Shown one piece after another: positions 1-64,000 of a DNA stretch of 64,000 bases (position 1 is the stretch's first letter; each line of letters starts with the position of its first letter). Location of the stretch: contig SHXR01000007.1 in the NCBI GenBank assembly GCA_009693235.1, positions 11,916 through 75,915 of the forward strand, in the 5' to 3' direction. The notes beneath the pieces are model-generated. The model had not been told where the DNA came from, did not search any database, and saw only the letters and a list, made by a program, of their open reading frames with translations. The position numbers and the translations under genes were made by a program. This stretch comes from Betaproteobacteria bacterium (GTDB lineage: Bacteria > Pseudomonadota > Gammaproteobacteria > Burkholderiales > SG8-39).

Positions 1-111
1 AGAACTGGCCGCAAGATAGCCCGACCAGCGCCGCCATGCATGGCTTTCGCAGAGGACGCTGGTGCGCGGATGGAACGGGGTGGGTTTTAAGATCACTCGA
101 TATTCGGCGGG

Positions 112-1314
112 CTAGCGAAGGCCTTCCCGTTCCGGCGTTGCACTGATCTTATGGATCGAGAGGTCCGCGCCATTGAATTCGTCTTCCTCATCCATCCGCA
201 CCGGCCCGAACAACCCAACCACACGGTAGACGATGAGACCGCCAACGAAGGCGATCGCGATTGCAAGCACCGTCCCGGTCAATTGAGACATGAACGCCAC
301 GCCACCGAGTCCGCCAAGTGCCTTGGCGCCAAAGATGCCGCATGCGAGACCCCCCCAAGCGCCCGCCAAGCCATGCAACGGCCAGACGCCCAATACGTCG
401 TCGATCTTCCAGCGGTTCTGGGTCAGGGTGAAAAGATAAACGAACAGCGCACCGGCGACACCGCCCGTGACGAGAGCACCGAGTGGATGCATGACATCGG
501 AGCCGGCGCACACCGCGACCAATCCGGCAAGCGGACCGTTGTGCACGAAGCCTGGATCGTTGCGACCTGCCACCAGTGCGGCCAGCGTGCCGCCGGCCAT
601 TGCCATCAGCGAATTAAGGGCGACGAGACCGCTGATTTTCGAGATCTCCTGCGCGGACATGACGTTGAAGCCGAACCAACCCACCGACAGCATCCATGCG
701 CCCAGCGCGAGGAACGGAATGCTGGAGGGCGGATGTGCGCTGATGCGACCGTCCTTGCTGTAACGGCCGATGCGCGCGCCAATCGTCAACACCGCCGCCA
801 GACCAATCCAGCCACCCATGGCATGCACGACAATCGACCCGGCGAAATCATGGAACTCCTCGCCGAACAGGCCCTTGATCCACGCTTGCACGCCAAAGCG
901 CTGATTCCATGCAATGCCTTCGAATAACGGATAGATCAACGCCACCAGCAGGAACGAAGCGGCCACCTGCGGCCAAAAACGCGTGCGCTCGGCGATGCCA
1001 CCTGACACGATCGCCGGAATGGCCGCAGCGAACGTCAGCAGGAAAAAGAACTTCACCAGCTCGAAGCCGCTTTTCGCGGTGAGGGTTTCCGCACCATCGA
1101 AGAAACTGATCCCATAGGCGATACTGTAGCCGACGAAGAAATAGGCAATGGTGGAGATGGCGAAATCCACCATGATCTTCACCAGCGCATTGACCTGATT
1201 CTTCGCGCGGACCGTTCCCAATTCAAGGAAAGCAAATCCGCCATGCATGGCGAGCACCATGATGGCGCCCAACAGAATAAACAATACATCGGCGCCGGAT
1301 TTGAGCGCGTCCAT
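112..1314 (-). CDS. amt: ammonium transporter (Amt family)
   Basis: ORF 112..1509(-). The Amt-like sequence starts at an internal Met (MDALKSGADVLFILLGAIMVLAMHGGFAFLELG...). ATG at 1312-1314 is preceded by a GGGGGAG Shine-Dalgarno. Multiple hydrophobic segments; TAG stop. No glnK next to it. Confidence 0.9.
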   Translation of the reverse strand: MDALKSGADVLFILLGAIMVLAMHGGFAFLELGTVRAKNQVNALVKIMVDFAISTIAYFFVGYSIAYGISFFDGAETLTAKSGFELVKFFFLLTFAAAIPAIVSGGIAERTRFWPQVAASFLLVALIYPLFEGIAWNQRFGVQAWIKGLFGEEFHDFAGSIVVHAMGGWIGLAAVLTIGARIGRYSKDGRISAHPPSSIPFLALGAWMLSVGWFGFNVMSAQEISKISGLVALNSLMAMAGGTLAALVAGRNDPGFVHNGPLAGLVAVCAGSDVMHPLGALVTGGVAGALFVYLFTLTQNRWKIDDVLGVWPLHGLAGAWGGLACGIFGAKALGGLGGVAFMSQLTGTVLAIAIAFVGGLIVYRVVGLFGPVRMDEEDEFNGADLSIHKISATPEREGLR

Positions 1315-1526
1315 GACTCCCCCTGGATGGTAATGACCAGCCGGCGCCGTCCAGCCAATCCGGATGGGCCGGCCGCGATTGTAGTCGTCTCGGCGCGATC
1401 GCGACGAACGGATCAAAAGCTGCGCGGATGAGTGCGCTCGGCTACACTCGTCGGGCCGCGTAAAGAACGACCCGGCCGCGCGCCGCCCCATGGCAATAAC
1501 CACCAACAACCACTATCGAGAACCTG

Positions 1527-2891
1527 TTGAGTACAACCTCCAATACGACGGCCAACAAGCCGCAGGCAGTGCTTGAAACGCGCGATGCGATCGGCATCAT
1601 CGTCGGGCTCATCATCGGTTCGGGCATCTTCAAGCTCCCGCAACTGGTGGCGATGAACAGCGCCAACGAGTGGATGTTCTACTTTGTATGGGTTGCAGGC
1701 GGCGTCATATCGCTCGTCGGCGCGCTCTGTTATGCGGAATTGGCGACGGCCTATCCGAGTGTCGGCGGCGACTATCATTTTCTACGCCGCTCGTTTGGTC
1801 GGAGCATCGGGTTTCTCTTTGCCTGGGCACGCCTCACCGTCGTGACCTCCGGATCGGTCGCGATCCTCGCCTTCGTATTCGGCGATTACGCATCCAATCT
1901 GCTCAATCTTGGCTCGCAAAGCTCGGCCATCTACGCGGTGCTCGCGGTGATCGTCTTCACCGCAATCAACCTCTCCGGGATACGCGGCACCAAAGGGACG
2001 CAGAACATCCTCACCATCATCGAAGTGGGCGGGGTCGTCGCCGTGATCGTCACCGGCATTCTCTTATTCGCGGGCGCAGGAACGGCGCCGGCACCGATCC
2101 ACGCCACGGACAATCCGAACCTGTGGGCCGGCATGCCACTTGCGATTCTCTTCGTGCTGTTCACGTTCGGCGGCTGGAATGATGCAGCCTATATTTCAGC
2201 GGAGCTCAAGGAACGGCGCGCGATGGTGCGTGCGCTCATCTGGAGCATCGTCGCCGTGACCGTGCTGTATCTGCTCGTCAATATCGCTTATGTGAAGGCC
2301 CTTGGCTTGGGTGGCATTGCCAAATCGGGCACCCCGGCCGCCGACGTGCTCCGCGCTCTCTTGGGCGAGGGCGGCGCACTCTTCATCAGCGCCATCATCG
2401 CGATCTCGGCGCTCACCTCGATCAACGCGACCATCATCGTCGGCGCGCGCTCCAACTACGCGCTTGGCAGCGACTGGCGGATCTTTCGCTGGCTGGGTCA
2501 ATGGGACAGCGCAAGCGATGCGCCACGCAACGCGCTCATCACGCAAGCCCTCGTGGCATTGGGACTGATCCTTGGCAGCGTGATCACCGGCAAGGGCTTC
2601 CAGACGCTCGTTGAATACACGATGCCGGTATTCTGGTTCTTCGTGATGCTGGTCGGCGTTGGCGTCTTCGTCCTACGTGCGAAAGAACCCGACGTGCCGC
2701 GTCCGTTCAAGGTGCCGCTCTATCCCATCACGCCGATTCTTTTCATCCTCACATGCGCCTATCTGTTGTGGTCGAGTCTCAACTACGTCAAGGGCGGTGC
2801 ATGGTTTGGCGTAGGCGTGATCGCGGTGGGTGCGCTGGTCATGCTGATCGGTAGACGACTGGAAGACGGCGACGCCAACCGTGCAAGCTGA
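1527..2891 (+). CDS. APC-family amino acid permease
   Basis: 454-aa ORF from TTG 1527. Highly hydrophobic throughout. The N-terminal GIIVGLIIGSGIFKLPQLVA motif is typical of amino acid/polyamine/organocation permeases. Confidence 0.85.
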   Translation: MSTTSNTTANKPQAVLETRDAIGIIVGLIIGSGIFKLPQLVAMNSANEWMFYFVWVAGGVISLVGALCYAELATAYPSVGGDYHFLRRSFGRSIGFLFAWARLTVVTSGSVAILAFVFGDYASNLLNLGSQSSAIYAVLAVIVFTAINLSGIRGTKGTQNILTIIEVGGVVAVIVTGILLFAGAGTAPAPIHATDNPNLWAGMPLAILFVLFTFGGWNDAAYISAELKERRAMVRALIWSIVAVTVLYLLVNIAYVKALGLGGIAKSGTPAADVLRALLGEGGALFISAIIAISALTSINATIIVGARSNYALGSDWRIFRWLGQWDSASDAPRNALITQALVALGLILGSVITGKGFQTLVEYTMPVFWFFVMLVGVGVFVLRAKEPDVPRPFKVPLYPITPILFILTCAYLLWSSLNYVKGGAWFGVGVIAVGALVMLIGRRLEDGDANRAS

Positions 2892-3426
2892 TCGACGGTC
2901 CGCCCTCACATCGCTTGCCGCACTCGGGCTCACCGCGTGTGGCGCCTTCGATCGGATTCCGATCCGCCCGCCTGATGCACCTTATGTGACAACGAAAGAA
3001 GAAGTCGTTGAAGCAATGCTCCGGCTTGCCAATGTCGGCCCCGATGACATCGTGTATGACCTCGGTTGCGGCGATGGACGCATTCCGATCATGGCCGCGC
3101 AGAAATTCGGCGCGCACGGGCTCGGTGTGGAGATCGATCCTGCGCTGGTACGGGCCGGGCAAGCCAATGCGCTCCGCGCAGGCGTCACCGACCGGGTCCA
3201 GTTTCGGCTGGAAGATTTATTCAAGACCGATGTGCGGCCCGCCACCGTCGTCGCGCTTTACCTGTTGCCGGAAATGATGGAGAAGCTGCAATTCACGCTC
3301 CGTGCGCAACTGCGTCCCGGCGCACGCGTGGTGTCGCATGAATTTGGCTGGGGCAGCGGCTGGCTACCGGACCGTTCCGAGAAAGTCGGCACCGCAACGA
3401 TTTATCTCTGGCAGGTGCGCAAATAG
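2881..3426 (+). CDS. class I SAM-dependent methyltransferase, probable lipoprotein
   Basis: 181-aa ORF with a GTG start overlapping the upstream stop. Lipobox-like LAALGLTAC. SAM motif I VYDLGCGDGRI followed by GVEID. Confidence 0.75.
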   Translation: MQADRRSALTSLAALGLTACGAFDRIPIRPPDAPYVTTKEEVVEAMLRLANVGPDDIVYDLGCGDGRIPIMAAQKFGAHGLGVEIDPALVRAGQANALRAGVTDRVQFRLEDLFKTDVRPATVVALYLLPEMMEKLQFTLRAQLRPGARVVSHEFGWGSGWLPDRSEKVGTATIYLWQVRK

Positions 3427-3514
3427 CTTTCAACCAACACCCGCACGCGCAGGCGATCGTGCTGATGGGCCTTGTCTTTTCGCGTTGCCTTTTGCTGCCG
3501 TTCAGACGGCATTG

Positions 3515-4264
3515 CTACACCCCCCGCCACCCAGTATCATCCCGATCCAGCAGACGTTTCAACGATTCGAAATGCAGCGTCGATTGCGTCCGATCGGCGT
3601 CCATCTGTTGCACGGTGGCCGCCGCGACGGACGGTTCGATTGGTCGCAATCGCTTGCCGGTGCTCTCGGCCAGCACCTGAGCCATGCACGCACGTTCCAG
3701 GTAATAGAGATCGTCGAACGCATAGGCCACCGATTCACCGGTGACGATGACCCCGTGATTGGCAAGAAAGAGCACTGATGCGTCGCCCAGGCACTTCATC
3801 ATGCGATCGCCCTCCGTATCATCCAGTGCCAGGCCGTTGTACTGATCGTCATAGGCCACCTTGCCGTAGAACTTCATCGCGGTCTGGCTCACCGGTTCAA
3901 GGCGACCCATTTCGAGCAAGGTGAGCGCCGTTGCAAAGGGCATATGCGTGTGCAACACGCAGCGCGCCTTGGCGTTACCCCGGTGAATCCGGGAGTGAAT
4001 GAAGAATGCGGTCGGCTCGACCGTGTGACGCCCGGCAACCACTTTCCCAGCGATATCGACAGTGACGATGTCATCGGGCGTCACTTCGGACCAATGAAAG
4101 CCATGCGGATTGATATAGAAGCGGTCGTCCGTGCCCGGCACGGCCAAGCTGAAATGGTTGCAGACCCCTTCGCCCAGGCCCATTCGCGAGGCGCTACGGA
4201 GTGCGGCGGAAAGATCAATTTTCGCCTGGGTTTGAACGTCGATCGGCATGTTGCGTGCATTCAT
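3515..4264 (-). CDS. class II aldolase/adducin family protein
   Basis: 249-aa ORF with GGAG upstream of ATG 4262-4264. Family-typical stretches FYINPHG, CVLHTHMPFATALT and FLANHGVIVTG. Confidence 0.85.
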   Translation of the reverse strand: MNARNMPIDVQTQAKIDLSAALRSASRMGLGEGVCNHFSLAVPGTDDRFYINPHGFHWSEVTPDDIVTVDIAGKVVAGRHTVEPTAFFIHSRIHRGNAKARCVLHTHMPFATALTLLEMGRLEPVSQTAMKFYGKVAYDDQYNGLALDDTEGDRMMKCLGDASVLFLANHGVIVTGESVAYAFDDLYYLERACMAQVLAESTGKRLRPIEPSVAAATVQQMDADRTQSTLHFESLKRLLDRDDTGWRGV

Positions 4265-4300
4265 CTCTCATGGCTCCAGTCAGTGTTAAGGAGTCGCTAA

Positions 4301-4341
4301 TTAAAGAATCACTGAACAAGGGGCTCGCCCCCCCTTGTTCG
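4301..4341 (-). repeat. dual-hairpin repeat, partial copy (G5/C5 hairpin half)
   Basis: ttaaagaatcactgaacaaggggctcgccccccttgttcg aligns to the first 40 nt of copy C. Confidence 0.7.
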
Positions 4342-4342
4342 A

Positions 4343-5140
4343 TTATGGAGCGATGGTGAGATAAGCCGCGGTATGCGGATTGAACCGCAGCAAATCCTTG
4401 AGGGATGCTTTCATCGGCAGGCCGTAGCGCTTCTCCAGAAGCGCAGCCTCCCGGGTGATGGATTCAATCGACATGCGGGAAATAGACGTTTTGATTGCAA
4501 ACACAATGCGATTCACGCGATCACCGGTCGGCAACACGACCAGACGGCGGTTGAAGGTCTTCGACAGTCGATCAAAATACGTATCAAAGTGCGGTTCGTC
4601 CGCCATGAAATTCATGACGAACACCCCGTTTGGTCGCAGCGCCGCACCGCATGCATCAAAGAAATCCTGGGTGCAGAGCGCGCTCACCGTATCGCCGTCA
4701 TCGAACGCATCGTGAAACAGCACATCCGCGCACTCCGTATGGCGGGGCACGAACGACGCGCCATCCTCCGCAACCACGGTGAGGCGCTCGTCGTCTGCGG
4801 GTAACCCGAAATACTGTCTGGCGATCGCAATGACTTTCGGATTGATTTCGACGGCGGTGATGCGGGTGCGTTCAAAATGATGATGCAGAAAGCGGGCAAT
4901 GGAGCCGCCGCCCAAACCTATCATCAGGACATCCCGCGGCGCCGCTTGAAATAACAGAAACGTCATCATGGCGCGCGTATAGGAAAGCTCCAGACACTTC
5001 GGATCGGCGATGCGCATGGAGCTCTGAATAGCATCCCCGCCGAGGTGCAAGGAACGCACGCCGTCCATTTCACTTACTTCGACGTTTGGCAGACGCTGAA
5101 TCCAGCGCTTCAGTTTCTTTAGCGGGCTTGCAGATGGCAT
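4343..5140 (-). CDS. spermidine synthase-like (polyamine aminopropyltransferase fold) methyltransferase
   Basis: 265-aa ORF. Contains VLMIGLGGGSIARFL (motif I), ITAVEINPKVIAIAR and the acidic DAFD loop typical of spermine/spermidine synthase-like proteins. Confidence 0.7.
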   Translation of the reverse strand: MPSASPLKKLKRWIQRLPNVEVSEMDGVRSLHLGGDAIQSSMRIADPKCLELSYTRAMMTFLLFQAAPRDVLMIGLGGGSIARFLHHHFERTRITAVEINPKVIAIARQYFGLPADDERLTVVAEDGASFVPRHTECADVLFHDAFDDGDTVSALCTQDFFDACGAALRPNGVFVMNFMADEPHFDTYFDRLSKTFNRRLVVLPTGDRVNRIVFAIKTSISRMSIESITREAALLEKRYGLPMKASLKDLLRFNPHTAAYLTIAP

Positions 5141-5221
5141 ACCGGTAAGATAGCAGGGACTAAATGATTAAGAGCAAGCGACGAAGTATGCAATGCTTCA
5201 AGCGGTGTGCGCTAGTCTTGG

Positions 5222-5255
5222 ATTGAAGTTGCGGCGCGCGATCACTTAATCAGCG
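5222..5255 (-). repeat. dual-hairpin repeat, partial copy (hairpin-1 half)
   Basis: attgaagttgcggcgcgcgatcacttaatcagcgtttcccgaag aligns to the last ~40 nt of copy C. It ends 18 nt before the Bug pseudogene ATG. Confidence 0.65.
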
Positions 5256-5273
5256 TTTCCCGAAGGAGCCGTC

Positions 5274-6243
5274 ATGCAGCGCATTGCACACATTGTCTTC
5301 TCGGTTATCGCCACCTTAGCGGCGCCCACGTTGTTTGCGCAGTCAGCGTTTCCGAACCGGCCGCTCCGCATCATCGTGCCGCTTGCCGCCGGGGCACTAT
5401 CGACATTATCGCGCGTTCCGTCGCGCAGGCGCTCGGTGAACGGCTGGGACAGCCCGTATTGGTCGAGAATAGACCGAGTGCGAGCGCTCTGGTCGGCACG
5501 CAATTCGTCGCGCGCGCACCCGCTGACGGCTACACCCTGCTGGCGACCGCCAACACCTATGCCTCGGCGCCGGCGATCGTCACATCGCCCGGCTACGATC
5601 CCTATAAGGATTTTGTAGGCATCACCATGACATGTCGCATTCCGATGGCACTGGTGGTACATCCGGGTTCGCCGGTTCGATCGGTGCGCGAACTGATCGC
5701 TCTCGCCAAATCAAAAGAAGGGCGCTGAGTTACGGGTCGTCGGGCAACGGCTCGACCGCGCATATCGCGGCAGAACTCTTCAACCGGCAAGCCGGCGTGA
5801 AAATGCTGCATGTGCCGTACAAGGGCAACGCGCCGGCCCTCACGGATCTGATTGGCGGACAGATCACGATGCTCTTCGATCAGATCAGCACCTCATCGCC
5901 GCACATTCGTTCCGGCAAGGTGCGGGCCCTCGCCGTGACAACGCTTGCGCGCGCGGCCATCCTGCCTGATGTGCCGACGATCGATGAATCCGGACTGCCG
6001 GGGTTCGAAGACGTGACCTTCAATGGCATCGTGGCGCCGGCCGGCACGCCAAGCGCGATCGTCGATCGCCTGTACGCCGAAATTACCGCTGTGCTCGCGA
6101 TGCCCGAATTGAAGAAGCGCCATGGCGATCAAGGTATTGAGCTCATCGCCAGCCGATCCCCGCAGACATTCACCGAGTATCTGCATGCCGAAACACGCAA
6201 ATACGCAGCCCTTGCAAAAGAAGCCGGGATCAAGGCGGATTAA
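5274..6243 (+). pseudogene. Bug/TctC-family tripartite tricarboxylate transporter substrate-binding protein, two frameshifts
   Basis: Three ORF pieces in three frames (5274..5618, 5459..5728, 5632..6243) together spell one Bug protein: signal peptide ...AQSAFPNRPLRIIVPLAAG, then [28 protein letters not shown]..., then ...LSYGSSGNGSTAHIAAELF...KEAGIKAD. Frame switches lie at G-runs 5391-5394 and 5720-5722. Confidence 0.85.
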
Positions 6244-6323
6244 AATTTCGCGCGACGATGAACCGTCAAGATAACCGTGGGGTGGCACAGCACAGCGCAT
6301 TCCACCGCGATGGGCAGCATCAT

Positions 6324-6362
6324 CCAAGGAAACGCTGATCAAGCGATCCTGCGGAATACGCT
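6324..6362 (+). repeat. dual-hairpin repeat, partial copy (hairpin-1 half)
   Basis: ccaaggaaacgctgatcaagcgatcctgcggaatacgct aligns to the first 40 nt of copy A. It lies 39 nt upstream of the Ldh-family gene start. Confidence 0.7.
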
Positions 6363-6400
6363 TTGCTATCCCGCCCTACGTTCCAACCAGGACAGAATCC

Positions 6401-7495
6401 ATGCGCAACGTTCCTGCTGAACTTCTCCGCAAGCAAATCCAATCGGTGCTCACCGCCTGGGGCATGGACTCTGCGCTGGTTCGAACCACCGCCGATGTGA
6501 TGATCGAGACCGATCTTGCCGGAGTCGAGTCGCACGGCGTATCGATGCTGTGGGAATACGATCAATGGCGGCGGCGAGGCAAAGTCAATCTGCATGCGCG
6601 GTGCAAGATCGTACGGGAGAACGCGGTCACCGCATTAGTGGATGCCGATGCGGGACTCGGACATCCGGCCGCTGTCTACGGCATGCAATTGGCCATCGAG
6701 AAGGCGCGGGGGCTGGGGGTAGGGGTCGTGTCGGTGTTCAACTCGCATCATTTCGGCGCGGCCGGCTACTACGCACGCCTCGCTGCTGAGGCGGGAATGA
6801 TCGGACTGATCACCAGCGCAACGCGGACGATTGGCGTCGTGCCCACCCGTGCGAAGCTGCCGCTGCTTGGCACCAATCCGATCGCGTTTGCCGCCCCTGC
6901 CCGTCGCAATCGCCCGTTCGTCCTCGATATGGCCACCTCGACCGTCGCAGCCAACAAGGTACGCATCTACGACATGAAAGGTAAAGCGTTGCCACCCGGC
7001 TGGGTCGTCGATGAACGTGGTGAAGCCGTCCGTGACGCAGCGACCGGTATGGACATCGTGTTCCGGCGCGCAAAAGATCTAGGTGGCGGCCTCGCACCCC
7101 TTGGCGGCACCGCCGACATGGCCAGCCACAAAGGTTACGGCCTGGCGATGCTCGCGCATATTCTGGGTGGCACGTTGTCGGGCGGCTCGTTCTCACCGAT
7201 TCGCGTGAAGACGCAAAAGCCTGGCGATCCCGACAACATCGGCCATTTTTTCATGGCGCTGGATCCGCAAACGTTTCGGTCGGGTGGCGCATTCGAGGAC
7301 GATCTCGATTCGGCAATCGATGTGCTGCATCAGACGCCGCCTGCGAATCCAGCAGAGCCGGTGCTGGTGGCCGGTGACCCGGAGGCCACCACGCGCACCG
7401 AGCGCCTCGCGAACGGCATTCCGATCGCCGCTGCGCTGGCCACAAAAATACGGGAAGTGTGCGAGCAAAGCGGCGTGCCTTTCATCTTGGCGTAG
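6401..7495 (+). CDS. Ldh family (malate/L-lactate dehydrogenase type 2) oxidoreductase
   Basis: 364-aa ORF. Ldh_2-type sequence (ETDLAGVESHGVSMLWEY..., FNSHHFGAAGYYA, LGTNPIAFAAP, HKGYGLAML). Confidence 0.85.
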   Translation: MRNVPAELLRKQIQSVLTAWGMDSALVRTTADVMIETDLAGVESHGVSMLWEYDQWRRRGKVNLHARCKIVRENAVTALVDADAGLGHPAAVYGMQLAIEKARGLGVGVVSVFNSHHFGAAGYYARLAAEAGMIGLITSATRTIGVVPTRAKLPLLGTNPIAFAAPARRNRPFVLDMATSTVAANKVRIYDMKGKALPPGWVVDERGEAVRDAATGMDIVFRRAKDLGGGLAPLGGTADMASHKGYGLAMLAHILGGTLSGGSFSPIRVKTQKPGDPDNIGHFFMALDPQTFRSGGAFEDDLDSAIDVLHQTPPANPAEPVLVAGDPEATTRTERLANGIPIAAALATKIREVCEQSGVPFILA

Positions 7496-7561
7496 CGAGC
7501 ACCGCCATTCAAGCCCTTGCGTTACGATGCTGATTCGATCCCGATTGACATAGGACAGCCA

Positions 7562-8046
7562 ATGACAAAGCTCACGATCAACGGTAGAACGCGCGATGTG
7601 CAGGTGGAGTCGGACACCCGCTCTTGTGGGTGATCCGCGAACAAATCGGCCTCACCGGCACCAAGTTCGGCTGCGGCGTAGCGCTATGCGGTGCCTGTTC
7701 GGTGCATCTCAATGGGGAGGTCGTGCGCTCGTGTTCGATTCCGATAGCGAACATCAAGGCAACCGATCGCATCGTCACCATTGAAGGCTTGTCGCCAGCG
7801 AGCTCGCATCCGGTCCAAAAGGCGCGGGCGGATCTCGATGTGCCGCAGTGCGGCTATTGCCAGTCCGGCCAGATCATGGCGGCCGCCGCGCTGCTCAGAA
7901 AAAAGCCCACGCCCACCGATCAGGACATCGATGAGGCCATGACTAACATCTGCCGCTGCGGCACCTATCAGAGCATTCGCGCCGCGGTGCATCGCGCTGC
8001 GCAGGCGACCGCCGCTCCTGCGGCACCACGCAAACCGGCCGCGTAG
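7562..8046 (+). pseudogene. [2Fe-2S]-binding small subunit of a molybdenum hydroxylase (IorA-like), 5' frameshift
   Basis: ATG 7562 gives [19 protein letters not shown] and then TGA. The rest ([32 protein letters not shown]...[10 protein letters not shown]...CRCGTY) continues in another frame. The switch is at C-run 7617-7619. TTG 7624 could still give an N-terminally truncated product. Confidence 0.65.
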
Positions 8047-8057
8047 AGGGGCACATC

Positions 8058-10262
8058 ATGAAAAAATTATCCCGGCAAGCGCTCATCAACGATTCGCGCC
8101 GCCAATTTCTCGTCGGCTCAGCCGCTGTTGCAGGCGGCGGTCTGGCGGTCGGCCTGCCATTTGGATGGGGCGACACACAAGCGCAAAGTGCGGCCGGTGC
8201 GTCGCCGCTAGAGGTCAACGCATGGGTCGTGATCAAACCGGACGACAATTGCGTCATTCGCATTGCACGCTCGGAAATGGGCCAGGGCACCCGCACCGGC
8301 CTCGCCCAACTCGTCGCCGAAGAGCTCGAATGCGACTGGAAAAAGGTGCCGACGGAATACCCGACGCCCGGCGAAAGTCATGCCCGCAAGCGCGTATGGG
8401 GGGAATTCTCCACCGGCGGCAGTCGCGGCATCCGCATCTCGCATGATTACGTGCGCCGTGGTGGTGCCGCAGCCCGGATCATACTGATCCAAGCAGCAGC
8501 CAGTCAATGGAAGGTCCCTGCCGATCAGTTGACGGTATCGAATGGCGTCATCACCCACGCCGCTTCCAAGCGCAGCACGACGTACGGCAAAGTCGCCGCC
8601 GCCGCGGCAAAGCTCACGCCGCCCGATCCGGCCTCGATCACGCTGCGCGATCCCAAGCTCTGGAAGGTCGCCGGCAAGCCGCTCAAGCGCCTCGACACCG
8701 CGGGCAAGGTAAACGGCTCGCAGATGTATTCAATCGATCTCAAATTGCCCGGCATGTTGCACGCCGCCGTCAAGGATTGTCCGGTGTTCGGTGGCACGCT
8801 CAAGAGCTTCGACGCGGCCAAGATCGCCGGTCGCCCGGGCGTGCAACGCGTGTTCGCCATCAAGAATCGCACCGTCGTGGTGGTGGCAGACACTTGGTGG
8901 CATGCGAAGTCGGCCCTCGATGCCCTGCCGATCGAATGGGATGGCGGTTCGAACGCGACGCGATCGAGCGCGACCATCGACGCTCACTTAAAGGAAGGTC
9001 TCACCGCAGCCGAGGCCTACGCCGGTCGTGACGAAGGCAACACCTTGAAGGCCATCGAAGGCGCAGCGAAAAAGATCGAGGCGGTCTATAGCACACCGTT
9101 CCTGGCCCATGTCTGCATGGAACCGATGAATTGCACGGCGCGGGTGAGCGCGGATCGCGCGGAAGTGCGGGTTCCGACGCAAAACGGCGAAGCATCGCAC
9201 GCTGCGATGTCGGAAGAATCCGGTTTGCCGCTCGATAAATGCGAGGTCTACAAACAGGACCTCGATGGCGGCTTCGGGCGGCGTGGCGGCAATCAGGATT
9301 TCACGCGCATGGCCATCGCCATCGCCAAGGAGTTTCCCGGCACTCCGATCAAGATGATCTGGAGTCGCGAGGAAGATATCGCGCATGATTTTTATCGGCC
9401 GGTTTCGCAGTGTCGCCTGGCCGCTGGGCTCGATGAGTCAGACAAGCTGGTCGGGTTGCATCTGCGCGTATCGGGCCAATCGATCAACGCGTTTCAAAAT
9501 CCTGCGCTCATCAAAGACGGCAAGGATGATCGCCAGCTGCAGGGCTATTGGGCCAAACCGGGCGATGCGCAACTTGGCTATAGCGTGCCCAATCTGCTCA
9601 TTGAATATGCGATGCGAAATTCGCATGTACCGGTGGGAACCTGGCGCGGGGTCAATACCAATCAAAACGGCGTGTACATGGAATGCTTCATGGACGAGAT
9701 CGCCCGCGCTGCCGGCAAGGATCCGCTGGAATTCCGGCGCGCCCTAATGCAAAGCCATCCGAAGCATCTGGCCGTGCTCAATGCCGCCGCCGAACGGGCC
9801 GGGTGGGGCAAGCCGTTGCCTGTGGGTGTGCATCGCGGCATCGCGCAGTTCATGGGGTATGGCAGCTACTCCGCCACGGTGGCCGAAGTATCGGTGAGCC
9901 CGCAAGGTGCGGTGAAAGTCCACCGGATGGTGTTCGCGCTTGACTACGGCCATGCGGTGAATCCGGACCAGATCGCGGCGCAGGTCGAAGGCTCGGCGGC
10001 CTACGGGCTGAGTGCCACGTTCCATGAGGAGATCATCATCAAAGACGGCCGCGTCGAGACGGCCAACTTCCACAACTACCCGGTAATGCGCCTGGCCGAG
10101 ATGCCCAAAGTGGAAACGGTGATCGTGCCGTCATTCGACTTTTGGGGCGGCGTGGGCGAACCGACGATTTGCGTCGTCGGTCCGGCGGTGCTTAACGCGA
10201 TCTACGCGGCCACCGGCAAGCCAGTGCGAAGCTTGCCGGTGCGCAATGTAAAGCTGGTTTAG
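8058..10262 (+). CDS. molybdopterin-dependent oxidoreductase large subunit (isoquinoline 1-oxidoreductase beta / aldehyde oxidase family)
   Basis: 734-aa ORF 11 nt after the 2Fe-2S subunit. Twin-arginine signal SRRQFLVGSAAVAGGGLAV. Family-typical IARSEMGQGTRTGLAQLVAEEL and GVGEPT stretches. Confidence 0.85.
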   Translation: MKKLSRQALINDSRRQFLVGSAAVAGGGLAVGLPFGWGDTQAQSAAGASPLEVNAWVVIKPDDNCVIRIARSEMGQGTRTGLAQLVAEELECDWKKVPTEYPTPGESHARKRVWGEFSTGGSRGIRISHDYVRRGGAAARIILIQAAASQWKVPADQLTVSNGVITHAASKRSTTYGKVAAAAAKLTPPDPASITLRDPKLWKVAGKPLKRLDTAGKVNGSQMYSIDLKLPGMLHAAVKDCPVFGGTLKSFDAAKIAGRPGVQRVFAIKNRTVVVVADTWWHAKSALDALPIEWDGGSNATRSSATIDAHLKEGLTAAEAYAGRDEGNTLKAIEGAAKKIEAVYSTPFLAHVCMEPMNCTARVSADRAEVRVPTQNGEASHAAMSEESGLPLDKCEVYKQDLDGGFGRRGGNQDFTRMAIAIAKEFPGTPIKMIWSREEDIAHDFYRPVSQCRLAAGLDESDKLVGLHLRVSGQSINAFQNPALIKDGKDDRQLQGYWAKPGDAQLGYSVPNLLIEYAMRNSHVPVGTWRGVNTNQNGVYMECFMDEIARAAGKDPLEFRRALMQSHPKHLAVLNAAAERAGWGKPLPVGVHRGIAQFMGYGSYSATVAEVSVSPQGAVKVHRMVFALDYGHAVNPDQIAAQVEGSAAYGLSATFHEEIIIKDGRVETANFHNYPVMRLAEMPKVETVIVPSFDFWGGVGEPTICVVGPAVLNAIYAATGKPVRSLPVRNVKLV

Positions 10263-10268
10263 CGAACC

Positions 10269-10352
10269 TCCGGCGCAACGCTGATCAAGCTATCCCGCGC
10301 GATCAGCTGCTTTCGGAGAGTTACGAGCTGGCCTGTTCAGTGACTCCCTAGC
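10269..10352 (+). repeat. dual-hairpin intergenic repeat, degenerate copy E
   Basis: ...gcaacgctgatcaagctatcccgcgcgatcagctgctttcggagagttacgagctggcctgttcagtgactccctag. Hairpin 1 is retained (GCTGATC...GATCAGC); the G5/C5 stem is lost. Confidence 0.7.
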
Positions 10353-10479
10353 GCAGCGCCCGCCTCGCCGCAATCCTTGGCAGGCACTGAAGGCCGTTCG
10401 ATACCCATCGCCTGAACGTGGGTAGCCGAAAACACAAAGATTTTCCGCTTGGAATTGCATCCTGGGTGCAGACCGTGTC

Positions 10480-10908
10480 ATGATTCCCGTCATGATTACT
10501 GCTCCCTATGATCAATCGGTATCCCCGTTCGGCGTAAAGATCCCGTTCGCGGAATACCTTGGCATCCAGCTCGTCTCGGCTGTCAAAGAAGGCGCTGCTA
10601 TTTCGATTGAAAGGCGGCCCGAACTCTCGAACAGCTTTGGCGCGATGCATGGCGGCGTTTTGATGACCGTGCTCGATCTGGTGATGACCGTTGCCGTTCG
10701 TGCACACTACGGTGTCGCCAGTGGCGTGATCACCATCGATATGTCGATCGGCTTCATGAATCCGGGCCTGTCCGCGGTCTCGGCGGAAGGCCGCGTGCTG
10801 AATGCCGGCAAGTCCACCTGTTTTTGCGAAAGCGAAGCGCGCGATGAATCGGGCTTGCTACTGGCCAAGGCGATCGGGACGTTTCGGTTGATGGATCCCA
10901 AAAGATAG
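10480..10908 (+). CDS. PaaI-family hotdog-fold thioesterase
   Basis: 142-aa ORF. Contains the SNSFGAMHGGVLMTVLDLVMTVAV motif typical of PaaI/4HBT thioesterases. Confidence 0.8.
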   Translation: MIPVMITAPYDQSVSPFGVKIPFAEYLGIQLVSAVKEGAAISIERRPELSNSFGAMHGGVLMTVLDLVMTVAVRAHYGVASGVITIDMSIGFMNPGLSAVSAEGRVLNAGKSTCFCESEARDESGLLLAKAIGTFRLMDPKR

Positions 10909-10927
10909 GGCGTTGCACCCTATCTTT
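10901..10927. terminator. hairpin between convergent genes (candidate bidirectional terminator)
   Basis: aaagataggg-cgttgca-ccctatcttt: 10-bp perfect stem, 7-nt loop, with A/T tracts forming the stem base. It overlaps the thioesterase stop codon. Confidence 0.5.
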
Positions 10928-11010
10928 GTGAAGAGGGAAGGTTGAAAGGTGATCCCCCTCTCCCCAGCCCGTTTCCCGTTTCACATCTCCCGTTTCACAG
11001 CTTCCAAGCG

Positions 11011-11789
11011 CTAGCGTGGAAGCTCCGGCCCCATCCGCAAGTCCGCCCCACCTACATACAGGCGATTCCAGGTTGGCGAGATCACGATCTCATTGAGACA
11101 TAGATGAGCGGGCGACTCGGCCACGAAACGCACGACTCGACCGAGATCCTCCGGTTGCAGCATGCGCGCAATTTCTTCATCCGATGGTGGGACGGCACGG
11201 GTCTTCAAAATCGGCGTGGCCACTTCACCCGGACAAATCACGCAACCGCGGATGCCGTTGACGCCATCTTCCATATTCAGCTGATCGGTCATCGCGCCCA
11301 TGCCATGTTTGGTCACGGCATAGGCCGGGCCCGCAAGATACCCGGGGTAGCGCCCAGCCATGACGAGATATTGATGATCAAGCCGTTGCGCCGCGCCCGC
11401 ATTGAAGGCAGCACCGCAAGCATCGTATACATCGCCCCTTTGAGATTGATATCGACGACGCGGTCCCAGTCAGCGACCGAGAGATCCTTGTAGCGGCGCT
11501 TCGGCACGTTGATGCCAGCCGAATTCACGAGAATATCTATCGCACCGTGCCGCGCAACGATCGCGTCGTGCGCAGCGCTCACCTGCGGCTGCACCGTCGC
11601 ATCCATTGGGACGCTCTCTGCCCGGCCGCCGGCACGCGCGATGATGGCGCGTGCTTCATCGAGTTGCGCGGCACGTCGACCAGCCAATACAACCAGCGCG
11701 CCGGATTGCGCCAGCGCCACTGCAGCAGATTGTCCAATGCCGCTGCCTGCACTCGTGACCCAGGCAATTTTTCCGTCGAGCATTCCCAT
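11011..11789 (-). pseudogene. SDR-family oxidoreductase, one frameshift
   Basis: N-terminal half from ATG 11789 (AGGAGA SD) reads MGMLDGKIAWVTSAGSGIGQSAAVALA...NSAG...IINISS, in ORF 11313..12020. The catalytic half (MAGRYPGYLAGPAYAVTKHG, i.e. YxxxK) is in ORF 11011..11361. One frame switch near 11355-11362. Confidence 0.8.
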
Positions 11790-11905
11790 CCGCGTCTCCT
11801 CGTCCACGATGATCACGAACGATGGTAGCACCCACGCTACATCGACCCGTCCGCTCGGAGATATCCCACTATAATCGTCCACACCCCAGTGAGGAAAGCA
11901 TTGCA

Positions 11906-13240
11906 TTGAACGAACGTGACGCGAAAGATGTCCTGCTCGCGCGTGCCATCGACACCGCCGGCGCGTTCGGCGTGACGGCTGCCGTGCGCGATGCGTGTTC
12001 CAGCGAAGCCGCGCGGACATGCAATTTGCCCGACGAACCTTCCAAGCCGGACATCGAGCGCTTCATCGTTCGTCGCACGGACCGGCTGCTCGCAAAGGCT
12101 GGCACCGAGGCATCCGCAATCGACCGGCTGCGGGCGTTGCAGATTCCCAGCTGGATGTTTCCGGCGCTGATGCTGGCGGCCTTCATCGCCGGCATGACGA
12201 GTCACGCGTTGGGTGATGCCAAGCGGATCAATCTTCTGCTTGCGCCACTCCTGGCGATCCTGGCCTGGAACGCTGTCATGTATGTCGTGCTCGCCTTACG
12301 CCGATTCCTCCCGCACGGAACGATCGCATCGTCGGTCGCAACCTGGCATTGGCGCCGCTCGATCGGCACGCAACCTTGCACCTTGAATGATGCATGCAAG
12401 GCGTGGTTCACGCATGCCGCACCGCTCATCGATGCGCGGGCGAGCGTCGCCTTGCATAGCGCGGCGATCGCTCTCACCATGGGTGCCATCACCGGCATGT
12501 ATGTGCGCGGCTTGGGCCTCGAATATCTGGCCGGCTGGGAAAGTACCTTTCTCGACGAGCATGGGGTGCAGCGCATCTTGTCGCTCGCGCTGTCGGCGGG
12601 CTCGCTCATTACCAGTATCGAGATCGGTGATGCCGGCCGCATCGCCACGCTGCGCTTTCGGGACGGCGCCGGTGGCGCGCCCGCTGGGCCATGGATTCAC
12701 TTGTACGCAGCAACCGCTACGATGCTCGTAATCATTCCGCGTCTTCTGCTGGCTGCACTTGCCCGAATGCGGGTGCGGGCGCTCGCCGAGCGATCGCCAA
12801 TCTCCCTGGACGATCCGTACATACGCCAGATGCTTCGACAGGTCTCGAAAAAAACTTCGCGGATCAGCGTCATCCCCGTGGCCTTGAACATGGACGCGGG
12901 ACTGCGCCAGGCGCTGCAGGCCGCGCTTGAAGAATCGCTTGGTGGACGCATCGAACTCACCATCGAGGCAACCGTTTCCTACGGCGAATCGATGCGTACA
13001 TCGAACCATGACCGCGTTCTTGTCTTCGCCGCTGCCGCGACACCCGAACCCGAAGTCCATGGCGCGCTGATCGATGCCACCAAGCCGGTCGCGGTGGTGA
13101 TCGATGAAACCGCGCTGCGCCAGCGATTCGGTGCCGATCAGACCATGGCGCATCGTATCGAAGAGCGGCGCAACACGTGGCGAGCCTTGGTGGCCAGCGC
13201 GCATTTGACGCCGGTATTCATCGCCGCAGCCCTACCATGA
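11906..13240 (+). CDS. DUF2868-like polytopic membrane protein
   Basis: ORF 11822..13240. TTG 11906 behind GAGGA is the more plausible start; ATG 11822 is the alternative. Central hydrophobic helices (FPALMLAAFIAGM, LLAPLLAILAWNAVMYVVLAL, AAIALTMGAITGMYV, ATATMLVIIPRLLLAAL). The stop overlaps the next gene in ATGA. Confidence 0.7.
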   Translation: MNERDAKDVLLARAIDTAGAFGVTAAVRDACSSEAARTCNLPDEPSKPDIERFIVRRTDRLLAKAGTEASAIDRLRALQIPSWMFPALMLAAFIAGMTSHALGDAKRINLLLAPLLAILAWNAVMYVVLALRRFLPHGTIASSVATWHWRRSIGTQPCTLNDACKAWFTHAAPLIDARASVALHSAAIALTMGAITGMYVRGLGLEYLAGWESTFLDEHGVQRILSLALSAGSLITSIEIGDAGRIATLRFRDGAGGAPAGPWIHLYAATATMLVIIPRLLLAALARMRVRALAERSPISLDDPYIRQMLRQVSKKTSRISVIPVALNMDAGLRQALQAALEESLGGRIELTIEATVSYGESMRTSNHDRVLVFAAAATPEPEVHGALIDATKPVAVVIDETALRQRFGADQTMAHRIEERRNTWRALVASAHLTPVFIAAALP

Positions 13241-14667
13241 ACACCATCACCCTCACGCTCGTCTCGCACACAAACGCCGGCAAGACCACCCTCGCCCGCA
13301 CTCTGTTACGCCGCGATGTCGGTGAAGTGCGCGATGCGCCGCATGTCACGCAGGAGAATGAACCGTTCGATCTACTGAAAGCAAACGACGGCGCGGTGCT
13401 GCGGCTATGGGATACGCCTGGATTTGGTGATTCGGTACGCCTTGCCGAGCGTCTGGCGCAATCGGGCAATCCGATTGGATGGCTGCTCACTAACGTTTGG
13501 GACCGCCTCACCGATCGCAACTTCTGGTTCAGCCAGCAGATCCTGCGCAATGTTCGCGACGAGGCCGACGTGGTGTTGTATCTGGTCAACGCGACCGAAG
13601 ACCCGGTGCATGTCGGCTACATCGCACCGGAAATGCGGATCCTCACCTGGGTCGGCAAGCCGGTGCTGGTGCTCCTCAATCAGCTTGGCCCACCGCGCGA
13701 TCTTGCCCATGAAGAAGCCGAGATCACCCGCTGGCGCGATGTGTTCGCCAAGACACCGATCGTGAAAGAGGTCTTGCCGCTCGATGCGTTCGCCCGGTGC
13801 TGGGTGCAGGAGGATGCACTGCTCGCCTGTGTCGAATCACTGCTCTCTGGCGGCAAGCAAGCGCATTTCGCAGCGCTTCGCGCCGCCTGGGCCGCGCGCA
13901 ATCGGCAGGCGTTCGACGATGCGATGCGTGCGCTGGCGGTTCCTCTCGTGCGCGCCGCGCAAGCGAGGACCGTACTTGAACAGCACGGCTGGCTGGCATC
14001 GATCGTGCAGATGGCCATGCGCGTCGGCAGACGTGGTGGCAAAACCGGGCCAGAAGCGAAGGCGATCGAAGCGCTCGGCAACGCGGCGGCGGTCGACATT
14101 CGACAGTCCACCGATGCGCTCCTTCGCCTGCACGGATTGGACGGCACGGCGACCCAGAAGATTCTCGATCGCCTGTCCGCGCAGGTGGGAATAACGCGAC
14201 CGATCGACGAAAATCAGGCCACCGTAATTGGCGGCGCGGTGATCGGCGCTCTTTCGGGACTGGTCGGCGATCTCGCGGCCGGTGGTCTCACCTTGGGCGG
14301 CGCGGCCCTAAGCGGCGCGGTGGCCGGTGCGCTCGCTGCACGTCTTGCCGCGCGCGGCATCAATCGGCTGCGCAGCACCGAACAAACCAGCCTCGCATGG
14401 AACGAAGCTTTTCTCACCGAGCTCACGCGCTCATCAATGCTGCGTTATCTTGCCGTCGCGCATTTCGGGCGTGGCCGCGGCGAGTGGACGGAAAGCGAAT
14501 TTCCGCGCCATTGGCAACCGGTCGTCGATGCCGTAATCGCGGCACGATCCGATCATCTGCGCATCGCCCTCGCGGCAGGACGCACGCATGGCGATGCCAC
14601 GCCGCTTGCCGATTGGCTTGGCGAGGGTTGCAGGGAAGTGCTGGCACACCTGTACCCGCAGCCTTGA
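13237..14667 (+). CDS. P-loop GTPase with C-terminal DUF3482-like glycine-zipper membrane domain
   Basis: Starts at internal ATG 13237 (MNTITLTLVSHTNAGKTTLARTL is G1, WDTPGFGDS is G3, LLNQLG stands in the G4 position). C-terminus is VIGGAVIGALSGLVGDLAAGGLTLGGAALSGAVAGALAARLAA. ATGA overlap with the DUF2868 gene. Confidence 0.75.
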   Translation: MNTITLTLVSHTNAGKTTLARTLLRRDVGEVRDAPHVTQENEPFDLLKANDGAVLRLWDTPGFGDSVRLAERLAQSGNPIGWLLTNVWDRLTDRNFWFSQQILRNVRDEADVVLYLVNATEDPVHVGYIAPEMRILTWVGKPVLVLLNQLGPPRDLAHEEAEITRWRDVFAKTPIVKEVLPLDAFARCWVQEDALLACVESLLSGGKQAHFAALRAAWAARNRQAFDDAMRALAVPLVRAAQARTVLEQHGWLASIVQMAMRVGRRGGKTGPEAKAIEALGNAAAVDIRQSTDALLRLHGLDGTATQKILDRLSAQVGITRPIDENQATVIGGAVIGALSGLVGDLAAGGLTLGGAALSGAVAGALAARLAARGINRLRSTEQTSLAWNEAFLTELTRSSMLRYLAVAHFGRGRGEWTESEFPRHWQPVVDAVIAARSDHLRIALAAGRTHGDATPLADWLGEGCREVLAHLYPQP

Positions 14668-14684
14668 TTGGGGAGAGCGGCTGT

Positions 14685-15380
14685 CTACCGCTTCGCGTAT
14701 TGCTGGTCGCCGAAGTAGTTCTGACGTTGTTCCGGGGTAAGCGGGCCTGGCTTGCGCGCATCCTTCAAGACTTCAAGGGCGCGCTGCACCGCCGGTCGCG
14801 CATTGATACCATCAAACCAGGCCTTGACGCGCGGATAGTCTTCGATTTCCACACCCTGGTTCTTATACGAGCGCAGCCACGGGAAAATCGCCATATCGGC
14901 GATCGTGTATTCATCGCACGCCACAAACGGCGATTCCGCTAGCCGTCGATCCAACACGCCATACAAACGATTCGCCTCCTTCGCATAGCGCGTCATGGCG
15001 TATGTGATTTTCTCCGGGGCGTAGATCATGAAATGGTGCGCTTGGCCAAGCATCGGGCCCACGCCACCCATCTGGAACATCAACCACTGCAACGTCGACC
15101 ATTTCTTGCGCAAGTCATTGGGCAGGAAGTCCCCGGTTTTCGAGGCGAGATAAATCAGCATGGCACCGGACTCGAAGACCGCAATCGGCTTACAGCCAGG
15201 CCCGTCCGAATCGACCATGGCAGGCATCTTGTTGTTCGGGCTGATTTTCAGAAACTCCGGCTGAAACTGATCGCCCTTGCCGATGTCGATGGGATGCACA
15301 CGATAGGGTGTCCCAGTTTCTTCCAGCATGATGTGGATCTTGTGGCCGTTGGGCGTGGGCCAGGTATAGAGGTCGATCAT
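14685..15380 (-). CDS. yfcG: glutathione S-transferase family protein, YfcG-like disulfide-bond reductase
   Basis: From internal ATG 15380 (GAAGGAG SD): MIDLYTWPTPNGHKIHIMLEE...GKGDQFQPEFLKISPNNKMPAMVD...LQWLMFQMGGVGPMLGQAHHF. This closely parallels E. coli YfcG. Confidence 0.8.
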   Translation of the reverse strand: MIDLYTWPTPNGHKIHIMLEETGTPYRVHPIDIGKGDQFQPEFLKISPNNKMPAMVDSDGPGCKPIAVFESGAMLIYLASKTGDFLPNDLRKKWSTLQWLMFQMGGVGPMLGQAHHFMIYAPEKITYAMTRYAKEANRLYGVLDRRLAESPFVACDEYTIADMAIFPWLRSYKNQGVEIEDYPRVKAWFDGINARPAVQRALEVLKDARKPGPLTPEQRQNYFGDQQYAKR

Positions 15381-15539
15381 TGGGTCCGGCTCCTTCACGG
15401 TTGGGAAGAGTGGGTTTTGCCGCAGGACAACGCGTCGCCCACCATTATCACCGTAACGAACGGTCCAAGTATGCAGGGGTCGTGGCGGCGCCTCGTCCAC
15501 CAAATCTGCCGGCCACGCGCCGCGTTGATCGGCCTCGCG

Positions 15540-17627
15540 CTAATGCCCGGCCGTTGCCTGCGGTACGTGCGCCGATGGAATCGGCGTATCGTCCATCACG
15601 ATTGCCAGCCCGGATTCTTTAGCCGGCGCTGCGGCGATCTCCACCGCGGCGGGCACCGCCGCCTTTGGCGCAGGAGCGAGTGCACTGACGACTTCCCGGT
15701 CGATGATAGGTGGCAACGGTGAATCCAGTGCCGCGGCGACCGCCCGCATCAACTCTGCCTTTCGCACCGAAATGCGTCCATCGGCGATGACGGCGGCGAG
15801 ACATGCCTTGATGAACTGCGGCTTCTTGAGTGGCGCGAGCCGCGCGATCCGCGCGAGCGACTACTCGACTTCATCCATCTTGATGGCAGATGGCGCAAGG
15901 AGCGTCGCACCTTCCAGTTCGATATCCTTCATCAGCTTATCGAACAACACGCTGCCCTCAGATGCGATGCGCACGAAAAGCGAAAGGACCTTGGCGATGT
16001 CATCCCGAAGCGGCGTGAGCGACATATATTTCGCCATCTTGCCGCGATGGGGCGTGTCATCCATGGCGCGGGTGAGCATCACCGACAAGGCGAAATCGAA
16101 TGGCGTAATGCGTCCGTCGGCGGCAATAATCTGACGCACCAGCCCGGCAAATCGCAACCTATTTTCCCGCGGCACTGCACGCAGCGTCGGCAGCGCAAGC
16201 GACACAATCGGCAAGCGCAGGTGTTGATTTTGGCCACGGAACGTGCCAATCACGGTGCGCGCAAAAGCGAGGGCCGCTGATTCGCCCGCGGCTGACACGA
16301 TCGCGCCGATATTTGCTTCCGGTTTCGCATCGGTCGCGAGCAACGCGATGATGATGCCTTTCGCGCCATCCAGGTGTCCGAGCCCGGCGCGAATCGACTC
16401 AGGGAATGAGGCGATCAGCGCTTTGGCATAGTCGACGTGGTACGCCTCCGGATTCCCGATGCTCGAAACGACTTGATCAGCCCCCACCACGACGGTCGCG
16501 GCCCCACCAGAAATCGCCGGCGCCGCTCTGGGCGGTAACGCCTGCGCTGCCATCGCAGCCATGGCAGCATGCTGACGCAACGGACGCGCAGGCGTTACCG
16601 GCAGCTCAGCGTCTTGGCTATTCGCTGAATCGTCCTCACTCTCCCCATCTGCTCGCTCATATGCTTCAGCAGCTTGGCGAAGGCGTTCTTTGGCACTGGG
16701 GCCGAGTACGCGTCCGATACGATCTTCCAGCGGCGGGTGGGTGGCAAAGAGGCCGCTGATGCGTGATTCCAATGCCGCGGCGATAAACATGTGACTGACT
16801 TCGGCCGTCGCCGGATGATCGACGATGCCGCTCTCTGTGGCGATACGAATAAGCGCCGACCCGATGCCATCGGGATTGCGTGTGAACTGCACCGCCGAGG
16901 CATCGGCAAGATATTCGCGTTGCCGGCTGACGGCAGCACGAATCATGTTGGCCGCGAATAATCCGATGGGGCCGATCGCCATCAGCGCGCCGCCGAAAGC
17001 GAATAACGCCAATGCGGCACGTCCATCCGAGCCGCGGGCGATATGAAAGAAGACGCGTCCGCCCTGCCCCACCATCTCGGTGCCAAACAAAAGACCAAGC
17101 ATGCGCAGATTCAAGCGCATATCGCCATTCAAAACATGGCTGAATTCATGCCCGATGACGCCTTGCAGTTCCTCGCGCTTCATCGATTCCAACAGGCCAA
17201 AGGTGACCGCGATCGCTGCATCGTTCGGGGAGTAACCGGCGGCGAACGCATTGACGCCCGATTCGTGCTCCATCACGAACACCGCCGGCACCGGCACGCC
17301 CGATGCAATGGCCATCTCCTCGACGACATTGAGGAGCTGCTTTTCCTGCAGGTCGGTCGTCGATTGCAGGATACGGCGCCCGCCCATCATTTCCGCAACC
17401 GCACTGCCGCCTGCTCGCAGCATGGCGATCTTGACGCCCGACCCACCCAAGATGACGAGCGCGGTAATCAATGATATCGAGGCGATGAGCGGCAAACTCC
17501 GGTCGCCAACGGCGATGCACACCACCAAGTCGACGGCGATGACGACGCCCACCACCGCCAAGGCGAAGAGAATCGTCAGGCGGCGCGACGCTTTGCGGGC
17601 CGCATCCTGATGCGCGAAAAAATCCAT
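15540..17627 (-). pseudogene. M48-family zinc metallopeptidase with C-terminal TerB-like repeats, interrupted by an in-frame TAG
   Basis: ORF 15861..17627 has N-terminal TM segments and the HExxH motif (GVIGHEFSHVLNGD). The TAG at 15861-15863 is in frame with 15540..15860. That stretch continues the protein (SLARIARLAPLKKPQFIKACLAAVIADGRISVRKAELMRAVAAALDSPLPP), echoing the upstream ADGRITPFDFAL module. Confidence 0.8.
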
Positions 17628-17666
17628 GCGAGCCAGTTGAATCGACGAGGTTCGAAACCGCCGCGC

Positions 17667-18261
17667 CTAGGTAAAGCTCACCTTCGGCGCTTTGCGTTCC
17701 TTGGGCGCTTCAATGGCTTCGAGCAGCACGGATTCCTTGAAATGGAACATCCCGGCCAGAATGTTATTGGGGAAGCTTTCCACCGCGGTGTTGTAGGTCA
17801 TCACCGAGTCGTTGTAGGCTTGTCGCGAAAACGCGATCCTGTTCTCGGTGCTGGTCAACTCCTCGGAAAGCTGCATCATGTTTTGATTGGCTTTGAGATC
17901 GGGGTATGCCTCGCTCACCATCATGAATCGCGACAGAGCGCCCGCCAATCCGACCTCGGCGCTGGCAAGCCCCTGAATCGCTTGGCCCTCCCCTGGATCA
18001 GCGGCCGCCTTTTGCGATGCTGTGTAAGCGATATTGCGCACCTTGATCACGGCTTCGAGCGTTTCCCGCTCATGCTTCATGTAGCCCTTGGCCGTCTCGA
18101 TCAGATTGGGGATGAGATCGTAGCGACGCTTCAGCTGCACATCGATCTGCGCGAACGCGTTTTGAAGCGGTTCTTGAGGGCGACGAGATTGTTGTAAATG
18201 CTGATCAGCCAGAGTACCAACACGGCAATCAGAACCAGAATAACGATGGTAGTGGTGGACA
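17667..18261 (-). pseudogene. lemA: LemA family protein, one frameshift
   Basis: ATG 18259-18261 gives MSTTTIVILVLIAVLVLWLISIYNNLVALKNRFK and then a premature TGA. The LemA core (QLKRRYDLIPNLIETAKGYMKHERETLEAV...) continues in ORF 17667..18140. The switch is at an A4 run (18160-18163 on the + strand; A5 would restore NAFAQIDVQLK). Confidence 0.85.
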
Positions 18262-18314
18262 TGAGGCTCCCTGGGAGAGGTACAAACGGATGGCTGGATC
18301 GCGTCCTGGCGGCG

Positions 18315-19322
18315 TCAGATGAGCTTGACGAGTTGCTTCCCGAAGTTCCGTCCCTGCAACAGACCGATCAATGCTTCGGGCGCCGCGTCGAGTCCGGCCA
18401 CGACCGACTCACGATACCTGAGCTTTCCATCGGCCAGCCATTTGGTGAGATCCGCACGTGCCGGACGCCACAATTCCATACGGTCGCTCACGATAAACCC
18501 CTGCATTTTGATCCGATTCGTGAGCACGGAACGGATATTCTTCAGCCCATACACATCGTCTGATGTGGCGGCGTTGTACTGGGAGACCAATCCGCACACC
18601 GGCATGCGGGAGAACGGGTTCATCAGCGCCAGCACCGTATCCATGATACGGCCGCCTACGTTCTCAAAATAAACGTCGATGCCCTTGGGACAGGCGGCCT
18701 CGAGCGCTTCATAGAGATCGTCCGACTTGTGGTCGATACAGGCGTCGAAACCGAGTTCCTTCACGATGTAATCGCATTTTTCTTTGCCGCCCGCAATGCC
18801 GACTGTGCGCGCGCCGTGAATCTTGGCAATCTGGCCGACCACCCCACCCACCGCACCGGAAGCCGCCGACACGACCACCGTTTCGCCCGCCTTCGGTTGT
18901 CCGATGTCGAGCAGTCCGATCCATGCCGTGACACCCGGCATGCCAAGCACACCAAGATAAGCAGAGAGTGGTGCAGCCGTCGCATCCACCTTGGTGGCGC
19001 TCGTCCCGTCGGATGCGCTGTAGTGCTGCCAGCCAAAGCGGCCGGTGACGAAATCACCGACGTTGAATTTCTCATGACGGGATGCGATGACCTCGCCCAC
19101 CGTCCCGCCTTCCATGACTGCGCCGATGTCCACCGACTTTGCATACGACTTGGCCGCATCCATGCGACCGCGCATGTACGGATCAAGAGACAACCAGTGA
19201 TTGCGCACCACGAAGCCACCCTCTGGCGCAGCGGGAATCGACACCTCTTCGAGACGAAAATTTTGCGCCGTGGGCAAACCCTTGGGGCGACTGGCAAGAA
19301 CGATGCGTTGATTGGTTGGCAT
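18315..19322 (-). CDS. NADP-dependent oxidoreductase (MDR superfamily, YncB/CurA-like enone reductase)
   Basis: From internal ATG 19322: MPTNQRIVLASRPKGLPTAQNFRLEEVSIPAAPEGGFVVRNHWLSLDPYMRGRM... Contains the nucleotide-binding motif AASGAVGGVVGQIAK. Confidence 0.85.
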   Translation of the reverse strand: MPTNQRIVLASRPKGLPTAQNFRLEEVSIPAAPEGGFVVRNHWLSLDPYMRGRMDAAKSYAKSVDIGAVMEGGTVGEVIASRHEKFNVGDFVTGRFGWQHYSASDGTSATKVDATAAPLSAYLGVLGMPGVTAWIGLLDIGQPKAGETVVVSAASGAVGGVVGQIAKIHGARTVGIAGGKEKCDYIVKELGFDACIDHKSDDLYEALEAACPKGIDVYFENVGGRIMDTVLALMNPFSRMPVCGLVSQYNAATSDDVYGLKNIRSVLTNRIKMQGFIVSDRMELWRPARADLTKWLADGKLRYRESVVAGLDAAPEALIGLLQGRNFGKQLVKLI

Positions 19323-19494
19323 GATGGTCGAACGATGAAAAATCGTGGTTGGCGAGAGACGACGTATTGCGTGGCGATAGTAGCGCTTCGTCCCGCGCGG
19401 GGTAAATACGCGAGCGGTCGCGGCGCCTGCCCATTGCGATCGCTGAACACGGTTATGCTTGTGCCTTATCGGTCGATCGACCCATGGAGAGTGC

Positions 19495-20469
19495 ATGAAA
19501 GCCGTGTTGTGCAAGCAGCCTGGACCACCGTCTTCGCTGGTCGTAGAAAATATTGCATCGCCACAGCCTGGCCCCGGACAACTCGTTGTCACGATGCAGG
19601 CCGCGGGCGTGAATTTTCCCGATGTGCTGATCATCCAAGGCAAGTATCAACACAAGCCCGAGATGCCGTTTTCACCCGGCGCGGAAGCATCGGGCATCGT
19701 CAAAGCGGTCGGCCCTGGGGTCACTGGCTTTAGCGTTGGTGACGCCGTCGCAGCAGTGATGACCTATGGCGCCTTCGCCGAAGAGATCGTGGTGGATGCG
19801 GCCCGGGCCATCAAATTACCGGCGCGCTTCGATATGAAGGTCGCCGCCTGCTTCGGCCTTACCTACGGCACGTCGTATCACGCTCTCAAAGACCGCGCGC
19901 GGATTCGTCCGGGCGAAACGATGTTGGTCCTTGGCGCCGCAGGTGGCGTCGGCTTGGCCGCGGTCGAACTGGGTGCGTTGATGGGCGCGCGGGTCATTGC
20001 CGCGGCATCGAGTGAAGAAAAACTTGCGACCTGCCGGCGCTTTGGCGCGGCACACACGATCAACTATGCAGAAGAGGATCTTCGCGAAGCGCTGCGCAAG
20101 ATCGTGGGCAACGACGGTGTTGATGTCGTCTATGATCCGGTGGGCGACAAATATGCGGAGCCGGCCGTACGCAGTCTCGCGTGGGGCGGGCGGTTTCTTG
20201 TGGTTGGCTTCGCCGCAGGCGAAATTCCGAAAATTCCGCTCAATCTATTGCTGTTGAAAGGTGCTTCCATTGTCGGTGTGTTCTGGGGTAACTTTTCGCA
20301 GCGCGAAGCCGCCGCCAATGCGAACAACAACGCGACGCTGGTACGCTGGATTGCCTCGGGTCATCTGAAGCCCCTTATCAGCGCAACGTATCGGCTCGAT
20401 CAGGTGCCGGCGGCGCTCACCGACATGTCGAATCGCAAAGTGCAGGGCAAGGTCGTCGTCGTACCTTGA
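19495..20469 (+). CDS. NADPH:quinone oxidoreductase family protein (zeta-crystallin-like MDR)
   Basis: ATG 19495 behind GGAGAG. MKAVLCKQPGPPSSLVVENIASPQPGPGQLVV...GVNFPDVLIIQGKYQ...VLGAAGGVGLAAVELG. Confidence 0.85.
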   Translation: MKAVLCKQPGPPSSLVVENIASPQPGPGQLVVTMQAAGVNFPDVLIIQGKYQHKPEMPFSPGAEASGIVKAVGPGVTGFSVGDAVAAVMTYGAFAEEIVVDAARAIKLPARFDMKVAACFGLTYGTSYHALKDRARIRPGETMLVLGAAGGVGLAAVELGALMGARVIAAASSEEKLATCRRFGAAHTINYAEEDLREALRKIVGNDGVDVVYDPVGDKYAEPAVRSLAWGGRFLVVGFAAGEIPKIPLNLLLLKGASIVGVFWGNFSQREAAANANNNATLVRWIASGHLKPLISATYRLDQVPAALTDMSNRKVQGKVVVVP

Positions 20470-20488
20470 ATAGCCAAAGGAGAGAACG

Positions 20489-20833
20489 ATGGGAAAGTAC
20501 TACTCTGCAACACGTGATCGACTCGATGATGCGGATAACCTGCAAGTCGGGGCGCTGGCCAAACGCACCGTCATCATCGACGACGATGCGAAGACGGTCT
20601 CACACTTTCACTTCAAACCGGGCGATGAAACCGGCTGGCATAAGCATGAGCACGACTATTTCGTCGTGTATCTCACCGACTGCAAGCTCCTCCATATGCC
20701 GCGCAATGCACCGGATTTGGTGATCGACCACAAGGCACGCGAGAGCCGCCACATCAAGGCAGGCGTGGAGCACCATGTGCGCAGCATCGCGGATTGGGAC
20801 GTGGAGCTGCTGGAAGTGGAATATAAGAAGTGA
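20489..20833 (+). CDS. small cupin domain protein
   Basis: 114-aa ORF behind AAGGAGAG. Cupin motif FKPGDETGWHKHEHDYFVVYL. Confidence 0.7.
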   Translation: MGKYYSATRDRLDDADNLQVGALAKRTVIIDDDAKTVSHFHFKPGDETGWHKHEHDYFVVYLTDCKLLHMPRNAPDLVIDHKARESRHIKAGVEHHVRSIADWDVELLEVEYKK

Positions 20834-20866
20834 GACGTGAAAGGTGAGCGGTGAGGGCAAGACCCC

Positions 20867-20890
20867 AAAAAAGGCTCATGATAATGAGCC
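20867..20890 (-). terminator. intrinsic terminator downstream of the Liv-type SBP pseudogene
   Basis: On the minus strand: GGCTCAT-tatc-ATGAGCC followed by TTTTTT (the A6 run at 20867-20872 on +). Confidence 0.6.
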
Positions 20891-20904
20891 CCCGATCCGC
20901 CTAG

Positions 20905-22169
20905 CTACCGCTTGATCTCACTGAATGGATACTTGAAGTCGCCTGATTTCAGGTTTGGCGGATAGACGATGATCTGCCGCCCCGGCTTCTTGAACTGCTC
21001 CAGATCGCCATCCTGGATGCCCTGGTATTGCACCTGCAATACGCGCGGGGTATCCCATTCGCCGTTCGATCCGAACTTGATCTTGCCCACGATCGTGTCG
21101 AAGGTCATCGTCTTTAGCGCCTGCGCGACCTTGGTCTGATCGGTTGAACCGGCGGCTTTCACCGCATCGTCCAGCACCTGCATCATCGAATAGGCGTACG
21201 GCGGGCCGTAGATGCCAAGGAGATCGACCTTTTCCTGGACCGCGCGCGGACGATATTTCTCGAGGAACGCTTCGATGCCCGCGTAACGCATGGTGGGTTC
21301 GGGTACCCAGTAATCGAACGAAGTGATGCCGTTGAGAAGCGGGCCAATTGCGATTTGAGCGCGGCAAACTGTAGGCCCACCATCCCGCCGCCCAACATGC
21401 GTGTCTTCAGGCGCACTTCGCTGATTGCGCGAACCATACCGGCCGTATCGGATGGATACGAAGCGATGTACACGATATCCGGGTTGGTCGCCTGAATGGC
21501 CCGCACAATCGGCGTGTAGTCGGTGGTGTTCGGCGGATAGGTGCGGTCATACACGACCTTCAATCCGAGCTTCTTCACGTTCTCGCGTGCGCCGCCAAGG
21601 GCCACGGCCGGGTACTCCGCATCGGCGCCCACCATCGCGATCGTCGTCGGTTTCGGATTCATCGACATGGCGACATCCAGAAATCCGCGCGACAACTCGG
21701 GCCCCGGGGTCGGGCCGGTCGGCGTGATCTGGAAATAACGGTCGTACTTGAACTTCTCGTTGGTCCCTAGCGCAAACAACACCATGAACACGAGATTCCC
21801 CTGCATGACGACCGGCATCGCCGGCGCCGCGACATTGGTGCCGTAACCGGAGGTGAGCAGTCCCACTTTGTCGACGTCGAGCAGCTTGTTGTAAATGCTG
21901 GGAACCGTCGATGGATTGCTCTGATCATCGTAGAACACCAGTTCCACCTTGCGACCCAACAGCTCACCCTTAGCGTTGATTTCTTCGGCCCAGATCTGCA
22001 TGGCAATCAACGATGCCTTGCCGTTTGGCGACAAGGGTCCGGTCAGGCTCATGCCAAACCCGATCTTCAAAGGCGCTTGCGCGAAGACTGCACCCATGCC
22101 AATCAGGAGCGCCGAGAGCCCTGCCACTAAGCCGATCCCGAATCGTCGCAATATCTGCATTCCATGCAT
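20905..22169 (-). pseudogene. Liv-type (branched-chain amino acid family) ABC substrate-binding protein, one frameshift
   Basis: N-terminal 300 aa sit in ORF 21183..22169 (signal peptide, PLKIGFGMSLTGPLSPNGK...). The C-terminal part is in ORF 20905..21291 (MRYAGIEAFLEKY...). The frames rejoin as ...LKSQIGPLLNGITSFDYWVPEPTMRYAG if one base is added at 21346-21349. Confidence 0.8.
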
Positions 22170-22217
22170 TGTCGTCCCCTTTGTTTTGTTACTTCGTCGA
22201 ATCAGTAGCCGCTCGCT

Positions 22218-23330
22218 CTAACGTTGCAAATCGCGCGCGTCGATCGGCAACGATATCGGCCGCTTCAACCGCGCCGATAGATCGATCGCCTTGGTGAGCA
22301 TCAGCCGATTATGTGCCTCAGCGGCAGTCGCCGCAGGCGTCGGCAAACCCATCGAGAGGCGCATCAGCCAAGAATTGGTTTCTTCCCGCATCGGCCCATG
22401 CAATTCGCCAAACGCCATGTCTCCGGGCGGATAGCTGCCCATGAAATCGACCAGCCGCGTCTGGTCAGGCGCATAACCCTCGGATTGCGGCGCGCTCACC
22501 GCGAGCACGATGTCGCGATGCGTATCGTCAATCGTGAGGACGCCCTCGGTCCCGACGATGCCCACTTCGAGGCTATACACCGCACCGGGCCAGACCACCG
22601 GCAGCGCCCAGGACATGTTCGCGTTATAGATCGAACCGTCATCGAACGAAATCACCGCGGCGGTGCCATCGATCCCCTTCCAGGTTGGGCCAAGCACTTT
22701 ATCCACCGAGCGCGCATAGACTTCGACCGGCCTTTTCGCCTCCATCATCCACATTACGATGTCGAGCGCATGGGTGCCTGATATCACCATCGGCGAAATA
22801 TCGGCGGGATTGTTAGTGCGCCGGTAGTTATCGATCGCTACCAATCGGTTCATGAATGCGCGCGACGTGACCAGCGTGACATCGCCTAACGCGTTGGTCC
22901 GCACCTTTTCCTTGGCGGCCAGCCAGCGCCGGCGAAACCGTTGCGTGTAACCGACGACCGCATCGACCTTCGCAGCCTCGATGGCGTGCAGAACGCGTGC
23001 CGATTCGCCAAGGTCGGTCGCCAGCGGTTTTTCAATAAGAAGCGAATGACCCCGCTCGACCGCCGCGAGAATCGGTTCGACATGCAGATGCTCATCGGTC
23101 GAGACGATCACCGCATTCACTTCGGGACGCTTGAGTAGCTCGCGATAGTCCGCGGTAACAAAGTCCGCGCGAATGGTCTCTGCAACCAATTTCCCGCGCG
23201 CAGGATTGGTTTCGGCAATACCGATCCAGTCGACCTGTGGATGGCGCGCGGCCACATCGCCGCGAAAAAGACCCACGCGTCCGGCACCGATGATGGCAAG
23301 ACCAATTCGTTTCGGTTGGTTTCTTGGCAT
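22218..23330 (-). CDS. Gfo/Idh/MocA family oxidoreductase
   Basis: From internal ATG 23330: MPRNQPKRIGLAIIGAGRVGLFRG (Rossmann fold) ...VIVSTDEHLHVEPILAAVERGHSLLIEKPLA. Confidence 0.85.
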   Translation of the reverse strand: MPRNQPKRIGLAIIGAGRVGLFRGDVAARHPQVDWIGIAETNPARGKLVAETIRADFVTADYRELLKRPEVNAVIVSTDEHLHVEPILAAVERGHSLLIEKPLATDLGESARVLHAIEAAKVDAVVGYTQRFRRRWLAAKEKVRTNALGDVTLVTSRAFMNRLVAIDNYRRTNNPADISPMVISGTHALDIVMWMMEAKRPVEVYARSVDKVLGPTWKGIDGTAAVISFDDGSIYNANMSWALPVVWPGAVYSLEVGIVGTEGVLTIDDTHRDIVLAVSAPQSEGYAPDQTRLVDFMGSYPPGDMAFGELHGPMREETNSWLMRLSMGLPTPAATAAEAHNRLMLTKAIDLSARLKRPISLPIDARDLQR

Positions 23331-23476
23331 GGTGACAGCCTTAAAGGGGAGAAGGTGCGGGTAGGGCGGCAAAGCAGCGCGACGCGTTACCCACGTAACA
23401 GATCAGGATGGTAGCGCCGGGGCCCAAGCCGGGCAATGCTTGTTTATACTGCCCGTCGTTCCCACTGGAGGTCGCG

Positions 23477-24124
23477 ATGAAACTATACGGATTCTGGCGC
23501 TCGCTCGCGTCGTATCGGGTGCGGGTCGCGCTCAACCTGAAGGGCATCGCGTTCGAAGAAGCGCCGATCAATCTGCTCACCGGCGCCCAACACTCGGACG
23601 ACTATCGCAAGGTCAACCCGCAAGCGGTCATTCCAGCCCTCATCGATGGCGATGGGCCGCCGATTTTTCAATCGATGGCGATTCTCGAGTATCTGGATGA
23701 GAGCCATCCCAATCCGCCGCTCATGCCAAAAGAGATTCGCGCCCGAGCGCGCGTGCGCGGACTGGCGCAAATCGTGGTCGCCGACGCCCATCCGCTGGTG
23801 GTGCCGCGCATCCGCACCTATCTTGAAAAAGACCTGGCCCAGGATGAGCCGACGCGCAACAAGTGGCTGCAACACTGGACTGCGAAGGGTCTGGCAGCCC
23901 TCGAAGCCAACTTGGCAGGCAACCCGGCGACCGGTCGTTACTGTCAAGGCGACATGATTACCATTGCCGACATTTGCGTGGCGAGTCAGGTGGTGGGCGC
24001 AGCATTCTTCAACGTCGACACCAAACCCTACCCGACGGCAGTAAGGATCCTTGGTGAATGTATGAAGCTCGATGCCTTCGCGAAGTCACATCCGCTCAAG
24101 CAACCGGGGGCGCCCGCGGGTTAG
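23477..24124 (+). CDS. maiA: maleylacetoacetate isomerase (zeta-class GST)
   Basis: ATG 23477 behind GGAGG. MKLYGFWRSLASYRVRVALNLKGIAFEEAPINLLTGAQHSDDYRKVNPQAVIPALI...SMAILEYLDESHP is the classic GSTZ/MaiA N-terminus. Confidence 0.85.
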   Translation: MKLYGFWRSLASYRVRVALNLKGIAFEEAPINLLTGAQHSDDYRKVNPQAVIPALIDGDGPPIFQSMAILEYLDESHPNPPLMPKEIRARARVRGLAQIVVADAHPLVVPRIRTYLEKDLAQDEPTRNKWLQHWTAKGLAALEANLAGNPATGRYCQGDMITIADICVASQVVGAAFFNVDTKPYPTAVRILGECMKLDAFAKSHPLKQPGAPAG

Positions 24125-24140
24125 TACTGGACAACGGTAC

Positions 24141-25205
24141 CTACTGCACAAAGGTATTGCACCGCCGTTCAAAAAGCTCGGCGTCAACCTTGATTTGGGG
24201 CCGCGATCGAATGTCACCGGCGCGCAGCAACCGCTCATAGGAGCACGTTCGATTGCGGCCATGTTGCTTTGCATAGTGCAGCGCTTCATCGGCACGTCGA
24301 TAAACGGCGATGGGGCTATCATCGATGCGAATCATCGCGTACCCAATGCTCACCGTAATAGGCCCGATTCCTGGCACCAGCAGCGACTCGACCCGCGTGC
24401 GCAGCCGCTCAAATTCACCGCGCGCGTCGAGTACGCAAACCTGGCGCAAAAGAATGGCGAATTCTTCGCCGCCAAAGCGAAACAGCTGATCGGTCGCATG
24501 ATACGTCGCCTGCATGGTGCGGGCGAAGAGAATGAGCACTTCATCGCCATCCAAGTGCCCAAGGCGATCGTTGATCGATTTGAAGTGTTCGATATCGACG
24601 ACACCAAACCAATGGGTGTGATCGTCCGCGGGCGCTTGTCGCCGATCGTCATCGCGGCGCGCCACCAATAATCGTTCGATCGGTGCACCCAACCGATGAA
24701 ACGCCTCTTCGAACGCCTTTCGATGCAGGAGCCCGGTGAGCGGGTCCTTCTGATTGGCGTCGACGATGGCTAGGTGATGGGCATTGATCTTCAACAAGCC
24801 GGCGAGCAGCTTGGCGTCCGCCAATGACAGTGGCGTCTCGGTATCGATTTCCACCCAGCCGATCGTTTCGTGACCATTGAAAATGGGCTGCATGGTGCGC
24901 ACAAAATAGACCACCGTACTCGTGATCGGCCCGCCGCAATTGCGTTCGAGCAGCGCTTTTTGCTCCGGGAACGTATTGAGGCTTAGCCATGGGTTGCCCG
25001 CGCCACCGGCAGTGTAACGCACGCCGCCCGCATCCCCTTCCATGCCGAGACGGACAGCAAGACCGTCTCGATCACGCAGCAGATGATAAATGCGGACCAG
25101 CCGTGGCCGCAGCACATCGATCAGGACCTTGAGGATCGACGGTTCAAGCCGCTCCATATCTCGATTGGACGCATTGCTCGCCACCGGCTTGATTAGCTTT
25201 GACAT
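24141..25205 (-). CDS. diguanylate cyclase (GGDEF domain) with N-terminal sensory domain
   Basis: 354-aa ORF. DPLTGLLHRKAFEE...VVDIEHFKSINDRLGHLDGDEVL...RFGGEEFAILL, so the GGEEF active site is intact. Confidence 0.85.
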   Translation of the reverse strand: MSKLIKPVASNASNRDMERLEPSILKVLIDVLRPRLVRIYHLLRDRDGLAVRLGMEGDAGGVRYTAGGAGNPWLSLNTFPEQKALLERNCGGPITSTVVYFVRTMQPIFNGHETIGWVEIDTETPLSLADAKLLAGLLKINAHHLAIVDANQKDPLTGLLHRKAFEEAFHRLGAPIERLLVARRDDDRRQAPADDHTHWFGVVDIEHFKSINDRLGHLDGDEVLILFARTMQATYHATDQLFRFGGEEFAILLRQVCVLDARGEFERLRTRVESLLVPGIGPITVSIGYAMIRIDDSPIAVYRRADEALHYAKQHGRNRTCSYERLLRAGDIRSRPQIKVDAELFERRCNTFVQ

Positions 25206-25537
25206 CGTTCGCCCTTGGATTGGCAGGCCGTTGCAATATCGCGTCCGGCGTCGACCACGGGGTATGCAAAAGCGTGTGCCCGCATTACTGCGCCGGTGTG
25301 CCGGGCGTTACGTTGCCGCGCCCTGATGGCAGTCTTTCGGCGGAATCGCAGTGACGATGAAGCGCGGAATTGAGCGAAAGCGGTCAATGTCCCGATCAAC
25401 GGAGCGCCTGACAGGGCATAGTCGCTTTAACGGCTGCTTGGTGCTAACAGCAGGTTGATGAGCTTCAGACGCCGAGCCAATGCGCATGGCGCCATCCGGT
25501 ATAACGAATTAAGCAGTCTCCCACCTTCGATCAACAA

Positions 25538-27593
25538 ATGACTCAATCACACCTAATGGGCTCACCGCGATACGGGCTGGCAAGTGCCTGGACCAACGTC
25601 CTGTCAACACTCGCCATCGCGCTGGCCGCCGGCGGCACCGCCTTCGCAGCCCACGCGACCCCACTGAGCGCGGCCGACCCGATCGTGAAAGCTCGCACCG
25701 CCTTCGCCCATCGTGACCGTGCAACGCTCGCGAACCTTCGCATTAGCACCACAGTGAGCGCACATCCGCTTGCCATGTGGGTCGATTACTGGGAGCTTTT
25801 GCTCAAAATGCACCAGCTGACGCAGGCTGATGTCGAAGCGTTTTACGCACGCTGGCCGGGCACGGCAGTGGAAGACCGGTTGCGCAAAGACTGGGTCATC
25901 CAGCGCACCAAGAGCAATGACGAATCGGTGCTGGCGGGCGAACTACCGCGCGTTCAATACATCGAGGATCGTGATCGCGCGATCGAGTGCTACGCGCTCT
26001 TGCAGCGCCACCGCAATGGCGAGAACGTGACCGAGCGTGCCCGTGATCTATGGTTTGCCCAGCGCGAAGCCGATTATGGTTGCGCGCAGCTTGCCACGAC
26101 GTTGTATCAGGCCGGCCGGTTCACTCGCGAAGAAGTCTGGGCGCGCGCGCATTGCAGCCGAGCAAGGCCGCCGGTATGTTGCACAGCATGCCGTCGGACT
26201 GCATGGGACGGTCAAGTTGGACAGCATCCAACAAGCGTTTCTGCATCCGACCCAATATCTCAATCGCCGCATTCCGAAGCCATCGCCCGACGAAGCAGAA
26301 CTTGCGGTGCTTGCGGTCGTTCGCCTGGCGGCGCGCAATGCACTGGCCGCCGCGCAAGCGCTCGACGACCCGCGCGCCGCGGCTTGGTCGGCGCGCGCCG
26401 TAGCGTCTGCTTGGGCGGTCATCGGCAAGGAAGCCGCCCTCAATGCCCGTCCGCAGGCCTTCGAGTGGTACCAGCGTGCCGCTGCGATAGCAAGCGGTGA
26501 ACCGATCGATGCGACCGCCGACACGCTGGCCTGGAATGTTCGCGCGGCCTTGCGGGCCGACAACACCCCGCAACGCTGGCAGGCGATTGTTGCAGCCGTC
26601 AACGCGATGAGTGAAGCGCAGCGCGATGACCCGACCTGGCACTATTGGAAGGCCCGCGCGTTACAGGCAACGGCCGGTGACGGCGCGGCCGGCAGCGCGC
26701 AGCGTACGGCGGCCAAGCGGCTATTGGAACGGATCGCGACCCGCATTCACTACTACGGCCTGCTCGCCTCGCAAGAACTTGGCCAGCCCCTCTATCTCCC
26801 TGAACCGCCGCCCGCGCTGACGGAAACGGAACGCGCGGAAGCGCAAAACAATCCGGGACTCCAACGCGGCCTCGCTCTGATGCGGGCGCGCCTTCGTGAT
26901 GAAGGCTACACCGAGTGGCGTCATGCGCTCTACGGTATGAACGATCGATCGATTCGCGCGGCCGCGCAAGTGGCTTGCGATGCGGAAATCTGGACGCTTT
27001 GCATGACGACCAGTGAGCGCACCCGGAACGAAATCGACATGGCGCAGCGCTTTCCAACGCCCTATCGCCAACAGGTTGACGCCGCGGCAACCGAGACCGG
27101 CCTCGATCCGGCGCGGCTCTATGCGGTCATCCGACAAGAATCCCATTTCAGCGTCGATGCGCGGTCCATTTCGGGTGCGGCAGGCCTGATGCAGTTGATG
27201 CCGCAGACGGCCCGCTGGGTAGCGTCGCAATTTCGCATTCCGTACAAGCGCGAACACATCCACGACCCGGCTACCAATGTGCGGTTGGGCGCGCGCTATC
27301 TCCAACAGGTCCTCCGCGAATTCGATGGCTCGCATCTGCATGCCGCCGCTGCGTACAACGCCGGCCCGTCGCGCCCGCGCAAGTGGAGTAAAGCAGTCAG
27401 CGACGACACCGCAGTCTGGACAGAGATCATTCCGATCAATGAGACGCGCGACTATGTGAAACATGTGCTCACCAATGCCGCCTACTATGAAGCGTTGATC
27501 GGCAATGGGCTGCCGATGAAACCGCGCCCGAGCGAAGCACCGAGCGTCCCGCGGGGACGCTCGGTGCTATCTGACGGAGACGGCCCGCCGTAA
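25538..27593 (+). pseudogene. slt: soluble lytic murein transglycosylase (Slt70-like), frameshift in a (GC)5 run
   Basis: ORF 25538..26500 carries the signal peptide and superhelical N-domain. ORF 26037..27593 carries the rest, including the SLT lysozyme-like domain (IRQESHFSVDARSISGAAGLMQLMP, AAAYNAGPSRPRKW). The frames join as ...REEVWARARIAAEQGRRY across gcgcgcgcgc at 26141-26150. Confidence 0.8.
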
Positions 27594-27766
27594 GCACGGA
27601 TTCCCGTCACGCCGGAATTTTTGACGGGCTGGCGTCGCACCTTCGCACAGCCGCCGACATCCTCAGCATTTGCACTCCTCTGCGATAATGCGCTCGCGGT
27701 CGCCGTTATCCACGCATGGCACGGTGGGACGGCTTACCCCATTGCGAAACGCCTGCGAGGAACCCT

Positions 27767-28735
27767 ATGCAATCCTACTGGATCGTCCCCGACGGTAAAT
27801 CCATCAAGCTCGAGCTTCGCGAGGCCCCGGTCCCGCAACCGAAGACGGGCGAGTTGCTAGTGAAAGTCGCGGCCTCGTCCTTCAATCGCGGTGAATTGAT
27901 TCCGGGCCATGGCGTCAACGGCGTCACCGCGAAGCCGGGCGGCGGTGAATGCGCGGGGATCGTCGAGAAGGTGGGCGACAATGCGCGCGACTTCCAATCC
28001 GGCCAACGCGTGATGGGGCGCTGCGGCGGCGGATTCTCGGAATACGCGCTCATGGACGCGCGTGAAGCCATGCCCGTTCCGGATCGGCTGTCATGGGAAG
28101 AAGCGGCGGCGACGCCGCTCGTCTTTCTCGTCGTGCATGACATGCTGATCGGCCAAGGCGGCTTGCAGCGGGGCGAGTGGCTATTGGTCACGAGCATTTC
28201 ATCAGGTGTGGGCGTCGCCGCATTGCAGACCGCCAAAGCGCTTGGCGCGAAGGTGATCGGCACCTCCGGTTCCGCTGACAAGCTCGCGAAGCTAAAGTCG
28301 ATGGGCCTTGATGTGGGCATCGAAACCCGCAAAGGAAATTTCTATGACGCGGTAATGGCGGCGACCGACAAGAAAGGCGTCGACCTGATCGTCAACAATG
28401 TGGGCGGCACCGTGTTCGCCGAATGCGTTCGATTATTGGCCTTCGAGGGGCGACTGGCGACGGTGGGCTACCTCGATCACACGATGACGAGCGAAATCGA
28501 CCTCGACGCGCTCCATGCCAAGCGCCTCAAACTGTTTGGCGTGAGCAACAAGCTGCGCAATGCCGCCCAGCGATCCGTCACCGTGCGCGCATTCGAACAA
28601 GACGTGCTGCCCTTTATCGCCAATGGCACGATCAAGCCGGTCATCGATCGCGTTTTCCCGTTCAACGAATTGCCCGCCGCGCTTGCGTATGTGCTGTCGA
28701 ATCAGACGGTCGGTAAGGTCATTGCGCGCACCTAA
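27767..28735 (+). CDS. zinc-binding/quinone oxidoreductase-type MDR dehydrogenase
   Basis: ATG 27767 behind GAGGAA. MQSYWIVPDGKSIKLELREAPVPQPKTGELLVKVAASSFNRGEL...SGVGVAALQTAKALGAKVIGTSGS. Confidence 0.8.
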   Translation: MQSYWIVPDGKSIKLELREAPVPQPKTGELLVKVAASSFNRGELIPGHGVNGVTAKPGGGECAGIVEKVGDNARDFQSGQRVMGRCGGGFSEYALMDAREAMPVPDRLSWEEAAATPLVFLVVHDMLIGQGGLQRGEWLLVTSISSGVGVAALQTAKALGAKVIGTSGSADKLAKLKSMGLDVGIETRKGNFYDAVMAATDKKGVDLIVNNVGGTVFAECVRLLAFEGRLATVGYLDHTMTSEIDLDALHAKRLKLFGVSNKLRNAAQRSVTVRAFEQDVLPFIANGTIKPVIDRVFPFNELPAALAYVLSNQTVGKVIART

Positions 28736-28755
28736 ACCCAACAGACCGAGAGAAC

Positions 28756-29715
28756 ATGAAAATCGTCACGTACAAGCAAGCCGGCACTGAACGCCTCGGA
28801 TTTCTCGCGGGCGAGTCGATCGTCGATCCTCTCCTTGCGCTCCCCACGCAAAGCACCGCTGAACGCGCGTACTTCACCGACTGCACCGCATTCATTCGCG
28901 CCGGTGATACCGCCCGAATGATCGCGGAACGTCTGATCAGGGAAGCGCCCGCGAGCGCCCGCACCGCGATGGCTAGCGCTTCGCTTGGCGCACCGATCCG
29001 CCCCTCCACCATAATTTGCAGCGGCAGCAACTATCGCGACCACAACAGCGAAAAAGCGAATACGCCGATCAGCGGCAAGGAGCCTGAGTTTTTCTTGAAG
29101 ACTGCCGACTGTGTGATCGGGCCGAACGACGCCATCATTCACGACGAGCGGATGAGCAAGAAAATAGATTGCGAAACCGAGCTGGCGGTGGTGATCGGCA
29201 AAGCGGGCCGTTATATTCCAGTCGAGCGTGCGTTAGAGCATGTGTTCGGCTACACCATCGTCAATGACGTCACCGCGCGCGATCGGCAAGTGCGCCGGTC
29301 ACCCGAAGGCTTCACCTGGTATGAGTTGGGTCGCGGCAAAGCATTCGATACCAGTGCACCGATTGGGCCGTGTGTCGTCACCGCCGACGAAATCGGCGAT
29401 CCGCAGAACCTGATGCTGAAGACCCGCATCAACGGCGAGCCGCGCCAAGCGTCCAACTCCGGTAACATGATCTGGACGTGTGCCGATCTCATTCATTTCT
29501 TCTCGACCAATTTCACGCTGAAGCCCGGCATGGTCATCATCACCGGCACGCCCGCCGGTACCGCATGGTCGACCGATGCTGAGTTAGGCGGCAGGTGGCA
29601 AGGGTTGCCGGGTCTGGTGCCGGCGAAAGGCTATTGCCGTCCGGGCGATGTGATCGAGAGCGAAGTCGAGAAAATCGGTGTCCTGCGCAATGTCGTGGCG
29701 GCGTACGCCGGGTAG
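28756..29715 (+). CDS. fumarylacetoacetate hydrolase (FAH) family protein
   Basis: 319-aa ORF. FAH-fold stretches CSGSNYRDH, DCETELAVVIGK, YTIVNDVTARD, GKAFDTSAPIGP and PGMVIITGTPAG. Confidence 0.85.
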   Translation: MKIVTYKQAGTERLGFLAGESIVDPLLALPTQSTAERAYFTDCTAFIRAGDTARMIAERLIREAPASARTAMASASLGAPIRPSTIICSGSNYRDHNSEKANTPISGKEPEFFLKTADCVIGPNDAIIHDERMSKKIDCETELAVVIGKAGRYIPVERALEHVFGYTIVNDVTARDRQVRRSPEGFTWYELGRGKAFDTSAPIGPCVVTADEIGDPQNLMLKTRINGEPRQASNSGNMIWTCADLIHFFSTNFTLKPGMVIITGTPAGTAWSTDAELGGRWQGLPGLVPAKGYCRPGDVIESEVEKIGVLRNVVAAYAG

Positions 29716-29767
29716 ACCCAATGAGAGCGGGCTGCGCTCGCAGTGATCAACGAAGTCTGGAGGCGCC

Positions 29768-30997
29768 ATGAAATTCCACTGGTTTCATCTCATGCCCTAC
29801 CCCGATCTGCCGGACGACTTTCGCCAGCGCTATGCAGGCGTCTGGGTGGATCCGCCGGTCCGTGAGCTTTTTGATCCCAAGCGCGGCCACGCGGCCTACA
29901 ACGATTATCTCGACGAGCTGGAACATGCCGAGCGCGCAGGCTTTGATGGCATTTGCGTGAATGAGCATCATCAGAATGCCTATGGCCTGATGCCCTCGCC
30001 CAATCTGATGGTGGCCGCCTTGGCACGTCGCACCACGCGCGCCAAGCTCGTCATCATGGGCAACTCGCCTGCACTCTATAACCCGCCGATTCGCGTTGCC
30101 GAAGAAATGGCGATGCTTGACGTACTATCGGGCGGTCGCATCGTCTCGGGGTTTCCGGTTGGCACGCCGATGGATACGACGTTCTGCTACGGCGAGAATC
30201 CGGCCACCCTCCGCGAAAAATACCGTGAGGCGGTCGCGCTGATCCTGCGCGCCTGGACTGAGAAAAGGCCCTTCGCGTTCAACGGCAAGTACACGCAGCT
30301 TCGCTATGTGAATGTGTGGCCGCAGCCGATGCAACAGCCGCACCCGCCGATCTGGATTCCGGGCGGCGGCAGCGTCGAGACCTGGGACTGGTGCGTGCAG
30401 AACGATTTTCTGTACGCGTATCTTTCCTACTTCGGCTACAAGGCTGGGCTTGCCACGATGAAGGGATTCTGGGAAGTCGTGGACAAGCTGGGCGTCGCAG
30501 CGAATCCGTATCGCGCGGGCTTTTTGCAGTTCGTCGCGGTCGCCGATTCCGATGCGGAAGCCGAGCGCCTGTACGCAAAGCACGCACTCTATTTTTACAA
30601 TCGCTGCTTGCACATCAGCCCATCGTTCGCGAACCCGCCCGGCTACACCTCCATCGCGACCATGCGCAAAGGCATTGAAGGCCAGGTCGCGCGGGCCGCC
30701 GCCATGTCGCCCGATCTCACCTGGAAAGATATCGTTGAGCGTGGTTATGTCGTCGCGGGTAGCGCAGCGACCGTCGTCGATCGACTCAACGACATGGCCG
30801 ATGCGATGCGGGTCGGGCATTTGATGGTGCTTTGCCACTTTGGCGATATGCCAAAGGACAAGGTCTATCAAAACACCGAACGGTTCGCCCGCGACGTCAT
30901 ACCGAAGCTCAGGCCGCGCTTCAACGAGTGGGAAGACAAGTGGTGGCCGAAAGATGCCCCGCCGGTCCAGGCACCCGCGTCCTTGCAGCCGGCTTGA
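29768..30997 (+). CDS. LLM-class (luciferase-like) flavin-dependent oxidoreductase
   Basis: 409-aa ORF. MKFHWFHLMPYPDLPDDF...GFDGICVNEHHQNAYGLMPSPNLM is the typical N-terminus of long LLM monooxygenases. Confidence 0.85.
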   Translation: MKFHWFHLMPYPDLPDDFRQRYAGVWVDPPVRELFDPKRGHAAYNDYLDELEHAERAGFDGICVNEHHQNAYGLMPSPNLMVAALARRTTRAKLVIMGNSPALYNPPIRVAEEMAMLDVLSGGRIVSGFPVGTPMDTTFCYGENPATLREKYREAVALILRAWTEKRPFAFNGKYTQLRYVNVWPQPMQQPHPPIWIPGGGSVETWDWCVQNDFLYAYLSYFGYKAGLATMKGFWEVVDKLGVAANPYRAGFLQFVAVADSDAEAERLYAKHALYFYNRCLHISPSFANPPGYTSIATMRKGIEGQVARAAAMSPDLTWKDIVERGYVVAGSAATVVDRLNDMADAMRVGHLMVLCHFGDMPKDKVYQNTERFARDVIPKLRPRFNEWEDKWWPKDAPPVQAPASLQPA

Positions 30998-31010
30998 GCA
31001 GAGCGAACGC

Positions 31011-31787
31011 TTGAAGATCGAAACGATTCAATTGGCAAGCGGCCGCTCGCAGCAGATCGTGCGCGTTGGTGCAGGACCAGACCTCGTTTGGCTGCATGGA
31101 CTGCATGGTGTTCCGGCGCATGACCCGTTCGTCGCGGAACTCGCCAAGCGATTCAGCGTGATCGCCCCAATCGCACCGGGGTTCAATGATCTTGCGGAAC
31201 TCGATGACATCCGCGATGTTCACGACCTTGCGCTCCATTACGACGACATCTTGACCGCGCTCAAGCTCGACCGAGTATGCGTGATCGGACATTCATTTGG
31301 CGCGATGATTGCAGCCGAACTGGCCGCGCATGTGCCGGCGCGGGTCGCACGCCTTGCGCTGCTTTCGCCAATCGGCGTATGGCGCGACGATCATCCGGTC
31401 GCCGATCTGTTCGGTCGGCCCTACACGACGATCGACAAGCTCATTTGGGCAGGCGGCACACCCATCGGCAAGATGGGTGTGCGCGATGCGAGCGCGGGTC
31501 CTGTTGAATCGCTGGTCACCCTGGCGCGCGGCATGACGGTCGTCGCGAAATTTCTCTGGCCGCTGCCGGACAAAGGATTGCACCGGCGCCTTTATCGCAT
31601 CACTAGCCCCTCGCTCGTCATGTCAGGCGCCAAAGATCCGTTGGTGCCGCGCTCCTATGCCGAAGTGTTTCGCGCAGGCATGCATGGTGCAAAAGCGATT
31701 GAGATCGCAGGTGCCGGCCATATGCTTCCTTACGAACAGACCGATGTCGTCTGTAAGGATCTGCTGCCGTTCATGCAGACGGACTAA
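31011..31787 (+). CDS. alpha/beta hydrolase
   Basis: The frame is open from 30840, but the first plausible start after the LLM stop is TTG 31011. Nucleophile elbow GHSFGA, WLHGLHG near the N-terminus, C-terminal GAGHMLPYEQ. Confidence 0.75.
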   Translation: MKIETIQLASGRSQQIVRVGAGPDLVWLHGLHGVPAHDPFVAELAKRFSVIAPIAPGFNDLAELDDIRDVHDLALHYDDILTALKLDRVCVIGHSFGAMIAAELAAHVPARVARLALLSPIGVWRDDHPVADLFGRPYTTIDKLIWAGGTPIGKMGVRDASAGPVESLVTLARGMTVVAKFLWPLPDKGLHRRLYRITSPSLVMSGAKDPLVPRSYAEVFRAGMHGAKAIEIAGAGHMLPYEQTDVVCKDLLPFMQTD

Positions 31788-31891
31788 TACCGCGCCCAGG
31801 TGCTACGCCAATGCAGTTCACTTATGCTGAATCGTCGCCCCCGCGAAGGCGGGGCCCAGTGTCATCCAACTCAATTCGCCACGCGCTTCGC

Positions 31892-32800
31892 TTACTGCGT
31901 CGGCCCTGCCACGCGCTTAATCGAATAACCTGCTTTTTCCATTAGGTCGTTCAGGCTGCCCGGCCCAATCAAGTGCAGGGCGCCGACCGCCACAAAGAGC
32001 GTGTCCGTCCGAGCAAGTGCCTTCTCGACGCCGGCCAGCATGTCGCGATTGCGTCCGACCAGAAATTTTTGATTGAACTCCCCGGCGAATGATGCAGGCA
32101 GCCGCTTCGATTCAGACAACAGCAATTCATGGAGCGCCTTCGCATCGCCGCGGCGCCAAGCAGCGACAAGGCTTGCCGCCATCGGCGCAACCTTGCCACT
32201 GGCGATGTCATCGAGCGTGATCTTCAGCATCGCCTGCTGCAACGACTTTGACAATCCGTCCATCATGCGCAACTGCCCTTCCATGGACGCCAGGGCAATG
32301 ATGGGCATTGCGGCCGACTTGGCACGCTGCGCGAAATGATGGTCAAGACCGTACTGCGGAACATAGCCCTGCTTGCCGTATTCCATTGCAACGAGCACGA
32401 GCATTGCCATAAACGGTTTCATCGGTCGCAAGGCCTCGACCGGAATGCCGCTCCCGGCAACGGTGCGGTTCAGTTGCTGGGTAAGCTCCGACGGTAACTC
32501 GCCTTCCAGCGTACGCCCGGACGGCTGCATGCCAATGTGCATCGACGCTTGCACCGCTTGCGTGTCGGTGACATCGGCTTTCAGCGCGAGCGCCTTTGAT
32601 GCGAGGAACGCCGTCTCGACGTACTTTGGCAGCGGATACATCTCGGCTTTGCCGACATGAATGGTGCCGTAGAGGAACACCGTCTTACCACCGGCGCGCG
32701 CCTCCCATAGAAGGCTCGCACCCTCTTGCGCGGCCCCCACATTGGCCACCAGTAACAACAGGAACGCAACATGACGCAGATGAAATCCGAGGGGGCGCAT
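31892..32800 (-). CDS. TraB/GumN family protein (secreted)
   Basis: From internal ATG 32800: signal peptide MRPLGFHLRHVAFLLLLVANVGAAQ followed by the GKTVFLYGTIHVGK motif diagnostic of TraB/GumN. Confidence 0.8.
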   Translation of the reverse strand: MRPLGFHLRHVAFLLLLVANVGAAQEGASLLWEARAGGKTVFLYGTIHVGKAEMYPLPKYVETAFLASKALALKADVTDTQAVQASMHIGMQPSGRTLEGELPSELTQQLNRTVAGSGIPVEALRPMKPFMAMLVLVAMEYGKQGYVPQYGLDHHFAQRAKSAAMPIIALASMEGQLRMMDGLSKSLQQAMLKITLDDIASGKVAPMAASLVAAWRRGDAKALHELLLSESKRLPASFAGEFNQKFLVGRNRDMLAGVEKALARTDTLFVAVGALHLIGPGSLNDLMEKAGYSIKRVAGPTQ

Positions 32801-33162
32801 AGCGAGGTCCGATGCCGCGGCAATTCCGCACCGATGATCGTGGGCTTGAATCGAACCATGATCAATCGCCGATTGGAATACTGCGTGGCTTTTCACGCAC
32901 GCCTTACGCCGTACGACCCTCACTTGTTCGTTAGTCAATCCTTGGTAGGTCGATCGGATCAGCGGATCGATTTACTCCCCAAGTAAACTCCGTTCACCGC
33001 GCATCCCCTGTAGTGAATTTCTGGGAGAAAGGGACGGGGATGAGGTCAGTCTTCCTTCGCTGTCGCGAAGCAGAAAAAACAAGGCCAGGCGCGAGCGGTT
33101 GACTAGAATCCATCTCAAAACCCGCGCGGCGTGGACGCGCAGCGCCGCGGGCATGGATAGCA

Positions 33163-34854
33163 TTAGCGCCTGGCCTGCCGTTGATCTTTGGCATCCGCAT
33201 GGGCGAGGTACTGGTGCACAAAGGCGATCGCCATGCTGCCCTCGCCGACGGCAGCGGCGACGCGCTTGATTGGGCTCAGGCGCACGTCGCCGCACGCAAA
33301 GATGCCGGGCATGCTCGACTCGAGCAGGAAGGGGTCGCGATCATCGGACCAACGTCTAGCCTTGACCACGTCATCGCCAGTCAGCACATAGCTATTCTTG
33401 TCGCGCGCAATCTCCGCGGGCACCCAACCGGTATCCGCGTCGGCGCCGATGAAAACGAATACCCCGCCGCATTCATGCCGGGTCACCGCCTGCGTGCGCT
33501 TATCGAGGATGTCGATCGATCCCTAATTCGCCTCGCCGTGCGCAGCCTTGACTTCGCATTGCAGGCGGACGAGATATTCGATTTGGCCCTGATCTGTTCA
33601 ATCCAGTAGTGGGACATGCCCTTTTCCAGCGAATCACCGCGCACGATAAGGGTCACGTGGCGCGCGTAACTTGCAAAATTCAGCGCGGCCTGTCCGGCGG
33701 AGTTACCAGCGCCGATGAGAAATACGTCGAGTCCATGCATCGAGCTCGCTTCGTTGCGTGACGCGCCGTAATAGATGCCCTTACCCATAAGGCGATCGAA
33801 ACCCGTCGTGTTCACCCGGCGCCATGAGACCCCATTGGCCAATATGACACTGCGTGCGCGCACCGCGTTGCCACCGTCCAGCAGTATCTCTCGCGTCGGC
33901 GGATGCATGCCCTCAACGCAGCGGGTCACCAATATCTCCGCACGAGGCGCCGTGCCTGCTGGAGCGCACGGCTGGCGAGTTCATCGCCGGATACTCCGTT
34001 AGGAAAGCCAAGATAGTTCTCGATTCGCGAGGAGGTTCCCGCCTGCCCTCCCGGAGCCTCGCGCTCGATCACCAGAATTCGCAATCCCTCAGAGGCCCCG
34101 TACACCGCCGCGGCCAGGCCTGCGGGGCCACCACCGACGACTACGGTGTCATATTCCGCCAGTTGCGCGTCAATCTGCAGCCCCACGCCAGTTCGCGCAT
34201 ATTTGGCTTGCTGATCTCCGCACCGTCCGGCAAACGGACGACCGGGCAAATCGCATCCGCGGGCGTGGCATGGCCCCAGGCGGCAGCGGCCCCCGGACTA
34301 TCCGGCGACGCCCAGTCGTGAACGATCTGATTGCGCGACAGGAAACGTCGTAAATGGCCGCACACCGGGTCCCAACGATCGCCGAACACCATCACTTGGG
34401 CTTTGGGCGGCTGCATCGCAATGCCTTGCAACCCGCCGATGCGCTCGCGCGCCAAGTCGCCTATCTTTTCCGCGACTTCTGGTGCAACGGACGCGATCGC
34501 GAAATAGTGATGCGGCTCGATCCTGATCACCCGAGAAGGTTCGGCCGCACGATAGCCGCCACAGGAAACGGCGTGGCGAACGCAAGCGGCACCTCGCCGA
34601 AAATGGTGCCGGGCAAGCGCCAACCGAGGGTACGCAACACACCGTCGAATTGCTTGACCACCTCGATTTTCCCGGACAGCACCGCAAACAAGGCGCGCTC
34701 CCCGCCCTCATGCACGACGTACTCGCCCGCCTGCAGCGCCAAATCGGCGGAATTGCGAACCAGACTGCTCAAGTTCTCGCTCCGCCAACGTGGCGAATAA
34801 CGGAATGGCGCGAAGAACGTGACGTTTGACAACGGCATCGTGTCGCTCTCCCAC
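33163..34854 (-). pseudogene. cyclic-nucleotide-binding-domain thioredoxin-disulfide reductase, heavily decayed (5 frameshifts plus 1 TAG)
   Basis: Six consecutive minus-strand pieces in shifting frames rebuild one ~560-aa protein. They are the cNMP domain (IPLFATLAEREL / LVRNSADLALQAGEYVVHEGGERALFAVLSGKIEVV), a thioredoxin-like insert (VMVFGDRWDPVCGHLRRFL), the FAD motif ([24 protein letters not shown]), the NAD motif (VFLIGAGNSAGQAALNFA) and the C-terminus (GIFACGDVR...GEGSMAIAFVHQYL). An in-frame TAG lies at 33523-33525. Confidence 0.85.
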
Positions 34855-35150
34855 ACCAAGCCGACCTAGCCGATATCGGAATGCCGTCGCGTACCGCCTC
34901 CACGGTGTCTTGCAGCTTGTACAACGTGCCGGCATAGGCTTCGCGCCAGTCGATCCGGAATTTATTACCGCCCTCTTTCAACCGGCGGTCGACATCGCTC
35001 TTGAAGAACCCCGCCATAACGCCCATCGGCAAGAAAGTGGTGGGGTGACTGGCCGCAATGGTGAGATGGATGGTCTGCTGCGCCGGCGCGCTGCCGCTGC
35101 TAACTGCAAAGCATGCTGCGACGACCGTTGCTACGGTCGTGATTGCTCAT
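34855..35150 (-). pseudogene. 5' stump of a DctP-type TRAP transporter solute receptor
   Basis: ATG 35148-35150 is followed by an immediate frame slip. It then reads AITTVATVVAACFAVSSGSAPAQQTIHLTIAASHPTTFLPMGVMAGFFKSDVDRRLKEGGNKFRIDWREAYAGTLYKLQDTVEAVRDGI. Only ~95 codons remain before the neighbouring pseudogene begins. The 3' boundary is uncertain. Confidence 0.45.
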
Positions 35151-35183
35151 CGCCGAACTCTCTTCGTAGTGGAAAAGAGGGAT

Positions 35184-35816
35184 TCACATCCCTTGCGGGG
35201 GAATCCGTATCGGCCAACCAATTAGGGAATCACTAAACAAGGGGGCTCGCCCATTACTCTGGCTTGCGGTGGAATCGTCAAATGGGATGCGGGCTTCGAC
35301 CCAAGCGGCTATTTCAGTTTTTCCCAAATCAGGCTGCGAACGCTCATCTTGCCATCCACCGGATCCGGGCGACACCGGTGTAGACAGACTGACGCGATTG
35401 CCTTCGAACTTCGCAATGCGCAACTGCTTGGTGCCGGTCCACGCCTGATTCCACGATATGTCGACGTGATGCGTGAGCTCGTTACCTGAGATGGTGTAGG
35501 TTCCGGCGTAGCTGATCACAATGCGAAACAACGCATCGGCTTCAGCCGCCGTCGCCGTGTTGCCGGCCGGTTTAGTGCGCCCGCTGCGAACGATGATAAC
35601 CATCATTCGGTCATCTGGGCCATAGGTAATAAAGCCTTCCGGATTGGCCCCAAGCAGATCGGTCTTCACGCCCGAGAGCACTTCCTCTCGTATCACCGAC
35701 ACCAGTTTCCAGGTGCCAAGGACGCGGCTTGCGATGGTCTCGGAGGGCTGGGCGACGACGCTTTGACTGCCGATGAGCATGAACGCAAAAACCAATGACA
35801 AGGCGAGCTTACGCAT
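35184..35816 (-). pseudogene. lipocalin-like domain protein (secreted), 3' frameshift
   Basis: ATG 35816 (GGAAAGGAAG SD). Signal peptide MRKLALSLVFAFMLIGSQSVVAQ, then the GTWKLVSV...PEGFITYGPDDRMMV lipocalin-like core. After ...STPVS a C-run (35367-35369 on +) shifts the frame. The family-like ending PDPVDGKMSVRSLIWEKLK-stop (stop at 35309-35311) is in the other frame. The open frame runs on into a repeat copy. Confidence 0.6.
35221..35252 (-). repeat. dual-hairpin repeat, partial copy (G5/C5 half, truncated)
   Basis: attagggaatcactaaacaagggggctcgccc aligns to the first 32 nt of copy C. Confidence 0.7.
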
Positions 35817-36146
35817 GAATCTTCCTTTCCTAGTGAGCGAGTCGATTGGCAAGCTTACTTGCAATCTTCGCCCGAAGTTACTCGATCGGGCGAAAGCCGG
35901 GTTGACGCCGGGCAGGCGGATCGGGCGCGCCGGAAACTCTTGTGCGAGCGTGCGAAGAATGACGCCCAGGTTGTGCCCTGACGGTAGCGACCGCACTCGA
36001 ATCCGCGCGGGGCCTACAATCGCGGGCCTCAATGGATATCGATACGTCTTTTTCATTCGCCGCACGTAGTCGAATCGCGGCCCGTTCAAGTAAGAAACCA
36101 AGGAATCCACATTTGAACCAAAGCCATAGCAGCCACGATCATAGCG

Positions 36147-36590
36147 TTGACGCTGACCGGCTGCGCAACGACGCCCACCGAGACAACGGGCCGCGCGAAC
36201 GAAATGAAGCTCGCCTTCGATTTCACCGACGCCAATCCCGTCGCGCTATTGAACAAGCTGAACAACGTGGGCGTCACCCGCAAGCAACTGATTGAGAGCG
36301 GCGTCACGCCGAAAATCGTCATGACCTTTCGCGGCAATGCGTCGTTCTTTACGCAGACGGATCTCTCGGCGGTCAAGGAACCGGAGCGGGCCGACGCGCT
36401 CAGAGTCGCGGCAAAGTTGCGCGAATTGAAGAGTGCCCCGGGTGTTCAGGGGATCGAGCAATGCAATCTCCCGCTCGCGGACCGTAAGCTCAAACCCGCG
36501 GACCTGATGCAGGAAGTGAAGCTCGTCCCGAATGGCTGGATCGCGCTCGGTGCCTATCAGCAGCAGGGGTACGCGTACATCGCGCCCTGA
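36147..36590 (+). CDS. DsrE/DsrF-like family protein (signal peptide probably lost by a 5' frameshift)
   Basis: 147-aa ORF from TTG 36147. Upstream, TTG 36113 behind AAGGAA would give M-N-(K)AIAATIIALTLTGC, a perfect lipoprotein signal, if one C at 36118-36119 is removed. The body resembles DsrE-fold proteins. Confidence 0.6.
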   Translation: MTLTGCATTPTETTGRANEMKLAFDFTDANPVALLNKLNNVGVTRKQLIESGVTPKIVMTFRGNASFFTQTDLSAVKEPERADALRVAAKLRELKSAPGVQGIEQCNLPLADRKLKPADLMQEVKLVPNGWIALGAYQQQGYAYIAP

Positions 36591-36632
36591 ACGCGCGGGC
36601 ATAGCAAGCGATGTTCGACGGTCCGGAGCATC

Positions 36633-37631
36633 CTAATCAATCGATGCACCGGACGCCTTGATGATCGGCGCCCATTTCGCGAGTTCGCGCTTGACGAATT
36701 CAGCGAGCTTTTCCGGTGTGCTGCCTGGCGTCGGATCAACGCCCGCATCCTCGATCCGTTTGATCACATTGGGATCAGCCATCGCCTTGTCGATCGCTTG
36801 ACTCAATGCCTGCACGATCGCGGGCGATGTCTTGGCGGGCGCAAAGATCGCATTCCATGTGTAGCACTCGAACCCCGCGATCCCCTGCTCCTGCAACGTC
36901 GGCAATTCCGGTAGCGCACGCGCACGGCTCGCCATGCCTGCGCCAAGTGCGCGAATCTTGCCCGCCTTGAGTTGTGGCAGCACCGTCGGCAGCGCATCGA
37001 AACCGAACGTGAGCTGCCCACCGACCAGGTCGGCGATCATGGGCGCGGAGCCCTTGTAGGGAATGTGCGTGGCATCGAGCCCACCCGCCGTCGTCTTGAA
37101 TTGCTCGCCACACAGATGCAGGATCGAGCCCATCCCCGACGATCCAAAGCTATGTTTGCCTGGATTAGCCCTCAAGAGGGAGACCAGTGATTGCACGTCT
37201 TTCGCGGCCACCGAGGGGTGCACGGCCAGCACGGTCGGCGTGACACCGATCTGACTCACCGGCGCGAAGTCGCGCACCGGGTCATAGGGCATCTTCTTAT
37301 ACAGACCGGGATTGATCGCATGCGTCGAGACGGTTGCCATGAGCAACGTGTAGCCATCGGGCGCCGCTTCGGCGGCCATCGCGGCGCCGGTATTGCCGCC
37401 CGCGCCCGGTCTGTTCTCGACAACGAAGGTCTGGCCCATCAATTCAGAAAGCTTGGCGCTCATGATCCGTGCAACGATGTCGGTCGGGCCACCCGCGGAG
37501 AACGACACGATGATTCGCACCGGCTTTTCGGGATACTTGCCTTGGGCACTCACTGTTCCGCTTGTAACGGCCAAGCCGATCAATAGGCACGACAGCACCG
37601 GCGCTCGCAGTTCAATGCAAAGCTTCCACAT
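36633..37631 (-). CDS. Bug/TctC-family tripartite tricarboxylate transporter substrate-binding protein
   Basis: Intact 332-aa ORF. Signal peptide, then YPEKPVRIIVSFSAGGPTDIVARIMSAKLSELMGQTFVVENRPGAGGNTG. No tctA/tctB adjacent. Confidence 0.9.
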   Translation of the reverse strand: MWKLCIELRAPVLSCLLIGLAVTSGTVSAQGKYPEKPVRIIVSFSAGGPTDIVARIMSAKLSELMGQTFVVENRPGAGGNTGAAMAAEAAPDGYTLLMATVSTHAINPGLYKKMPYDPVRDFAPVSQIGVTPTVLAVHPSVAAKDVQSLVSLLRANPGKHSFGSSGMGSILHLCGEQFKTTAGGLDATHIPYKGSAPMIADLVGGQLTFGFDALPTVLPQLKAGKIRALGAGMASRARALPELPTLQEQGIAGFECYTWNAIFAPAKTSPAIVQALSQAIDKAMADPNVIKRIEDAGVDPTPGSTPEKLAEFVKRELAKWAPIIKASGASID

Positions 37632-37731
37632 GAGTCTCTCCCATCTCGCAGGGCCGTCATCTGCGGCGACGGCACGAGAGCAACGTACGCCGGTCGGGGC
37701 GGGGAGTCAAGGTGGGTGGGGAGGTACGCCT

Positions 37732-38262
37732 TTAGCGTGAATGAAGTTGCAATCGCCAACGCCGCAATCGCCTCTGTACTTCATCCTTCGGCAGCCGACA
37801 TCGCGGGTGGGCTTGAATCTTGTTCAAGCCCTCGACCAGCGCAGCGGATGAAACCCCTGCGGCATGCATTTGATCAAGCAACCAAAGCACCCCATGGACG
37901 ATGCCATTCCGCGCCCGCGCCTCCGCGCGAAGCGCTTTGTCGCCGCTCAGCAATACATGGTCTTTCCGCTGCGCACATGCGAGCGCGAAGTAATCGGCAA
38001 GAGAAAGCGCGGGCCGGCTACGCTTTACCTCCTGCGCGAGTAACAGCTCATCGGGCGAGAGTTCCACAACGCCCAGGCCGAGCGACCGCAAATAGGGCCC
38101 GTTCTCCGAAAGCAATTCCCGCTCGTACAGCAAGTCAGGCACGACCATCGTCCAGTTGCCTGAGAGTGCCGACTCCAAGAAGCCGCCACGCTCCAGGTCA
38201 ATCAAAATGGGTATCCTTCTCGCGCGGCATATAAAGCAAGAAACGCGAATCGAGCCCATCAA
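37732..38262 (-). CDS. PIN-domain protein (stand-alone)
   Basis: 176-aa ORF; TTG 38205 behind AGAAGGA is an alternative start. ILIDLERGGFLE...SLADYFALACAQRKDHVLLSGDKALRAEARARNGIVHGVLWLLDQM matches the PIN-fold pattern of acidic residues plus GvLWllD. No antitoxin-sized ORF upstream. Confidence 0.6.
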   Translation of the reverse strand: MMGSIRVSCFICRARRIPILIDLERGGFLESALSGNWTMVVPDLLYERELLSENGPYLRSLGLGVVELSPDELLLAQEVKRSRPALSLADYFALACAQRKDHVLLSGDKALRAEARARNGIVHGVLWLLDQMHAAGVSSAALVEGLNKIQAHPRCRLPKDEVQRRLRRWRLQLHSR

Positions 38263-38349
38263 TCCAGGGGATCAGACCGGGCTGCATACATTTCTGTCAG
38301 AAGTGGGCGCCCGTCGGAGCGATGTCTTCGAATCCGGCGCGATCTCCTG

Positions 38350-39546
38350 TCAGATCAGCAAACGGGCCGGGTTTTCGATCAGCGACTTCAGTGCATTAAG
38401 AAACCGCGCCGCAAGCACGCCATCGATCACCCGATGATCAGCGGTGAGTGTGACTCGCATCGCGTTGCGCTCGCGTGTGCTGGCGCCATCCCGATACAAC
38501 TCGCGATCGATCATGCCCACGGCAAGAATCGCGCATTGGGGTGGATTGATGATCGCGGAAAACGATTCGACGCCATGCATGCCAAGGTTCGATAGCGTGA
38601 ACGTGCCACCTTGATAGTCGACAGGTTGCAGCGTACCGGCACGCGCGAGCGCCGAGAGCTTGCCGATTGTGTCGGCAATGTCGATCAGAGACAGGGTATC
38701 GGCACGGCGCACGATGGGTGCGACAAGCCCATCGTCCAGTGCGATCGCAACACCGATGTCGATGTCATCATGCAGGCGAGTCGTTTCACCTTCAAATGTC
38801 GCATTAAGTTGTGGGCACGCACGTAACGCCAGTGCGCAGGCCCGGACCACAATATCGTTGATACTCACCTTCCGGTCTGGCAAGCCGTTGATCTGTGTGC
38901 GCGTCGACAGCATGGCATCGGCCACGATCTTGATCGTCACGACAAACGACGGAATGGATTGCGACGATTCCGTAAGCCGCCGCGCGATGGCTTTGCGCAT
39001 CGACGAGAGCGCCACGTCGCGCGTTGCTCCAGCGCCACCCGTACGAACGTTCTTGTTGCACCCACGCGCCGCGACCGCAGCGGAAACGTAGTTCGCAATA
39101 TCACGCTGGATGACCCTGCCCTCGGGACCGGTGCCCCGCACTTCTTCGATTGGCACGCCATTTTCTTGCGCGACTCTTCGCGCTCTTGGCGAGCTACGCA
39201 GGCGTTGATCGACAGGCATCGTAGCGAAGACCGGTCCAAGAACTTCAGCCGCTACGGCATTAATGCGCGGTGACGCGATACTTGCGGCGTCCTCGGTAGC
39301 CCTGGCGGGTGAATCGGTGAGCACGGCAAGCGCCTGCGCGACCCGCGCGTTGGTGCCCACCGGCACGAGAATGCTGCTGAGATAGCCGTCATCGGTCGCC
39401 TCGCAGTCAACAATCGATTTGTCCGTCTCGACACTGAAGAGCGGCGCACCCCGCTTGACGAATTCGCCCTCCGCGACGTGCCAACTGATCAAGAGCCCTT
39501 CTTCGATGGAAGGTCCAAGCACCGGCATGACTACGTTTTTTTGCAT
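38350..39546 (-). CDS. dihydrolipoamide acyltransferase (E2 component of a 2-oxoacid/acetoin-type dehydrogenase complex)
   Basis: 398-aa ORF. Lipoyl domain with VETDKS, E1/E3-binding domain (SSPRARRVAQENGVPIEEVRGTGPEGRVIQRDI), and a catalytic domain with DHRVIDG. Confidence 0.9.
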   Translation of the reverse strand: MQKNVVMPVLGPSIEEGLLISWHVAEGEFVKRGAPLFSVETDKSIVDCEATDDGYLSSILVPVGTNARVAQALAVLTDSPARATEDAASIASPRINAVAAEVLGPVFATMPVDQRLRSSPRARRVAQENGVPIEEVRGTGPEGRVIQRDIANYVSAAVAARGCNKNVRTGGAGATRDVALSSMRKAIARRLTESSQSIPSFVVTIKIVADAMLSTRTQINGLPDRKVSINDIVVRACALALRACPQLNATFEGETTRLHDDIDIGVAIALDDGLVAPIVRRADTLSLIDIADTIGKLSALARAGTLQPVDYQGGTFTLSNLGMHGVESFSAIINPPQCAILAVGMIDRELYRDGASTRERNAMRVTLTADHRVIDGVLAARFLNALKSLIENPARLLI

Positions 39547-39564
39547 GTCTGGCGTTCCCTCTGA

Positions 39565-40278
39565 TCAATCGCCCAAGTACGCTTTCACCATTCGTTCGTC
39601 GGACAAAAACGATTGCCATCCGCCAGGCACGATTTCATGGACGATTCTACCGAGCGCCATGACATACCCGCGGTCGGCAATCTCCGAAGCGATTCCGACA
39701 TTCTGCTCGACGAGAAGCAGGCTGATGCCGCGATCCCGCAGGCCGCGGATGACACCGAGAATCTCCTTCACGATCTTGGGTGCAAGACCGGTCGAGGGCT
39801 CATCCATGATGAGCAGATCAGGCTGCATGAGCAATGCCCGCGCGATCGCCACCATCTGCTGCTCGCCACCGCTCAATAGCTCGACGGCACTCGATTGGCG
39901 CTCAGCGATGATCGGAAACAAGCGGGTCACATCGGCCAGCGTGAAATTCACTTTGCCGCCTTGCCGGGCGTTCACTTCGGCCAGACGCAGATTCTCGCGT
40001 ACCGTCAGTTCGCCCCACAGGCGCCGATTCTCAAGGACCACCGCGATCCCGGTACGCATGCGTTCATGGGTGGGAACGCGCGTGACATCGAAGGCATCCT
40101 TGATGATGCGACCAGCGGTCGGCGCGATGAGGCCACACAAGGCGCGAACCAGCGTCGTTTTGCCGGCGCCGTTGGCGCCAACGAGTGCGACGATCTCGCC
40201 GTCGCCGATGCGAAAGGCAACATCGTGCAATACGGTCAACCGTCCGTAGCCGGCATCGAGTCCGCCGATCTCAAGCAT
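39565..40278 (-). CDS. ABC transporter ATP-binding protein (LivF-like)
   Basis: 237-aa ORF. Walker A GANGAGKTT, signature LSGGEQQM, Walker B LLIMDEPS. Confidence 0.9.
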   Translation of the reverse strand: MLEIGGLDAGYGRLTVLHDVAFRIGDGEIVALVGANGAGKTTLVRALCGLIAPTAGRIIKDAFDVTRVPTHERMRTGIAVVLENRRLWGELTVRENLRLAEVNARQGGKVNFTLADVTRLFPIIAERQSSAVELLSGGEQQMVAIARALLMQPDLLIMDEPSTGLAPKIVKEILGVIRGLRDRGISLLLVEQNVGIASEIADRGYVMALGRIVHEIVPGGWQSFLSDERMVKAYLGD

Positions 40279-40292
40279 GTCGATCGTCCCGT

Positions 40293-41051
40293 CTACATGC
40301 CAAGGTAGACCTCCCGCACGCGCGGATTGCGCTGCATTTCCGCCATCGGGCCGGACGCGATGATTTCGCCGAAGTAGAGGACATTGACCACCGAGGCGAT
40401 GTTCATGAGTTGCATGTCGTGGGAGACCAGGAGCAAGGTCATCCCCTCATCGTTGAACGTTTGCAGCCACTTGCCGAGTGCCTCGACCTCGGCGGTGTTC
40501 AGTCCCGAGGAGGGTTCGTCGAGCAGGAGTAATTGCGGCTTGCCTGCATACGCCCGCGCCAGTTCGAGCATGCGCCGTTGTCCGCTGGTGAGCTTGGCCG
40601 CCGGCACCTCACGCAACCGTTGGAGCCCGAAGCGTTCGATGACTGCCTCGGCCACCTCGCGCATCAACGCCAGGTCGCGGCGTGCGCGAGGAAGAGAGAG
40701 CATGTTGGACAGCGCGCCAGACCGCGTGAGTTTGCAGGCGCCCACCATGATGTTGTCCTGCACGCTCAAATGCTCGAAGACGCGCGGCGTTTGGAACGTT
40801 CGCACCATGCCGACGCGACTGCGTGCCTCGACACTCATTGCCCGGGTATCGTTGCCCGCCATCATCACCGATCCGGACTGCGGGACGAGAAAGCCATTGA
40901 GGATATTGAAAAGAGTGCTCTTTCCGGAGCCGTTCGGACCGATGAGGCCGACGATGCGCCCCGCCGGAACCTCGAACGACACATTGGTGAGCACGGTAAG
41001 ACCACCAAATGCGTGACCGATACCGCGCACATCGAGCGCGGGCGCAGTCAT
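40293..41051 (-). CDS. ABC transporter ATP-binding protein (LivG-like)
   Basis: 252-aa ORF. Walker A GPNGSGKST, signature LTSGQRRMLE, Walker B LLLLDEPSSG. ATGA overlap with the upstream permease gene. Confidence 0.9.
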   Translation of the reverse strand: MTAPALDVRGIGHAFGGLTVLTNVSFEVPAGRIVGLIGPNGSGKSTLFNILNGFLVPQSGSVMMAGNDTRAMSVEARSRVGMVRTFQTPRVFEHLSVQDNIMVGACKLTRSGALSNMLSLPRARRDLALMREVAEAVIERFGLQRLREVPAAKLTSGQRRMLELARAYAGKPQLLLLDEPSSGLNTAEVEALGKWLQTFNDEGMTLLLVSHDMQLMNIASVVNVLYFGEIIASGPMAEMQRNPRVREVYLGM

Positions 41052-42007
41052 TTGTTCGCCTCACCCGGCGTCGCGGTGGATTCGTCCAGCGCCCGCTTGC
41101 GCCACTGCCGGATGGTCCCGACGATGCCGTGGGGTGCCGCGATCACGACGACAATCAGAGCAAGCCCGAACACGATGCCGTGGAAGTCGCCAAGCTTGCT
41201 CAAGAGCTCAGGTACGAACGTGATGAAGAGCGCACCCACAACGACGCCTGGAATCGAGGCCGCACCACCCAGGACCGGAATCAGGAGAAAAAGAATCGCC
41301 TTGTCGATGGTAAAGCTCGCGACGCTCACATAGCCGGTGTAGTGGGCGAACAGGCTCCCCGACACGCCGCCCAGCACGGCGCAGACGACAAAAATAGTCA
41401 CCCGCAAACCATGCACGTCGATTGCCAGCACGCGGGCGGCATCGAGCGAGTCGCGCATGCCGCGCATGGCAAGGCCGGTGCGTCCGGCCACCAGATTGTG
41501 GACGAGCAGCATCGCGATCGCCGCAACGACCCATGCGAAGTAGTAGAACGTGAGCGGCGTATCAAGCACAAATCCGAACAGGCCGAGTTTGGGAATTGCG
41601 CCGATGCCGACCGTGCCGCCGGTAAGCCAGTCCCACTCGAAGAACAGCGCGTTGGCAATCATCGCAAGCGCGAGGGTTGCCACCGCCAGAAAGAAACCAG
41701 TAAGCCGCAGGACCGGCCAGCCGAGCGCGAGCGCAATCACGCCGCTTGCGATCATGCCAACAACAAATCCGAGCGATGCGGGTAGCTTGAGATTGACGGT
41801 GATGATCGCCGATGCATAGGCACCCATGGCATAAAACACCGATTGCGCGAGCGTCACGATGCCGCAATGACCTAGCAGCAGCCCCACCCCTAGCCCGGCG
41901 ATGGTGTAGATCGCGGCGAAGACCAGCAGGTCCACATGATGGCGCCCCAGCACCCATGGCAGTAGCGCCCACACCACAACAAGAACGATCAACCATGGCC
42001 GGCGCAT
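41048..42007 (-). CDS. branched-chain amino acid-type ABC permease (LivM-like)
   Basis: ORF 41048..42040. ATG 42005-42007 (MRRPWLIVLVVVWALL) behind GGGAGG is the likelier start, 4 nt after the LivH-like stop. Polytopic. Confidence 0.85.
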   Translation of the reverse strand: MRRPWLIVLVVVWALLPWVLGRHHVDLLVFAAIYTIAGLGVGLLLGHCGIVTLAQSVFYAMGAYASAIITVNLKLPASLGFVVGMIASGVIALALGWPVLRLTGFFLAVATLALAMIANALFFEWDWLTGGTVGIGAIPKLGLFGFVLDTPLTFYYFAWVVAAIAMLLVHNLVAGRTGLAMRGMRDSLDAARVLAIDVHGLRVTIFVVCAVLGGVSGSLFAHYTGYVSVASFTIDKAILFLLIPVLGGAASIPGVVVGALFITFVPELLSKLGDFHGIVFGLALIVVVIAAPHGIVGTIRQWRKRALDESTATPGEANK

Positions 42008-42011
42008 CCCC

Positions 42012-42899
42012 TCAACCTCCCTTGCGACCGCGGCGGCCAAGAATACCCTGCGGCACGAGGATCATGATCACGAGCAACACGCTGAAGGCCACCACGTCCT
42101 TGTAGGCCGACGCGATGAAAACAATCGCGAGCGATTCGACGAGGCCCAGAATGATCCCGCCGACGATCGCTCCCATCGGGTTGGTGAGTCCGCCGATCAT
42201 GGCCGCGCAGAATCCCTTCAACGTCAGGACCAGGCCCATGTAATAGCTGATCGGCACGATTGGCGCGACCAACAATCCGGCCAACGCGCCAAGCAGGCCG
42301 CCCATGCCATAGGTCGCGGTGCGCATCGCCGCCACATTGATGCCGGTGGTCGCCGCCCCATCGGCATCGATCGAGGCTGCCATCATCGCCAGGCCGAACG
42401 ATGTCTTGCGATAGAAGAATCGTAATGCCGCGACGATCGCCGCGCAGGCCACGATGACCCAGATCGCGTGATAGCGAATCGTGGCATCGAAGACGATGGC
42501 CACGCCGTCCGACCCGATCGAAGGCAGCGTGAAGTAGTCGCGACCGGCAAAGAACAACACACCCGCGGAAATGGCAAAGGCGATGCCGATGGTGAGCAGC
42601 AAAAATGCATCCTCATCGGCTTTGCGGCGAACCATCGGACGTACCAGGACTACGTCGACGACGATACCAAGCAAGATGCCGAACACCGCACCCGCGATGA
42701 ATGCGATCGGATATGAGAATCCCGCCGCCTTCATCGCGAATACCGCGACGACCGCACCGATGAGCGAGAACTCGCCCTGCGCGGCATTGATGACGCCGCT
42801 ACCTTTGTAGATCACGGCGATGCCCATGCCGATGAGGGCATAGATGACGCCGTTAGTAACGCCTGAAAGAATCGCCTGAACGACTAGGCTTGAGAACAT
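42012..42899 (-). CDS. branched-chain amino acid-type ABC permease (LivH-like)
   Basis: 295-aa ORF. The MFSSLVVQAILSGVTNGVIYALIGMGIAVIYKGSGVINAAQGEF N-terminus is typical of LivH. Confidence 0.9.
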   Translation of the reverse strand: MFSSLVVQAILSGVTNGVIYALIGMGIAVIYKGSGVINAAQGEFSLIGAVVAVFAMKAAGFSYPIAFIAGAVFGILLGIVVDVVLVRPMVRRKADEDAFLLLTIGIAFAISAGVLFFAGRDYFTLPSIGSDGVAIVFDATIRYHAIWVIVACAAIVAALRFFYRKTSFGLAMMAASIDADGAATTGINVAAMRTATYGMGGLLGALAGLLVAPIVPISYYMGLVLTLKGFCAAMIGGLTNPMGAIVGGIILGLVESLAIVFIASAYKDVVAFSVLLVIMILVPQGILGRRGRKGG

Positions 42900-42966
42900 T
42901 CGCTCGGCCGACCGCGATGAACGCCGCGAGCGGATTGCACGCGGCGTGCGCTGAATTGAGTCCGGG

Positions 42967-44136
42967 TTACTTTGACACGCGGAACGGCAGGCGCGTGTAC
43001 TGTCCTTTGATGAGCTTCGAGTACACGAAACTCGTGAGCTTCATGCCGGTGAGATCGGCATCGCGAAAATCGTAATCGGCCAGCACGCCCTTGTGCGGGC
43101 GGCGCAGCCATTCGCATATCTCGGCGGGCTTGGCATCAGCTGGCGTCGCCTTCAGTGCGGCCACCATGAACTGCACCAGGTCCCAGCCGGCGGCCTCGAA
43201 ATTCTTGGGCGTGAGGTTGTATTCCTTGCGATACATCTCCACGAATGCCTTTTGGTCGGGCAGCGGATCTTCGCCCACCAGGAATTCCGGAATGATCACG
43301 TTGTCCGCGCTCTCGCCCATCGCCTTCACATATTCGTACGATGACGACCCGATCGCCGCGATGACCGGCACCTCGATACGCACTTGTTTGACCGCGCGAA
43401 ACGGCGTACCTGACGTTGCGATCACCATGACGGCTTCGGGATTCGAGGCGCGCACCTTGGCCGCCTGGGTGGTCACGTCGGTCGCGCCGATTTCGAATTT
43501 TTCGATCGCGACAAACTCGATGCCCGGGTAGGACGACGAAATCGCTTTCAGAGCGCCCATCACGACGTTCCCGTATCCGGAATCGTGGAGCACACCCACC
43601 CGTTTGATCTTCATGGCATTGGCGGCGTATTCCATCAATGCGCGGGCATTGAGGTCCTGCGGCGGCAGGACGTGATACACGCACTTGCGATCGCGCTCGA
43701 CGGGAACGGAAAGCCCGGCCGGAACGATGTGCGGCAGCTTGAGCGGATCGGTAATGGCGCCGGCCGCGACGATCTGTGCCACTTGCGATGGCCCGATGAG
43801 GCCGACCACCTTCTCGTTGTGCACAAGAGCATTGGCCTTGGTGCGCGCATTGTCTGGGTTGCTCGCATCGTCCTCGATGATCACCTTGATCGGGCGACCA
43901 CGGACACCACCCGCCGCGTTCACCGCCTTCTCGGCGAGCAGCACGCCGTTTCGAGTCGGCACGCCAAGGCCAGCTCCAGGGCCGGTGATCGCAAGAATCG
44001 CGCCGATCTTGATCGGTTCACCAGTCGCTTGTTGAGCATGCGATGGCGTATGAGTGAATAGGGTCGTGGTGAACAGAGCGCAAACTGCTGACACAGCCAG
44101 TGCACGTGCGGGCGTGCCCATCCATCGTCTTGCCAT
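42967..44136 (-). CDS. Liv-type ABC substrate-binding protein
   Basis: 389-aa ORF. Signal peptide ending HAQQ, then IKIGAILAITGPGAGLGVPTRNGVLLAEKAVNAAGGVRGRPIKVIIEDD. First gene of the transporter operon. Confidence 0.9.
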   Translation of the reverse strand: MARRWMGTPARALAVSAVCALFTTTLFTHTPSHAQQATGEPIKIGAILAITGPGAGLGVPTRNGVLLAEKAVNAAGGVRGRPIKVIIEDDASNPDNARTKANALVHNEKVVGLIGPSQVAQIVAAGAITDPLKLPHIVPAGLSVPVERDRKCVYHVLPPQDLNARALMEYAANAMKIKRVGVLHDSGYGNVVMGALKAISSSYPGIEFVAIEKFEIGATDVTTQAAKVRASNPEAVMVIATSGTPFRAVKQVRIEVPVIAAIGSSSYEYVKAMGESADNVIIPEFLVGEDPLPDQKAFVEMYRKEYNLTPKNFEAAGWDLVQFMVAALKATPADAKPAEICEWLRRPHKGVLADYDFRDADLTGMKLTSFVYSKLIKGQYTRLPFRVSK

Positions 44137-44165
44137 GTTGGTCTCCTCCAGCGGGGTATATTCGT

Positions 44166-44181
44166 TATGCTATATAGCATA
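44166..44181. promoter_or_regulatory. perfect 16-bp palindrome (candidate operator) in a divergent promoter region
   Basis: TATGCTATATAGCATA. The first half is the exact reverse complement of the second. It sits in the AT-rich centre of the 81-bp gap between the ABC/E2 operon (-) and the dehydrogenase/cupin/E1 operon (+). Confidence 0.6.
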
Positions 44182-44217
44182 GTTCCGTATCCCAACGTCC
44201 CAACGCTGGAGGTCAAC

Positions 44218-45102
44218 ATGAAAGCGCGCATCGGCATTCTCGGACTCGGAAAGATCGGACGCGCCGCCGGCGAGAATCTGCTCAAGGAAGGTTATCCGGT
44301 GGCGGCCGTGCGCCGTCCAAGCACCGAGGATTTCATTAAGTCGGGCGGAACGCTCGTCGATACGCCCGCGGAACTTGCACGAGATTCCGAGCTGGTCATC
44401 TCGTGCCTGCCAAGCATCGCGTCGATGCATGAAGCATTCGAGGCCCCAAATGGACTCATCGCCGGCGCGCATGATCGCCTCGCCGTGCTCGAGATGGGCA
44501 CGTTCTCGGCAGCGCTCAAGACCGAGCTTGCCAACGGACTGCGCGCCAAGGGCACGCCCATGCTAGACAGCCCGATCAGCGGCACGCCCTCGATGGTGGC
44601 CAACAAAGTGGGAGTTCTTTTCATCAGCGGCGACAAGGCGGTCGCCGAACGCTGGAGCGAAGCGATCAACGCATTTGCGCCGAAGAATTTCCATGTGGGT
44701 GCGTTCGGCTGCGGCATGGCGATCAAGCTCGCCACTAATTTCATCGTGGGCGCCAACAGCCTTGCGGTCGCCGAGGGGTTCGCGTTCGGCATCCGCGCCG
44801 GGCTCGACCCCGAGCTGATGATCAAGGTGATGGGGCCAAGCGCCGCCGGTTCGCGTGTATTCGATTTTCGCGCACCGATGATCGCGCAACGCAAATTCCG
44901 CCCGGCACCCGGGCCTGCACATGTGCTCTGGAAGGATCTTCAACTCGTGAAAGAAGAAAGCGAGCGCTTGGGTCTTGCCGCACCGATCCTGAAGACGCAG
45001 CTTGAATGGTTCGGGAAAATGATGGACGGCGGAAGAGAGGATGATGAGTGCGCCGCGGTATTCGAAGTTCTTATGGAAGCTTCGGAGCCTGGGAGCATGT
45101 AG
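44218..45102 (+). CDS. NAD(P)-dependent oxidoreductase, 3-hydroxyisobutyrate/6-phosphogluconate dehydrogenase-like
   Basis: ATG 44218 behind GGAGG. MKARIGILGLGKIGRAAGENLLKEGYPV (Rossmann fold) ...GCGMAIKLATNFIVG. Confidence 0.8.
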   Translation: MKARIGILGLGKIGRAAGENLLKEGYPVAAVRRPSTEDFIKSGGTLVDTPAELARDSELVISCLPSIASMHEAFEAPNGLIAGAHDRLAVLEMGTFSAALKTELANGLRAKGTPMLDSPISGTPSMVANKVGVLFISGDKAVAERWSEAINAFAPKNFHVGAFGCGMAIKLATNFIVGANSLAVAEGFAFGIRAGLDPELMIKVMGPSAAGSRVFDFRAPMIAQRKFRPAPGPAHVLWKDLQLVKEESERLGLAAPILKTQLEWFGKMMDGGREDDECAAVFEVLMEASEPGSM

Positions 45103-45142
45103 CAGCGGAGTTCAACGACATGTAGCAGCGTGGTTCAACGTC
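45097..45142 (+). repeat. 23-bp imperfect tandem direct repeat spanning a stop codon
   Basis: atgtagcagcggagttcaacgac followed by atgtagcagcgtggttcaacgtc (20 of 23 identical). Copy 1 contains the TAG stop of the dehydrogenase gene (45100-45102). Copy 2 ends 16 nt before the cupin ATG. Confidence 0.8.
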
Positions 45143-45158
45143 AACCGGAGGAGCGATC

Positions 45159-45755
45159 ATGGAAAGCAAGCACTACAGCCCGGCCGAAATGGAAGAAAAA
45201 TGCATCGTGCGCTTCAAGAATCTGAAGTACATGGGTGCGGGCGAGAAGAAAAAGGAAGGACCGATTTCACCCGAGGTCTACAAGATGCTGGCGGCCCCCG
45301 CGTTCGCCATCACCGCCCCGGAATTCGACAATGGTCCATGGGGCGAGGCACGCGTGAAGGTGCCGGACTACGTGAACATCATCGCTGAACTGCCCCCGGG
45401 CGGTGGCGTGCCGCTGCATATGCATGCAAAGACCATCGAAACCTTCATGGCGCTCACCGGCAAATGGAAACTGCAGTGGGGTGACAAGGGCGAATACGAG
45501 ACCATTCTCGAACCGTTCGACACCTTCGCGGTGCCGGCAGCGGTAAGCCGCCGGTTCGAAAACGTCGGCACCGAGAAAGCCTATCTGCTGGTGCTCATCT
45601 CGGGTGGCACCCACGATATGGACGACTTGATCTTTGCACCGAGCGTAGGTAAGGCCATCGAAGACAAGTTCGGCAAGACCACCCGCGAACATGTTGAGAA
45701 GGTCGGATTCAAATTCACCGCCGGCATCTCGGGACAGCATGCGCACATGAAGTAG
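45159..45755 (+). CDS. cupin domain protein (metal-binding HxH...E motif), paralog of 48094..48669
   Basis: 198-aa ORF behind GGAGGAG. Motif LPPGGGVPLHMHAKTIETFMALTGKWKLQWGD. Collinear similarity to the cupin at 48094..48669 along the whole length. Confidence 0.75.
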   Translation: MESKHYSPAEMEEKCIVRFKNLKYMGAGEKKKEGPISPEVYKMLAAPAFAITAPEFDNGPWGEARVKVPDYVNIIAELPPGGGVPLHMHAKTIETFMALTGKWKLQWGDKGEYETILEPFDTFAVPAAVSRRFENVGTEKAYLLVLISGGTHDMDDLIFAPSVGKAIEDKFGKTTREHVEKVGFKFTAGISGQHAHMK

Positions 45756-45839
45756 CGGAAGTCGCCGCATCTTGATCGTCCTTCGCCTTCGCTGGGCCAA
45801 CGCCCGCGAAGGCAACCCCGCATTGCGAGGAAGCGTCGC

Positions 45840-47831
45840 ATGAACATGGAAACCAATCGAGCAAGCCTGATGCCCGCGGCAACGCTCACGCGGCTGTACA
45901 CGACCATGCTGCGCATTCGCCTTTTCGAGGAGAAAGTGCGCGAGCTGTTTCAGGCTGGGATCGTGAAGGGGACGGCCCACAGCTACGCGGGACAGGAGGC
46001 AATCGCCGCCGGGGTGTGCTTCCATCTGCGCAAGGACGACTACATCGGCAGCTATCACCGCGGCCACGGTCATTGCATCGCCAAAGGCGCGCGCATGGAC
46101 CAGATGCTCGCCGAATTGATGGGCAAAGCATCAGGCTATTGCGGCGGGATGGGCGGCTCGATGCATGTGGCCGATCTCGATCTCAACATTCTCGGTGCGA
46201 ACGGCATTGTCGGGGCCACCATGCCGCTTGGCCTGGGTGCCGCGCTCGCAAGCAAGATGCGTGCAACGGATCAGGTCACGATCGCGTTTTTCGGGGACGG
46301 TGCTTCGAACCAAGGCGTATTCCATGAAGCGATGAATCTTGCGGCGGTATGGAAGCTGCCGATGATCTTCGTCTGCGAGAACAATCAATGGGCGCTCAAT
46401 ACGTCGATCCATAGCACGACCTCGGTCGAGCGGATCGCGACGCGTGCAACCGCTTACGGCGTTCCAGGCGTGACCGTCGATGGCAACGATGCGATCGCCG
46501 TGCATGACGTGGCGGGCGAAGCGATCGCCAGGGCGCGCGCCGGCAACGGTCCAACGCTCATCGAAGCGATGACTTGGCGCCATACGCAGCACAGCCTGCG
46601 CGTCAATCTGCCCGATCCACGCACGCAGGCCGACATGGATGAGTGGTTCGCGCGCGATCCGATCGGCCGTTTCGAACGCTGGGCAGCGGGTAATAGTGAC
46701 GCGTCGGGCCGGTTCGGTGTCGTTCGGCAGGAAGCCGAGGCCGAACTCGCGGCGGCCGTGGCGTTTGGGCAGGCTGGGGATGAGCCGACCGTGAGCCAGA
46801 TGATGGCCGCGGTCTATGGCCCCCATCTTGCGCATCACGAGCCGGGCCCGGTCGGCACGCGCAATCTCACCATGGCAGAAGCACTCAACGAAGCGCTGCA
46901 TCAGGAGATGGAGCGTGATGCGAGCGTGTTCGTGATGGGCGAAGATGTCGGCGCAACCGGCGGCCTCTTCCAGGTTTCCAAAGGACTCGCAGACCGCTTC
47001 GGTGAAGCGCGGGTTCGCGATACGCCGATTTCGGAAGCGACATTCTGCGGCGCAGGAGTCGGTGCCGCGATAGCTGGAATGCGACCGGTGGTGGAGGTGC
47101 AGATCTTCGATTTCGTAACGCAGATGATGGACATGATCGTCAACCAAGCCGCCAAGTTCCGGTTCATGCTGGGCGGCCGACCGAATGTTCCGTTTGTCAT
47201 TCGTGGTCCGCAGGGCGGCGGCATCCGCCTCGCCGCGCAACATAGCCAGAGCCTTGAGAGCTGGTTTACCCACATTCCCGGCTTGGTCGTGATCGCGCCT
47301 TCGACACCGTACGACGCGAAGGGCCTTCTTACCGCGGCGATTCGGGACAACAACCCGGTCGTGTTTCTGGAGCACAAGCTGCTTTATCACGGTGCGAGCG
47401 GTCCAGTCCCGACAGAACCCTATGCGATTCCAATCGGCAAGGCGGACGTTAAACGTGCCGGCACGGACGTGACGATCGTTGCGACGCAAATCATGGTGGC
47501 GCGCGCACTCGCGGCCGCCGCGAAGCTTGAGATCGAAGGGGTGAGTGTTGAGGTGATCGATCCGCGTACACTGCGGCCGCTCGACGAGGAAACCATTCTT
47601 GCTTCGGTGAGGAAGACCGGTCGACTCATTGTTGTTCATGAAGCGGTGCGAAGCGGCGGGTTTGGTGCCGAAGTCGCTGCGATTGTCATCGAGAAGGCCT
47701 TCGACTGGCTTGATGCACCGGTCGTTCGAATCGGTGCACCGGACGTTCCGATGCCATTCAATCCGGATCTCGAGCTTGCAGTGATTCCTTCGCAGCAGAT
47801 GATCGAAGAAGCGATCCGCAGGATCGCGTAG
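45840..47831 (+). CDS. thiamine-diphosphate-dependent 2-oxoacid dehydrogenase E1 component, fused alpha/beta subunits
   Basis: Single 663-aa ORF. The alpha-like half has the TPP motif GDGASNQGVFHEAMNLAAVWKLPMIFVCENNQWA. The beta-like half starts near NLTMAEALNEALHQEMERDASVFVMGEDVG and ends with the transketolase C-terminal-like region. Confidence 0.9.
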   Translation: MNMETNRASLMPAATLTRLYTTMLRIRLFEEKVRELFQAGIVKGTAHSYAGQEAIAAGVCFHLRKDDYIGSYHRGHGHCIAKGARMDQMLAELMGKASGYCGGMGGSMHVADLDLNILGANGIVGATMPLGLGAALASKMRATDQVTIAFFGDGASNQGVFHEAMNLAAVWKLPMIFVCENNQWALNTSIHSTTSVERIATRATAYGVPGVTVDGNDAIAVHDVAGEAIARARAGNGPTLIEAMTWRHTQHSLRVNLPDPRTQADMDEWFARDPIGRFERWAAGNSDASGRFGVVRQEAEAELAAAVAFGQAGDEPTVSQMMAAVYGPHLAHHEPGPVGTRNLTMAEALNEALHQEMERDASVFVMGEDVGATGGLFQVSKGLADRFGEARVRDTPISEATFCGAGVGAAIAGMRPVVEVQIFDFVTQMMDMIVNQAAKFRFMLGGRPNVPFVIRGPQGGGIRLAAQHSQSLESWFTHIPGLVVIAPSTPYDAKGLLTAAIRDNNPVVFLEHKLLYHGASGPVPTEPYAIPIGKADVKRAGTDVTIVATQIMVARALAAAAKLEIEGVSVEVIDPRTLRPLDEETILASVRKTGRLIVVHEAVRSGGFGAEVAAIVIEKAFDWLDAPVVRIGAPDVPMPFNPDLELAVIPSQQMIEEAIRRIA

Positions 47832-48093
47832 TCAATTCAGCTCGCTGCGAGCGGACGCCTCGCATTTTAGGTGTCAAGCGGGGCCAGTCGTCGGGAGCCA
47901 AATCCAAACGATGCGCCATTCAGCGCTCAAAACAACGTTGATGCATCGCGCCAGAACCCGTCACTTGCCTGATTGCGGGCATGACGCCGTCAATCTGGAT
48001 GCAGCCGGGGCAGATAAGCCTGCATGATGCGTAGATGATTTACGGCGCGACAGCTAATACATCAGGCTGGCGGCGCACGGGTGTGGCGCTGCG

Positions 48094-48669
48094 CTATTTT
48101 CGCGGCGGATCAAAGTGAAACACCTTGCCGAATGCCTCGCGCACCTTGGCGCCGTGTTCACGCTCCACTCGTTCGGCGATCGAATGCGGCATCGATACAT
48201 CATCGCGGCCATCATTGAGTCCGGTCAACACGGTGAGTTGTACCGCGTCGGTGGTGCCGACGTTGCGAAAGCCGCGATAGACCCTGGGCGGGCAGGAGAA
48301 AACGTCCCATTGATCGAGCGTGATGTGATGGGCGATCGGCTCGCCGATGTGATATTCGATTCGCCCTTGCAGCACCATGAAGGTCTCGAACGTATCGTTG
48401 TGCGAATGCAGGCACGGGCCTTGTCCGGGCGGCAAAATGGAGATGAACATCGTCGTGCGCGCCGCACCGAAAATAGGCGCTTCGGTCCCGAATGGATTCT
48501 TGGTGTCATCCAGAATCACCGGCATGAGCTGGCGCGCGAAGATGATATCGATGGCCTCTTGTGGCACCCAGGTAAGATCTTTCGTCGCCGTGGTCATCTG
48601 CTTCAACTGACTGAAACGGCTTACGCGCCGATCGAGTTCTTCGCGGGTTGGGGTGTAGATGTCTTTCAT
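48094..48669 (-). CDS. cupin domain protein (metal-binding HxH...E motif), paralog of 45159..45755
   Basis: 191-aa ORF behind AGGAGG. Motif LPPGQGPCLHSHNDTFETFMVLQGRIEYHIGE. Confidence 0.75.
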   Translation of the reverse strand: MKDIYTPTREELDRRVSRFSQLKQMTTATKDLTWVPQEAIDIIFARQLMPVILDDTKNPFGTEAPIFGAARTTMFISILPPGQGPCLHSHNDTFETFMVLQGRIEYHIGEPIAHHITLDQWDVFSCPPRVYRGFRNVGTTDAVQLTVLTGLNDGRDDVSMPHSIAERVEREHGAKVREAFGKVFHFDPPRK

Positions 48670-48684
48670 GACGCCTCCTATTAT

Positions 48685-48783
48685 CTAAGGAAACGCTGAT
48701 TAAGCTATCTCGCGTAATCAGCGTGACCATAATTTTCGGGGAGTTACGAGGGGGCGAACCCCCTTGTTCAGTTATTCCCTAAG
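48685..48783 (+). repeat. dual-hairpin intergenic repeat, full copy A (reference copy, 99 bp)
   Basis: ctaaggaaACGCTGATTAagctatctcgcgTAATCAGCGTgaccataattttcggggagttACGAGGGGGcgaaCCCCCTTGTtcagttattccctaag. Hairpin 1 is a 10-bp perfect stem. Hairpin 2 is a G5/C5 stem. TA lies at both borders, with imperfect inverted ends GGAAACGCTG / CAGTTATTCC. Confidence 0.9.
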
Positions 48784-48922
48784 CCTTCTGGAAACTGTAA
48801 GCCCGGATTGCCTCGCGGTCAACGCAGGATGCGCTAAACGGATAAGCTCTTCATCGTAGGCCGGTCACGGATCGCTTCGACCGAACCACGAACCTTGTCG
48901 GATTCCAATAATAAGGGGAGAC

Positions 48923-50047
48923 ATGAACGAGACCGAATACGAGATGACGCAACCGGAACGCTCGACGCAATGCCTCGACTGCAGCGGCACGCATGCGTCT
49001 GCTACGTTCGGCGCCAGGCGGCACTTTCTGAAGGCGCTTGGTGGCTTCGGTGCTGCAGCCGCGTTGCCGGCCTGCACAGCGCTCGACTCGGGGCCGCGCC
49101 AGAAGCTCATCGACACGCATCATCATTTTTATGCCCCGGCGTATTAGGATGCCTGGCTAGCTTGGGACAAGCAGCGCAACATTCCGCACACCCCATTGCA
49201 GGGCAGTTGGACGGTCCGGCAGGCCGTTGAAGAGTTGGATGAGGGCGGGGCCGGCACAGCGATTCTGTCGCTCGCCTCGACGCCGGGACTGTGGTTCAAC
49301 TTGCCCGCGGCGGAGGTCTCGAAGATGGCGAGGACATGCAACGAGTTCGCCGCGAATATGGTGCGCGATCACCCCGGACGCTTCGGCCTCTTCGCCACGC
49401 TCTCGATGCTCGACATCGACACGACTTTGAAGGAAATCGAGTACGTCCTCGATACGCTGAAGGCGGACGGCGTCGGGCTGCAAACCAACTACGGGGACAA
49501 ATGGCCCGGCGACAAACTCTATCAACCGGTATGGGAAGAATTGAATCGCCGCAAAACAATCGTCTACTTCCATCCGCTGGTGGCGGCGTGTTGCGGCAAC
49601 CTGGCGGTGGGGACCTTCCCCGATGTGATCGAGGTACCGCACGACACGACGCGGGCGGTCACGAGCCTGCTCCTCTCCGGAACATTCGCCCGCAACCGCA
49701 ACATCCGCTGGATCTTCTCGCATGCGGGTGGAACGATCCCGATGCTCGCCGGCCGCATCGGCGCGTTTGCCCGCATGCGGAAAGACCTCGCCCAATTCGC
49801 ACCCGATGGCGTGGACAATGAGCTGCGGCGGCTGCACTACGACACCGCCAATGCCTTGCACCCGTCATCCATGGCGTCCCTGCTGAAGCTCGTTCCGGAC
49901 TCACAGGTGACGTTCGGGTCGGACTATCCATACTTTCGGGTGGGTACGCAGGGGAGCGCATTGCAGCAGCTCGGGCTCGGTTCCTCGCAAGTACGCGCAA
50001 TCGAGCGAGGCAACGCCGAGCGGCTGATCCCGCGACTCAAGGCATAA
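48923..50047 (+). pseudogene. amidohydrolase-2 (ACMSD/metal-dependent hydrolase) family protein with Tat-like signal, interrupted by an in-frame TAG
   Basis: ORF 48923..49147 (RRHFLKALGGFGAAAALPA...LIDTHHHFYAPAY-TAG) and ORF 49196..50047 are in the same frame. The codon after the TAG at 49145-49147 continues [13 protein letters not shown]...IVYFHPL...HAGGTIP...FGSDYPY. Confidence 0.85.
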
Positions 50048-50057
50048 CCACCACAGC

Positions 50058-50085
50058 GGCCGCCCCGGGACCGGCCGGGGCGGCC
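50058..50085 (+). terminator. GC-rich hairpin after the amidohydrolase pseudogene
   Basis: ggccgccccgg-gaccgg-ccggggcggcc: 11-bp perfect stem 10 nt after the stop. Only a short TT follows, so the U-tract is weak. Confidence 0.45.
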
Positions 50086-50292
50086 TTCAATCAGCGAACT
50101 TCGACATCGATACCGGAACCCGTCAACGCCTTTGCCGTGTGCGTGATGGCGTTGCGGTGATCACGGCACGAAAAAAGGCATATCGGTCGCCGACTGCATC
50201 GCGCACCTTCAGATAAACCCGCACACGCTCACCGGCGATCGCGTCGCTGCGCTGCGAACGCATCGGACCGGTTCGCAAGAGCAAGCGACAGG

Positions 50293-51276
50293 TTATTGCC
50301 GTTCGATATTCTTCACTTCCACGATGCGCTTCCAGCGCACGATGTCGCGTTCGACGCGCGCACGCATCTCAGCAGAAGAGATATGCGCCGGTACGCCACC
50401 GAACTCCGCGAATCGCCGCTCGATCTCAGGCAGCGCCAAAACGGCTCGCAACTCGCGACTGATGCGATCGATGATGGCAGGCGGTGTTGCGGGCGAGGCC
50501 ATCAGACCTTGCCACGATATCAGTTCGATCTCGCGCAACGTCTCGGCTACCGGTGGAATCTCGGGCAACAACGCATAGCGGCGTGCGGCGGTAATGCCAA
50601 GTGGACGCAGCTTGCCACTGCGAATCGGATTGCCGGCAAAGGTCGTGGTTGCGAGCATCACATCCACGCGCCCGGCGATCACTTCGACAAACGCGAGCGC
50701 CTCACCCTTGAAGGGCACGTGAATCATGTTCGTGCCGGCTTCCATATTCAGCCACTCGCCCAGCAGGTGGTGAATGCTGCCGATGCCGGGCGAGCCATAA
50801 CTGATCCGGCCGGGTGCCGCCTTCGCGCGGGCAATGAGATCGGCAAACGACTTGATCGGCGATTCCGGCACCACCCCGATCACCATCGGATAAGCGATAA
50901 CGGTGCTGATCCACGCGAAGTCGTTGACCGGGTCGTAGGGCAACTTCTTCATAATCGCAGCGGTACTCGCATGGCCGCCACTCAGAAGCCCGAGTGTGTA
51001 GCCGTCCGGCGGCGACTTCACCACCGCGTCGTTGGCGATAAGGCCCGTACCGCCTGGACGCGCCTCGACGATGATTGGCTGCCCAAGCCGCTCGCCAAGA
51101 TGCTGGCCGATCAGGCGCGCGACGATGTCGGCCGTGCTGCCACCCGCGAAACCAATGAGGAGGCGAATCGGGCGGTAGGGATAGTCCTGGGCAAATGCGC
51201 ATGGGGCCGCGACCATTGCCAGACAAGCGATTGCCCAAGACAACCCACGATGAATGAAGCCGGCCGCGCGCGTCAT
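50293..51276 (-). CDS. Bug/TctC-family tripartite tricarboxylate transporter substrate-binding protein
   Basis: Intact 327-aa ORF. Signal peptide, then [48 protein letters not shown]. Its start overlaps the cysK stop in ATGA. Confidence 0.9.
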
Positions 51277-52208
51277 TCCATCAACCCGGCATAGAGCGGT
51301 GTCGTCAAATATCGCTCACCAAATGATGGAATGATTGCGACGATCATCTTGCCGCGGCTCGTATCGCGCCTGGCCACTTGCAGCGCCGCCCAAATAGCCG
51401 CCCCGGCCGATATGCCGGTTAGCAGGCCCTCTTCCTTCGCCAGGCGACGCGCGGTATCCAGTGCGTCATCGTTTTTCACACGCATGATCTCGTCGCAAAC
51501 CTCCGCATCAAAATTGGCCGGTACAAACCCCGCGCCGATACCCTGAATCACATGCGGCCCTTTTTGCCCGCCTGAGAGGACAGGTGAAGCATCCGGCTCG
51601 ACCGCCACGCATCGAAAGCCGGGCTTTTTCGCTTTGATTGCCTTGCCGATGCCGCTTAGCGTGCCGCCCGTACCGATACCCGATATCAGGATGTCGGCGC
51701 GACCATCGGTGTCGCGCCAGATTTCCTCGGCGGTGGTGCGGCGATGCACTTCCGGATTCGCCGCGTTATTGAATTGCTGCGGCATGAAATATTTCTTTGG
51801 GTCGGATGCGACCAGCTCTTCGGCGCGTTTCACCGCACCCATCGCCCCTTCGGCAGCGGGGGTGAGAATCAACTGCGCACCATAGGCGCGAATCAACGCC
51901 CGGCGCTCGCGGCTCGCCGATTCAGGCATTGTGAAGATCGCCGGATATCCTTTTACGGCACACACCATCGCCAACGCAATGCCGGTGTTGCCGCTGGTCG
52001 GCTCAACGATCGTCGTGGCCGGGCCGATCAAGCCGGCCCGCTCGGCCGCCTCGATCATGGACACACCGATGCGATCCTTGACGGAGAGCCCCGGGCTGAA
52101 GAACTCGAGCTTCGCCAGAACTTCGGCTTGGCATCCCTCTGTGAGGCGATTGATTCGCACCAGCGGGGTGTTGCCGACCAATTCGGTGACGTCACGGGCG
52201 ATCTTCAC
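51273..52208 (-). CDS. cysK: cysteine synthase A (O-acetylserine sulfhydrylase)
   Basis: 311-aa [17 protein letters not shown] lysine context [40 protein letters not shown]. Confidence 0.9.
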
Positions 52209-52265
52209 AGCGGCTCTCCTGGTGTGAGTACGTTGCGCTAAGGTTTGCGCGGGTCATCCACGGGG

Positions 52266-52475
52266 TTAACGTACGTAATCCCCCCATGGTCCGGTGCCAT
52301 TTAACTGAACGATGACCTCATCGTTGGTCCAGGCGAAGTGCTGATGCTTTGGCTGCATGATCATCAATCCGCCGGCCGGGACGGCCATCGATTTGTCCAG
52401 GTCGAGCTTATCACCGGAGCCCATGTAGAACGTTCCGGACAATACGGTAACGCGTTCCACGGTCGCGGCGAGGCT
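52266..52475 (-). pseudogene. 3' stump of a small cupin gene
   Basis: Only the C-terminal ~70 codons read as cupin (TVERVTVLSGTFYMGSGDKLDLDKSMAVPAGGLMIMQPKHQHFAWTNDEVIVQLNGTGPWGDYVR). The rest of the ORF is antisense to another remnant. The 5' boundary is uncertain by about 50 nt. Confidence 0.45.
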
Positions 52476-53446
52476 TATTTCGCCGACGCCAAGCCGGAAC
52501 CCGCGATCGATTGTTTTACGCGCTCGATCGCCTTCGCCAAGGCAATCGGCGACAAGAGCTGCGAGTCGGAAAACCTGATGATGATCGGCTGGGCGAGCCT
52601 CGGGTCGATGGGGCTTGGCGACTATCCGCGCGCGATCACGCATCTGGACGCCGGCCTTGCCATCGCGCGGGCCGCCGATCTCGCCTGGCATATCGGTCCC
52701 CTGCGGATTGCACGCGATCACATCCGCCACTGCCTTGGGCAGTTCGGCGAAGCCTGGCAGGGCCTCAACGAAACGTTGAAGCGATTGGAAGAACTGCACT
52801 TAGTCCGCTACCAGATGATGGCCTGCAACATGCTGGGGCACCTGTTGCTTGATTTGTCGCTCGATGCTCAGGCAACGGCCGCATTTGACTGCGGACTCGC
52901 GATCGCCAATCAAGCCAATATGACTTATTGGACCCCGCTTCTGCATGCCAATCGCGCGATCGCGCGAGTGCGGCAAGGTGCGCCGGATGTGGAATCGGAA
53001 CTGGTGAGCGCGCTCGAGCATTCGCTGACCAATCGGGAAGGCTGGTTCCTGCCACGCTGTTACGAGGGGCTCGCCGAGTTGCAATGGCGGCGCGGCGACA
53101 CAGCACGGTGCATACACTATGTCGATCAGCTTCTATCGCTCGCCGAACAGGGCAATCTGCGCGAAGTGCGCGCGCGGACAGCGATGGCGGGGTGAAGCGA
53201 TGCTGGCAAGCGGTCATCACGAAGCGGCGAATACCGAATTGCGCGCCGCGCTTGGTACGCTGCGCTTATCATGGGATATTCATCACGCGTTAGCGCGAGT
53301 CTCACGCGTTAGCGCGAGTCTCACGCGTTAGCGCGCAACCCGAAACGGCCAAACGCCACGACGCTGATGCGCTCGATCTGCGGACCAGAATCGAATTGAG
53401 TCTACGCGACACCGATTTACGGCTGGGACCAAACGATCTCGTCTAA
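52440..53446 (+). pseudogene. 3' remnant (TPR-like repeat region) of a large regulatory protein, at least 2 frameshifts
   Basis: No N-terminal domain is present. TPR-like helical repeats (AIDCFTRSIAFAKAIGDKSCESENLMMIGWASLGSMGLGDYPRAITHLDAGLAIARAADL...) continue through three frames (52338.., 53119.., 53348..) to TAA 53444-53446. Confidence 0.45.
53284..53335 (+). repeat. 19-bp tandem repeat, ~2.7 copies
   Basis: cacgcgttagcgcgagtct x2 followed by cacgcgttagcgcg. It lies inside the decayed TPR-regulator remnant. Confidence 0.85.
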
Positions 53447-54227
53447 AGCCCCAGAAAATCCAACACCGCCCGATCGAAGATCTCGGTCTGCTCGATATTC
53501 GGCAGGTGCCCCGCGTTCTTGATCACCACCAACTTCGAGCCTTGAATCCCGCGCTGTAGGAACTCAGCGGCGCTCACCGGCGTGCCGACATCCTGTTCAC
53601 CCACGATGATCAACGTAGGCATCTTGATGTCGGCAAGGATTGATGCCTGATTCATTTTCTTGATCGCATGCGCGCAACCCACCAGACCATCGACCGCGGT
53701 ACGTGAAATCATCGTGGCCATTTTCTCCATCTGCGCGGGATGAGTCTCACGATAGGATTGCGTGAGCCAGCGCTCCGTCATCCCCTTCACAAACGCGGAA
53801 GTTCCCTTGCTTTGCGCAAGGGCAATGCGATCGTCCCATGCCGATTCCGGGGTAAATGGCACGCGGTATCGCAAAGGACCACCGTTCGCAGCCGTGCTGC
53901 GTGCTTCGCGGCCAGACATTGCGCAATCATGCCGCCCATCGATAGCCCAAGAAAATTCACCCGATCGATCCGCAACGCATCGAGCAGTGCTACCACATCG
54001 GCGGCCAGGAGATCGATGGTGTACGGGCCGGGCGTAGCTTCCGTCCCGCCATGACCGCGCGTGTCGTAGCGCAGCAATCGATACTTCGCGGCAAACGCCG
54101 GCACTTGCAAGTCCCACATGCCGTAATCGGTCAGAAGTGAATTGCTCAACATGAGAACGGGTGCATTCACAGGGCCATCGAATTGATAGCTGATCTCGAT
54201 GCCGTTGGCTTTGATGCGGCTGGACAT
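53443..54227 (-). pseudogene. alpha/beta hydrolase, 3-oxoadipate enol-lactonase (PcaD)-like, one frameshift
   Basis: ATG 54227 (GAGGAAAG SD). MSSRIKANGIEISYQFDGPVNAPVLMLSNSL...GLSMGGMIAQ...VLCDTA in ORF 53787..54323. It continues as VPFTPESAWDDRIALAQSKG...NAGHLPNIEQ in ORF 53443..54117. The switch is near 53860-53866. Confidence 0.8.
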
Positions 54228-54276
54228 GGCCGGCTTTCCTCGCGGATTGGTAGGGCTTCGATCGCCCACAGAGTTA

Positions 54277-54373
54277 CCAAGGGAACTCTGATTAGAACCT
54301 ATCTCATCAATCCGCGTTCTCAAAGATCGAGGGAGTTACGAGGGGGCGAGGTCCTTGTTCAGTTAATCCCAAG
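54277..54373 (+). repeat. dual-hairpin intergenic repeat, full-length degenerate copy D
   Basis: ccaagggaactctgattagaacctatctcatcaatccgcgttctcaaagatcgagggagttacgagggggcgaggtccttgttcagttaatcccaag. The right half is well conserved; both stems are eroded. Confidence 0.8.
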
Positions 54374-54437
54374 CATATACACGGGATCAAATCTGCGCCG
54401 CCAGGCGCGCAATCGGGTAGCCTCGCCGCATCCTGCC

Positions 54438-54953
54438 ATGACCCTTAATACTCGGCACGTCCCTATGCCATCCACCGCCAACGAAGTCGGCAAGTACCAG
54501 ATCGGCCTGCGCTCCTATCGTAATATCGGTTGGGCCCTCGTGGTACTCGGCGCGCTTTGCATCGTCGGCGCATGGTCGGCGCAGGTGTATTGGGCAACGG
54601 GTGTATTCGGGCTGCTTAGCGGAGTGGGGCTCTACATGGCCCTTGCCGCTGGGGGGTTCGATTTGGATGCGGACGGCATTCGTCACCGTTCGACGTTTGG
54701 CGCCTGGGCCATCAAGTGGGATGAGATCACGCATGTCGAAATCGGCGTAACCGACGGCACCTTCGTACTGGCCGGCAGCACCAAGCGCTTCATCTTGTCG
54801 CCATCTGGTTGGTGGTCCGGACTGGATACGGGCGGTGCGCTCGATTTTCTGGTTGAACAACTAAAGGCCCGCAATCTGCCGCCGCAACCGAGCCGGACCG
54901 CTGCGTACAAGATCATGAAGAACACGCGGGTGGAAAGACGCGCCGCGCTGTAG
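54438..54953 (+). CDS. hypothetical two-TM membrane protein
   Basis: ORF 54183..54953; its 5' part is a repeat copy, so ATG 54438 (or 54465) is the likely start. Two hydrophobic helices (IGWALVVLGALCIVGAW and VFGLLSGVGLYMALAAGGF), then a ~100-aa soluble tail. Confidence 0.5.
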   Translation: MTLNTRHVPMPSTANEVGKYQIGLRSYRNIGWALVVLGALCIVGAWSAQVYWATGVFGLLSGVGLYMALAAGGFDLDADGIRHRSTFGAWAIKWDEITHVEIGVTDGTFVLAGSTKRFILSPSGWWSGLDTGGALDFLVEQLKARNLPPQPSRTAAYKIMKNTRVERRAAL

Positions 54954-54984
54954 CGGGTTACGAATTCGCCGCGGGTCGGATCGA

Positions 54985-55080
54985 TTAGGGAAACGCTGAT
55001 TGAGCTTTCCCGCTCAATCAGCGTGCTCAAATATTCAGGGAGCTACGAGGGGCGAGCCCCCTCGTTCAGTGATTCCTTAG
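54985..55080 (+). repeat. dual-hairpin intergenic repeat, full copy B
   Basis: ttagggaaacgctgattgagctttcccgctcaatcagcgtgctcaaatattcagggagctacgaggggcgagccccctcgttcagtgattccttag. Collinear with copy A, and both hairpins are kept by compensatory changes (GATTGAGC...GCTCAATC). Confidence 0.9.
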
Positions 55081-55323
55081 TCCGACCCAAGCGCCGCGAC
55101 GAATGACGAGGGCGCTCACCACGCCGATCACTCCATTGGCCAGCACGACGTAAAGAATTGTGAAAGTCGCGGCACCACGTGCGCCTTCGCTCGCTCACGT
55201 GCGATGTTAGGCGGAATTACCGATGTCGAGCATGCCTCGCGTTGCGTACCATCAAGGTACCGACCTCATCGTCGAGCGTGCACCGGCATGTCACAACCGG
55301 CCAAGGGAAAGGGGGGGGTCGCG

Positions 55324-57968
55324 ATGTTTGGCCGAATGAACGATGCAATAAGGCCGCTCGCGATGCTTGCGATGCTTGCGATGCTTGCGTTGCTCACACT
55401 CGCCGGCTGTGGCGGCGGTGGTGAGGGTGGGGGTATTGCCGGGCTTCCTAGTCCCAGCAGCAACGATGCATTTTCTCTGTCTGCATCAAGCGTCTCTTTT
55501 CAGGATTTCAGGGCGACCATCAAAACGCAAAGACGGTGGTCGTGACCATGCACCGCGGGAATTTTCTTATCGAGGCAACTACCAACGGCAGACTGGTTAC
55601 CGGAACCTTCAATGCGATCAATGCCTCCACCGGCGTCTTGACCCTCAATTTACCGAACGCGTCGCTCCGGGCACCGGGCACTTACACAGGGACCGTTTCT
55701 GTTCGGGCCTGCACCAATGCGGTCTGTTCGCCGGGAAGTGAAGTTGCCGGCAGCACAAAACTGATCAACGTCTCCTTCGCCGTTGCCGCCGATCTTGCCG
55801 TATCGACGACCAATACGAATATTACTTACGCTACCAGCGGCCCCAATCCGGCTCAGCAGCCGATCAATGTGGCCGCCGCAGCAGGCATGGCGTGGAGTGC
55901 GTCGTCGAATCAGCCCTGGCTCGGCCTTAGCGGAATCAGCGGCGTCGGCCCCGGCACTGTCAACTACATCGTCAATCCTAGCGGGCTCGCGCTTGGCACC
56001 TACAACGGTATTCTTACGTTCAGCGCTCCCAGTATAGGGCGCACCAAAACGCTGGTAATAACGCTGAATATTGTGGCACCGGCAACGACCGCAGGCACCG
56101 GGTCGCTGACATTTACCGGGATCGCCGGTACAGCGGTGCCATCGCAATCGATCAACGTGACCATGAACAATGGCACGCCTGTCAACTGGTCCGCGACAGC
56201 AGGCGCCGCATGGCTGGTGGCGAGTCCGACTACCGGTACCACACCTGCGGTACTGACCGTCGGCATCAATGCTTCTGGTTTGGGCGCGGGTACCTATACA
56301 TCGAGCGTCACCATCGCAGGCGCCGGGCTTAGCGCTCCGACCACGCTCAATGTCTCACTCGTGCTGTCGACACCGACGTTGGGCGTAACGCCGGACAACT
56401 TGTCGTTCGGCGGACCAGACGGTGGTTACGACCCAAGCGGCAAGACGGTTCAACTCAGCATCAATACCGGCGCGAACGCGTTCGCATGGAGCGCGAGCAG
56501 CCCCAACGCATGGTTGCAGGTCTCACCTGCCGCGGGCTCAATCTCAGCGACCCCAGCAACGATTACCGTCAAGGTCAACGCGGCGAGTCTACCCATCGGG
56601 ACCCATAACGGGTCGATCAACTTCACCGCACTCGTCAATGGCGTCCCGGTGAATCACTCATTACCGGTTAGCGCGCGAATCGATGCGCACAAGATCCCGG
56701 TGAGCGATGTGGGGGTGGCGTTGACCAGCGCACCGTCTGCTTCAAAATTGACCCAGACGTTGAAAGTGAGGAGCAACCGCGGCGCCCCCATTATCTGGTC
56801 GGCAAGTTCGAACCAGACGTGGCTTACCGCAACATCGAGCGGCGTGACAACGGGGGATCTAGTGCTTACCGCCAACCCATCTGGACTCACCGCGAATACA
56901 GTGCACCATGCAAACGTAGTCATAACCTCGACCGATGTCTCCGTAACGAACATCGAGACCGTGCGTATCGGGCTTTGGGTCGGTTCAACGACGACGACGC
57001 CTGGCCCCATCGCACAGACGCTAGAACGTCTGTATGCGGTGGATCCGATCCGGCCTTACGCTTATGGATATGACGTGGTGAACGGGCAACCCAGCCTCAT
57101 CGTTCTAAACATCTACAACCGGGGTATCGTGGCCACCGTGCCAATCGGTGCGCCCATGGGCACGGCGGTGGTCGCCAAAGATGGATCGCGCCTGTTTGTC
57201 TCTGACGATCAGCAACGCATCATCCCGATTGATCTTCCTTCCTTTGCGGTTGGGACTCCATGGGCGAATAGCATCGCCGGAGCACCGCTTGTCGCCCCTC
57301 CCACCGATCTTGAATACGCACGATCGAATGGAGTCGGCCTGCTTATTTCCGGCAATGGGCGTTTTTACGATCCCGCGACGGGTACCCCATACAACACCAC
57401 CTTTGCGACCGGAGCGATCGATTCACTGCGCCGGGTACGGACTAGTCGAGACGGCAATTTGCTTTGCCATCAGACCACGAGCTGGTATCCGTACACCCTG
57501 AGCTGTCATGGACTCTATATCGCATCAGACACACCGAGCCAAGTGCTGCTCGGCCCAATAAAATCTGGCCTTGCGGGGAACGGGACCCAGGCTGGATCCG
57601 ACTTCGCAATCAATTGGAACGGAACACGTGTGTACGTTCCATCCTTCATGTGTTGTTCCGCTGCGACGGGTGAGTTCCGGGTTTTCGATGCGACGACATC
57701 GACTGCGACCATGGCCGAAACGCAAACATTCCACTATGCCGGCAACCCGAACGGCGTCGAGATTCATCCGGATGGTCGGATTTTCTTCGGCAGCGCGGTC
57801 GCGGGAACGGGCACGGATGTTTGGGTTCACGACAGTAACGGGGCATTCCTCACCAGTTACGAGCTGTCTTCCTCCGCAGGCGCCTTGTCCACGCTCATGT
57901 TTTCGGGTGACGGTCTCCAGGCAATCGCCATTTCCGACCGCGTCTTGATCACTACGATTGGTCCGTGA
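55324..57968 (+). pseudogene. large lipoprotein with five tandem Ig-like (BACON-type) repeats and a C-terminal beta-propeller-like domain, frameshift after the signal peptide region
   Basis: ATG 55324 sits behind a G-rich SD. The lipoprotein signal MFGRMNDAIRPLAMLAMLAMLALLTLAGC and first ~55 aa are in ORF 55204..55545. The remaining 810 aa are in ORF 55536..57968. The frames join (...SASSVSFSGFQGDHQNAKTVVVT...) if T-run 55497-55500 gains one T. Confidence 0.65.
55360..55386 (+). repeat. 9-bp in-frame tandem triplication inside a signal peptide
   Basis: gcgatgctt x3 (perfect), followed by a diverged fourth unit gcgttgctc. It encodes (AML)3 within LAMLAMLAMLALL, in the hydrophobic core of the lipoprotein signal. 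Confidence 0.9.
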
Positions 57969-58065
57969 GCAATCCCGGAGCCGGATTGATTCTCGCTACA
58001 TGGCAATAATGAGGGCCAGGGGTCGCATCTTGTATCATCACACCCTGCATTGAAAGGTTGCCACG

Positions 58066-58932
58066 ATGACCCGTCCCCTCCGTATCGAATACCCCGGCGC
58101 TGTCTATCACGTTACTTCCCGCGGCAACGCTCGCCAACGAGTCTTTCTCGATGGTGATGACCGCGAAGCTTTCTTGGCGACCTTGGCATGGGTGGTTGAA
58201 CGCTTTGGCTGGCTTTGCCACGCCTATTGTTTGATGGACAACCACTTTCACTTGTTGATCGAGACGCCAGAAGCCAATCTTTCCCGCGGCATGCGCCAAT
58301 TGAATGGCGTCTACACACAGACCTTCAATCGCCGCCATCAGCGAGCCGGTCATCTGTTCCGCGGGCGATTCAAGGGGATTCTGGTCGAGAAAGATAGTTA
58401 CCTTCTGGAATTGAGTCGCTACATCGTCCTCAATCCGGTGCGAGCAAAAGTGGTCAAGCATCCCGGGCGCTACGCTTGGAGCAGCTACCGCGCAACGTTG
58501 GGGGTGGCACCGGTGCCGCCGGCTCTGACCATCGACCGGCTATTGGAGCGGTTCGCAAAAACCCGATCCGTCGCCCAGAAGCGCTATGCGGAGTTTGTGC
58601 AGGCCGGAATTGGCGGCGCATCGCCCTGGGAGAAATTAAAGGGGCAGGTGCTTTTGGGGGATGTCGCCTTCATTGAAAAAATGGCGCCGCAACTCAACCA
58701 GCGCCTGGCATCGATGGAAACTTCCCGGCGGCGGCGACTGATGCATCGTCCGTCGCTCAAGACACTGTTGGCGGGAACAAAATCCAAGGAAGCGCGAAAT
58801 AGTATGCTCGCTCGCGCATACCTGGAGCATGGCTACACCCTTGCAGAACTTGGCCGTGCCACCGATTTGCACTTTGCGACGGTGAGTCGAATCATCAAGG
58901 CGGTCGAGAAAAAATCGCAAAGCAAGATGTGA
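58066..58932 (+). CDS. HUH/Y1 transposase-like protein (IS200/REP-associated RAYT-type) with C-terminal HTH
   Basis: Intact 288-aa ORF. YHVTSRGN, HUH motif DNHFHLLIE, catalytic Tyr context LSRYIVLNPVRA. The C-terminal ~60 aa form a DnaA-domain-IV-like HTH (YTLAELGRATDLHFATVSRIIKAVE). No terminal IS ends are seen next to the gene. Confidence 0.8.
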   Translation: MTRPLRIEYPGAVYHVTSRGNARQRVFLDGDDREAFLATLAWVVERFGWLCHAYCLMDNHFHLLIETPEANLSRGMRQLNGVYTQTFNRRHQRAGHLFRGRFKGILVEKDSYLLELSRYIVLNPVRAKVVKHPGRYAWSSYRATLGVAPVPPALTIDRLLERFAKTRSVAQKRYAEFVQAGIGGASPWEKLKGQVLLGDVAFIEKMAPQLNQRLASMETSRRRRLMHRPSLKTLLAGTKSKEARNSMLARAYLEHGYTLAELGRATDLHFATVSRIIKAVEKKSQSKM

Positions 58933-58936
58933 CGCC

Positions 58937-59742
58937 ATGACCCGCACATTGCTGGAAAGCGCCTATACCCAAGGGCGCGACAGTATCTACCACACGAGCG
59001 AGCTCACCCGTGGCCCTTGGCATCCTGATCGCCAGCACGCCGGCCCGCCGTTGCGTTGGCGTGCCGCGCGATGGAGCGCGTCGCAGAGGGGAGTGGCCTC
59101 ACCCATATCGCCCGCCTCACCGCTAATCTGCTGCGCCCGATTCCGCTCGGCGATCTCACCGTCAGCGTGGCGACCGATTACGTCGGGCGCAATGCCGGCC
59201 ACTATTCCGCGCAGCTTTTCGCTGCCGGCAAGGAGGTCGCGCGCTTCACCGCGCTCGCGCAACGAGAGAATCCGATGCGGCTGCCTCAATTGCACCCCGA
59301 TGCGCCACAGGAAACAGCGCCACGCACGCTCGAAGCGTCGCCGCCTTGCCAATTTCCGTTTGCCGGCCACCATGTGGGTTATGCCGATCTGGTCGAGACG
59401 CGTCTTGCCAAAGGGCGTATCTTCGATGGGCCCTGTGCCACCCGGTTCCGATTGTGTTTTCCACTCGTGCAAGGCGAGTCAACGAGCGATTTTCAACGCA
59501 TCGCGGTATTCGCCGATTCAGGAAATGGCATTAGCGCTCCACTCGATTTTGCCAAGTACATCTTCGTCAACGCCAATCTGACCATCAACTTTCTAAGGAA
59601 GCCGCGTGGCGATTGGATCTGCCTCGACGCGCAGTCGCATGTTGCGTCAAACGGAGCCGGCGTTACCACATCCAAGTTGTTCGATACCGAAGGACTGATT
59701 GGTTTCGCGACGCAAAGCCTCGCGGTACGGCCGCGTGAGTGA
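58937..59742 (+). pseudogene. acyl-CoA thioesterase-like (double hotdog, TesB/4HBT_3-type) protein, one frameshift
   Basis: ATG 58937 gives MTRTLLESAYTQGRDSIYHTSELTRGPWHPDRQHAGPP. The sequence continues as (V)ALACRAMERVAEGSGLTHIARLTANLLRPIPLGDLTV... in ORF 59056..59742. The switch is near 59047-59051. Confidence 0.7.
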
Positions 59743-59766
59743 GCGGCCGACGCGTTGATCCGGCCC

Positions 59767-60726
59767 TTAAGTAGTCTTGGTCGCCTTCTCAGGCCTTGGC
59801 CATCGCGCCGCCACGCGTGGCAGCACTTCGTCGATCAAGCGTCTGGTCTGCGTCATCATGTCTGCGTCACCACGCCCTAGCGGCCGCAAGATGAATTTCG
59901 ACGCACCGGCTTCGATGTAGGCGGCGAGGCGCGTGAGGATGGAGTCGGCGTCACCGAACACGAAGTAGTCCAAGGGATCCTTGTTGGTGCGCTTTCGATA
60001 GGCGTCCATCAAGCGCTCCATACCGCTCCCTTCCGCCGTGCCGAAGCGAAACGGGAAGGCCGCTCCGTAATGGTCCTCATCGATAGTCCGACCAAGTGCC
60101 CGCGCCGCAGCATCGATGCCGGCGACGATCGGCGCAACTTCCGCGGGCGTTTCCGGTCCGCCTTGCCAACCAGTGCCGTACTGTGCCGTGCGCTTGATCG
60201 CAGCTTCCGAGCCACCGCCAATCCAGATTGGCAGCTCCGCTTGCACCGGACGTGGGGCGATCGATGCACCCTTCAAGGTCCAATACGCGCCCTGATAGTC
60301 CACCGACGGCTCGGTCCAGAGGCGCCGCACGATGATGAGCGCTTCATTGGTGCGCCGGCCGCGTGTCTTGGTGTCGATGTCGAGCGCCGCCCACTCGGGG
60401 GCCATTGGACTGCCGATACCGAATCCCGGCAGCAGGCGCCCGCCCGACAGCATGTCGATCGTGGCGCATTGCTTGGCGGCAAGTACGGGATCACGGAGCG
60501 CAAGCGACACGACATTCATACCGAATTTGATGCGCTTGGTACGACCGGCCAACGCACCCATCGTCACCATACACTCGAGAATCACTTCCTTGCTGATCAG
60601 GCGATCGGTCTGCCAGAGCGAATCGACGCCGCCCGCTTCGCAAAGATCCACCCAGCGCCAAAAACCCGCGGCACCCTCAAATGGAAATTCCTGCAGGCCA
60701 AGACCAACGGCGATGCTACGGGTCAT
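59767..60726 (-). CDS. LLM-class flavin/F420-dependent oxidoreductase
   Basis: From internal ATG 60726 (AAGGAGA SD). MTRSIAVGLGLQEFPFEG...DSLWQTDRLIS...IDMLSGGRLLPGFGIGS...LPIWIGGGS. Confidence 0.85.
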   Translation of the reverse strand: MTRSIAVGLGLQEFPFEGAAGFWRWVDLCEAGGVDSLWQTDRLISKEVILECMVTMGALAGRTKRIKFGMNVVSLALRDPVLAAKQCATIDMLSGGRLLPGFGIGSPMAPEWAALDIDTKTRGRRTNEALIIVRRLWTEPSVDYQGAYWTLKGASIAPRPVQAELPIWIGGGSEAAIKRTAQYGTGWQGGPETPAEVAPIVAGIDAAARALGRTIDEDHYGAAFPFRFGTAEGSGMERLMDAYRKRTNKDPLDYFVFGDADSILTRLAAYIEAGASKFILRPLGRGDADMMTQTRRLIDEVLPRVAARWPRPEKATKTT

Positions 60727-60758
60727 GCGTTCTCCTTGCTCTCGTGCGGGCACGCGCT

Positions 60759-60857
60759 CTTAGGGAATAACTGAACAAGGGGGCTCGCCCCCTCGTAACT
60801 CCCTGAAAAGTATGAGCACGCTGATTGCGCGCGATAGCTTAATCAGCGTTTCCTTAG
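60759..60857 (-). repeat. dual-hairpin intergenic repeat, full copy C (inverted orientation)
   Basis: cttagggaataactgaacaagggggctcgccccctcgtaactccctgaaaagtatgagcacgctgattgcgcgcgatagcttaatcagcgtttccttag is the reverse complement of the copy A/B architecture. It lies 33 nt upstream of the LLM gene start. Confidence 0.9.
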
Positions 60858-61023
60858 ATTCTATGCCCACTCTGCACATCAAACAGATGCGCATGCCGAG
60901 CTTGCGGCGCAAGGACCGTGGTGGTCTTCAACCGCTGGTGCGGCGCCTTGATCTTCGCACGCATCGCGACCCGCAGCTTTGCATCGATGACGTCTCTCAC
61001 GGTACCTCCACCGTAAGGGATTC

Positions 61024-61052
61024 AAAGGCCGCCTAGGCCGCCTTTTTTCTTT
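61024..61052 (+). terminator. intrinsic terminator with no annotated upstream gene
   Basis: aaaggccgcc-ta-ggccgccttt stem (one C/C mismatch) running into ttttttcttt on the + strand. Confidence 0.6.
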
Positions 61053-61075
61053 ACTGGCGTTCGATGAATCGCGCG

Positions 61076-61117
61076 GCGCTTGCCCCCGATCGCTTGCCCC
61101 CGATCGATTGCTCCCGA
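61076..61117 (+). repeat. 14-bp tandem repeat, 3 copies
   Basis: cgcttgcccccgat, cgcttgcccccgat, cgattgctcccgat, in the 485-bp intergenic region upstream of the VOC gene. Confidence 0.8.
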
Positions 61118-61147
61118 TTCATCGTCCATCAACGATCAGGCGCGGCG

Positions 61148-61173
61148 CTTAGTGAATAACTGCCCCCCCTGAG
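61148..61173 (-). repeat. dual-hairpin repeat, short degenerate fragment
   Basis: cttagtgaataactgccccccctgag resembles the terminal 26 nt of copy C (cttagggaataactgaacaagggggc). Confidence 0.45.
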
Positions 61174-61521
61174 ATCCATGCAGGATCAACGGTACTGACT
61201 CATCTCGCCGTCAGCATCGGTGCAGGAACGCTCCATTCCAAGGCACTCTGCCCGACGAGGGCCTTACATCCGGCGAACATGACGAAGGTACACGTGAGCA
61301 GCAGCGCTGTATTCAATTGGCGGTTGCTTCGATTCATGGTGACCGGATCCCGGGCGAGCAAGATTTGCTACGTCCCACGATAACGCACCGACGCTTCTTT
61401 GACCTCCAAGCTGGTACGAACCGGGTTCACAATGCCCCTCTCGGTACAGGTGCATAATCCTTTCATACGGGGGCGGAAACGTCGCTACGCAACGACGACC
61501 CCCTTTCCATGAGGAGACAGC

Positions 61522-62028
61522 ATGTCCGCACAGCCGCCAGTCACCGTTGAGCGTTTTGCCAATCCGGCCCTGAAACTTCGTTACCTCTCGCACGGCACCC
61601 TCGAATCCAAAGACCTCGAACGGGCCCGCCGGTTCTATACCCAGTTCCTTGGCCTCGAAGTCATCCGCACCAGCCCGATTTCGCTCCTCATTCGCTTGGG
61701 CGGCACCAACACGATCGCAGTCGTCGAGCAGAAAAAGCGCACCGATGTGATGTCGGTGCTGTATCACAATGGCCTCGACGTCGAAACCCAAGCGGAAGTC
61801 AATGAATGCCACCGCCTCGTCGTTGAACATGCGGCGCAATGGGATCTCAAAAAAATCGGCAAGCCCGCGCTTCAGCACGGCACGTATAGTTTTTTCTTCT
61901 GGGATATGGACGACAATTGTTGGGAGATTCTCACCAATCCTCCCGGTGGCTACAGCTGGCTTTTCGAGATGGGCGACCTCGAAGGCAAAGGACATCTGGA
62001 TCGCAATTTCAAGCGGCCGGGAGCGTAA
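61522..62028 (+). CDS. VOC (glyoxalase/bleomycin resistance/extradiol dioxygenase) family protein
   Basis: 168-aa ORF behind GAGGAGA. LRYLSHGTLESKDLERARRFYTQFLGLEV...SFFFWDMDDNCWEI. Confidence 0.75.
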   Translation: MSAQPPVTVERFANPALKLRYLSHGTLESKDLERARRFYTQFLGLEVIRTSPISLLIRLGGTNTIAVVEQKKRTDVMSVLYHNGLDVETQAEVNECHRLVVEHAAQWDLKKIGKPALQHGTYSFFFWDMDDNCWEILTNPPGGYSWLFEMGDLEGKGHLDRNFKRPGA

Positions 62029-62062
62029 GTCAATCGGATTGGACACTGCGCCGCGACGCCGC

Positions 62063-63292
62063 ATGACTATTCTCCACACGGTCTCCGCAAGGACGCAAGA
62101 CTCCTTGTCGGACGATTCGGCATGGATGAGCGATAGCGAACGCGAGCTCTTCGAGCGCGCCCGCTTGATGCAGCCCACCCTCGCCGCAACCGAGGCATCG
62201 ACGCGGGAGGCCCGTGAAGTGCCTGCCGAACACATCCGCGCGCTGCATAGCGCGGACCTCATCCGTATTCTCCAACCCAACCGATTCGGCGGCCTGCAAG
62301 GCAACACGCGTGTCTTTTCGCGCATCGTCGAGGAGCTCGCGCTCGGCTGCTCGGCCACCGCATGGGTCTATGCCGTGTTCGGCGAGCATCAATGGGTCAT
62401 CGCGTGTTTCCCGGAGCAGGCGCAGATCGATGTATGGGGTAGCAATCCGAACGCCGTCGCATCATCGAGCCTGGTGCCGCGCGGCACCTTGCAGACGGTC
62501 GCGGGCGGCTACCGATTGAGCGGCAGTTATCCGTTTTCAAGTGGCTGCGGCCATGCACAATGGGGACTGGTCGGCGCGTTTTGTACCGACGAAGAGGGCG
62601 GTCGGTATCAACGCTATTGCCTGATACCGATGGCAGAAATTTTGGTGAAGGACGATTGGCATGTGCTGGGCCTGGAAGGCACCGGCAGTCGCAGTCTCGT
62701 GTTGAATGACGTGTTCGTGCCGGCGCACCGGACCGTGCCCTTTCGCGACTTGATCGCCGGCACCACGCCCGGTACGGCGGTGCATCCTCACTATCCAATG
62801 ATGCGCGCGCCACGCAACATGTTCGCACCGTTCTCACAACCGCCGGTGGTCCTTGGACTGGTGCGGCGACTCCTCGCACTGGTCGCAGAAATGGTGAAGA
62901 CGCGCGTCTCACGTGGAACGACCAAAGTCGCCGATTCGGAAGTGACCCATGTCAAGCTGGCCGAATCCGCTGCCGCGATCGAGTTTGCGATTCGCCAATT
63001 CCGGTGGCGATGTGAGCGGAGCGTCACGGCGCTTTACTCGGGTGTGCCGATTCCACAAGAAGAACGTCTGGCGACTCGCCGCGACATCGTCTACTCGCAT
63101 CGCCTCATTCGATCGGCCACCGAGCACCTATGCGAGTTGGCCGGCGCCACATTCGTCTACGACACGAGCCCATTGCAGCCGATCATCCGCGACATCCAAA
63201 CCTGCCTCACCCATGGCGTGGCGGTATTCGAGACGGCGATGGTCCCGTACGGCCGATCGATGCTGGGCTTGGAGCCGTCGCCGCCGGTGTAA
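62063..63292 (+). CDS. acyl-CoA dehydrogenase-fold flavin-dependent monooxygenase (HsaA/HpaH-C2-like oxygenase component)
   Basis: From internal ATG 62063 (409 aa). LIRILQPNRFGGLQGN...LALGCSATAWVYAVFGEHQW...GYRLSGSYPFSSGCGHAQW...WHVLGLEGTGSRSLVLNDVFVPAHR. Confidence 0.75.
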   Translation: MTILHTVSARTQDSLSDDSAWMSDSERELFERARLMQPTLAATEASTREAREVPAEHIRALHSADLIRILQPNRFGGLQGNTRVFSRIVEELALGCSATAWVYAVFGEHQWVIACFPEQAQIDVWGSNPNAVASSSLVPRGTLQTVAGGYRLSGSYPFSSGCGHAQWGLVGAFCTDEEGGRYQRYCLIPMAEILVKDDWHVLGLEGTGSRSLVLNDVFVPAHRTVPFRDLIAGTTPGTAVHPHYPMMRAPRNMFAPFSQPPVVLGLVRRLLALVAEMVKTRVSRGTTKVADSEVTHVKLAESAAAIEFAIRQFRWRCERSVTALYSGVPIPQEERLATRRDIVYSHRLIRSATEHLCELAGATFVYDTSPLQPIIRDIQTCLTHGVAVFETAMVPYGRSMLGLEPSPPV

Positions 63293-63422
63293 GGCATTCG
63301 CGCAGAAGTCCGGGACAGTCCTTGCCGGGATGATGTTCGCAAGACATGCCACAATCGTGTTTCACTTGCGACCGGCCGTGTCGCCGACACGCAAATGGGC
63401 ATTTCAATAACGGGAGACGGCC

Positions 63423-64000
63423 ATGGCAACGAACGGAAGAATTCTTACCACCCATGTAGGCAGCCTTGCGCGCCCGCATGACCTGCTCGACATGATGAAG
63501 GCGCAACTCACCGGACAATCCTATGATGAGCCGGCTTACCACGCTCGGGTCAGCAAGGCGGTCGCAGATATCGTCAAGCAGCAGGTCGCATGCGGCATCG
63601 ACATCGTCGCCGACGGCGAGCAATCCAAACCAGGCTTCTTCTCCTATGTAAGCGAACGGCTGGAAGGCTTTCAGGCGATGCCTGATCGCAAGATCAATCT
63701 CTTCGCGGCGGAAATGGCCGCATTCCCGGAGTACTACGCGCAGTACTTCAAGGAAGCGATGCTGGGCGGCATGTTGATGCCTTTCGTGCCGCTCGTGTGC
63801 GTCGGGCCGGTCAAATACAAAAATCTTGCACCACTCAAGCGCGACATCGAGAATCTGAAGGCGGCGGTCAAAGCCGGCAAGGCCAAGAGTGCGTTCATGC
63901 CCGCGGTGGCGCCAAGCGGCATTGGCCTCAACGATTACTACAAGAACGCCGAAGACTATTATCAAGCCGTTGGTAAGGCAATGAGCGTGGAGTACCACGC
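63423..64000 (+). CDS. cobalamin-independent methionine synthase (MetE C-terminal domain)-like protein, 3' end outside the window
   Basis: ATG 63423 behind GGGAGA, and the frame stays open to the window edge. MATNGRILTTHVGSLARPHDLLDMM...GIDIVADGEQSKPGFFSYV is the typical N-terminus of MetE-like single-domain proteins. Confidence 0.7.
   Translation, partial: MATNGRILTTHVGSLARPHDLLDMMKAQLTGQSYDEPAYHARVSKAVADIVKQQVACGIDIVADGEQSKPGFFSYVSERLEGFQAMPDRKINLFAAEMAAFPEYYAQYFKEAMLGGMLMPFVPLVCVGPVKYKNLAPLKRDIENLKAAVKAGKAKSAFMPAVAPSGIGLNDYYKNAEDYYQAVGKAMSVEYH

Follow-up and report, generated by a model that had tools for sequence, protein, structure and literature searches.

REP-associated tyrosine transposases (RAYTs) and their relatives share a Y1 HUH catalytic domain. 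In the REP/REPIN–RAYT systems (E. coli TnpA_REP, structure 4er8; Pseudomonas REPINs) the repeat is a 20–40 nt palindrome headed GTAG (or CGTC) that inserts without target-site duplication. A related class, the TIRYT or "TIRtron" genes (Di Nocera et al. 2013, PMC3733652), carries the motif GGGGWSAS in inverted repeats; it has been equated with TnpA_Y1 subclass 2.1, in whose vicinity REPs are reported absent (Quentin et al. 2018, PMC6006769). IS5, which belongs to a different chemistry, duplicates a target site with the motif YTAR (PMC5009759).

In the 64,000-nt stretch of DNA analysed here (the window), a RAYT-like Y1 HUH gene at 58066–58932 lies near several copies of a two-hairpin repeat. The original prediction was that the enzyme mobilises or maintains this repeat as an atypical substrate, or else that the association is coincidental and the repeat is a TA-targeting MITE. 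Our analysis makes it very probable that two unrelated elements, a TIRtron gene and a MITE, lie near each other by chance, and that the Y1 enzyme is not the mover.

The Y1 HUH gene

The gene at 58066–58932 (+ strand) is intact and encodes a 288-residue protein with an HUH core (motif NHFHLL), the catalytic Tyr-119 and a C-terminal HTH at about residues 241–287. The protein matches Pfam Y1_Tnp (E = 3.5e-12) and just reaches the cut-off of NCBIfam NF047646 (REP_Tyr_transpos), scoring 80.5 bits against 80. Across 32 homologs the motif Y119xxxN123P124 is invariant, and H60, H62, Y119, N123 and P124 are conserved. Foldseek returned ISDra2/IS608 TnpA and E. coli TnpA_REP (4er8), the latter with 167 aligned columns and a TM score of 0.62 (normalised to the target). 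Motifs and fold place the protein among the RAYT-like Y1 HUH enzymes, with an HTH at the C-terminus, as had been predicted. Like the REP/REPIN RAYTs, with which it has a homologous catalytic domain, it is encoded by a single-copy, vertically stable gene.

Other parts of the earlier description needed revision. The HTH had been called DnaA-domain-IV-like, yet Bac_DnaA_C matched none of the 32 homologs; the tail of the family instead matches HTH_23 (27 of 32 homologs, best E = 6.7e-8), HTH_28 (22 of 32) and HTH_38. In the window protein itself the HTH_23 match is weak (E = 0.036), and its AlphaFold model has three helices at 241–287, with block pLDDT values of 82–89 over residues 231–280. The gene had also been singled out as intact among broken genes. 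Locally this does not set it apart, as 10 of the 11 genes at 50.3–63.3 kb have the same length as called on an independent ENA contig, the sole exception being an abhydrolase gene that differs by a 1-nt indel. An abhydrolase gene adjoins the Y1 gene in four related genomes, a stable synteny, and protein identity among the listed homologs of the window Y1 protein is 65–79%.

Judged by its sequence features, the window gene matches the published TIRYT class, Quentin subclass 2.1. It has in common with that class the RAYT-like Y1 HUH core in which a serine motif (WSSY) follows the catalytic tyrosine, the long C-terminal extension that contains an HTH of HTH_23/HTH_28 type, its single copy and REP-free neighbourhood, and bracketing inverted repeats with GGGGWSAS (one mismatch each in the window), of which the right one lies over the 3′ end of the ORF. 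It departs from the class in the decay of these repeats and in the loss of the stop codon in the right one, both described below, and its subfamily has no Bac_DnaA_C match.

Terminal inverted repeats around the gene

Contrary to the prediction that the gene lacks flanking IS ends, we found a 27-bp terminal inverted repeat (TIR) on both sides, which has decayed in the window and is well preserved in the majority of orthologs. The left TIR (58020–58046, + strand; GGGTCGCATCTTGTATCATCACACCCT) starts 46 nt before the ATG and agrees with the ortholog consensus GGGTCACATCTTGTAATATGACATTTT at 20 of 27 positions. The right TIR (58909–58935, − strand; reverse complement GCGTCACATCTTGCTTTGCGATTTTTT) agrees with the consensus at 19 of 27 and extends over the final codons and the stop. 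The two are identical to each other at 14 of 27 positions, and the segments 58019–58032 and 58923–58936 are 86% complementary. Together with the preceding G at 58019 the left TIR reads GGGGTCGC, and the right TIR taken from 58936 reads GGCGTCAC in reverse complement; each is one mismatch from GGGGWSAS. Elsewhere in the window the TIR core has one 2-mismatch match, at 8048, which is chance level.

The orthologs make the structure clearer. We fetched 11, from Burkholderiales, Hydrogenophilales and Nitrospira (68–79% identity), and the TIR consensus GGGTCACATCTTGTAATATGACATTT flanks most of them. In the 10 aligned loci the left TIR starts 44–46 nt before the ATG, and the repeat stands on both sides in nine, as it also does at locus L083. 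The left and right consensus sequences are the same at 25 of 27 positions, and within the TIR the orthologs carry GGGGTCAC or GGGTCAC, at most loci on both sides. Tandem or solo TIRtron ends were seen at L083 and at L035. The window TIRs are the most decayed, and because the stop codon within the right TIR has been lost in the window copy, its ORF is 4 codons longer. We infer that the window unit is no longer mobile and that the 27-bp TIRs are the substrate of the enzyme's HTH or HUH domains.

The TIRtron is a unit of ~900 bp, with protein and 27-bp ends conserved from Burkholderiales to Nitrospira. Four of the 10 loci show a tandem duplication that comprises the outermost GGGTCA(C) of a Y1-unit end and 11–14 nt of host flank. 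In view of this and of the tandem or solo ends it is conceivable, if rather unlikely, that nicking and rejoining by the Y1 enzyme continue at the ends of its own unit, with insertion beside existing ends. The TIRtron would then be an element active across phyla that leaves a new end-processing footprint, and not a silent domesticated gene.

The repeat behaves as a MITE

We located the repeat copies in the window with nhmmer and blastn, and there are three clean full copies, at 48685–48782, 54986–55079 and 60760–60857. The first (+ strand, element 48689–48778) has CTAA on each side (nhmmer E = 1.6e-32; fold z −4.9). The second, which with its flanks spans 54985–55080 (+ strand, element 54989–55076), has TTAG on each side (E = 6e-29) and a DNA fold of −26.5 kcal/mol (z −6.1). 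The third (− strand, element 60764–60853) is flanked on both sides by CTAA, which reads TTAG on the + strand (E = 3.5e-33); it is 93% complementary to the copy at 48683–48783 and lies 33 nt upstream of the start of a luciferase-like gene. A fourth full copy, degenerate, lies at 54278–54373 (+ strand, element 54282–54369) between CAAG duplications (E = 2.4e-13). The remainder are a copy with internal deletions at 10277–10350 (+ strand, E = 4e-10), left-end fragments at 5234–5261 (− strand; left TIR and 5′ arm of hairpin 1; E = 0.004, with an exact 16-nt blastn match) and 6326–6362 (+ strand, E = 7.7e-4), and right-end fragments at 4302–4335 (− strand; hairpin 2 and right TIR; E = 7.3e-5) and 35222–35253 (− strand, E = 1.3e-5). 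The total of ten given in the original prediction holds only with a weak, possible right-end remnant of ~25 nt at 61148–61173 (− strand), a 15-nt blastn-short match at E = 1.1 with no nhmmer report (E < 0.01).

Full copies fold into two hairpins as predicted (z −2.8 to −6.1). The supposed 99-mer, on the other hand, resolves into an 88–90 nt MITE with a 4-bp target-site duplication on each side, and its imperfect ends, GGAAACGCTGAT...GTTCAGTTATTCC, agree at 11 of 16 positions. The flanks were analysed in 42 full copies from six genomes (the window and five other MAGs); a further 29 metagenome loci also carry the MITE. Left and right 4-bp flanks are the same in 28 of the 42 copies, where 10,000 shuffles gave a mean of 6.2 and a maximum of 15, and the 23 non-palindromic flanks include 18 direct matches and no inverted ones. 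The consensus of the duplication is YTAR (CTAA 9, TTAG 6, TTAA 6, CTAG 4, plus other left/right-matching variants). At positions 1 and 4 the left and right copies of the duplication vary together (Fisher 1.7e-8 and 8.8e-9), which excludes a 2-bp TA duplication. Tandem MITE arrays share one duplication. Furthermore, L077, an orthologous locus, carries one CAAG instead of two and continues into the right flank (CAAGCATATACACG) of the copy at 54278–54373; it therefore represents the empty site for that copy.

The repeat is thus a sequence that behaves as a DDE cut-and-paste MITE, not as a product of HUH chemistry. The second branch of the original prediction, coincidence plus a TA-targeting MITE, was essentially right, except that the duplication is 4 bp (YTAR) and not 2 bp (TA). 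Correia elements and other TA-duplicating MITEs are likewise intergenic TIR elements of ~100 nt whose target is centred on TA; the window MITE differs from them in its 4-bp duplication, whose outer positions covary between left and right.

Hairpin 2 is G+C-rich, conserved and placed beside the right TIR, and hairpin 1 shows compensatory changes between copies. A second subfamily (106 nt; element ~97–99 nt) has only the ends and hairpin 2 in common with the first. Since it has no strong hairpin 1, that hairpin is not the recognised part. Where a tetranucleotide conserved across all copies had been envisaged 5′ of hairpin 2, the four nucleotides are ATAT (23 copies) or AGTT (14), according to subfamily. 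GTAG, on either strand, occurs in only 5 of the 42 copies, and there is no GTAG or CGTC head.

The conservation of hairpin 2, the compensatory changes in hairpin 1 and the intergenic position of the copies, near gene starts or ends, could also be read as signs of a functional structured element, for example a protein-binding site, a terminator or an sRNA, that recombination or selection, and not transposition, has spread. We consider this highly improbable, as the direct 4-bp duplications and the empty site point to insertion and the tandem arrays have one duplication in common. In addition, the copies near the Y1 gene stand in both orientations and at varied positions, at gene starts and at gene ends, and a search of Rfam gave no match for the repeat. 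Secondary, exapted effects on expression may nevertheless be compatible with the repeat being a MITE.

Proximity of the repeat and the gene

Our coordinates agree with the prediction that 4 of the ten copies, including three of the four full-length ones, lie within 4 kb of the Y1 gene. The binomial p is 0.039 for this interval taken as chosen beforehand, but the scan statistic gives p = 0.60, with a 4-copy cluster in some 8.9-kb span in 60% of random placements, and an equal cluster at 4.3–10.3 kb has no Y1 gene; the clustering does not exceed chance. The closest copies end 2,989 nt upstream (at 55076) and start 1,831 nt downstream (at 60764), other genes separate them from the Y1 gene, and no copy abuts it. 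The expected co-occurrence of gene and repeat was not borne out either: in the 3–21 kb flanks of metagenome contigs and MAGs there was no MITE copy in 151 kb around the 11 Y1 orthologs, each from a different genome and including the syntenic loci L037, L076 and L077, and the 313 kb examined around MITE copies (223 kb and 90 kb) held no Y1 ortholog.

These results bear directly on the reading in which the repeat is an atypical REP/REPIN-like substrate that the Y1 enzyme moves or maintains. The enzyme's catalytic residues are intact, the REP-associated transposase cut-off is just reached, the repeat folds into hairpins, the clustering is nominally significant, and genome-wide TIR repeat families have been reported for some TIRYT genes elsewhere (PMC3733652). 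However, TIRs with a direct 4-bp duplication are not HUH chemistry, and the repeat lacks the GTAG-headed palindromic form of REPs; whereas REPs insert without target-site duplication, most copies here have identical flanks. The variable tetranucleotide, the subfamily with no strong hairpin 1, the scan statistic and the absence of the repeat around Y1 orthologs of other genomes all speak against the enzyme as well. Unlike a RAYT gene, the window gene is not flanked by REP/REPIN sequences, its immediate flanks holding instead the 27-bp TIR, which is unrelated in sequence to the repeat. Mobilisation by the Y1 enzyme is accordingly a reading to which we give hardly any credence. Because the repeat is an ordinary MITE and the gene has different TIRs of its own, their closeness is best explained by chance.

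The transposase that would move the MITE

The MITE was probably mobilised by a transposase of the IS5 group of the IS5 family. Like MITEs derived from that group it is short, non-coding, multi-copy and intergenic, and it has imperfect TIRs of ~16 bp that start with GGAA and contain GAAyAAG at positions 10–16, as in IS5A. Compared with the E. coli IS5A ends, GGAAGGTGCGAA(C/T)AAG, the MITE ends match at just 9–11 of 16 positions. Searches of the window, of the 313 kb around MITE copies and of PLSDB plasmids revealed neither a donor IS nor its DDE transposase, and tblastn with E. coli InsH returned nothing in the window or any MITE locus. As the donor IS was not found, the IS5-group assignment rests on the duplication and on this TIR resemblance.

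Duplications of 4–5 bp are also made by other IS families, including IS701, ISH3 and IS1380. A DDE family other than the IS5 group would fit the missing donor, the limited TIR likeness and the negative InsH search; we nonetheless think it unlikely, given that the ends resemble IS5A in both GGAA and GAAyAAG and that a 4-bp YTAR duplication is the documented IS5 signature (PMC5009759).

Under the IS5-group assignment, a DDE transposase from a full-length IS elsewhere in the genome would bind the MITE ends (GGAAACGCTGATyAAG / GGAATAACTGAACAAG) in trans, cut YTAR with a 4-nt stagger and insert the MITE, duplicating the 4 bp. The window MITE differs from the IS5 group in having a conserved, G+C-rich subterminal hairpin beside the right TIR.

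Nature and target duplication of the repeat

We found two ordinary elements side by side in the window: a gene of the TIRYT class of RAYT-like transposases and a MITE of a known mechanistic kind. The tally of the original prediction, ten copies of the repeat with four full-length and four no more than 4 kb from the gene, was reproduced. Three clean full copies were located by blastn and an nhmmer profile (48685–48782, +; 54986–55079, +; and 60760–60857, −), along with a degenerate full copy (54279–54370, +), a copy with an internal deletion (10277–10350, +), four end fragments (4302–4335, 5234–5261, 6326–6362, and 35222–35253), and a weak 25-nt tip (61148–61173). Single-stranded DNA folding gives two hairpins in the full copies, with z-scores of −2.8 to −6.1. 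The G+C content of the window is about 60% throughout, and an Rfam search of the whole window returned zero matches.

In 28 of 42 full copies the 4 bp to the left of the repeat equal the 4 bp to its right, and in 40 they agree at three or more of the four positions; when the left and right partners were shuffled in 10,000 trials, the mean was 6.2 equal pairs and the maximum 15. Among the 23 non-palindromic flanks, 18 match directly and none match in inverted orientation. The commonest pairs are CTAA, TTAG, TTAA, and CTAG, giving the consensus YTAR. Positions 1 and 4, the outer ones, vary together on the two sides (Fisher 1.7e-8 and 8.8e-9), so the duplication is 4 bp long; this rules out the 2-bp TA duplication that had been proposed, as made by IS630/Tc1-like elements. 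The proposed 99-mer is an 88–90-nt element together with its 4-bp duplications. Furthermore, a relative has an empty site at its orthologous locus, L077, where the abhydrolase gene is 85% identical at the DNA level and the Y1 protein 79% identical. This locus reads ...GCGTGC-CAAG-CATATACACGAG, and the occupied counterpart in the window reads ...GAGTTAC-CAAG-[element]-CAAG-CATATACACGGG.

Cut-and-paste DDE transposition has as its hallmarks terminal inverted repeats (TIRs), a target duplication of fixed length, and empty sites. Because the repeat has TIRs, a fixed 4-bp duplication, and an empty site, it is a non-autonomous element (MITE), probably moved by this mechanism. Sequence alone separates the two mechanisms at issue: flanks directly duplicated over 4 bp and an empty site speak for a DDE transposon, and HUH elements are not known to leave either.

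Family and distribution of the MITE

A 4-bp YTAR target duplication is documented for IS5 (PMC5009759). E. coli IS5A (NC_000913.3) has the ends GGAAGGTGCGAA(C/T)AAG, which agree with the MITE ends at 9–11 of 16 positions, among them the terminal GGAA and GAAyAAG. Because a donor IS was not found, we infer the putative IS5-family assignment from these similarities. Pairs of MITE ends 300–3000 nt apart occur at chance level in the window and the fetched loci, bar one 956-nt unit around a methyltransferase-like gene; neither the window nor 313 kb of MITE-bearing loci contained a tblastn match to E. coli InsH; and blastn of the MITE gave no match among PLSDB plasmids. Scanning metagenomes with the right end of the MITE gave nothing but MITE copies, one chance match (L061), and a 45-nt mini-palindrome in locus L075. 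The latter is a derivative with two MITE right ends face to face (GGAATAACGTACAAGG...CCCCCTTGTTCAGTTATTCC), present in two copies (806–848 and 1425–1465), downstream of duplicated gene copies.

The 956-nt unit (4305–5260, −) has a MITE left-end fragment (at 5260) and a right-end fragment (at 4305) in the same orientation and the right order, and encloses a complete 265-aa spermidine-synthase-like methyltransferase ORF (4343–5140). Its outer 4-bp flanks are unequal (TTCG vs TTAA), and the unit could be either two decayed MITE copies or a gene-capturing MITE. A 162-aa ORF of unknown function (about 54465–54953) lies between two same-orientation copies at 54278–55080. The outer flanks of this pair differ (CAAG vs TTAG) and thus give no indication of mobilisation as a composite, and the ORF occurs without MITEs in L077.

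When one genome per species was scanned for the pattern, the MITE turned up in five further MAGs. TH-11nov19-3 and SOY_29 have copies nearly identical to the window's, and ME-08apr19-248, MH-08apr19-83, and a Lake Erken bin carry a second subfamily with about 97–99 nt between the duplications and another interior. The two subfamilies have in common only the termini (left GGAAACGCTGATyAAG, right CTTGTTCAGTTATTCC) and the adjacent G+C-rich hairpin 2; hairpin 1, strong in the subfamily of the window, is missing from the second. A REPIN, composed of two inverted REPs, was rejected, as the hairpins show no sequence relationship to each other and the second subfamily lacks one of them. Tandem arrays in which neighbours share one duplication are present in four loci (L011, L020, L023, and L074). 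Two of the five MAGs, each with many copies (L005–L033; CAMCYY01 and CAMDRJ01), bear the implausible labels "Bordetella parapertussis ME-08apr19-248" and "Klebsiella pneumoniae TH-11nov19-3", and these species labels look wrong; elsewhere the MITE occurs in uncultured Betaproteobacteria/Burkholderiales MAGs and in metagenome contigs of apparent freshwater origin. In a non-systematic look at the literature we did not find this MITE family from uncultured freshwater and soil Burkholderiales described.

The Y1 transposase and its terminal repeats

The 288-aa protein encoded at 58066–58932 (+) is recorded identically as "MAG: transposase [Betaproteobacteria bacterium]" on an 85-kb contig and is found on three further assemblies of the same population. 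It matches Pfam Y1_Tnp (E 3.5e-12) and scores barely above the cut-off of the NCBIfam REP-associated tyrosine transposase model (80.5 vs 80 bits). It has more than 8,000 homologs; among the matches listed, 119 besides the exact match are 65–79% identical and about 283 aa long, with hosts in Burkholderiales, Hydrogenophilales, Gammaproteobacteria, and Nitrospira. Across 32 aligned homologs, H60 of the HUH motif is invariant and H62 nearly so; Y119, N123, and P124 are invariant, as are W138, S139, S140, and Y141. The AlphaFold model is of moderate quality (pLDDT 63); its core and the three helices at its C-terminus are confidently predicted. Foldseek groups the core with the ISDra2 and IS608 TnpA proteins and with E. 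coli TnpA_REP (4er8), the last giving the longest alignment (167 columns, target-normalised TM 0.62); a PDB sequence search returned nothing useful. The C-terminal HTH matches HTH_23 in 27, HTH_38 in 24, and HTH_28 in 22 of the 32 homologs, and Bac_DnaA_C in none.

The gene had been described as lacking IS ends, but 27-bp TIRs lie on both sides of it, decayed in the window and conserved in most orthologs. The motif GGGTCACATCTTGTAATATGACATTTT begins 44–46 nt upstream of the ATG in all 10 aligned loci, an inverted copy overlaps the stop codon in 9 of them, and the consensus of the left ends agrees with that of the right ends at 25 of 27 positions. Both ends are present in L083; in L079 the left core is ~59 nt upstream of the ATG and the right end is not recognisable. 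The window TIRs are the most decayed (58020–58046, 20/27; 58909–58935, 19/27; left vs right, 14/27). The core has no other occurrence in the window, and a sigma-70 consensus scan of the window's left TIR, considered as a possible site of the promoter, found none.

RAYT-like genes with flanking inverted repeats and a GGGGWSAS motif were described as TIRYT/TIRtrons by Di Nocera et al. (PMC3733652) and equated by Quentin et al. with TnpA_Y1 subclass 2.1, whose proteins are long and carry a tail of the HTH_23, HTH_28, or Bac_DnaA_C type; this subclass has no nearby REP and is found in 14.9% of strains (PMC6006769). Like these, the window gene and its orthologs are flanked by inverted repeats and the protein is HTH-tailed; the gene is a member of the known TIRYT class. 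The 27-bp consensus, the fixed distance to the ATG, and the stop codon within the right repeat sharpen the ends of this class, and could be used by annotation pipelines that now call such genes "REP-associated".

The usual stop codon in orthologs is a TAA within the right TIR. In the window this codon is lost (58918–58932), and the ORF runs four codons further to a TGA, still within the TIR, and ends in ...SKM; the ...KM ending also occurs in four homologs (P0017, P0044, P0101, and P0110).

Relation between the two elements

The headline reading of the original prediction was that the RAYT-like enzyme acts on the repeat, and its fallback was a coincidental MITE. We found evidence against a link on every test run, covering mechanism, recognition signal, position, sequence, and co-occurrence, and the fallback is right. 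HUH Y1 enzymes move single strands with subterminal hairpins, without TIRs or target duplication, as in IS200/IS605 and REPs; the MITE carries both TIRs and target duplications, against this mechanism. It has no GTAG or CGTC head, and the tetranucleotide 5′ of hairpin 2 differs between the subfamilies. The TIRtron TIR sequence is unrelated to the MITE ends.

The pre-chosen 8.9-kb interval around the gene holds 4 of the 10 copies (binomial p = 0.039), or 3 of the seven confident ones (p = 0.06). However, 60% of random placements give a cluster of four in some interval of this size, so the clustering does not go beyond chance, and an equally large cluster at 4.3–10.3 kb has no Y1 gene nearby. 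None of the copies adjoins the gene: other genes separate it from the closest ones, at distances of 2,989 nt upstream and 1,831 nt downstream. The expected co-occurrence in relatives also failed to appear in the flanks covered: 151 kb around 11 orthologs, three syntenic loci included, held no MITE copy where 12–24 would be expected at the window's density, and 313 kb around MITE copies held no TIRYT ortholog. Together, these results remove the tempting but wrong inference of a RAYT with a new type of substrate.

Duplicated ends and gene neighbourhood

The only mildly unusual feature is the recurrence of end duplications, and of tandem or solo ends, in some genomes. Four of 10 ortholog loci carry a tandem duplication of the outermost GGGTCA(C) of the TIRtron end together with 11–14 nt of host flank, with units repeated two or three times at periods of 17–42 nt (L077, 3101–3160; L038, 9915–9965 and 10855–10930; L042, 9900–9965; and L040, 900–950). 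The window has an additional ATGACCC box 8 nt outside the right TIR (58936–58946). The flank part differs genome by genome, and the duplications are therefore local events; they may have arisen as ends were cleaved and rejoined. Locus L083 contains four TIR cores (5604, 5956, 6855, and 7208) and two adjacent Y1 genes, the second Y1_Tnp ORF at 7253–7843, and L035 has a solo right-type TIR (8851) ~850 nt upstream, beyond an HNH gene. These extra ends suggest insertion beside existing ends.

The same abhydrolase gene adjoins the TIRYT gene in the window, L077, L037, and L076, and the TIRYT gene is therefore positionally stable in the lineage. The abhydrolase gene is intact (261 aa) in an independent ENA assembly from this population, but in the window (53443–54227, −) a 1-nt indel splits it; the 10 remaining genes between 50.3 and 63.3 kb are equal in length on the ENA contig. 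Thus, at least some of the "broken genes" may be assembly errors or strain polymorphisms, not genome decay. A TctC/Bug-family gene (5274–6243, +) is split across three frames. Directly 3′ of the stop codon of an 810-aa BACON-like gene is a small hairpin (57971–57989; CAATCCCGG-AG-CCGGATTG) without a T-run, unrelated to the MITE or the TIR.
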